20,703 bases of DNA from Thermoplasmata archaeon. Its GTDB lineage: Archaea > Thermoplasmatota > SW-10-69-26 > JACQPN01 > JAJPHT01. The notes beneath the pieces were generated by a model. The model was not told where the DNA came from. It made no database searches and saw only the letters and a program-made list of their open reading frames with translations. Below, in pieces: positions 1 to 20,703 of the stretch (the stretch's first letter is position 1; the number at the start of each line of letters is the position of its first letter). The stretch covers positions 1-20,703 of the forward strand of contig JAXDQU010000072.1 of the NCBI GenBank assembly GCA_034667685.1, given 5' to 3'. The position numbers and the translations under genes were made by a program.

Positions 1-26
1 AGGAGTGGCTACGATGCTCCCGACTC

Positions 27-56
27 GATAGTATATCACTCCTGAACGCATAGTAT
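27..56 (+). promoter_or_regulatory. Putative TATA-like promoter of yceI with ATAGTAT direct repeat
   Basis: AT-rich GATAGTATATC (27-37); TATAT ends 26 nt before ATG 63. ATAGTAT occurs at 28-34 and 50-56. Confidence 0.45.
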
Positions 57-62
57 GGTGCG

Positions 63-623
63 ATGTCCTCGCAGACTCAGACCCAGCAGCTCCCCGCGGC
101 CCAGACCTACGACCTCGACCTCGCGCACTCCAGCGCGCAGTTCGCCGTGCGCCACATGATGATCGCCACCGTCCGCGGCACCGTCGGCATCAAGTCCGCC
201 CAGGTCACGTTCGACCCGCGCGACGCGGCGAAGACGAGCATCGAGGCCGTCCTCGACGCCACGACGATCCACACCGGCGCCCCGCAGCGCGACGACCACT
301 TGCGCAGCGCCGACTTCTTCGACGTGGCGAGCTTCCCGACGTGGACGTTCCGGAGCACGCTCGTGGAGCAGGACGACGACGCGTTCACCGTGCACGGCGA
401 CCTGACGATCCGCGGCAACACGCACCCCGTGACGCTGAAGGTCGAGAAGCTCGGCGAAGGCACCGACCCGTGGGGCAACCGCAAGGTCGGCCTCGTGGCC
501 ACGACGCAGATCGACCGCACGAAGTGGGGCCTCACGTGGAACCAGGCGCTGGAGACCGGCGGCGTGCTCGTCTCCGAGAAGGTCAAGATCGAGCTCGACC
601 TGCAGCTTGTCCAGCGCAAGTGA
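63..623 (+). CDS. yceI: YceI-family polyisoprenoid/lipid-binding protein
   Basis: Motifs DLAHSSAQFAVRHMMIATVRG, IHTGAPQRDDHLRSADFFDV, GDLTIRG, DPWGNRKVG, IDRTKWGLTWN, GGVLVSEKVKIELDLQ. Confidence 0.95.
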   Translation: MSSQTQTQQLPAAQTYDLDLAHSSAQFAVRHMMIATVRGTVGIKSAQVTFDPRDAAKTSIEAVLDATTIHTGAPQRDDHLRSADFFDVASFPTWTFRSTLVEQDDDAFTVHGDLTIRGNTHPVTLKVEKLGEGTDPWGNRKVGLVATTQIDRTKWGLTWNQALETGGVLVSEKVKIELDLQLVQRK

Positions 624-679
624 CCCTCCGCGGGTCACGAAAAGCCAAACCCGAGAACGACGCGATCCCCAACCCGACG

Positions 680-1513
680 ATGACCCTCTCGAAGCTCCCC
701 GCATCCGCGCGCATGGGCGAGGTCACGCTCGCCGTGCACGATCTCGAGCGCAGCCTCGCCTACTACCACGACGTGCTCGGCTTCCGCATCCTCGCGCAGG
801 GCGGCGACGAGGCGCGCGTCGGTGGTGACGCGCCGCTGCTCCGCCTCGTGGAGGAGCGCGACGCCAAGCCGCGCCCGCGGAGCGTCAGCGGCCTCTACCA
901 CGTCGCGTACCTGCTGCCCACGCGCGCCGACCTCGGGCGGCTGATCAAGAAGGTCGCGCAGGAGCGCATCCCCGTGCAGGGCGCCTCCGACCACCTCGTG
1001 AGCGAGGCGCTCTACCTGGGCGACCCGGACGGCCACGGCATCGAGATCTACGCCGACCGGCCGCGCGACACGTGGAAGTGGCGCAACGCCACGCTGCACA
1101 TGGCGACCGAGCCGATGGACGTCGCGGGCGTCATCGCCGCCGCCGGTGATGGCACCTGGGCCGGCGTGCCCGAGGGCGCGGTCGTGGGGCACGTGCACCT
1201 CAACGTGGGCGACGTCGAGGAGGCCGAGGCGTTCTACCGCGACGCGGTCGGCTTCGACGTGACGGTGAACATCCCCTCGGCCTCGTTCCTGAGCGCCGGC
1301 GGCTATCACCACCACCTCGCCGTGAACGGCTGGGAGGGCATCGGCGCCCCGCCCGCGCCCAAGGGCACGCTGGGCCTGCGCGAGTACGAGATCCTCGTCC
1401 CCGACGAGGAGGCGCTGCGCGACTTCGCCAAGCGCGCGGGCGTCGACGTCAGCGACACGGCCGCGGCGCGCGATCCGAGCGGCAACGCGCTGCGCGTGCG
1501 CATTGCGCGCTAG
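680..1513 (+). CDS. catE: VOC/glyoxalase-family protein, CatE-like catechol 2,3-dioxygenase
   Basis: Motifs GLYHVAYLLP, GASDHLVSEALYLGDPDGHGIEIYADRP, GHVHLNV, FLSAGGYHHHLAVNGW. Start moved to ATG 680 (MTLSKLP) because the upstream part of the 341 ORF overlaps yceI. Confidence 0.9.
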   Translation: MTLSKLPASARMGEVTLAVHDLERSLAYYHDVLGFRILAQGGDEARVGGDAPLLRLVEERDAKPRPRSVSGLYHVAYLLPTRADLGRLIKKVAQERIPVQGASDHLVSEALYLGDPDGHGIEIYADRPRDTWKWRNATLHMATEPMDVAGVIAAAGDGTWAGVPEGAVVGHVHLNVGDVEEAEAFYRDAVGFDVTVNIPSASFLSAGGYHHHLAVNGWEGIGAPPAPKGTLGLREYEILVPDEEALRDFAKRAGVDVSDTAAARDPSGNALRVRIAR

Positions 1514-1986
1514 CTGCGCATCCGCGCGAGCGTCCAGCCCGAGAGCCCCAGCAGCGCGGCGAGCGTGAGCAGCAGCAGCGCGAGCCTGGCCATCGCGCTA
1601 CGCAAGCTCGGATCGTGCCGCAGCCATCCGAGCACGCCTTCATCTCCCAAGTTGGCGAACGGCGCGAGGCTCATCGCGACGACGGCGACCGACGCGAAGA
1701 CCTGCGCGGCCCACGCGACGCGCAACGCGCGCGGGCTTGCGCGCAGCGCGCCCCACGCCGCGCTCGCGCCCGCCAGGCCCAGGAGCAGGTAGGACGCAAG
1801 GGTCCACGGACCGACGAGCGCGACGCAGACGCCGTTCGCGCAGCTCCCCGACGCGCCCCCGGCGGACCAGTCCCAGCGCACGCCGCCGTAGCTCGCGGCG
1901 GTCCACGCCCAGGAGGCGGGGACGACGAGAAGCAGGAGCCCGATCGCGCCGGCCGTGCCGCGCGCGAGGGCCGAGGTCGCTCGCAC
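1510..1986 (-). CDS. Hypothetical multi-pass membrane protein
   Basis: 158-aa ORF with about 4 hydrophobic segments; fills the gap between catE and mazG; stop overlaps the catE stop. Confidence 0.6.
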   Translation of the reverse strand: MRATSALARGTAGAIGLLLLVVPASWAWTAASYGGVRWDWSAGGASGSCANGVCVALVGPWTLASYLLLGLAGASAAWGALRASPRALRVAWAAQVFASVAVVAMSLAPFANLGDEGVLGWLRHDPSLRSAMARLALLLLTLAALLGLSGWTLARMRS

Positions 1987-2061
1987 GCCCGATCCTCCGC
2001 GCTCGACCTACATGAACCCGATCGGCGCAGGGCTTCGCCAGGGGCTGGAGCGCGGTTTGGC

Positions 2062-2367
2062 TCAGAGCGGCCTCGCGGTGGGCTCCGGGCACGCGCACGG
2101 CTTCGCGCCGCACCGCTTGCACGTCGCGGGGTACTTCGCCGCGAAGGCGCGCTCCAGGTCGACGTCGAGCAGGTTGGCCAGGGAGGCGAGCCAGGCGAGC
2201 ACGTCGGCCATCTCCTCTTCCAATCCCTGCCGCTCGCCGCGGCGCACGGCCTCGGCCAGCTCGCCCACCTCCTCGACCATCCAGAGCATGGTGCCCGTCG
2301 CGCCGCGGCGGCGATCCTTCGCGAGGTACAGCTCGCCGACGTGCTTCTGGAGCTCCGCGACCCTCAT
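2062..2367 (-). CDS. mazG: MazG-like nucleotide pyrophosphohydrolase (single domain, Cys-rich tail)
   Basis: WMVEEVGELAEA...EEEMADVLAWLASLANLLDVDLE motif and C-terminal CKRC..PCAC. ATG at 2367 overlaps the upstream stop (ATGA). Confidence 0.9.
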   Translation of the reverse strand: MRVAELQKHVGELYLAKDRRRGATGTMLWMVEEVGELAEAVRRGERQGLEEEMADVLAWLASLANLLDVDLERAFAAKYPATCKRCGAKPCACPEPTARPL

Positions 2368-2855
2368 GATAGCAAAGCCTCCGCCCGCGCGACGGCCTCG
2401 TCGGGCGTGCGGCCGGTGGCGAGGACGAACTGCGCGAACTGGATCGCGTCGGCGCCGCGGAGCTTCTCCAGCGCCGCGAGCGCGCTCTCCAGCGTGGTCT
2501 TGCCGCGGACGGCGGCCGGGATCGGCCGTTTCGCCTGCCCTTCGACCATCGCGATCGCCATGACCTCCTTCTTCGCGCGCAGCATGAGCGCGTGCATGCC
2601 GGCGAACGGGTGGGGGGAGCGCGCGCCGATGACCAGCAGGCGGTCGAGGTGCGGGTCGTAGTCGGCGACCTCCACGAAGTCGGCCGGAGTCAGCGCCTCG
2701 AAGGGAGCCTGGGCGTGCGTCGTCGTGCGGAGGCCGTTGCGCGCCGAGAGCAGGCCGCTCCCGTGGCCGCGCTCCGCGAGCCTTCGGGCGCCGGCCAGCA
2801 GCGGCTCGACGGCGGGGGACGCGCTGGCTTCGCCGCTGAGGAACTCGGGATTCAC
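2364..2855 (-). CDS. Class II aldolase/adducin-fold-like protein, degenerate
   Basis: From GTG 2855: GSGLLSAR, LTPADFVEV, MHALMLRAKKEVMAIA parallel GNxSxR / L..dlv.v / mH..iyr.rpdv.av of class II aldolases. Translationally coupled to mazG. Confidence 0.6.
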   Translation of the reverse strand: MNPEFLSGEASASPAVEPLLAGARRLAERGHGSGLLSARNGLRTTTHAQAPFEALTPADFVEVADYDPHLDRLLVIGARSPHPFAGMHALMLRAKKEVMAIAMVEGQAKRPIPAAVRGKTTLESALAALEKLRGADAIQFAQFVLATGRTPDEAVARAEALLS

Positions 2856-2939
2856 GTCCCGCCATCTGCTCGGCGGCGGATGACCCTGCCGGGGTTCGTC
2901 TGAGAAGGGCCTTCGTCGCGCCGCCCCTCCTGCCCGCGC

Positions 2940-5387
2940 TTGCCTCTCCGCGCCCTGCCGCTGCTGCTCGCGCTCGCCATGAGCCTCCCCCCGCTGGCGG
3001 TCGCCACGCACGATGATGGTGGGCGCGGCGTCGCGGCGCTGGGCGGAAGCACCGTGCCCCAGCAGCCCGACCTCCTGACGATCGAGGCCGAGGACTTCGC
3101 GACGCACGACGCGGGCTTCCTCGCGCCCAACGACAGCGCGACCGGCGGGCTGGCGTGGGAGCTCCCCAGCTACGGCGGGATGAACGCGACGTTCGACACG
3201 CCCACGACGGGCACCGTCTGGTTCCGCATCTACGCGGGCGGCTGGCATCCCGACGGCACGAAGAACCCGCATCTGCACCTCTACGTCGACGGCTTCGAGC
3301 GCGCGGAGGCCGACGTGCGCGGCGGCTGGGGGCCGTACCTGCGCTCGCTCCCGCTGCTGGCCGGCCACCACACGATCCGCATCGAGAGCTTCAACAACTA
3401 CCGCGACGGCGGCACGGGCCCCACGGCGGAGCGCACGCTGCTGGTCGACCGCGTCGTCATCGAGAGGCCGACGCTCGCGGGCGCGCCGCAGGTGACTCCG
3501 GGCGGCAACGCGACCGTTACGGCCGCGCAGATCCACAGCGCGCTCACCGGCACGCTGCGCAGCGACTTCACGGCGCTCTCGGGCCAGGCGTGGTGGGAGT
3601 GGGGCGTGGGCTGCCTCGCCGAGACGTGGGTCGCGCGCGCCGACGAGGACGTGACGATGACCGCGCGGGTCCGCGGCTCGATGGTCAACGGCGAGGGCAC
3701 GCACGTCGTCATCAAGGAGGACGGCAGGCAGGCCGGCGCGTACTTCATCGACGAGGGCTGGAGCGCGCACGCGACGCGGATCGAGGCGGCGGCGGGCCCG
3801 CACGTGCTGGAGGTCTGCTACGACAACGACCGCCCCGGCGAGAAGCGCGACCTCTACCTCGACGAGCTATCGTTCGCGGCCGAGGCGGACGCGCCAGCCT
3901 GGGCGAGCGCGAACGACGGGCCCGCCAACGACCGCGCGCCGCCGAGCGCGATCACGCCGGCGAACGCCAGGAGCGCCGCGCCCGCGTGGAGCTATCGCGC
4001 CGCGGGGCCGGTGACGGGCACGCCCGCGATCGTGGACGGCGTCGTCTACTTCGGCGACGGCGGCGGCTCCGTCCACGCGCTTCGACTCGCGGACGGCCAC
4101 GAGGTCTGGAGCGTCAAGCGCGGAGCGCCGGTCGACAGCAGCGTGGCGGTGGACGGCGACCTCGTGCTCGTGGCGGACGCGCGCGGCAACCTCTCCGCGC
4201 TGCATCGCGCCGACGGCAGCGAGGCGTGGCGGACGCAGGTGGACGCGACGCCCGGCGCGCACCTCTACGGCTCGCCCGTGCCCTACGGCGGGCGCGTCTA
4301 CCAGGGCGTCGCCTCCGAGCAGACGCTCCTGGAATGGCAGGGCGCGCAGGACTTCCGCGGCGGGGTCGCGAGCCTCGACGAGAAGACGGGCGCCATCCTC
4401 TGGCGCGCGTACACCGCGCCGCCCGGAAGCGCCGGCGTCTCAGTGTGGAGCACGCCCGCGCTCGACCCGGCGCTGGGCCTGCTCTACGTCGGCACGGGCA
4501 ACGCCTACGCCCCGCCGGCGGGCGCGCTGAGCGATGCGATGCTGGCGCTGCGCATGGACGACGGCAGGGTCGCGTGGAGCTATCAGGCGACGTCCAACGA
4601 CACGTTCAACGGCCGCGGCGGCCCCGGCCCCGACCGCGACCTGGGCGCATCGCCCAACCTCTTTGATATCAACGGCCGCGCGGTCGTCGGCGAGGGCGAC
4701 AAGGGCGGCGTCTACTACGCGCTGGACCGCGCGACGGGCGCGCTCGTCTGGCGCGGCGCGGTCAACTTCAGCGCGCCCGGCTACGCGGCCTCGCAGGTCG
4801 AGGGCTTCCTGGGCACGGCGGCCGTCGCCGGCGGCATCGTCTACGCGCCCACGACCGCGCGCGCGATGGTGCACGCGCTCGACGCGACGACGGGCCGCGT
4901 GATCTGGGAGCGTGAGCTGGACGCGATGCCGCAGACGTACGGCGCGCGCATGTTCGGCCCCGCCACGGCCACCGGAGGCGTCGTACTCCAGGGCACCTCC
5001 AGCGGGCGCGTCTTCCTTCTCGATGCCACCTCCGGCGCCATGCTCGCGAACTTGAGCGCGGGCGGCTCCGTGGAGGGCGGCATCAGCGTCTCCGGCGCGA
5101 CGTTCGTGGTGCCCGACGTCGGCGCCGACCTCTGGAGCGGGGGCGGCGGCGTCTCGGCCTATCGCCTCAACGCCACGCCCATCCCCCTGACGTTCCCCAG
5201 CCCCAGCGCCAGCCCAAGCCCCAGCCCTTCCGGCGGCGACGTCATCCACGTCACGAGCCCGCCTTCGGAGAGCGCGGCGCCGGGGCAGGCCGGCGTCGTC
5301 AACGGCCGCGTCCCGGGGCCCGCGCCGTGGCTGGTCGTCCTGGCCGCGCTCGGCGCGCTCGCCACACGAGGAGCGAGGCGCCGATGA
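2940..5387 (+). CDS. Secreted surface-anchored protein: two CBM-like beta-sandwich repeats, PQQ-type beta-propeller, Pro/Ser linker, sorting tail
   Basis: N-terminal signal peptide. Repeated HTIRIESFNN..ERTLLVDRV / HVLEVCYDND..KRDLYLDEL. Propeller repeats (VHALRLADGHEVW, ALDRATGALVW, VWSTPALD..LYVGTGN, DRDLGASP). PSPSASPSPSP linker, then VPGP-hydrophobic-RRR end. TTG start is uncertain. Confidence 0.85.
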   Translation: MPLRALPLLLALAMSLPPLAVATHDDGGRGVAALGGSTVPQQPDLLTIEAEDFATHDAGFLAPNDSATGGLAWELPSYGGMNATFDTPTTGTVWFRIYAGGWHPDGTKNPHLHLYVDGFERAEADVRGGWGPYLRSLPLLAGHHTIRIESFNNYRDGGTGPTAERTLLVDRVVIERPTLAGAPQVTPGGNATVTAAQIHSALTGTLRSDFTALSGQAWWEWGVGCLAETWVARADEDVTMTARVRGSMVNGEGTHVVIKEDGRQAGAYFIDEGWSAHATRIEAAAGPHVLEVCYDNDRPGEKRDLYLDELSFAAEADAPAWASANDGPANDRAPPSAITPANARSAAPAWSYRAAGPVTGTPAIVDGVVYFGDGGGSVHALRLADGHEVWSVKRGAPVDSSVAVDGDLVLVADARGNLSALHRADGSEAWRTQVDATPGAHLYGSPVPYGGRVYQGVASEQTLLEWQGAQDFRGGVASLDEKTGAILWRAYTAPPGSAGVSVWSTPALDPALGLLYVGTGNAYAPPAGALSDAMLALRMDDGRVAWSYQATSNDTFNGRGGPGPDRDLGASPNLFDINGRAVVGEGDKGGVYYALDRATGALVWRGAVNFSAPGYAASQVEGFLGTAAVAGGIVYAPTTARAMVHALDATTGRVIWERELDAMPQTYGARMFGPATATGGVVLQGTSSGRVFLLDATSGAMLANLSAGGSVEGGISVSGATFVVPDVGADLWSGGGGVSAYRLNATPIPLTFPSPSASPSPSPSGGDVIHVTSPPSESAAPGQAGVVNGRVPGPAPWLVVLAALGALATRGARRR

Positions 5388-5787
5388 GCGCGACGCCCGC
5401 GTAGAGGGCGCCCATCTCCCAGGCGCGGGGCGCGTGCGACGTCCCGGCCGCGGCGACGTGCACGGTGGCGACCATGCCTTGATAGCTTCCGTCCGGCTGC
5501 GCCGCGGAGTGCGGCAGGCAGCGCAGCGTGTACGTGCCGGCCTCGTCGAAGACGAGCGTCACGGACTCGCCCGGCCGAAGCACCTTGTCCACGGTCGCGC
5601 CGCCGTCCCACGCGCTGGTCACGGTGTGCGGCACGTCGTCCGCGTTCACGAAGCGGATCGCGTCGCCCGCGCGCGCCTGCACGTCGTGGGGCGCGTACGC
5701 GCCGCCCGCGAGGCGCACCTCGACGGGGGCGTCCGCGCGCGCGGGAAGCGCCAGCGCGACCACGAGCAGGAGAAGGAGCGCGCGCAC
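5299..5787 (-). CDS. Cupredoxin (plastocyanin/halocyanin-like type-1 copper protein) with signal peptide and C-terminal TM anchor
   Basis: GTG 5787 VRALLLLLVVALALPARA signal; GDAIRFVNADDVPHTVT, F.EAGTYTLRCLPH...GMVATVHV with His/Cys/His/Met ligands; hydrophobic helix plus basic tail. Confidence 0.85.
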   Translation of the reverse strand: MRALLLLLVVALALPARADAPVEVRLAGGAYAPHDVQARAGDAIRFVNADDVPHTVTSAWDGGATVDKVLRPGESVTLVFDEAGTYTLRCLPHSAAQPDGSYQGMVATVHVAAAGTSHAPRAWEMGALYAGVALIGASLLVWRARRARPGRPATARAPGRGR

Positions 5788-5813
5788 GCGCGTGCCTCTC
5801 GCGGGGCGGCGCC

Positions 5814-6461
5814 TCAGGGTTGTGGAGCGCGCCTCGAAGGCTCCGCCACGTAACGCAGCTTGAGGTCCTCCGCGCCCACCACGCCGACGCGCGGAGTGGC
5901 CTCGACGCGCGCCGCGGGCTCGCCCCGCTCGAAGCGCAATTCGCCCCGCGTCATGTCCGCGCCGTAGAGCCGCCGCGTCACGCCGAGCGCCTGGCAAAGC
6001 TTGCCCGGACCGTTCGCCAGCTCGCGCAGCGGGCGCCCCTTGCGGCGGCGCGCCATCTGCTCGACGCCTTCGACCGGATCGAGCGCGCGCAGCAGCACGG
6101 CCTGCGGCTCCCCATCCGGTCCGGTGGTCACGTTGAGGCACTCGTGCATGCCATAGATCAGGTAGACGTACGCGTGCCCCGGCGGCCCGTACATCACGCG
6201 GTTGCGCGCCGTCGTCCCGACGAACGAATGCGAGGCCGGATCGCCCTCGCGCATCAGCCGCGCCCGGAGCCGCGCGGGCATGTCGTCGCGCTGCGCGAGC
6301 TGCGGATTGCGCCCCGGCGGCCCGAAGTAGGCTTCCGTCTCGACGATGCGCCCCGACGCGCGCCCCTCCGGCGTCTCGTGCACGAGCAGGTGCCCGAGGA
6401 GCTGGCGCGCCACGAGATCGGCATCCTGCGCGAAGAACGAGCGCGGGAGCGTGGGGGGCAC
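5814..6461 (-). CDS. mpg: DNA-3-methyladenine glycosylase (MPG/AAG family)
   Basis: VARQLLG, GRIVETEAY, DPASHS, GPPGHAYVYLIYGMHECLNV, AVLLRALDP, LANGPGKLCQAL, TPRVGV. Confidence 0.95.
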   Translation of the reverse strand: MPPTLPRSFFAQDADLVARQLLGHLLVHETPEGRASGRIVETEAYFGPPGRNPQLAQRDDMPARLRARLMREGDPASHSFVGTTARNRVMYGPPGHAYVYLIYGMHECLNVTTGPDGEPQAVLLRALDPVEGVEQMARRRKGRPLRELANGPGKLCQALGVTRRLYGADMTRGELRFERGEPAARVEATPRVGVVGAEDLKLRYVAEPSRRAPQP

Positions 6462-6464
6462 ACG

Positions 6465-6548
6465 TCCCCAGCCTCAGCCTGAGCCTAAGCCTTGGCCCCC
6501 GTGGCAGGCGCCGGAGGCCAAGGCTAAGGCGCGGGCTGAGGCTGGGGA
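6465..6548. repeat. 33-bp imperfect inverted repeat built from AGCCTN hexamers (REP/MITE-like palindrome)
   Basis: Left arm 6465-6497 TCCCCAGCCTCAGCCTGAGCCTAAGCCTTGGCC matches the reverse complement of right arm 6516-6548 at 30/33 positions; 18-nt loop. Confidence 0.9.
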
Positions 6549-6551
6549 GCC

Positions 6552-7007
6552 GTGGCCGCGGACCTCAGCGCCCTGACGCAGGTCATCCAGGCCACGCTCG
6601 CGCCGATGTTCCTCGTGAGCGGCGGCGCCATCTTCCTGAACTTCACCCAGGCGCGCCTCTTCCGCGTCATCGACCGCCTGCGCGCGGTGGGCAAGGAGCT
6701 GGAGCACGCGGGCCCGGGTGTCGTGGCGCAATTGCGCTGGCAGCGCGAGCACCAGCTCCGCCGCGCGGTCATCCTGCGCAACGCCATCCTCTTCGGCATC
6801 ATCGTGATCCTCTTCACCGTGCTCACCGCGATCCTGCTGCTCGCGAGCGACGCCCTCGCGAGCTTCGATCCGGGCAAGTGGCCGCTGATCACGTTCGCGC
6901 TCGCGATGGTCGCGTTCACCGTCGCGCTCGTGCTGGTGACCGTCGACGCCTATCTCTCGGTGGCGGCGGCGCGCCACACCGCGCGCGAGTTCCACGAGGG
7001 GCGGTAG
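6552..7007 (+). CDS. DUF2721-like membrane protein
   Basis: VIQATLAPMFLVSGGAIFLN..RLFRVIDRLR..LRRAVILRNAI pattern with three hydrophobic helices. Confidence 0.8.
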   Translation: MAADLSALTQVIQATLAPMFLVSGGAIFLNFTQARLFRVIDRLRAVGKELEHAGPGVVAQLRWQREHQLRRAVILRNAILFGIIVILFTVLTAILLLASDALASFDPGKWPLITFALAMVAFTVALVLVTVDAYLSVAAARHTAREFHEGR

Positions 7008-7124
7008 CCCTCCCCGCGGCGGATCGTCGCGCACGAAAGCCGGGCCTTGGCCCAGCGCCTGGAGGACCCGCGCGTTCGAGGCTTGAACCCGAACCGGCTT
7101 GGCGTCGCGCGAGGACGGGGAGGC

Positions 7125-7832
7125 ATGGCGCTGACCACGCTCGTCGAGGATCCCCTCGTCGACACCCTCGTCGGCGCCGGCGCCCTGGCCTTCGTCGCCG
7201 GCTTCGCCATCCTGGCCCTCCTCACCGACCCGCCCGTCTGGGCGTACCTGCTGACGCTCCTCCTCGGGCTCGCCTTCGCCGCCGTCTGGCTCGCCGCGCT
7301 CACCCTCGCCGCGCGCCGTCGCCGCCCCGAGTGGGACGCGCTCATGCGCGGGCTGGGGTTCCGGGCCGCACCGGGCCGCGGCACGCGCCTGCTCTTCGTG
7401 CGCCTCGACGCGTACGAGCGCGCGGAGCCCGATGGCGCGACCTTGACCGCGCGCCACTGGCCCGGCGCCCAGGGGCACGTCGCCCTCCGCGTCCGGACGC
7501 CCTGGGGCGACGTGCGCGAGCGGACCACGCGCAGCCTGGACCCCGTGGTCGTCCGCGCGGCGCTCGACGGGCTCGTGGCGGGGACCGGGGGCGAAGCGGA
7601 AGCCGAGCCGGGCGACGAGGACGGGCCGAGGTGGAAGCGCGTCGCGAAGGGCACGCTCGGCGTCGTGGCCCTCGGGGGCGTCATCCTGGGCTGGTCGAGC
7701 CTCGACGCCGGATGGTCGCCGCGGGCGCAAGCCGCCGTCCTCGCGCTTCCGGCCGCCATCGCCGTCGGGATGCTCGTGGCGCGCGCGGCGGGGCTCTGGC
7801 GGGCGCGCCGGCGGGGCGTGAAAAACGCTTAA
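7125..7832 (+). CDS. Hypothetical membrane protein
   Basis: ATG 7125 preceded by GGGGAGGC; about 4 hydrophobic segments around a soluble stretch; ends at TAA 7830-7832. Confidence 0.65.
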   Translation: MALTTLVEDPLVDTLVGAGALAFVAGFAILALLTDPPVWAYLLTLLLGLAFAAVWLAALTLAARRRRPEWDALMRGLGFRAAPGRGTRLLFVRLDAYERAEPDGATLTARHWPGAQGHVALRVRTPWGDVRERTTRSLDPVVVRAALDGLVAGTGGEAEAEPGDEDGPRWKRVAKGTLGVVALGGVILGWSSLDAGWSPRAQAAVLALPAAIAVGMLVARAAGLWRARRRGVKNA

Positions 7833-7834
7833 AT
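7820..7834 (+). promoter_or_regulatory. Archaeal BRE/TATA promoter of atpD
   Basis: GAAAAACGCTTAAAT: purine-rich BRE plus TTAAAT, ending 22 nt before ATG 7857; a rare AT island in GC-rich DNA. Confidence 0.7.
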
Positions 7835-7856
7835 GGGGCAGTCGTCTCCCGGCGGC

Positions 7857-8525
7857 ATGGCCCTCAAGGACGTCAAGCCCACCCGCTCGCAGCTCATCGA
7901 GCTGAAGAAGCGCATCGTGCTGTCCAAGAAGGGCTACAAGCTCCTCAAGATGAAGCGCGACGGCCTCATCATGGAGTTCTTCAAGATGCTCGAGGACGCG
8001 AAGAAGATCCGCGCCTCCGTCGGCGAGAACTACAAGAAGGGCCAGGAGGCCGTGCACGTCGCCGAGGCCGTCGAGGGCGCGCTGCCCATCAAGAGCGCCG
8101 CCCAGGCCGTCGTCAAGAGCCCGACGATCACGAGCACGAAGAAGAACGTCATGGGCGTCGTCGTCCCCTCGATCCAGGGCCAGCAGATCCGCACGCCCCT
8201 CCTGGAGCGCGGCTACGGCCTCATCGGCACCTCGCCCCGCATCGACGAGGCGGCGAACCGCTACGAGGCGCTCGTCGAGACCATCGTGAAGGCGGCCGAG
8301 ATCGAGACGTCGATGAAGAAGATGCTCGACGAGATCGAGAAGACGAAGCGCCGCGTCAACGCGCTGGAGTTCAAGGTCATCCCCGAGCTGGAGCAGGCGC
8401 GCGACTTCATCCGCCTGCGCCTGGAGGAGATGGAGCGCGAGAACGTGTTCCGCCTCAAGAAGATCAAGGGCAAGGCCGAGGCCGCCGAGGCCGCCGCCGA
8501 AGCGAAGCTCGCGGCCGCTCACTGA
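7857..8525 (+). CDS. atpD: A/V-type ATP synthase subunit D
   Basis: MALKDVKPTRSQLIELKKRI..GYKLLKMKRDGLI, NVMGVVVP, EIEKTKRRVNALEFKVIPEL..FIRLRLEEMERENVFRLKKIK. Confidence 0.97.
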   Translation: MALKDVKPTRSQLIELKKRIVLSKKGYKLLKMKRDGLIMEFFKMLEDAKKIRASVGENYKKGQEAVHVAEAVEGALPIKSAAQAVVKSPTITSTKKNVMGVVVPSIQGQQIRTPLLERGYGLIGTSPRIDEAANRYEALVETIVKAAEIETSMKKMLDEIEKTKRRVNALEFKVIPELEQARDFIRLRLEEMERENVFRLKKIKGKAEAAEAAAEAKLAAAH

Positions 8526-8896
8526 AACCAGTCGCGCACCTCGGTCCGCAGCAGGTACCAGATCACGACGGCGACCAGCGCGATGCCCGTGAGCCCGCGC
8601 GCGTCGCGCCGCGCGAGCCTGGCCACGTCCGCGACCGCGCTTGCCCCCACGAGCAGGATCGCCGCCAGCCACGCCCACCGCGCGCGGCGCAGGAGCCCGA
8701 TCCCCGTGCCCGCGACGAGGGCCGCCGCGGCGACCAGCGCGGGGATCACGAGCGGGCCGGGCAGGAGGAACGCCTGGGCGATGGCGTCCCGCCCGCCGGC
8801 CAGGGCGAACGCGCCCAGGAGCATGGCGCTGAGCGCGACGAAGAACGCGAGGTAGGCGAGGATGGTCACGCCCAGGGGGGCGCGCGGACGCTGCAC
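8519..8896 (-). CDS. Small membrane protein
   Basis: RAPLGVTILAYL..GIGLLRRARWAW..VVIWYLLRTEVRDWF; about 4 TM segments; convergent with atpD. Confidence 0.7.
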   Translation of the reverse strand: MQRPRAPLGVTILAYLAFFVALSAMLLGAFALAGGRDAIAQAFLLPGPLVIPALVAAAALVAGTGIGLLRRARWAWLAAILLVGASAVADVARLARRDARGLTGIALVAVVIWYLLRTEVRDWFQ

Positions 8897-8907
8897 AACG
8901 CATAGCG

Positions 8908-9543
8908 GTGGTCGGAAAGCTTGAAGGCCCCTGGAACGCCCTCGCGACCCGAGGCGCTCTGTTGGCGAACCCGGTCCGGACCCCGCCCCGATGGCCCGTC
9001 GCCCTGCTGGCGCTCTTCGCGGTCATCTCGGTCGTGAGCCTGGTCCAGGGCGTGGTCGACGTCGTGGTCCCGACGATCCACCAGGAGCGCCCGTTCGGCT
9101 TCCTCTTCGCCGCGACGGAGACGTTCGGCCCGGCGTTCTTCGCGCTCTACATCTTCGTGCACAACCTGGGCCTGGCGACGCTGGTCCCCGGCCTCGGCTT
9201 CTTCGCGGCGCGCTTCGAGCGCAACCCGAAGAACCGCGGCCTCATCGGCGCGCTGCTCACGGGCGCGGTCGTCTGCGCGCTCATCGTCGCGGCGCTCTAC
9301 ATGGCGCGCGCCCCGGAGCGCTTCGACCTGCGCGTCTCGATCCCGCTCTTCCTGGGCGAGGCGGTCAGCGTGCTCGCGCTCTCGATCAGCGCCTCGCTGG
9401 AGCTGCGCCGCTACGTGCCCACGCGCAAGATCGGCTGGAGCCTCGTCCATCCGTTCCGTACGCTCGTGGTCCCCGCGCTCGTGAGCGCCGCCCTCCTGGC
9501 GGTCCTGGCGGTCGTCGAGGCGCGCGCGGTGCTGGCGGGGTAG
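8908..9543 (+). CDS. Multi-pass membrane protein (possibly remote SpoIIM-like)
   Basis: About 5 hydrophobic helices; IFVHNLGLATL loosely resembles the IFxNN motif of SpoIIM-type proteins. The true start may be downstream (TTG 8962). Confidence 0.65.
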   Translation: MVGKLEGPWNALATRGALLANPVRTPPRWPVALLALFAVISVVSLVQGVVDVVVPTIHQERPFGFLFAATETFGPAFFALYIFVHNLGLATLVPGLGFFAARFERNPKNRGLIGALLTGAVVCALIVAALYMARAPERFDLRVSIPLFLGEAVSVLALSISASLELRRYVPTRKIGWSLVHPFRTLVVPALVSAALLAVLAVVEARAVLAG

Positions 9544-9614
9544 GCGCCGCCCGCCGGTTTCCCAGGGTTTGGCGTTTGCCCCTCGTCCCGAGTTCCCCCT
9601 CGCGGGGTGGAACG

Positions 9615-9628
9615 GAACGACCTTTATC
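9615..9628 (+). promoter_or_regulatory. Putative BRE/TATA promoter of the hydrolase gene
   Basis: GAACGACCTTTATC; TTTAT ends 24 nt before ATG 9652. Confidence 0.55.
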
Positions 9629-9651
9629 CCAAGACGCCCCAGTGGGGACAG

Positions 9652-10599
9652 ATGAAGGACTGGGCAGCCTGGCAGGACACCAAGGCACTCAGCTTCCTGC
9701 ATGCTCGCGTCCGCCAGATCCTGCGCAGCCGGGGCGTCGAGGACGAGTTCGTCGACTTCCAGGGCAGCCCGGTCCACTACTACGCCGCGGGCCCCCAGGA
9801 CGCCGACCGCACCGTGGTGCTGCTGCACGGCCTGGGCGACAGCGCGAACAACTGGTTCCGCACGCTCCCTCTGCTCGCGTGGCGCGGCGACCGCGTCCTC
9901 GCCATCGACCTCGCGGGGCACGGCTACACGCCCCCGCCCGACGAGCGCGGCTATCTTTCCATCCGCCAGAACGCGGAGCTGGTCAAGCACGTCGTCAAGC
10001 ACGCCCGCGCCGGGAGCGACCTCGCCATCGTGGGCCACAGCCTGGGCGGATGGGTCGCCGTCCGCGCGCACCTCACGGGCCTCGACGCGAGCCGCATGGT
10101 GCTCGTGGAGTCCGCCGGCCTCGTGCACGAGGGCATGTGGGACATGATCGAGATGCTGCGCATCGAGAAGGAGGCCGACGTGCGTCGCTTCTTCGGCACG
10201 GTCATGCACAAGACGCCCTTCGCGCTGGGCCTCATGTCGCGCGAAGTGGCGAGCATGTTCCGCTCGCCGGCCGTGGTCAACTTCATCGGCGCCAACAACC
10301 GCGAGGACATCATCTGGGACGAGGAGCTGGCCAACGTCCGCGCGCAGACGCACATCCTCTGGGGCGAGGACGACGGCCTGATCCCGCCGATCCTCGCGCA
10401 CCGCTGGCACGCCGGCATCCCGCGCAGCAGCCTCAAGTGGATCCCACGCTGCGGCCACGCGCCCCAGTTCGAGCGCCCGGTGCTCTTCGAGAAGATGCTC
10501 GAGGCGGCGCTGGGCCACCCGCCGCTCCAGGATGCGGTCCGCTCGCGCGTCGCGAGCCACCTGCCGCCGTGGCTGGGTAGGCGCGTCAGCAAGGCCTGA
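9652..10599 (+). CDS. Alpha/beta-fold hydrolase
   Basis: VVLLHGLGDS, AIDLAGHG, nucleophile elbow GHSLGG, ILWGEDD, CGHAPQFE (Ser-Asp-His triad). ATG 9652 chosen from TATA spacing. Confidence 0.92.
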   Translation: MKDWAAWQDTKALSFLHARVRQILRSRGVEDEFVDFQGSPVHYYAAGPQDADRTVVLLHGLGDSANNWFRTLPLLAWRGDRVLAIDLAGHGYTPPPDERGYLSIRQNAELVKHVVKHARAGSDLAIVGHSLGGWVAVRAHLTGLDASRMVLVESAGLVHEGMWDMIEMLRIEKEADVRRFFGTVMHKTPFALGLMSREVASMFRSPAVVNFIGANNREDIIWDEELANVRAQTHILWGEDDGLIPPILAHRWHAGIPRSSLKWIPRCGHAPQFERPVLFEKMLEAALGHPPLQDAVRSRVASHLPPWLGRRVSKA

Positions 10600-10610
10600 A
10601 GCATTCAAAT
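10598..10610 (+). promoter_or_regulatory. Putative TATA promoter of the wHTH-ATPase gene
   Basis: GAAGCATTCAAAT ends 26 nt before ATG 10637. Confidence 0.5.
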
Positions 10611-10636
10611 CCCCCCGCGCGGGTGCAAGCCGCGGC

Positions 10637-12013
10637 ATGAGCCTGACCCTGTCGCGCCGCGTCGTCGCGCACCTCGCCGTCCACCCCGTGCCGGAGGGCG
10701 CGGGCAGCGTGCCGCGCGAGGTCACGCAGGACGGCATCGCGGAGTCGCTGGGCGTCCAGGTCGCGCACGTCTCCCGCGCGCTCAAGGGGCTCGTCGCCGA
10801 AGGGCTCGTGCACGCCTACCTCGCGCATCCGAAGGGCGCCCGGCGCCGCAGCCGCGCGCACGTGCTCACCGACGCCGGCTACGCGCTGGCGCGCTCGCTG
10901 CCCAAGGAGCCGCCCGCCACCGTGACGCGCCGCGCGCCCGCGCAGGTCCCCGCGCCGCGCGTGCCCGCCGGCCGCGAGCGCGCGTTCGAGGAGCTCGTCG
11001 CGCTCTACGACTCCGCGCTCAAGGAAGGCCCGCGCATCGGTCTCGTCGAGGGCGCGGCCGGCATGGGCAAGTCGCGCCTCTTGGCCGCCTTCGCCGCGGA
11101 GGCCCAGCGCCGCGGCGCGCGTGTGCTATCAGGCGCCTCGGTCCCGGTGGGCGGCGAGCAGTGGCTCGGCCCGCTCGCGGCCGCGCTCGCGCCGCTCGGG
11201 CTCGACGCCCGCCTCCGCGCGCGCCCCGGCGGAACGCCCCGCGAGCGCGCGATGGAGGCCGCGCGCGAGACGGTCCTCGTGGGCGCGCAGTCCGCGCCGC
11301 TCGTGGTGCTGCTCGACGACCTGCATCACGCGGGCCCGGGCGCCGTCGAGTTCCTGCACGGCCTCTTCCTCGCGCTCCCGCAGGGCACGCGCGCGCTGTT
11401 CGTCGCCGCGTTCCGCCGCGAGGAGGCGTGGGCGCTTCCCAACGGTCCGCTCTACACCGCGCTCATGCCGGTGCGCGACCTCCCGCGCGCGAAGCTCGTC
11501 ACGCTCGGGCCGCTCGACGCGATGGCCGTCGGGTCGCTCCTGGAGGAGGCGGGCGTGCACATCCTGGGCGACAAGCGGCTCCCCGGGGACGTCGTGTCGC
11601 GCGTCTGGCGCGAGAGCGCGGGCAACCCCGCCTACGCGCTGGCGATGGGCGCGGAGCTGGCCGACGGCGTCGACGAGGAGGACTTCTTCCCCGCGAGCGT
11701 GCGGGCCGCGGCGCGCGAGAAAATCGCGAGCCTCGACGAGCGCCAGCTTGGCGTGCTCCAGCTCGCGGCCGTCGCGGGCGCCGAGTTCCCCTATCCCGTC
11801 CTCGCGCGCGCCCACGAGGGCAAGGAGGACGAGCTCGTCGCGGTCCTCGACCACCTGCTCGACAAGCTGTTCCTGGAGGAGTCGGCGGGCGGCGGGGGCG
11901 AGCTCGTGCTGCGCTTCGAGCACCCGAAGCTCCGCGAGGCCGTGCTCGGCGACCTGACCGCGAACCGCCGCCGCTGGCTCGAAGCGCGCGTCGCAGCCGC
12001 CCACGCGGCTTAA
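10637..12013 (+). CDS. Winged-helix DNA-binding domain fused to a STAND-type (AAA_16-like) ATPase
   Basis: TQDGIAESLGVQVAHVSRALKGLVAEGLV..LTDAG (wHTH); GRERAFEEL; Walker A GAAGMGKS; Walker B VVLLDDLH; SAGNPAY; FEHPKLRE. Confidence 0.88.
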   Translation: MSLTLSRRVVAHLAVHPVPEGAGSVPREVTQDGIAESLGVQVAHVSRALKGLVAEGLVHAYLAHPKGARRRSRAHVLTDAGYALARSLPKEPPATVTRRAPAQVPAPRVPAGRERAFEELVALYDSALKEGPRIGLVEGAAGMGKSRLLAAFAAEAQRRGARVLSGASVPVGGEQWLGPLAAALAPLGLDARLRARPGGTPRERAMEAARETVLVGAQSAPLVVLLDDLHHAGPGAVEFLHGLFLALPQGTRALFVAAFRREEAWALPNGPLYTALMPVRDLPRAKLVTLGPLDAMAVGSLLEEAGVHILGDKRLPGDVVSRVWRESAGNPAYALAMGAELADGVDEEDFFPASVRAAAREKIASLDERQLGVLQLAAVAGAEFPYPVLARAHEGKEDELVAVLDHLLDKLFLEESAGGGGELVLRFEHPKLREAVLGDLTANRRRWLEARVAAAHAA

Positions 12014-12015
12014 GT
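12009..12015 (+). promoter_or_regulatory. Putative TATA box (CTTAAGT) overlapping the upstream TAA stop
   Basis: TTAA ends 24 nt before GTG 12038. Confidence 0.5.
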
Positions 12016-12037
12016 GGGGTCCCCGCGCTGCCGCCTT

Positions 12038-12802
12038 GTGGCGCCGCGACGATGGCTCCTGCTCATCCTCGCCATCCTCTCGCTGGTCCTGCTGGTGGGC
12101 GGCGTGCTCTCGCTCGCGTTCTCCACGACGCTCTCGGGCCCAGCGGCCGACGCCGCGCGCCTGCCCGGCGAGGCCGAACCCCACGGCGGCGAGCGCGTCT
12201 TCGCGCTGCCGATCCAGGACGTCACGCAGGTGCCCACCGTCGTCTCGGGCGGGAACGACACGATCCTCATGCGGCCCGGCGCGCTGCTCGTCGTCGCCGA
12301 CGCGCCCGTCGAGTTCCCTTCCAGCGCGGCCAACGTGAGCGTCGTGCGCGCGCTCGCGTACGTCTCGCCGGGCGCCAACGGGAGCTATCCCTCGCCCACG
12401 CTCCAGCTTGCGAACCTCACCGCGGTGAGCGGGGGCAACCTCACCACGTTCAACGCCAGCGTCGAGGTCACGCCGCTCGCGCTGGGCAAGGCCGGCTTCA
12501 TCGTGAAGGCCGACACGGCGGACGGCTCCGCGATCCGCTTCGTGGCGCAGGAGCGCGTGCTGGGCCAAGCCGCGTTGTACGTCGAGCCCCCGCAGCTCCT
12601 CTGGCTGATCGTGCTGAGCGCCGCGGGCTTCCTCGCGCCCATCGGCTGGCTCATCCTCACGCATCGCCCCAGCGGCACGCGCGGCATCCCGGGCGGCGTC
12701 TCGGGCGTGACCAACGCCTGCCCCGAGTGCCGCGCGCCCCTCGCGCCGGGGAGCGACTTCTGCACGCGCTGCGGCGCCTGGCTCAAGGAGGCCAAGCCGT
12801 GA
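12038..12802 (+). CDS. Membrane protein with extracellular domain and C-terminal zinc ribbon
   Basis: N-terminal TM, N-x-S/T-rich loop (NDT, NVS, NGS, NLT, NAS), second TM, then CPECRAPLAPGSDFCTRCG. Confidence 0.8.
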   Translation: MAPRRWLLLILAILSLVLLVGGVLSLAFSTTLSGPAADAARLPGEAEPHGGERVFALPIQDVTQVPTVVSGGNDTILMRPGALLVVADAPVEFPSSAANVSVVRALAYVSPGANGSYPSPTLQLANLTAVSGGNLTTFNASVEVTPLALGKAGFIVKADTADGSAIRFVAQERVLGQAALYVEPPQLLWLIVLSAAGFLAPIGWLILTHRPSGTRGIPGGVSGVTNACPECRAPLAPGSDFCTRCGAWLKEAKP

Positions 12803-12951
12803 GCGAGGTCGCGTGCGCCGTCTGCGGCATGGCCTTCGAGGAGGAGGGTGCGCTGGAGCTTGGCGCGATCCGGCTCGTCCGCGGCGGCAAGACGTTCTGG
12901 TTCTGCTCGCCGCCCTGCGAGAAAGAATTCCTGGCGAAGCACGACGGCTAG
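12799..12951 (+). CDS. Small YHS/TRASH metal-binding protein (50 aa)
   Basis: VSEVACAVCGM...GKTFWFCSPPCEKEF; GTGA start/stop overlap and AAGGAGG SD at 12785-12791. Visible only as the tail of the 11161 ORF in the track. Confidence 0.85.
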   Translation: MSEVACAVCGMAFEEEGALELGAIRLVRGGKTFWFCSPPCEKEFLAKHDG

Positions 12952-12954
12952 GTC

Positions 12955-13482
12955 CTACTCCGCCGTCTCGCGCTCGTGGGGCCGCGCGCCCGCGTCGGTG
13001 AGGAAGCGCCGCAGGTGCGCGAGGTAGGCGTCCGCCCGCGCGTGCGACCAGGCGTCGAGCGCGAGCAGGAGCGCGCCTTCGAGCGCGAGCGCGGCGCCCA
13101 CGGCGACCCAGGCCGCGGCGTCGCGGCGCGCGAGGGCCACGGCGGCGCCCACGACGAGCACGAGGACGTCGAAGCCCGCGGCGTAGCGCAGCGTGGCGCG
13201 CGCGTGGTGCATGCGGGCAAGCTCCGCCGCCTGATATCGTCCCGGGTCCTGGGCGAGCTGCACGGAGAGCGCGTCGCGGCGGCGCGCGGCGCCCGCGTAG
13301 TGCGAGAGCGCGCCGGCGAGCTGGAACGCGCCCACCACGAGCAGCGGCGCGCCCGCCCAGCGGTACGGGCTCCCCACGCGCCAGAGCCACGCGGCCGCGA
13401 CGATGCCCGCGAGCCCCAGGAGCATCGCCACCGTCGCCTCGCGCCGCTCGCCGCGCAGGTAGGTCCGCATCTCTTCGCGCAC
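12955..13482 (-). CDS. Hypothetical membrane protein
   Basis: About 4 TM segments; E..RM...and D..SHARADAY pattern. The start may be ATG 13470. Confidence 0.75.
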   Translation of the reverse strand: MREEMRTYLRGERREATVAMLLGLAGIVAAAWLWRVGSPYRWAGAPLLVVGAFQLAGALSHYAGAARRRDALSVQLAQDPGRYQAAELARMHHARATLRYAAGFDVLVLVVGAAVALARRDAAAWVAVGAALALEGALLLALDAWSHARADAYLAHLRRFLTDAGARPHERETAE

Positions 13483-13512
13483 GGGGCGCCATCCGCGCGG
13501 GGACGCATGGCT

Positions 13513-14709
13513 CTATGCGCGCGACTGGACGACGAACCGGCACGCCGCGTGGCCTTGGCTCCGGCACGCGACCTCGGCGCCCAGCGCGGGGCGGCCCGTC
13601 GCGGCGCCCACGACGCCTTCGAGATAGCCCAGCGCGAGGTGGCACGTGGGCTGCGCGCTCTCCGCGACGACCTCCAGGAGGTCCGCGCCGGTGAACGTGT
13701 AGCGCGCCCCGGCCTGCTCCACGAGGCGCACGTCGCCCCCGCCGAGCGTGCGGAACGCGTCGAGGTAGGCGCCCAGCTCGCGCGGGCCCTCCTCGTTGGC
13801 GCGCGTCACGAGGCGCTTGCCTAGCTCGCGCGTGCGCGTCACGTTGGTCGAGGCCTCGGCGACGTCCCGCAGCAGGAGCCGGACGAGCGTGCGGCTCACG
13901 AGCTGGCTCCGCGCCTCCTCCTCGGCGCGCTTGCGTTCGGTGATGTCGAGCATCTGCGTGATGTAGAGGCGCGGCTTCCCCGCCTCGTCGCGCATCACGC
14001 TGCTCGTGACGTGCCCCCACACGGCGTGGCCGTCCTTGTGGCGATATCGTTTCTCGAAGCGCAGCGTGGGCGTGCGCGACGTGACGAAGTCGTGGCCCGC
14101 GTCGTAGATCGGCTTCTCGTCCTCGGGGAACGTCAGCTTGAGGTAGCTCGCCCCGACGAGCTCCTCCTCGGCGTAGCCCACCATCGCGCAGAAGACGTGG
14201 TTGACGCGGACGTAGGCGCCCTGCGCGTCGAAGATCGCCATGCCCATCGCGGCCTCGTCGAACGCGCGCCGGAAGAGCTCCTCCGTGTCGTGGCGGGACG
14301 CGGCCTCCCGCTTCGCCGCGGTGAGGTCGTGCGCGAAGCTCATGATGAGCAGGCCGGGCGCTTCGGAGAGGTGGACGCTGGAGAGCATCACCGGGATGCG
14401 GCGGCCGTCCTTCGCCACGAGGACCGTCTCGTAGCGCTCGTGGACGGGCACCGTGACGCCCCGCTCCAGGTAGCGCTGCCTGACTTTCGGAAGCTCCTCG
14501 GGCGCCACGAGCGAAAGCATGCTCGGCAGCGCCTGGAGCTCGGCGAGCGTGTAGCCCACGAGGTCGAGGTAGGCCTGGTTGGCGTGGAGCAGCTTGGCCC
14601 CGTCGAGCACCAGCCCTCCCTCTCCCAGGGGGCTCAGCGCGTCGACGAGCCGAATGACCGTGGGCGCGTCCAGCGCCGGGCCTGGGGCTGGGGGCCTGTC
14701 GCTCACCAC
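13513..14709 (-). CDS. PAS-PAS-V4R sensor protein
   Basis: Two PAS/PAC domains (ANQAYLDLVGY..KDGRRIPV; VNHVFCAMVGY..EKRYRHKDG..DITERK) and a V4R-type tail PTCHLALGYLEG..EVACRSQGHAACRF. Confidence 0.88.
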   Translation of the reverse strand: MVSDRPPAPGPALDAPTVIRLVDALSPLGEGGLVLDGAKLLHANQAYLDLVGYTLAELQALPSMLSLVAPEELPKVRQRYLERGVTVPVHERYETVLVAKDGRRIPVMLSSVHLSEAPGLLIMSFAHDLTAAKREAASRHDTEELFRRAFDEAAMGMAIFDAQGAYVRVNHVFCAMVGYAEEELVGASYLKLTFPEDEKPIYDAGHDFVTSRTPTLRFEKRYRHKDGHAVWGHVTSSVMRDEAGKPRLYITQMLDITERKRAEEEARSQLVSRTLVRLLLRDVAEASTNVTRTRELGKRLVTRANEEGPRELGAYLDAFRTLGGGDVRLVEQAGARYTFTGADLLEVVAESAQPTCHLALGYLEGVVGAATGRPALGAEVACRSQGHAACRFVVQSRA

Positions 14710-14730
14710 GGGAGGTTTCGGCGCTTCTTG

Positions 14731-14738
14731 ACTTAATG
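14731..14738 (-). promoter_or_regulatory. Putative TATA box of the PAS-V4R gene
   Basis: Minus-strand CATTAAGT; TTAA lies 23 nt before GTG 14709. Confidence 0.5.
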
Positions 14739-14768
14739 GCCACTGGAAGGTCGCTGGGCTCGGTGGAC

Positions 14769-14938
14769 CTATTCCTGGAACTTGGCGAGGATGGCGTCGT
14801 AGACGCTGCGCTCGTCGCCAGAAGCTTTGCTCTGGAGCCTCTTCAGGATCAGCTCGGGCGTCGAACGGGCCCGGTAGTTCATCCTCGGGCTGCGGTCAAC
14901 GATCAGGTTCAGATGCTCGTCGAGCCCGCGCGCCTCGA
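14769..14938 (-). pseudogene. Duplicated 3' end of the mutS-like gene (possibly expressed as an 80-aa ORF, 14769-15011)
   Basis: Encodes EARGLDEHLNLIVDRSPRMNYRARSTPELILKRLQSKASGDERSVYDAILAKF, identical to the MutS C-terminus, then QE* instead of GAS*. Confidence 0.85.
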
Positions 14939-15187
14939 CACGGCCGGATCGCCTTCGGCGACCGCTCGCTTCGCTCGCTCCCGGCCTATCGAGGCGCGCG
15001 ACGACGAGCATCGTTCAGGAGGCGCCGAACTTCGCGAGGATGGCATCATAGACGCTCCGCTCGTCGCCGGAAGCCTTGCTCTGGAGCCTCTTCAGGATCA
15101 GCTCGGGCGTCGAACGGGCGCGGTAGTTCATCCTCGGGCTGCGGTCAACGATCAGGTTCAGATGCTCGTCGAGCCCGCGCGCCTCGA
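14778..15187. repeat. 161-bp direct repeat pair (14778-14938 and 15027-15187), period 249 bp
   Basis: Manual alignment gives 154/161 identity, no indels. Confidence 0.95.
14912..15012. repeat. 101-nt branched hairpin at the duplication junction
   Basis: 14912-14922 pairs with 15002-15012 (11 bp); 14927-14938 with 14989-15000 (12 bp); GGCCGG 14942-14947 with CCGGCC 14981-14986; inner TCGCC-TTC-GGCGA. Confidence 0.85.
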
Positions 15188-16913
15188 TGCCATCGATCCG
15201 CACGCGGGTGTATTGCGAGACCTGCTCGGCCATGTGCGTGACGCAGACGCCGTAGCTGCCCGTCTCGCGGAGCATCTCGATGAAGGTGCCCACGATCTTG
15301 CTCGCGGCCTCCAGCTCGGTCATGGCCTCCAGCTCGTCGGCGAGGACGAGCTTCGCGCCCCTGCTCGTCACGATGGGGAGGAAGCCCTTGAGGAAGCTCT
15401 CGAAGGCGCCCGCGTCGAGCGACCGCTTCTGCGTGAAGAAGTAGACCCCCTCCACGTGCGGGACGGTGGCCGACCTCGCGTTGACCGGGAGCCCCAGGTG
15501 CGCGAGGATGGCGACCTGGCTGAGCGTCTCCAGGAGCGTCGTCTTGCCGCCCGAGTTGGCGCCCGTGAGCAGGGCGACCTGGTGCTGCCTGTCGAGCAGG
15601 TAGTCGATCGGCGCGCCCCCCGCCCGCGCGAGGTTGAGATGGAGCGCGCCCTCGACGCGCAGCTCCTTGCCGAACGTCGCGGGCTCCAGGCCGTACTCCA
15701 GCGCGAAGCTGCCCAGGGCGAAGGCGTAGTCGAACTCCAGGAGCGCGTGGACCTCGGCCTCGGCCTTCTCGCGCAGGCCGCCGAGCTTCCGGGCCGCGTC
15801 GACCTTCACGCGGAACGCGGCGCGCTTCTTGCGCCCTTCCAATTCCTGGCGCTTGCGCTCCATCGCCTCCTCGTCGATCTTGACGGGGAAGCCGTCGGTG
15901 AAGACCTGCGTGAAGTCCTCGCCCGTCTCGCGCATCAGGCGCTCGCGCCCCTCGCGGAGCACGCTGGCCTGGAGGTCGCGCACCTTGCGCGGCGTCCTGC
16001 CGGACATCATCTCCAGCACCTCGTCGCCGCTCATGCTGAGCGACTTCGAGCGCGCGGCGGTCTCGGCGTTGATCCACGCGATGGCGTCGGCGAGGCTCTT
16101 CTCGACCGCGGCGAAGCTGAACTCTTTCTGCTGGAGGCCGTCGAGCGTGTCGAGGATCGCGCGCATGGCCGAGGGCCGCCCCAGGATGCCGGAGAGCTCC
16201 AGCGCGGACTCCCAGATGGCGCGGTTCTCGCGGAAGTAGGCGAGCGCGGCGTCGGGCACGAGGTCGGCGACGTGGCGGCTGAAGGGGACCTGGATGACGT
16301 TCTCCGCGCCGGTGAGGTCGAGCAGTCCCTGCGAATAGGCGTAGACGAGGACCTCGTTCCCGGGCGTGCCGTCGTCGGCGGTGCTGACCTGGCAGACGCG
16401 GTCGACGCCGGCCTTCACGAGCGCCTCGTAGTCGGCCTGCGTGTCGACGACGACGCAGACCGTGCTGTCGAACTTCGGCCTCGGCTGGCGCGGCTTGGCG
16501 AGCCGGCCCAGGAGCTTGGCGACCGCGGCGCGGTCGAGGCCCGCGACGCGCTTGCGCGACTCCTGCACGAAGGCGAGGCGCTCCTTCGCCTCCTTGGGCG
16601 GGACGGGGACGAGGAGCGCGATCTTGTTGCGGGCGTGCGCGGTGTTGGCGAAGGCGCCGATGCGGGCGAGCACGTCCTCGTAGAGCGTCTCGGCGCGCGG
16701 CGTGCGCAGGAAGTCGGCCGGCGCGCGGCCCTGGACGCGGAGCACCAGCTCGACGGCCTTGCGCTCCGAGATGCCTTCGACGGCCGCGATGCGGTCCACC
16801 TGCGAGGCGCGCGCGGCCTCGTAGAACGCCTCGGCGCCGCCGAACTCCTTCACGAGCCGCTCCGCGAGGGCCTCGCCCACGCCGGGCAGGTCGGTGAGCG
16901 GCGCAGGGGCCAT
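15015..16913 (-). CDS. mutS: Archaeal MutS5/MutS2-like ATPase (N-terminal helix-hairpin-helix plus MutS domain V)
   Basis: LTDLPGVGEALAERL and VEGISERKA HhH motifs; Walker A LTGANSGGKTT; LVLADELEAMTE; CVTHM; RSTPELI. No mismatch-binding domain I and no Smr domain seen. Alternative start GTG 16940. Confidence 0.9.
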   Translation of the reverse strand: MAPAPLTDLPGVGEALAERLVKEFGGAEAFYEAARASQVDRIAAVEGISERKAVELVLRVQGRAPADFLRTPRAETLYEDVLARIGAFANTAHARNKIALLVPVPPKEAKERLAFVQESRKRVAGLDRAAVAKLLGRLAKPRQPRPKFDSTVCVVVDTQADYEALVKAGVDRVCQVSTADDGTPGNEVLVYAYSQGLLDLTGAENVIQVPFSRHVADLVPDAALAYFRENRAIWESALELSGILGRPSAMRAILDTLDGLQQKEFSFAAVEKSLADAIAWINAETAARSKSLSMSGDEVLEMMSGRTPRKVRDLQASVLREGRERLMRETGEDFTQVFTDGFPVKIDEEAMERKRQELEGRKKRAAFRVKVDAARKLGGLREKAEAEVHALLEFDYAFALGSFALEYGLEPATFGKELRVEGALHLNLARAGGAPIDYLLDRQHQVALLTGANSGGKTTLLETLSQVAILAHLGLPVNARSATVPHVEGVYFFTQKRSLDAGAFESFLKGFLPIVTSRGAKLVLADELEAMTELEAASKIVGTFIEMLRETGSYGVCVTHMAEQVSQYTRVRIDGIEARGLDEHLNLIVDRSPRMNYRARSTPELILKRLQSKASGDERSVYDAILAKFGAS

Positions 16914-17018
16914 CTTGTCAGGTTGCGCGAGCACGGCCACGGTGCATCCCTGGTGCGACCGCAGCGCGTTTCCAGAATTGGCCTTGAGGGAGGGAAGAGC
17001 GAAACTGCTCCCCGGCTC

Positions 17019-17804
17019 CTACGCACGGCGGGTCGGCCCCGCCGGGCCCTTCTTGGGAGACAAGCCGAACAGCGCGGCCCGCCTCCCGCTCTCGCCGTCG
17101 TGGATGATCTCTTCGAGGGGGATCGCGTCGAACGATTGGAGCGCGAAGGCAGGCGCGTCCCACGCGAAGTCCACCACGATCGGCGTCTCGTGGATGGTGG
17201 TGGGGCTCTCGTCGAAGCTCCCCTGGTCGCGCAGGTGACGCAGGCCCGTGGGGCTCACCGTGATCTGCCGCAGCGCGTGGCCCGCCGACTCGGCGGCGCG
17301 GATCGCGGCGTCGAGCTGGGCGCGCAGGTTGCCCGCCGGCGCCTCCTCCTGGGCGGCGCGCAGGCCGCCGAACTCGCCGTGCGTCGCATGGTTGCTCAGG
17401 AGGCTGAGCGCCTCGCGCAGCGTGCTGGCGATCTGGCGGTGGATCTTCACGGACTCGGTGAAGCCCGCCTCGATCTCGGACGTGGGCGCCGCCCGGGCGG
17501 CGTACGCCAGGACGCGAAGCTGGCTTTCGGTGAGGCTCAGGAAGGCGTCGAGCAGGCTCCGCTCGCCCCAGGCGAGGAAGTCTCCGCCCAGCGTCGAGGC
17601 GGGGCTGCGCGTCCACGCGTCCGCGGCCGCCTGGCTCACCCTCGCGCTCGCGAGCACCTGGGCGGGCAGGCGGACGAGGTCCTCCCGCATGCGACCCTCG
17701 GGGAATCGGGCGAGCATACCGTGGTAGCGCGAGTTGAGGATGGGCTCGTCGAACACGAGAAGCGCCTCGACCATCTCCGTGATGGTCATGTTTTCGTCCC
17801 ACAT
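17019..17804 (-). CDS. Hypothetical protein: ferritin-like helical N-terminus plus possible HK97/encapsulin A-domain-like C-terminus
   Basis: 261-aa ORF from ATG 17804. Helical YAARAAPTSEIEAGFTESVKIHRQIASTLREAL; C-terminal LDAAIRAAESAG..ITVSPTGLRHL..TIHETPIVVD. The CDS is solid; the domain call is tentative. Confidence 0.65.
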   Translation of the reverse strand: MWDENMTITEMVEALLVFDEPILNSRYHGMLARFPEGRMREDLVRLPAQVLASARVSQAAADAWTRSPASTLGGDFLAWGERSLLDAFLSLTESQLRVLAYAARAAPTSEIEAGFTESVKIHRQIASTLREALSLLSNHATHGEFGGLRAAQEEAPAGNLRAQLDAAIRAAESAGHALRQITVSPTGLRHLRDQGSFDESPTTIHETPIVVDFAWDAPAFALQSFDAIPLEEIIHDGESGRRAALFGLSPKKGPAGPTRRA

Positions 17805-17861
17805 GCGAACCGTCAAAGGGCCTACCTTCTACTAACGCATGAGCCCGAACAAGTCCACGTC

Positions 17862-18266
17862 CTAGTCCTGGCTCGCCATGAGGACCACGGCGTTCCGCAT
17901 GCGCACGTGGTCGGAGAGGCGCGCCGCGAGCGCCGGTTCGCTCGCCAGGAAGCGGGCCAGCTGCGGCCCGGTGAGCGTGGCGACGTCGGCCAGGCGCCCC
18001 GCCTTCTGCAATTCGCGCGCCACGTGCGCCTTGTCGAAGACGCAGGAGGGCTGCAAGCGCGCCAGCACGCTCGCTTCCCCGGCCCGGAAGCGCCCGCGCG
18101 GCGAGTCCCGGGTCAGCGCGGAGGCGGCGACCAGCTCCAGCTCCGCGCGCAGGTAGGCGAGCTGGTCGTCCAGGTCGCGGCGCTTCCGCGTCAGCTCCAC
18201 GTAGCGGCGCACGAGGTCCTCCGGCGCGGCGAGGTCGGAGGGCGGGGCGGTCTCTTCGGCGAACAT
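17862..18266 (-). CDS. Hypothetical protein with N-terminal coiled coil
   Basis: ATG 18266; LVRRYVELTRKRRDLDDQLAYLRAEL heptads, normal composition, fills the gap. Confidence 0.7.
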   Translation of the reverse strand: MFAEETAPPSDLAAPEDLVRRYVELTRKRRDLDDQLAYLRAELELVAASALTRDSPRGRFRAGEASVLARLQPSCVFDKAHVARELQKAGRLADVATLTGPQLARFLASEPALAARLSDHVRMRNAVVLMASQD

Positions 18267-18387
18267 GGGCGTCCCCAGGAACCTCCTGGGCTTGGACCTT
18301 ATCCGGAGGTCGCCGCAAGTCCCGACCCCCGCGCGGCCGAGAACCACACCGGCAAGGACATGGGGCGGTGCCCGGGTTCCCACTCCC

Positions 18388-18819
18388 ATGACCGGCCCGG
18401 CCGCGGGGCCCTCGCCTCCGCCCCCGCCCTCGTTCGAGGAGATCGTCCGCGGCACCGCGACCGCGCTGGTGGGCGCCATCATCGAGCTGGTCCGCGCGGT
18501 GCGCCACGAGGTCGAGGCGGCGCAGGCCTCCGGGCTCGCGTTCGTCGGCCGCCTGCTGGGCGCGCTGGGCCGCGCGGGGCGCCTCGCGCTGCGCGGGATG
18601 CGCGACGCGATGATCGCCCTCGTCTTCGCCGTCCTGGGCCTGATCATCCTCTCCATCTTCCTGATCGCGGCGCTCAACAAGCTCCTGGGCGACCCGTGGG
18701 GCACCGGCCTCACCGCGCTGCTGCTGATCCTGGCCGCGGTCGGCTTCGGGCTCCGGTCGCGCGCCGCCTTCCTAGGCATCGAGGCCGAGGCGCGCGAGTT
18801 GGAGCACCCGCCCCGTTAG
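18388..18819 (+). CDS. Holin-X/YqjE-like (phage holin superfamily III-like) membrane protein
   Basis: ELVRAVRHEVEAA amphipathic helix followed by two TMs (ALVFAVLGLIILSIFLIAAL..LGDPWG..LLLILAAVG). Confidence 0.6.
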   Translation: MTGPAAGPSPPPPPSFEEIVRGTATALVGAIIELVRAVRHEVEAAQASGLAFVGRLLGALGRAGRLALRGMRDAMIALVFAVLGLIILSIFLIAALNKLLGDPWGTGLTALLLILAAVGFGLRSRAAFLGIEAEARELEHPPR

Positions 18820-18833
18820 CTGGTTCTCTTATC

Positions 18834-18907
18834 CTCCAGCCACAGAGGTCACAGAGGCGGTGGAATTCCCTCGTCCTCTGTGACCTCTGTGTCCTCTGTG
18901 GCTGGAG
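18834..18907. repeat. Palindrome built from 9-bp NCACAGAGG / CCTCTGTGN units
   Basis: CTCCAGC-CACAGAGG-TCACAGAGG (18834-18857) versus CCTCTGTGA-CCTCTGTGT-CCTCTGTG-GCTGGAG (18875-18907). Confidence 0.9.
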
Positions 18908-18961
18908 AAGGGGCCAGGCGTTGGCAAAGGCCTGATAGCGCACGACCTGGGATCACGGGCC

Positions 18962-19843
18962 GTGGACCCCGCCATCCAGACGCGCGCCCTGACGAAGCGC
19001 TACGGGAAGTCGCGTGGCATCGAGGGCGTGGACCTGGAGGTGCGCCGCGGCGAGGTGTTCGGCCTGCTCGGGCCCAACGGCGCGGGCAAGACGACGACCC
19101 TCCGCCTCCTGCTGGACTTCCTGCGCCCCACGTCGGGCGAGGCGCGCGTGCTGGGGCTCGATCCCCGCGCGGACGGGCCGGCGCTGCGCGCGAAGGTGGG
19201 CTATCTTCCCGGCGAGCCGGGCCTCGCGGAGCGAAGCAGCGCGCGCGTGCAGCTCCGCGACCTGGCCGACCTGAGGGGCGGCGTGCCGGAGGCGCGCATC
19301 GAGGCGCTCGCCGCGAGCCTGGAGCTCGACCTCGACCGCGAGGTGCGGGCGCTCTCGCGCGGCAACAAGCAGAAGGTCGGCCTCGTCCAGGCGTTCATGC
19401 ACGAGCCGGAGCTGCTGATCCTCGACGAGCCCACCAGCGGCCTCGACCCGCTGATGCAGCAGCGGTTCAACGCGCTCGTGCGCGAGGCGGCCGCGCGCGG
19501 CGCGACGGTCTTCCTCTCCTCGCACATCCTGCCGGAGGTCGAGGCGCTCTGCGACCGCGTCGGCATCATCCGCGAGGGGAAGCTCGCGGCCGTGGACACG
19601 ATGGCGAGCGTCCGGGCGCGGGCGGTGCGGCGCGTCGAGGCGCGCTATCGCGGAGCGGCCGACGCCGCCCTCGCGCGCGACGTGCCGGGCGTCGAGGACC
19701 TCGCGGTGGAGGGCGACACGCTGCGTTGCGCGGTGCGCGGCGAGGCCGGGCCGCTCGTGCAGGCGCTCGCGCGCGGGCCGCTGCGCGACCTGCGCGTGCG
19801 CGAGCCGACGTTGGAAGATGTCTTCATGGGGTTCTACCGATGA
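18962..19843 (+). CDS. ABC transporter ATP-binding protein (ABC-2/drug-exporter type)
   Basis: Walker A GPNGAGKTT; signature LSRGNKQK; Walker B LILDEPTSGLDP; SSHIL; EPTLEDVF. Confidence 0.95.
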   Translation: MDPAIQTRALTKRYGKSRGIEGVDLEVRRGEVFGLLGPNGAGKTTTLRLLLDFLRPTSGEARVLGLDPRADGPALRAKVGYLPGEPGLAERSSARVQLRDLADLRGGVPEARIEALAASLELDLDREVRALSRGNKQKVGLVQAFMHEPELLILDEPTSGLDPLMQQRFNALVREAAARGATVFLSSHILPEVEALCDRVGIIREGKLAAVDTMASVRARAVRRVEARYRGAADAALARDVPGVEDLAVEGDTLRCAVRGEAGPLVQALARGPLRDLRVREPTLEDVFMGFYR

Positions 19844-20640
19844 GCCCCGTCGCGTTCCGCAAGGCGATGCGCGACCAGCGCCGCGCGCTCGTGGGGTTCG
19901 GCCTCGGCTTCGCGGCCTACGTCGCGTTCCTCGCGGCGTTCTACCCGACGATCCAGAGCCAGTCCGCCAGCTTCTCGCAGCTCCTGGAGAGCTACCCGCC
20001 CGCCGTGCGCACGGCGTTCGGCCTCGACACGCTCACGACCGGCGCGGGCTACCTCCAGGCGGAGCTATTCGGCCTGATGCTGCCGGCGCTCTTCCTCGTG
20101 TTCGCCGTGGGGCGCGGCGGCGACCTGATCGCGGGCGAGGAGGAGCGCGGGCAGCTGGAGCTGGCGCTCGCGACGCCGCTGACGCGCCGCGCCGCCGCGC
20201 TCCAGAAGGGGCTGGCCCTGGCGGCGGGCTGCGGCGTGCTCGCGCTGGTGCTCCTCGTCGTGCTGCTGGCGGGCGGCGCGGCGTTCGGTCTCGGGCTCGC
20301 GCTGGGCAACGTGCTGGCGCAGGTCGCGGCGATCTGGCTCTTCGCGACGGCGTTCGGCATGCTGGCGCTCGCCGTGGGTGCGCTCGCGGGCCGGCGCGGC
20401 CTCGCCACCGCCGTCTCGGTGGGCGTCGCGGGCGCGATGTACGTGCTCGACCTCGTCGCGAAGCTGGTGGAGGGCGCGAGCGGCCTGCGGTGGGCGTCGC
20501 TCTTCCAGTACTATGGAGACGCCCAGCCGCTGGCGCGCGGGCCGGATTGGGTCGGGCTCGCGGTCCTGCTGGGCGTCTCGGCCGCGCTCCTTGCCCTGGC
20601 GGCGCTCGCCTTCGACCGGCGCGACGTGGGGCGGGCATAG
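19840..20640 (+). CDS. ABC-2 type transporter permease
   Basis: ATG overlaps the ATPase stop (ATGA); IAGEEERGQLELALATPLTR motif, 6 TMs, FDRRDV terminus. Confidence 0.92.
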   Translation: MSPVAFRKAMRDQRRALVGFGLGFAAYVAFLAAFYPTIQSQSASFSQLLESYPPAVRTAFGLDTLTTGAGYLQAELFGLMLPALFLVFAVGRGGDLIAGEEERGQLELALATPLTRRAAALQKGLALAAGCGVLALVLLVVLLAGGAAFGLGLALGNVLAQVAAIWLFATAFGMLALAVGALAGRRGLATAVSVGVAGAMYVLDLVAKLVEGASGLRWASLFQYYGDAQPLARGPDWVGLAVLLGVSAALLALAALAFDRRDVGRA

Positions 20641-20703
20641 GCTTCTCCTTCCCGGTGCTTCGCTTTCCGCCATCACGCCAAGACGCCAACACGCCGCGTG
20701 TTG

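Follow-up and report, generated by a model that had tools for sequence, protein, structure and literature searches.

A recurrent hairpin with target-matching arms between duplicated gene ends in a soil Thermoplasmatota archaeon

The window, the whole stretch of 20,703 nucleotides that was analysed, comes from a 99%-complete metagenome-assembled genome (MAG) of a soil archaeon of the Thermoplasmata (Thermoplasmatota), designated G000; C numbers denote its contigs and G002–G008 its relatives. From the ORF list and profile searches, the minus strand carries at 15015–16940 a gene for a 641-residue, distant MutS-family ATPase with an N-terminal helix-hairpin-helix domain. The original prediction named this gene mutS; the family assignment stands, but that of an ordinary mutS does not. 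In Pfam the protein matches HHH_5 with 31.3 bits and reaches 24.9 bits for MutS_V, under the cut-off of 30.2, and the NCBIfam models MutS2 and KamC give ∼77 bits, far under their cut-offs. Orthologues in Thermoplasmatota MAGs share 79–86% amino acid identity with it.

The last 53 codons of the gene lie within a 161-nt direct repeat of 96% identity (14778–14938 versus 15027–15187), detected by a repeat search of the window. The gene-attached copy of the terminal coding segment, DR1 (15027–15187, minus strand), leads into the tail of the present gene (15015–15026, minus strand), which consists of codons G-A-S and the stop codon TGA at 15015–15017. The orphan gene-end copy, DR2, as delimited by the repeat and codon comparison, occupies 14769–14938 on the same strand and ends in a different tail of its own, Q-E and the stop codon TAG (14769–14771), with the next gene beginning ∼25 nt beyond it. 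DR1 and DR2 are identical at 153 of 159 positions in the repeated part. Both tail types are found in relatives (KFAE*, RFSE* and RFGAPASR*), and the DR2 tail resembles the xE* tails of same-genus orthologues.

The two copies are separated by an 88-nt spacer that contains a target-matching hairpin behind the stop codon, as had been predicted. Inverted-repeat matches and alignment to both copies define an arm (a*; 14988–15012, minus strand) that is a 25-nt inverted copy of the repeat start. Perfect 11-nt arms (14912–14922 and 15002–15012) are followed by a stem of 12–13 nt and then by GGCCGG/CCGGCC; a 3-nt deletion in the arm gives a 4x1 internal loop, and 2 nt (15013–15014) lie between the arm and the stop codon. 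Against the intact gene copy, too, the arm matches perfectly in inverted orientation, over 13 nt at 15176–15188 and 11 nt at 15161–15171. Next to the arm lies a conserved hairpin, H, here in a long-loop variant (14939–14987, minus strand) recognized from the sequence, the fold, an alignment of 16 copies and a sister copy on C84. In gene sense it reads AGGCCGG, a 33-nt loop with GCGAAGC and C-GAA-G mini-hairpins, and then CCGGCCGTG; the minus-strand apex in the window sequence and fold is as originally described. GTTCA occurs on both sides of the structure in the window (14907–14911 and 15013–15017), again as reported. These flanks were not seen at the other family members inspected, so in the window they are probably coincidence or local microhomology.

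Folding of 14900–15025 as minus-strand RNA gave −75.3 kcal/mol, compared with −58.5±3.9 for shuffled sequences (z −4.3; 0 of 200 shuffles as good). The minus strand as DNA scored equally well (−45.6, z −4.3) and the plus strand as DNA was weaker (−40.8, z −2.8), which bears out the predicted fold. In the alignment of H, G·U/G·T wobbles account for 18 of 192 cells and non-standard combinations for only 2. These counts, together with the better folding of the minus strand, support folding on the gene-sense single strand. No Rfam family was matched in the window at the gathering score. An 80-residue ORF in the list (14769–15011, minus strand) starts in the arm and runs through the hairpin into DR2. 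It matches no Pfam family, the equivalent frame is closed on inspection by a TAG within the hairpin of short-loop copies at other loci (in GATAGG), and it is probably an incidental open frame. Translated read-through into DR2 was rejected on the same TAG, and both read-through and an archaeal bulge-helix-bulge intron on DR1-to-DR2 offsets that are not multiples of 3 (172 nt in C76 and 250 nt in C84); on inspection, the predicted folds also show only the 4x1 internal loop and a 1-nt bulge in place of the two 3-nt bulges around a 4-bp helix that define a bulge-helix-bulge.

Hairpin H, with the consensus GAY-AGGCCGR-loop-YCGGCCGT-GTCG, is present in ∼18 copies in G000. The pattern AGGCCGR-N4-12-YCGGCCGTG has 15 matches there, none with the reversed control and 0–4 in each of 60 relatives; two long-loop copies (the window and C84) and one variant (C82) come in addition. 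The second long-loop copy (G000:C84:15702–15754) also lies between two gene-end copies, has an arm matching its gene and shows compensatory changes in its stems. About 16 short-loop copies have the same ends, with an arm that matches the local gene each time. Since the core recurs with target-specific arms, the lone template-switch accident that the original prediction set out as the alternative is refuted. Across 16 aligned copies 99% of the cells are paired and four pairs carry compensatory changes (such as GC12/AU4 and AU9/GC3/GU3/CG1), and the junction falls at the same position of H in all aligned copies, with feet CGAY ... GTCG.

The surrounding layout recurs with the hairpin: gene body, DR1, a short filler, the arm as an inverted copy of the repeat start, H and the orphan DR2. 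It is found in G000 at C9, C19, C76, C79, C82, C84, C106, C118, C124:63703 and the window, and in four further genomes, including G003 and G008 (in the latter at a protein gene and at tRNA-Met). The spacers between the gene-end copies measure 20–110 nt and contain no gene. The arm is complementary to the first 9–50 nt of the adjoining gene segment and in C19 and C118 spans all of DR1. The repeats vary widely in length, from as little as 12 nt at C106 up to 161 nt in the window and ∼150–205 nt at C84 and G004:C35. The left end is weakly conserved, and several cassettes carry a mini-hairpin motif right after the stop codon, GCCGCAGCG.. or GCGAAGCGAA. Tandem re-insertions at one site occur at G003 loci L061 and L066 and at rpoN of G004. 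At three loci (C39 and G003 L060 and L061) H is antisense to the gene, at its 5′ end, and the C55 copy sits in frame in the interior of an NFACT-family gene. A metagenome-wide scan with the long-loop core returned nine stretches, none of which had the full hairpin ends or the layout.

The host genes encode RpoN, RadA, rpS10, rpS2, rpS7, DHODH, an aconitase-family protein, DnaG and the MutS-like protein of the window, and in G008 a tRNA is a host. Conserved core genes and tRNAs are classical targets of integrating elements. No insertion turned up at the corresponding sites in relatives: the window spacer is absent from all 11 orthologous matches, the insertion was not found in orthologues of the C84 gene in G002–G008, seven family genomes have rpoN without H, and radA is uninterrupted in 13 of 13 genomes of the order with a match.

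Codons of DR1 and DR2 were compared at nine loci (162 codons); C82 is not in this table, and C108 was left out since its best 'DR1' match (11 of 15 nt) falls at an arbitrary place and encodes unrelated peptides. Fifty codons differ, 46 of them synonymously, and the nucleotide differences are distributed 8/5/49 over the three codon positions. Stop codons are kept between the copies, one as TGA versus TAG. Of 14 sites that distinguish DR1 from DR2, the arm has the DR1 base at 12, and DR1, arm and H thus look like one unit in these alignments; at the G008 locus the arm agrees with DR2 and not DR1 (2 of 2 sites). At rpoN the gene is 93% identical to that of G003, but its two end copies have only 16 of 21 nt in common, which suggests that the two were probably already different when joined. 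Listed by contig, the copies at C9 and C19 share 16 of 21 nt each. Identical or nearly identical copies also occur, at C76 (64 of 66 nt) and at C82 (18 of 18 nt), where the match extends 4 nt beyond the stop codon.

Synonymous codons ending in A or T are found 18 times in DR1 only and 10 times in DR2 only, a weak trend that was rejected as proof of a foreign origin of DR1. In the DR1 part of the C84 gene, GC3 falls to 0.70–0.85 versus 0.95–1.0, and identity to G003 to 73–82% versus 82–95%. The two C84 copies differ from the G003 orthologue at 25 and 21 synonymous codons of 49, so neither is clearly foreign. The codon phase of the junction is constant (9 of 9 loci). This was rejected as a sign of translation, since T of TCG is at codon position 2 in 205 of 267 cases in host genes, and the TCG target motif with codon bias gives 0.77 per locus and explains the constant phase.

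A search of G000 for enzymes that might act on the hairpins, suggested in part by the original prediction, identified none. The Y1/HUH transposase profile (PF01797) had no match, whereas the control was positive in 6 of 14 reference genomes, and there was likewise no match to reverse transcriptase (PF00078), TnpB (PF07282) or the IS110 DEDD transposase (PF01548). Five tyrosine recombinases (Phage_integrase) are encoded, none beside a hairpin copy. A tRNA gene lies within ∼450 bp of three of these and ∼2 kb from a fourth; the tRNA-adjacent recombinases look like ordinary islands. GIY-YIG gave three matches. When the 90 nt on the right side of each H served as BLAST queries, no distant second copy was found, hence no full-length, gene-bearing element or large island ending in arm and H; a 26-nt match in C62 was rejected as an island end, being a chance match inside another gene.

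The arrangement of gene ends and hairpin fits no described mobile element. Prophage e14 is described as carrying a substitute 3′ end of icd, leaving icdC, with synonymous differences between the copies (PMC13626634). As in e14 and in tRNA islands, the gene here would be kept intact by an element-supplied end, with the native end orphaned on the far side; the copies differ synonymously (46 of the 50 differing codons), the targets are conserved genes and tRNAs, and excision would yield a chimeric gene. Unlike e14, the putative element, at only 50–100 nt, has no integrase or other gene, the five Phage_integrase genes being elsewhere. Moreover, ∼18 different targets share one hairpin, and the element contains the arm, an inverted target copy of a kind that att sites do not have. 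REPs are located near stop codons (PMC12306157). Like the hairpins of REP/REPIN-RAYT systems, H is a short, GC-rich imperfect palindrome with a conserved, tetranucleotide-like 5′ foot (ATAG or ACAG before GGCCGG) and conserved structure; it is non-autonomous, folds as a single strand and in most cases follows a stop codon at short distance. It presumably resembles the E. coli REP consensus. However, only ∼18 copies exist here and no Y1 transposase was detected in G000, on which ground a RAYT-mobilized REP was rejected. The junctions, furthermore, lie inside terminal codons, with 12–205-nt duplications and a target-derived arm, features that are not known from REPs.

Hairpins recognized in trans on one specific strand, with arms that form a duplex recombination site, are known from integron attC sites and from attP of the CTX phage with XerCD. 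By analogy, H would likewise act on one strand, with bulged or wobble features. The RYYYAAC/GTTRRRY core motifs of attC are nevertheless absent, and GTTCA on both sides is confined to the window, so that neither attC motifs nor GTTCA flanks are features of the hairpin family; the targets are not attI or dif, and the arm copies each individual target. Rickettsia palindromic elements are small palindromes tolerated inside protein-coding genes. The C55 copy, a plain in-frame insertion, is similar, but most copies here spare the protein by gene-end duplication and not by being translated. Tandem inversion duplications and the related ODIRA and DUP-TRP/INV-DUP rearrangements have a direct-inverted-direct order with hairpin-forming junctions generated by replication template switching (PMC4689423, PMC10766183). 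The same order (DR1, arm, DR2) is found at the window and at least nine other loci. The junctions of those rearrangements, however, use short pre-existing parental inverted repeats and are unique events, whereas the junction hairpin here does not belong to the empty site and reappears at many loci with its ends conserved. Other classes were rejected as follows: a DDE-type MITE on duplications of no fixed short length (12 to ∼205 nt) and a weakly conserved left end; IS200/IS605 on the missing PF01797 and PF07282 matches and the presence of duplications; a TnpB-type element and an IS110/IS1111 bridge-RNA-guided element on the absence of their profiles (PF07282 and PF01548) from G000; and a diversity-generating retroelement on the lack of PF00078 and on differences that are third-position, of all kinds, not adenine-specific, and leave the protein unchanged.

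We propose, with a probability of about 0.4, that the structure is a miniature cassette, mobilized in trans, that carries a substitute gene end into the locus and thereby displaces the native end. The spacer would be one member of a small family of non-autonomous insertion cassettes in this soil archaeon, with the REP-like hairpin H as the conserved right end and a locus-specific arm between the left and right ends. The incoming piece would comprise DR1, tail, arm and H and become fused to the gene, which would stay intact because the cassette supplies the replacement end; the native end would be displaced and survive as the orphan DR2. On the folded gene-sense strand, as DNA or RNA, the arm would pair with the start of the gene-end copy beside H, so that a double-stranded replica of the target would stand at the base of a hairpin recognized by protein, and a putative trans-acting enzyme would join the cassette at N^TCG in the chromosome. 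New cassettes would probably be born by a template switch that copies a target in direct-inverted-direct order. The hairpins would come to lie within the mRNA 3′ UTR, where they may also stabilize the transcript. Counted in favour of such a cassette are the recurrence of H with its layout, the synonymous divergence of the DRs, the arm following DR1, the core-gene hosts, the empty sites and the re-insertions. Counted against it are that no enzyme and no full-length, gene-bearing element were identified, that the DRs of young copies (C82, C76 and the window) are identical or nearly so, as a simple in-situ target duplication gives, that the G008 arm follows DR2, that the codon-usage signal is weak, and that compensatory changes in palindromes can come from template-switch correction without selection. 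We also know of no precedent for one recombinase with ∼18 unrelated targets, unless pairing does the targeting.

The main rival, which we consider somewhat unlikely, is replicative insertion in situ: a mobile REP/MITE-like H enters N^TCG during replication, and template switching copies the flank in direct-inverted-direct order, a snap-back on a displaced flap or nascent strand producing the long, variable target duplication and the arm. Only insertions near a gene terminus would survive, since duplication there regenerates a complete gene, and the synonymous differences would arise later, when either copy recombined homologously with uninterrupted alleles present in the population. The layout matches that of inverted triplications and tandem inversion duplications, for which replication template-switch models account (PMC4689423, PMC10766183). 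An arm over the whole of DR1, as in C19 and C118, would be a full snap-back, young loci have (near-)identical DRs including non-coding bases (C82; C76 and the window), and the burst in copy number is seen in G000 only (15 versus 0–4). The half-depth of the spacer unitig in read assemblies, detailed below, would fit an insertion that is polymorphic and recombines with empty alleles. However, DRs as short as 12–27 nt with changes at most third positions, as in C9 and C19, cannot recombine homologously, and their divergence exceeds that between the host gene and its counterpart in the sister species. An in-situ origin with neutral decay of DR2 would account for the arm following DR1 at 12 of 14 sites only if the changes in DR2 were random, yet they are synonymous, and the enrichment for informational genes is not predicted. 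Very unlikely, by comparison, is that no mobile element is involved and that spontaneous accidents of the quasi-palindrome or tandem-inversion-duplication kind, or scars of end joining filled in from a template, recur at the ends of highly transcribed genes, H being a common, pre-existing terminator-like hairpin copied from elsewhere. The genome is indeed rich in hairpin repeats, unrelated hairpins sit in similar gene-end duplications (C111, C58, C75, C54, C12 and rpoN of G004), an f-like mini-hairpin natively follows rpoN in G003, and the host genes are highly expressed. Such accidents do not, though, account for an H that has conserved ends at 18 unrelated loci but is missing where the orthologous site is empty, for a junction always at the same position of H with no match to the reversed pattern, or for divergence that is synonymous only.

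A host-selected RNA element of the 3′ UTR, in which a highly stable double hairpin directly behind the stop codon acts by protecting mRNA 3′ ends or tuning termination or translation, with mobility secondary and an arm that could pair with the coding end of its own mRNA, has a similarly slim chance. It would suit the sense-strand-specific G·U wobbles in H and arms and the strong RNA fold, and at C9, C19, C106 and C118 oligo-T tracts follow DR2 rather than DR1, so that hairpins and DR2 would lie inside the transcript. The antisense copies at three gene 5′ ends and the internal, in-frame copy in C55 speak against it, as does the lack of an Rfam match; sister species do without H, and the duplicated coding segment would be unexplained. 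Finally, an assembly artefact in the window, whether by tandem joining of two strain alleles or by a single threading of a 249-nt unit, extrachromosomally circular or in tandem, is extremely unlikely. An identical 112-nt block in both copies exceeds the assembly word size, so unitigs break at the repeat and no contig bridges the whole structure; contigs of four runs show no empty-site allele, nor could they, given this block. One contig of a ∼95%-similar relative (X3) has a joint with only 21 nt on one side, too little to interpret. The spacer unitig also has about half the depth of its flanks (3.49 versus 7.6/7.05 in one run and 4.2 versus 10.5/8.17 in another), and the shared block makes the contig data compatible with a population mixed for presence of the 249-nt unit. 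On the other hand, a 197-nt unitig over 14909–15105, including the spacer junction, was recovered with 0 differences from the soil runs X1 and X2, possibly the source samples. At C9, C19, C79, C84 and C118, where repeats are short or diverged, every junction is unique sequence, so the layout there is no graph artefact, and it is present in four other genomes.

The original interpretation is partly supported; the arm could be a guide that directs integration or, equally, a by-product of the insertion reaction. A more far-reaching form of the cassette proposal, which we regard as distinctly less probable, is a new kind of mobile element, a gene-less, retargetable homing cassette of 50–250 nt in archaea. 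At the base of H its folded strand would display a base-paired version of the target, made up of the arm and the gene end that it carries; integration would be directed by this pairing, the ends of essential genes would be exchanged for the synonymous version of the cassette, and conserved genes and tRNAs would allow spread between species.

On either reading, orphan gene-end fragments with open frames near strong hairpins confuse gene callers and MAG assemblers, and the divergence between copies, synonymous almost throughout, is an unexplained evolutionary signal that merits attention. If template switching alone is responsible, the loci would form a natural series of ∼20 small inverted triplications, each with a defined hairpin at the junction, in which archaeal template switching during replication could be studied. 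If the cassette proposal is correct, a selfish sequence would insert inside essential genes (RNA polymerase, ribosomal proteins, RadA and DnaG) at no cost, since it brings a spare end for the gene, and its targeting would be achieved by nucleic-acid pairing and not by protein recognition, and would hence be reprogrammable.

The host assembly (3.48 Mb in 124 contigs, rated 99% complete, with the window as all of contig C72) is from an archaeon and matches the archaeal SSU model over its full length at 1498 bits, the best score in its Rfam clan, and the runs containing the window sequence are soil metagenomes. The window carries a MutS-like gene (15015-16940, minus strand, 641 amino acids) whose product combines an HhH domain with a weak MutS domain V and resembles MutS2/KamC-type ATPases only at scores far under the model cut-offs; beyond this gene, gene order differs from that of same-genus genomes. 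Its last 53 codons (DR1, the gene-attached repeat copy; 15027-15187, minus strand, 161 nt) are 96% identical to an orphan copy of the gene end (DR2; 14778-14938, minus strand, 161 nt), and 88 nt separate the two. In gene sense, this spacer opens with the new codons G-A-S, then a stop codon and 2 nt. Next come a 25-nt arm that duplicates the repeat start in inverted orientation (11 and 12-13 perfect pairs flanking a 4x1 loop) and a 49-nt hairpin, AGGCCGG...CCGGCCGTG, with GCGAAGC and C-GAA-G mini-hairpins in its loop. All elements of the fold-back structure described in the original prediction were recovered by sequence, repeat and fold analysis, and the fold far surpasses shuffled sequence, with z -4.3 on the gene-sense strand, as RNA or DNA, and z -2.8 on the other. 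The GTTCA flanks said to bound the structure are indeed present but are peculiar to the window among the loci with the conserved hairpin (H). Because a 112-nt block common to DR1 and DR2 is identical in both, contigs cannot prove that the unit is on every chromosome. In both runs containing it, the unitig across the spacer is covered about half as deeply as the flanks, which could reflect an insertion that is polymorphic, a strong hairpin that sequences poorly, or a 249-nt form existing separately. The orphan copy is followed immediately downstream by a 1204-aa ORF (11129-14743, minus strand) with no Pfam or NCBIfam match.

A search of the assembly returned a second, 80% identical core (C84:15702-15754), flanked by two copies of the end of an aconitase-family, LeuC/HacA-like gene. 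As had been anticipated for arms that change to match each target, its arm fits the C84 gene and not that of the window, and the stems of the two loci differ by compensatory changes. Short-loop copies of H, with 4-nt apical loops, were recovered by a motif scan for both hairpin feet. The resulting IUPAC pattern occurs 15 times in the assembly, never in the reversed control and 0-4 times in each of 60 relatives, with at least one match in 16 of the 61 genomes searched; a further variant on C82 has one mismatch to the pattern. The 16-copy alignment has 16 invariant columns and the consensus CGAT-AGGCCGG-ACCGnAGT-CCGGCCGT-GTCG. Pairing is retained in 99% of cells, and two stem positions co-vary (GC in 12 and AU in 4; AU in 9, GC in 3, GU in 3 and CG in 1), although template-switch correction of a palindrome can produce such compensatory changes mechanically as well. 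Because G.U accounts for 18 of 192 cells and only 2 are non-standard, the fold is favoured on one strand, termed H-sense; at 3'-end loci this strand has the sense of the mRNA.

Reading each locus individually in H-sense gave the order gene body, DR1, filler, arm, H, DR2. An internal N^TCG-like site marks the beginning of DR1, and the stop codon its end. The filler follows at once and opens with GCCGCAG(CGAA) at C79, C118, C124:63703 and C82 or with GCGAAGCGAA at C19 and C76. The first 9-50 nt of DR1 recur, inverted and imperfectly copied, in the arm, which covers DR1 entirely at C19 and C118, and DR2 extends to its own stop codon. By this reading, gene 3' ends are duplicated at ten loci of the assembly (C9, C19, C72, C76, C79, C82, C84, C106, C118 and C124:63703), and likewise in a protein gene of the relative G008 (L063). 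At C39 and two loci of the relative G003 (L060 and L061/L066), H is antisense to the gene and the 5' end through the start codon is duplicated; at one gene 5' end, G003 also carries H units as a tandem pair. H is inserted internally and in frame at C55, and six copies (C11, C21, C98, C108, C124:4044 and C124:91748) have an arm or nothing clear. The same hairpin lies inside a tRNA-Met gene of G008, with the last 16 nt of the tRNA duplicated, and a paralogous aconitase-family gene of G004 (C35) contains the long-loop core with another outer stem.

Other hairpins and repeats were observed in the same assembly. Two tRNA-Arg genes, CCG and CCU (C8 ~40201-40400 and C11 ~62143-62300; L016, L017), share the logic of the H loci with other hairpins: after each gene come 50-110 nt of filler rich in hairpins and then the final 14-17 nt of the tRNA once more. 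A second hairpin family, with core CGGCTGG-NNNN-CCAGCCG and GCGTAGGGCG in front, lies between duplicated gene ends at C111:18835-19145, C58:4145-4365 and C75:9598-9774; the C111 repeats have six differences in their first 33 nt, all synonymous, and only two in the remaining 91 nt, which include 24 nt past the stop. Multi-hairpin repeats of ~150 nt with C(TTCG)G-type stem-loops (C109:621, C111:5088, C64:8218, C76:26977, C93:7245 and C2:940) seem to have a short direct repeat, TAGCGCC, at their boundaries. At C89:33785-34557 a small gene whose start resembles a signal peptide is tandemly duplicated in its entirety (311 nt, 92% identity) around a 151-nt hairpin-rich spacer. Just downstream of the C84 orphan copy is a ~70-nt palindromic repeat (C84:15470-15541; L033 ~470-541) with at least nine further copies (C85, C55, C122, C12, C8 twice, C6, C108 and C50). 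In the window itself, a ~75-nt palindromic repeat between two genes (18832-18910) has more than 60 BLAST hits on other contigs, many on both strands of one place, and is a separate high-copy MITE/REP-like family. A repeat at the contig end (20653-20703) has more than 50 matches at 88-100%, and seems to break the assembly, since many copies lie at contig ends. An 84-nt self-complementary stretch (6465-6548, 83% identical to its own reverse complement) has related copies on C113.

The host genes of H that were identified encode RNA polymerase subunit N, RadA, ribosomal proteins S10, S2 and S7, dihydroorotate dehydrogenase, an aconitase-family protein, DnaG primase and the MutS-like protein. By informal count, a random draw would hardly yield three ribosomal proteins with RpoN, RadA and DnaG among ~10 hosts. 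The window insertion is absent at orthologues in 11 relatives, where matches end at the gene end, and the downstream DNA is unrelated in the three relatives inspected. The C84 insertion was not seen in G002-G008, where the intact gene alone matches; in G003 the aconitase-family orthologue is followed by the same DAC-domain gene, and the insertion is therefore a local event within conserved synteny. For radA, matches end at the stop codon in all 13 order genomes with a match, G004 having none, and for rpoN seven family genomes match the coding part only. The exception is rpoN of G004 (C132; L070 ~1660-1820), whose last eight codons and stop are repeated in tandem at the gene end, at least three copies in all. 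These copies start at the same GTCGAC site and differ solely synonymously, and the 38-nt hairpin between them has no relation to H.

Codon comparison of DR1 and DR2 covered 162 codons at nine loci with at least 62% ungapped nucleotide identity, a spurious C108 match having been dropped. Fifty codons differ, 46 of them synonymously, with 8, 5 and 49 nucleotide differences at the three codon positions; three of the four replacements lie at the distal repeat edge. In rpoN, five of seven codons differ, all synonymously, and the stops are TGA and TAG, despite 93% identity of the whole gene to that of G003. At C84, synonymous differences, among them TCG/AGC serine switches, affect 20 of 49 codons, and the two copies differ from the G003 orthologue at 25 and 21 synonymous codons, the same distance as between themselves. 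Judged from these codons, neutral decay of the orphan copy cannot give the observed pattern; both copies either served as functional ends of the gene in separate lineages before being joined or remain constrained today. In diverged pairs similarity ends exactly at the stop or start codon, as expected for orthologous ends of different lineages. The two window tails, FQE and FGAS before the stop, both have parallels in relatives (KFAE, RFSE and RFGAPASR before the stop), based on just 6-9 nt. At sites distinguishing the copies, the arm agrees with DR1 at 12 of 14, both exceptions being in the G008 locus.

The nearest known logic is that of an e14-type element carrying a substitute gene end. Prophage e14 is bordered by icd reaching into the prophage on one side and an icdC fragment on the other, and its excision alters several synonymous icd sites (PMC13626634). 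Unlike e14, H loci have merely filler, arm and H between the copies. Because this stretch contains no integrase and the assembly yielded no larger version of the element, we propose, with a probability of roughly 0.4, a miniature cassette mobilised in trans. The arm would fold onto the start of the cassette's own gene end at the foot of H, giving a duplex image of the target. Of the gene types named for a co-occurrence check (tyrosine recombinase, HUH or GIY-YIG), five tyrosine recombinases and three GIY-YIG domains above cut-off are present in the assembly, none linked to H, and Y1_Tnp, RVT_1, TnpB zinc ribbon and IS110 DEDD domains were undetected in it. Four of the recombinases (C25:35404-36108, C79:16563-17589, C78:20886-21947 and C1:11832-14505) neighbour tRNA genes (Val, Arg and Ser within ~450 bp, Glu ~2 kb off) and are probably ordinary integrated elements. 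Metagenome-assembled genomes often miss mobile genes, and absence from this assembly is therefore weak evidence.

The main rival, replicative insertion in situ with template switching, accounts very naturally for the direct-inverted-direct order and fits young identical repeats such as those at C82 (18/18) and C76 (64/66). We give it a somewhat lower probability than the cassette. To account for the synonymous pattern it would need later allele exchange, which is implausible with 20-nt repeats. Archaeal hairpin elements embedded in gene-end duplications were not described in the titles and abstracts returned by the literature searches, with subscription-only papers and bioRxiv supplements outside their scope, and the word 'duplication' is absent from a paper on archaeal REP elements (PMC12306157). 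The trans-mobilised cassette and template switching may be stages of one life cycle, in which a unit is born by template switching and then spreads.

Follow-up and report, generated by a model that had tools for sequence, protein, structure and literature searches.

Duplicated gene ends beside a REP-like hairpin point to a tiny, apparently undescribed kind of mobile element in soil archaea

Transposons of the IS200/IS605 type have hairpin ends and use a guide of about 4 nt beside the hairpin foot, which pairs with the target; the target is not duplicated. Their single-strand transposition permits insertion without loss of target function. The prophage e14 is an integrating element that encodes its own integrase. 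It resides in icd and brings its own copy of the target's 3′ end, and the former end is displaced as the icdC fragment (PMC13626634). The two icd copies carry mostly silent differences and are joined into a functional chimera when the element is lost; e14 spans about 15 kb and excises under the SOS response (PMC13626634). For REP sequences, the available portion of PMC3733652 records placements after stop codons, supply of a TAG stop, in-frame positions in genes, and occurrence in repair genes, and it cites as background that Rickettsia palindromic elements (RPEs) are inserted in frame in genes. Here, we describe a duplicated gene end in an archaeal genome. Its construction points to a tiny, apparently undescribed kind of mobile element that would enter essential genes without breaking them.

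The window, meaning the whole stretch of DNA analyzed here, comprises positions 1 to 20,703 of contig JAXDQU010000072.1 (GCA_034667685.1). Its own genome, labelled G000, is 99% complete in 124 contigs and was assembled from soil metagenome data. The core gene set, which includes PCNA, Rad51-type RadA, FttA, and A/V-type ATPase subunit D, identifies the host organism as an archaeon. The gene with the duplicated end encodes a MutS-like protein, in which Pfam detects HHH_5 at 31.3 bits (cut-off 27) and MutS_V at 24.9 bits, below its cut-off of 30.2. Two NCBIfam models, MutS2 (76.6 bits) and KamC (77.1 bits), score far under their own cut-offs. The sequence-only reading had called the gene an archaeal MutS5, a candidate name that stands for proteins with the MutS-type ATPase domain V but without the mismatch-binding domain. 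The orthologue in genome G003 shares 86% identity with the window's protein, and the sequence downstream of the locus is unlike that of G003 and G004. Other ORFs in the window encode YceI, a PQQ propeller, a DNA glycosylase, ATPase subunit D, a hydrolase, an ABC ATPase, a STAND-like ATPase, and a PAS/V4R sensor.

A repeat search finds one direct repeat of 161 nt at the 3′ end of the mutS-like gene, with 96% identity and a spacing of 249 nt (Table 1). The sequence-only reading had reported this duplicate, its seven synonymous third-position differences, its 53 identical codons, and the different tails that follow, and all of these are confirmed by the repeat search and the translations. Copy B continues as KFGAS-stop and copy A as KFQE-stop. 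With a random-change synonymous probability of 0.239 at these codons, the probability that 7/7 changes are silent is P = 4.5e-5. In gene orientation, the differences lie at repeat positions 68, 113, 119, 131, 140, 143, and 155, clustered toward the 3′ part, and the first 67 nt are identical in the two copies. The substitutions are C/G, G/A, C/T, G/C, T/C, T/C, and G/C.

Table 1. Features of the mutS-like locus, in window coordinates.
Feature	Position	Strand	Description and basis
MutS-related ATPase gene	15015..16940	-	641 aa; N-terminal helix-hairpin-helix; ORF; intact, presumably functional
Copy B (X′)	15027..15187	-	Working 3′ end of the 641-aa ORF; GC3 0.89 vs ~0.98 elsewhere in the gene
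Copy B own tail	15015..15026	-	G-A-S and TGA stop; translation
Inverted copy (IR)	14989..15012	-	24 nt against the repeat's first 27 nt, with one 3-nt gap; self-inverted match 14912-15012
REP-like hairpin core	14939..14988	-	TAGGCCGG..CCGGCCGTG; adjoins copy A directly; regex census and fold
80-aa ORF holding copy A	14769..15011	-	ATG in spacer, 3 nt past the upstream gene's stop
Copy A (X)	14778..14938	-	Duplicate of the mutS-like gene end; read as displaced former 3′ end
Copy A own tail	14769..14777	-	Q-E and TAG stop; ORF translation
PAS/V4R sensor gene	13513..14709	-	Downstream of the element, outside it

The same reading had remarked that both copies carry codons that are rare elsewhere in the gene, and the counts bear this out. 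Codons ending in A or T make up 6/53 within the repeat, in either copy, and 12/584 elsewhere in the mutS-like gene. AGR codons account for 2/7 of the Arg codons within the repeat and 5/47 outside it. Copy B is read here as an element-linked replacement end. Because four unusual A/T-ending codons are common to both copies, copy A is not a pristine resident end, and it looks like a former element-linked end itself. The tails of relatives resemble both tails in the window: the xE-stop type of copy A is the same as in G003 and G004, a GAP..stop tail is found in G001, and a tail resembling that of copy B (KFGA-stop) is present in the metagenome relative L033.

The two mutS-like copies are separated by a spacer of 88 nt, of which 12 nt are the tail and stop of copy B and 76 nt are non-coding. 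In gene orientation, the copy B stop is followed by 3 nt, an inverted copy of the repeat start, a hairpin, and then copy A. The hairpin consensus is YAGGCCGG..loop..CCGGCCGTG, and canonical copies of 27-31 nt follow the form GAYAGGCCGG-loop-CCGGCCGTG. The 50-nt copy in the window has an enlarged loop with a small inner hairpin and a GAGCGAAGCGAGCG motif. Folded as single-stranded DNA, the spacer and the start of copy A are predicted to form a single extended stem capped by the hairpin (-48.7 kcal/mol; z -4.92; 0/200 shuffles equally stable), with the inverted copy base-paired to the beginning of copy A. No Rfam family matches either strand of 14600-15300 at E values up to 1.

Searching the spacer against its own genome, as the sequence-only reading had proposed, returned a further homologous copy on contig C84, in which the inner stem shows compensating changes. 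A profile of the window's long-loop spacer finds only two convincing copies, on C72 and C84, with all remaining matches at E above 0.28. The wider family was revealed by the core motif of the hairpin, a short core with about 19 occurrences in G000. One architecture recurs in the family: a working gene end, its stop, an inverted copy, the hairpin, and a displaced gene end. At 9/26 regex matches of the type-A core (on C9, C19, C72, C76, C79, C82, C84, C106, and C118), a gene-end direct repeat begins right after the CCGTG of the hairpin and the inverted copy lies just before the hairpin. The same construction is found with other hairpin variants, namely a CCGAA-stem variant, an 85-nt 'type B' element in 6 copies, and a few others. 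The flanking repeat measures 10-161 nt, the inverted copy 10-47 nt, and the insert minus the gene end 35-120 nt. The inverted copy is derived from the target and differs at each locus.

After inspection, 22 protein-gene 3′ ends were tabulated with this architecture. One 5′ end joins them: in a HerA-like gene it is the 5′ end that a type-B copy replaces, and there too the hairpin side adjoins the displaced fragment. On C55, a 66-nt copy is inserted within an ORF without disturbing the frame. Among 48 tRNA genes, 3/48 carry their 3′ end twice and 2/48 their 5′ end twice, and in one of these a type-B element separates the copies; a 'tRNA-Gly' call on C106 lies in a repetitive region and was excluded from this count. 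The notion of a one-off event targeting MutS therefore does not survive, as the same construction is present at 22 protein-gene ends and in tRNA genes. Target genes include RadA, PCNA, ribosomal proteins S7 and S10, RpoN-like, FttA, a class II aaRS, SufB/D, AdoHcyase, a biotinyl carrier, and HerA. Conserved core genes and tRNAs as targets represent a choice typical of integrating elements. The hairpin is placed just after stop codons, sometimes supplies a TAG stop, sometimes lies in frame inside genes, and occurs in repair genes.

A protein-level scan finds the last six residues and stop repeated within 400 nt downstream (<=400 nt) in 14/5821 ORFs; one of the 14 matches was rejected as a genuine P0/P1 paralogue pair. 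A low-threshold scan of all ORF ends yields 1806 pairs, mostly noise, of which the filtered and inspected rows alone were used. A period of ~250 nt, shared by the mutS-like (249) and HacA-like (250) loci, was considered as a signature of the family and discarded, as true loci have periods of 54-250. Of the other pairs with a 249-261 nt period, those on C34 and C10 are small paralogues in tandem, and those on C9 and C97 are repeats internal to a single long ORF.

The family extends to related genomes. The pattern AGGCCG-stem-CCGCAG-stem-CGGCCG occurs in 7/41 genomes (G000 14, G003 7, G008 4, G005 3, G004 2, G007 1, and G013 1), all from the same taxonomic family except G013, and a reversed-pattern control gives 0-1. 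Flanking gene-end or tRNA-end repeats are present at 10/17 of the relatives' hairpin loci fetched. In G003, for instance, a 60-nt repeat carries 5 silent changes, and G008 has a double unit in tandem. A search with the exact core pattern over 185,579 genomes, one for each species, from which records near the window's genome were possibly excluded, gives one foreign match, in an Actinomycetota MAG.

At the mutS-like gene itself, relatives have one end. Homologues are found in 29/41 genomes searched, and each of 19 relatives' loci fetched has a single 3′ end; in G002 the homologue ends in a different REP-like hairpin, whose TAG serves as the stop. A duplicate gene end is present in 0/48 metagenome loci tested, where the best repeat score is <=34 against 294 in the window under the same scoring (a further locus, L072, was omitted because its match extends to the locus end). 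The HacA-like gene end is likewise single-copy in 4/4 relatives. The sequence-only reading had called for aligning relatives in search of empty alleles and alleles with larger cargo. The former exist as single-copy alleles, and no larger-cargo allele is found among the 19 relatives' and 48 metagenome loci.

Differences between the copies are nearly all silent across the family. Over 20 loci and 295 codons compared, there are 71 synonymous and 3 non-synonymous codon differences, and the latter all affect the second codon of the alignment, adjacent to the repeat's edge on the hairpin side. AdoHcyase and PurP-like were omitted from this tally because they also differ at the protein level (8 synonymous and 7 non-synonymous for PurP-like); their protein differences are conservative, with frame and stop kept. 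All 22 loci together (331 codons) give 79 synonymous and 10 non-synonymous differences, with base differences at codon positions 1, 2, and 3 numbering 17, 10, and 84. Under the ungapped scoring, the SufB/D and AdoHcyase rows covered 2-3 codons, and fuller alignments of these two were inspected manually. Among the silent changes are switches between TCN and AGY for Ser and between AGR and CGN for Arg, and stop codons are unlike between copies at seven loci. Working copies are the atypical ones, with a codon-weighted mean GC3 of 0.852 against 0.899 in displaced copies. Judged from these alignments, the almost purely silent divergence indicates that both copies must have served as gene ends under coding constraint for nearly the whole time since they separated. 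The proposal that synonymous-only differences reflect ends that each evolved as coding sequence, made for the mutS-like pair alone, thus gains support from the family as a whole.

The HacA-like locus on C84 shows how far such divergence can go. The last 146 nt of this HacA/LeuC-family gene (NCBIfam) are repeated 250 nt downstream. The copies share 82% DNA identity, with 27 base differences, and their proteins are identical at 47/48 residues. At about the start of the repeat, a GC3 of about 1.0 in the gene gives way to 0.7-0.8, and third positions that had been about 0.8 identical to G003 become 0.4-0.5 identical. The displaced copy reads APGERC, the same as four relatives, and the working copy reads AAGERC. 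At third positions, the working copy differs by 46-50% from the displaced copy, G003, G004, and G008. Those three genomes differ among themselves by 28-33% in the repeat region and 27-33% in the gene body, and the displaced copy lies in between, at 30-43%. A derived Met is common to both copies, so the working copy does not come from a distant lineage. By these comparisons it is sister to the resident end, on a long branch, and either age or accelerated change is needed to account for its silent divergence (46% of third positions). The inverted copy on C84 matches the working copy at 17/17 positions and the displaced copy at 13/17, with a similar picture on C118, and it therefore belongs with the working copy.

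With slightly more confidence than doubt, we read the mutS-like locus as a miniature, non-autonomous hairpin element that belongs to a lineage-specific REP-like family and carries a replacement gene end. The earlier suggestion of a minimal, integrase-less gene-end-replacing element is supported to this extent, as copy A acts as the displaced end and copy B with the spacer as the insertion. The inserted unit would have three parts: copy B, complete with tail and stop; a short stretch repeating the beginning of copy B in inverted orientation; and the conserved hairpin. It would sit exactly before the former gene end, with copy A shifted downstream and out of use. Such an insertion would leave the gene intact, and even essential genes and tRNAs could consequently accept it. 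Carried along with the element, the replacement end would be kept coding by selection, and the displaced end would have been the working end until recently, or would become so again once the unit is lost. Copies with these histories would differ almost only at silent sites.

Several further features of this element can be proposed from its parts. The working copy, the inverted copy, and the hairpin may stay together both in inheritance and in movement, which could take place within polyploid cells, between strains, or in both ways. Filled and empty alleles may coexist or exchange, with the displaced copy repeatedly serving as the working end. A putative trans-acting enzyme that recognizes the hairpin would move the unit, and the inverted copy would pair with the target, placing the 3′ end of the hairpin at the insertion point. 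A bolder proposal, which we put forward tentatively, is that the family represents programmable homing DNA. In this proposal, a gene-free unit of 50-250 nt combines a recoded gene end, an inverted copy that acts as a target-pairing 'guide', and a hairpin that positions the joint. A putative enzyme of the host or of the element would insert it as single-stranded DNA precisely before the ends of essential genes and tRNAs, and the unit would persist by homing into empty alleles in polyploid cells or between strains, leaving locally A/T-enriched, silently diverged ends. An AGG-type and a CGC-type end of the S10 gene, seen in G000 and G004, give a hint of such homing. Searches for an enzyme in the G000 genome gave 0 matches for the Y1 transposase/RAYT family (PF01797), which a control search found in 6/14 named genomes, and 0 matches each for TnpB and IS110. 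The genome has 5 tyrosine recombinase genes, but no canonical hairpin copy lies within 15 kb of any of them; beside an integrase on C1, a hairpin is located between two 11-nt repeats. These negative results count against the reading as a mobile element.

The main rival is a local, non-mobile event, in which a replication template switch or fold-back at the hairpin made a direct and an inverted extra copy and the copies drifted later. Such an event would explain why three copies (direct, inverted, and direct) share a common boundary, and why the 3′ end of the hairpin overlaps the start of the repeat by 2-4 nt. It also fits a repeat length that varies from locus to locus, where transposases make target duplications of one fixed size, and at five loci (C8, C82, C84b, C111b, and L086 in G003) the copies are identical, as duplication on the spot would leave them. 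However, an unused copy should gather indels and changes at every codon position, and the silent excess over 20 loci shows nothing of the kind; the many base differences at C84 are accompanied by a single amino-acid change. A conserved hairpin would also have to arrive from elsewhere each time, and the same order of parts recurs at >20 loci in several genomes. We therefore regard a purely local origin of the loci as unlikely. Template-switch duplication may well describe the birth of the unit.

Under a second alternative, the locus is the collapsed attL/attR scar of a conventional integrase-carrying element whose interior has been deleted, one of the options that the sequence-only reading had offered. 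The e14 insertion in icd with its displaced icdC provides a known case of an element-borne end with silent differences (PMC13626634, portion available), and the G000 genome encodes 5 tyrosine recombinases. The spacer, however, is a defined hairpin repeat with an inverted copy of the target, and a residue of the same 35-120 nt with its hairpin adjoining the displaced copy would need >20 independent origins. ORF annotation shows no integrase or transposase within the window, and the lack of larger-cargo alleles among relatives and metagenomes also counts against a deleted interior, making this scenario quite improbable.

The downstream copy could instead be a real small gene, a stand-alone C-terminal module of 80 aa that is translationally coupled and selected. 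Its ATG just past the upstream stop and its open frame, in phase with copy A, would suit this idea, as would the 77-aa ORF at the analogous C84 locus. But no Pfam family is found in the 80-aa ORF, and the homologous spacers of the mutS-like and C84 loci read in different frames. Other displaced copies have no start codon, as at C76, where stops are present without an upstream start, or extend over only 4-10 codons, and tRNA ends are duplicated likewise. The 80-aa ORF is probably not a gene, and selection for a coupled module is a very doubtful explanation of the downstream copy.

It is also conceivable that two strain haplotypes of the gene end were joined in tandem during assembly. The assembly is metagenomic, the differences between the copies are strain-like, and no public-run contig spans both copies, which is explained by the shared part breaking the assembly graph. 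In two soil runs (X1 and X2), either of which may be the source sample, 89% of the region's sampled words are present. Contigs made from them with a different assembler contain a 197-nt piece identical to 14909-15105, which covers the whole spacer and both of its junctions: the spacer is flanked in it by 79 nt specific to copy B and, at its opposite end, by 30 nt from the beginning of the repeat. The half-depth of this contig relative to its flanks was considered as a sign of a mixed population and set aside, as contig depth is not comparable along the gene. The C84 pair has just 82% identity, and the same construction recurs in several other genomes; an artefact is highly improbable. In run X3, a contig from a related strain is near-identical upstream of about 15150, has 11 differences in 15105-15150, and runs colinearly into a copy-A-like end, which the last 21 nt of copy A match. 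Its joint passes from 15078 through 24 other letters to 14804-14784, a side of 21 nt, and the contig was aligned at 90% likeness, so that it gives a weak hint of a single-copy third allele in the related strain. Lastly, a template/variable repeat pair of a diversity-generating retroelement, suggested by a repeat pair at a gene 3′ end with a hairpin after the first copy, is refuted by the substitution spectrum, which is not adenine-specific and has 0 amino-acid changes, and no reverse transcriptase is present among the window's annotated ORFs.

If the reading as a miniature element carrying a replacement gene end is correct, soil archaea of the same family carry a selfish element that is barely more than a hairpin and colonizes the ends of core genes without inactivating them. 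It would offer a possible cause of sharp local peaks of silent divergence and of unusual codons at gene ends, patterns that might otherwise be mistaken for recombination or selection. The reading would also serve as a warning for annotation, since small ORFs downstream of such genes, like the 80-aa ORF here, would be displaced fragments. The inverted copy, complementary to the target and placed beside a constant hairpin, raises the prospect of DNA-guided insertion.

Among known systems, diversity-generating retroelements show neither likeness in substitution type nor the expected neighboring enzyme, as noted above. MITEs are defined by the terminal inverted repeats of a parent IS and a fixed target duplication. 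Here, the flanking repeats vary over 10-161 nt and the inverted copy is derived from the target. RPEs resemble the C55 copy of G000, with its in-frame insertion of 66 nt. They differ in that RPEs add residues to proteins, and most copies described here avoid such an addition through gene-end duplication. IS200/IS605 elements and their miniature hairpin derivatives share hairpin ends, preservation of target function, and a guide beside the hairpin foot, whose pairing with the target is proposed for this family. Their difference lies in the inverted copy of 10-47 nt and the long flanking direct repeat of this family, for which neither TnpA nor TnpB was found.

REP and REPIN sequences, GTAG-tagged palindromes of bacteria that RAYT Y1 transposases mobilise, are close in form. 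Like them, the family has a short, G+C-rich, imperfect palindrome with an unpaired tag at the 5′ foot (here YAGG; GTAGGG in type B), and its canonical copies, at 27-31 nt, lie within the 20-40 nt expected of a REP palindrome with such a tag. Like REPs, it is species- or family-specific, follows stop codons, sometimes provides a TAG stop or lies in frame, and occurs in repair genes. REP families usually exceed 100 copies (>100) and have a cognate RAYT. In this family, exact matches number 14 in G000 and 1-7 in six relatives, type B has 6 copies, and no RAYT was found in G000. The family further differs in its flanking direct gene-end duplicate of 10-161 nt and its inverted copy. A count of the word stem 'duplicat' gives 0 in the available portions of PMC3733652 and of PMC12306157, a 2025 survey of REPs in bacteria and archaea. 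The literature search, in sources available in part, turned up no account of hairpin repeats that lie between duplicated gene ends; the supplements of PMC3733652, which list intragenic REPs, might bear on this point. If the proposed reading holds, REP-like repeats reshape coding sequence.

In function, the closest likeness is to e14 and to integrative elements that target tRNAs. The family shares with them conserved genes and tRNAs as targets, a displaced former end, and mostly silent differences between the copies. As in integrase-type elements, the insert lies between direct repeats of the target end and provides a replacement end that works. Such elements also bring an integrase and kb-sized cargo. 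The insert here has 76 nt of non-coding sequence and no larger alleles among the relatives' and metagenome loci surveyed; more generally, it is a gene-free hairpin insert of 35-120 nt apart from the gene end, and one hairpin family serves >20 targets. Gene-end replacement, known from prophages such as e14, would thereby extend to an element without a gene of its own.

The final 146 nt of a HacA/LeuC-family gene on contig C84 of the window's own genome (G000) recur 250 nt downstream, forming a second long instance of a duplicated gene end. The two copies differ at 27 bases, which together yield one amino-acid change, and the spacer between them is homologous to that of the window. Five tRNA genes of the same genome likewise have a duplicated 3' or 5' end, located 64-194 nt away. 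At the C41 tRNA-Leu gene, a whole type-B element, the 85-nt hairpin variant, lies between the two copies, and the T-loop is where the displaced copy departs from the working copy.

Gene ends with duplications or hairpin units in G000 and other genomes (G002, G004)
Feature	Genome and contig or locus	Coordinates
HacA/LeuC-family gene end, second long instance	G000:C84 (= L002)	15556-15951 (1358-1753 in L002)
tRNA-Leu, duplicated end	G000:C41	3979-4060
tRNA-Val, duplicated end	G000:C21	92267-92340
tRNA-Leu, duplicated end	G000:C61	2603-2687
tRNA-Gly, duplicated end	G000:C12	75097-75167
tRNA-Met, duplicated end	G000:C21	89922-89996
Hairpins downstream of mutS homologue	L007 (G002); L035	
Ribosomal protein S10 gene end	L097 (G004); G000:C79	~46180-46290 (C79)

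In another species (G002), the end of the mutS homologue is occupied by another hairpin variant, because its stop codon, TAG, is part of a different REP-like hairpin (GATAGGACGAA..TTCGTCC), which is followed by two tandem ~130-nt units built of hairpins. For the end of the ribosomal protein S10 gene, G000 and G004 each have both of two silent forms, ..CTG AGG ACx TGA and ..CTG CGC ACC TGA, with the hairpin units arranged differently. These two forms are either a trans-species allele pair or the product of repeated targeting. Locus L089 of a further genome (G008) contains two tandem hairpin units, each followed by a copy of one gene end (..IYGEYREPAIF*), suggesting insertion more than once at a single site.

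Two other candidate instances in G000, C34:9762-10180 and C10:14225-14602, are instead tandem pairs of small paralogous genes, ribbon-helix-helix-like in C34 and encoding small secreted proteins in C10, and their periods of 253 and 249 nt mimic that of the window by chance. The window ORF at 10532-12013 (+), which combines an N-terminal MarR/Crp-like HTH with an AAA_16 STAND-type ATPase domain, is unrelated to the gene-end duplication.

Directly upstream of a tyrosine recombinase gene in G000 (C1:13340-13460) lies a hairpin with the same 11-nt word on either side of it; the region could be an att region, and its hairpin bears a loose likeness to the window's long-loop variant, so that it may be linked to the family. 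With one genome searched per species, the 27-nt hairpin pattern has a single exact match in foreign DNA, on an Actinomycetota MAG contig (L024), which may reflect chance or transfer. Finally, a 66-nt hairpin unit, composed of a short direct copy, a loop, an inverted copy, and a hairpin, is located in-frame within an ORF at G000:C55 ~25060-25160, where the coding signal persists on both sides. In this respect, it resembles the palindromic elements of Rickettsia, which are also in-frame.
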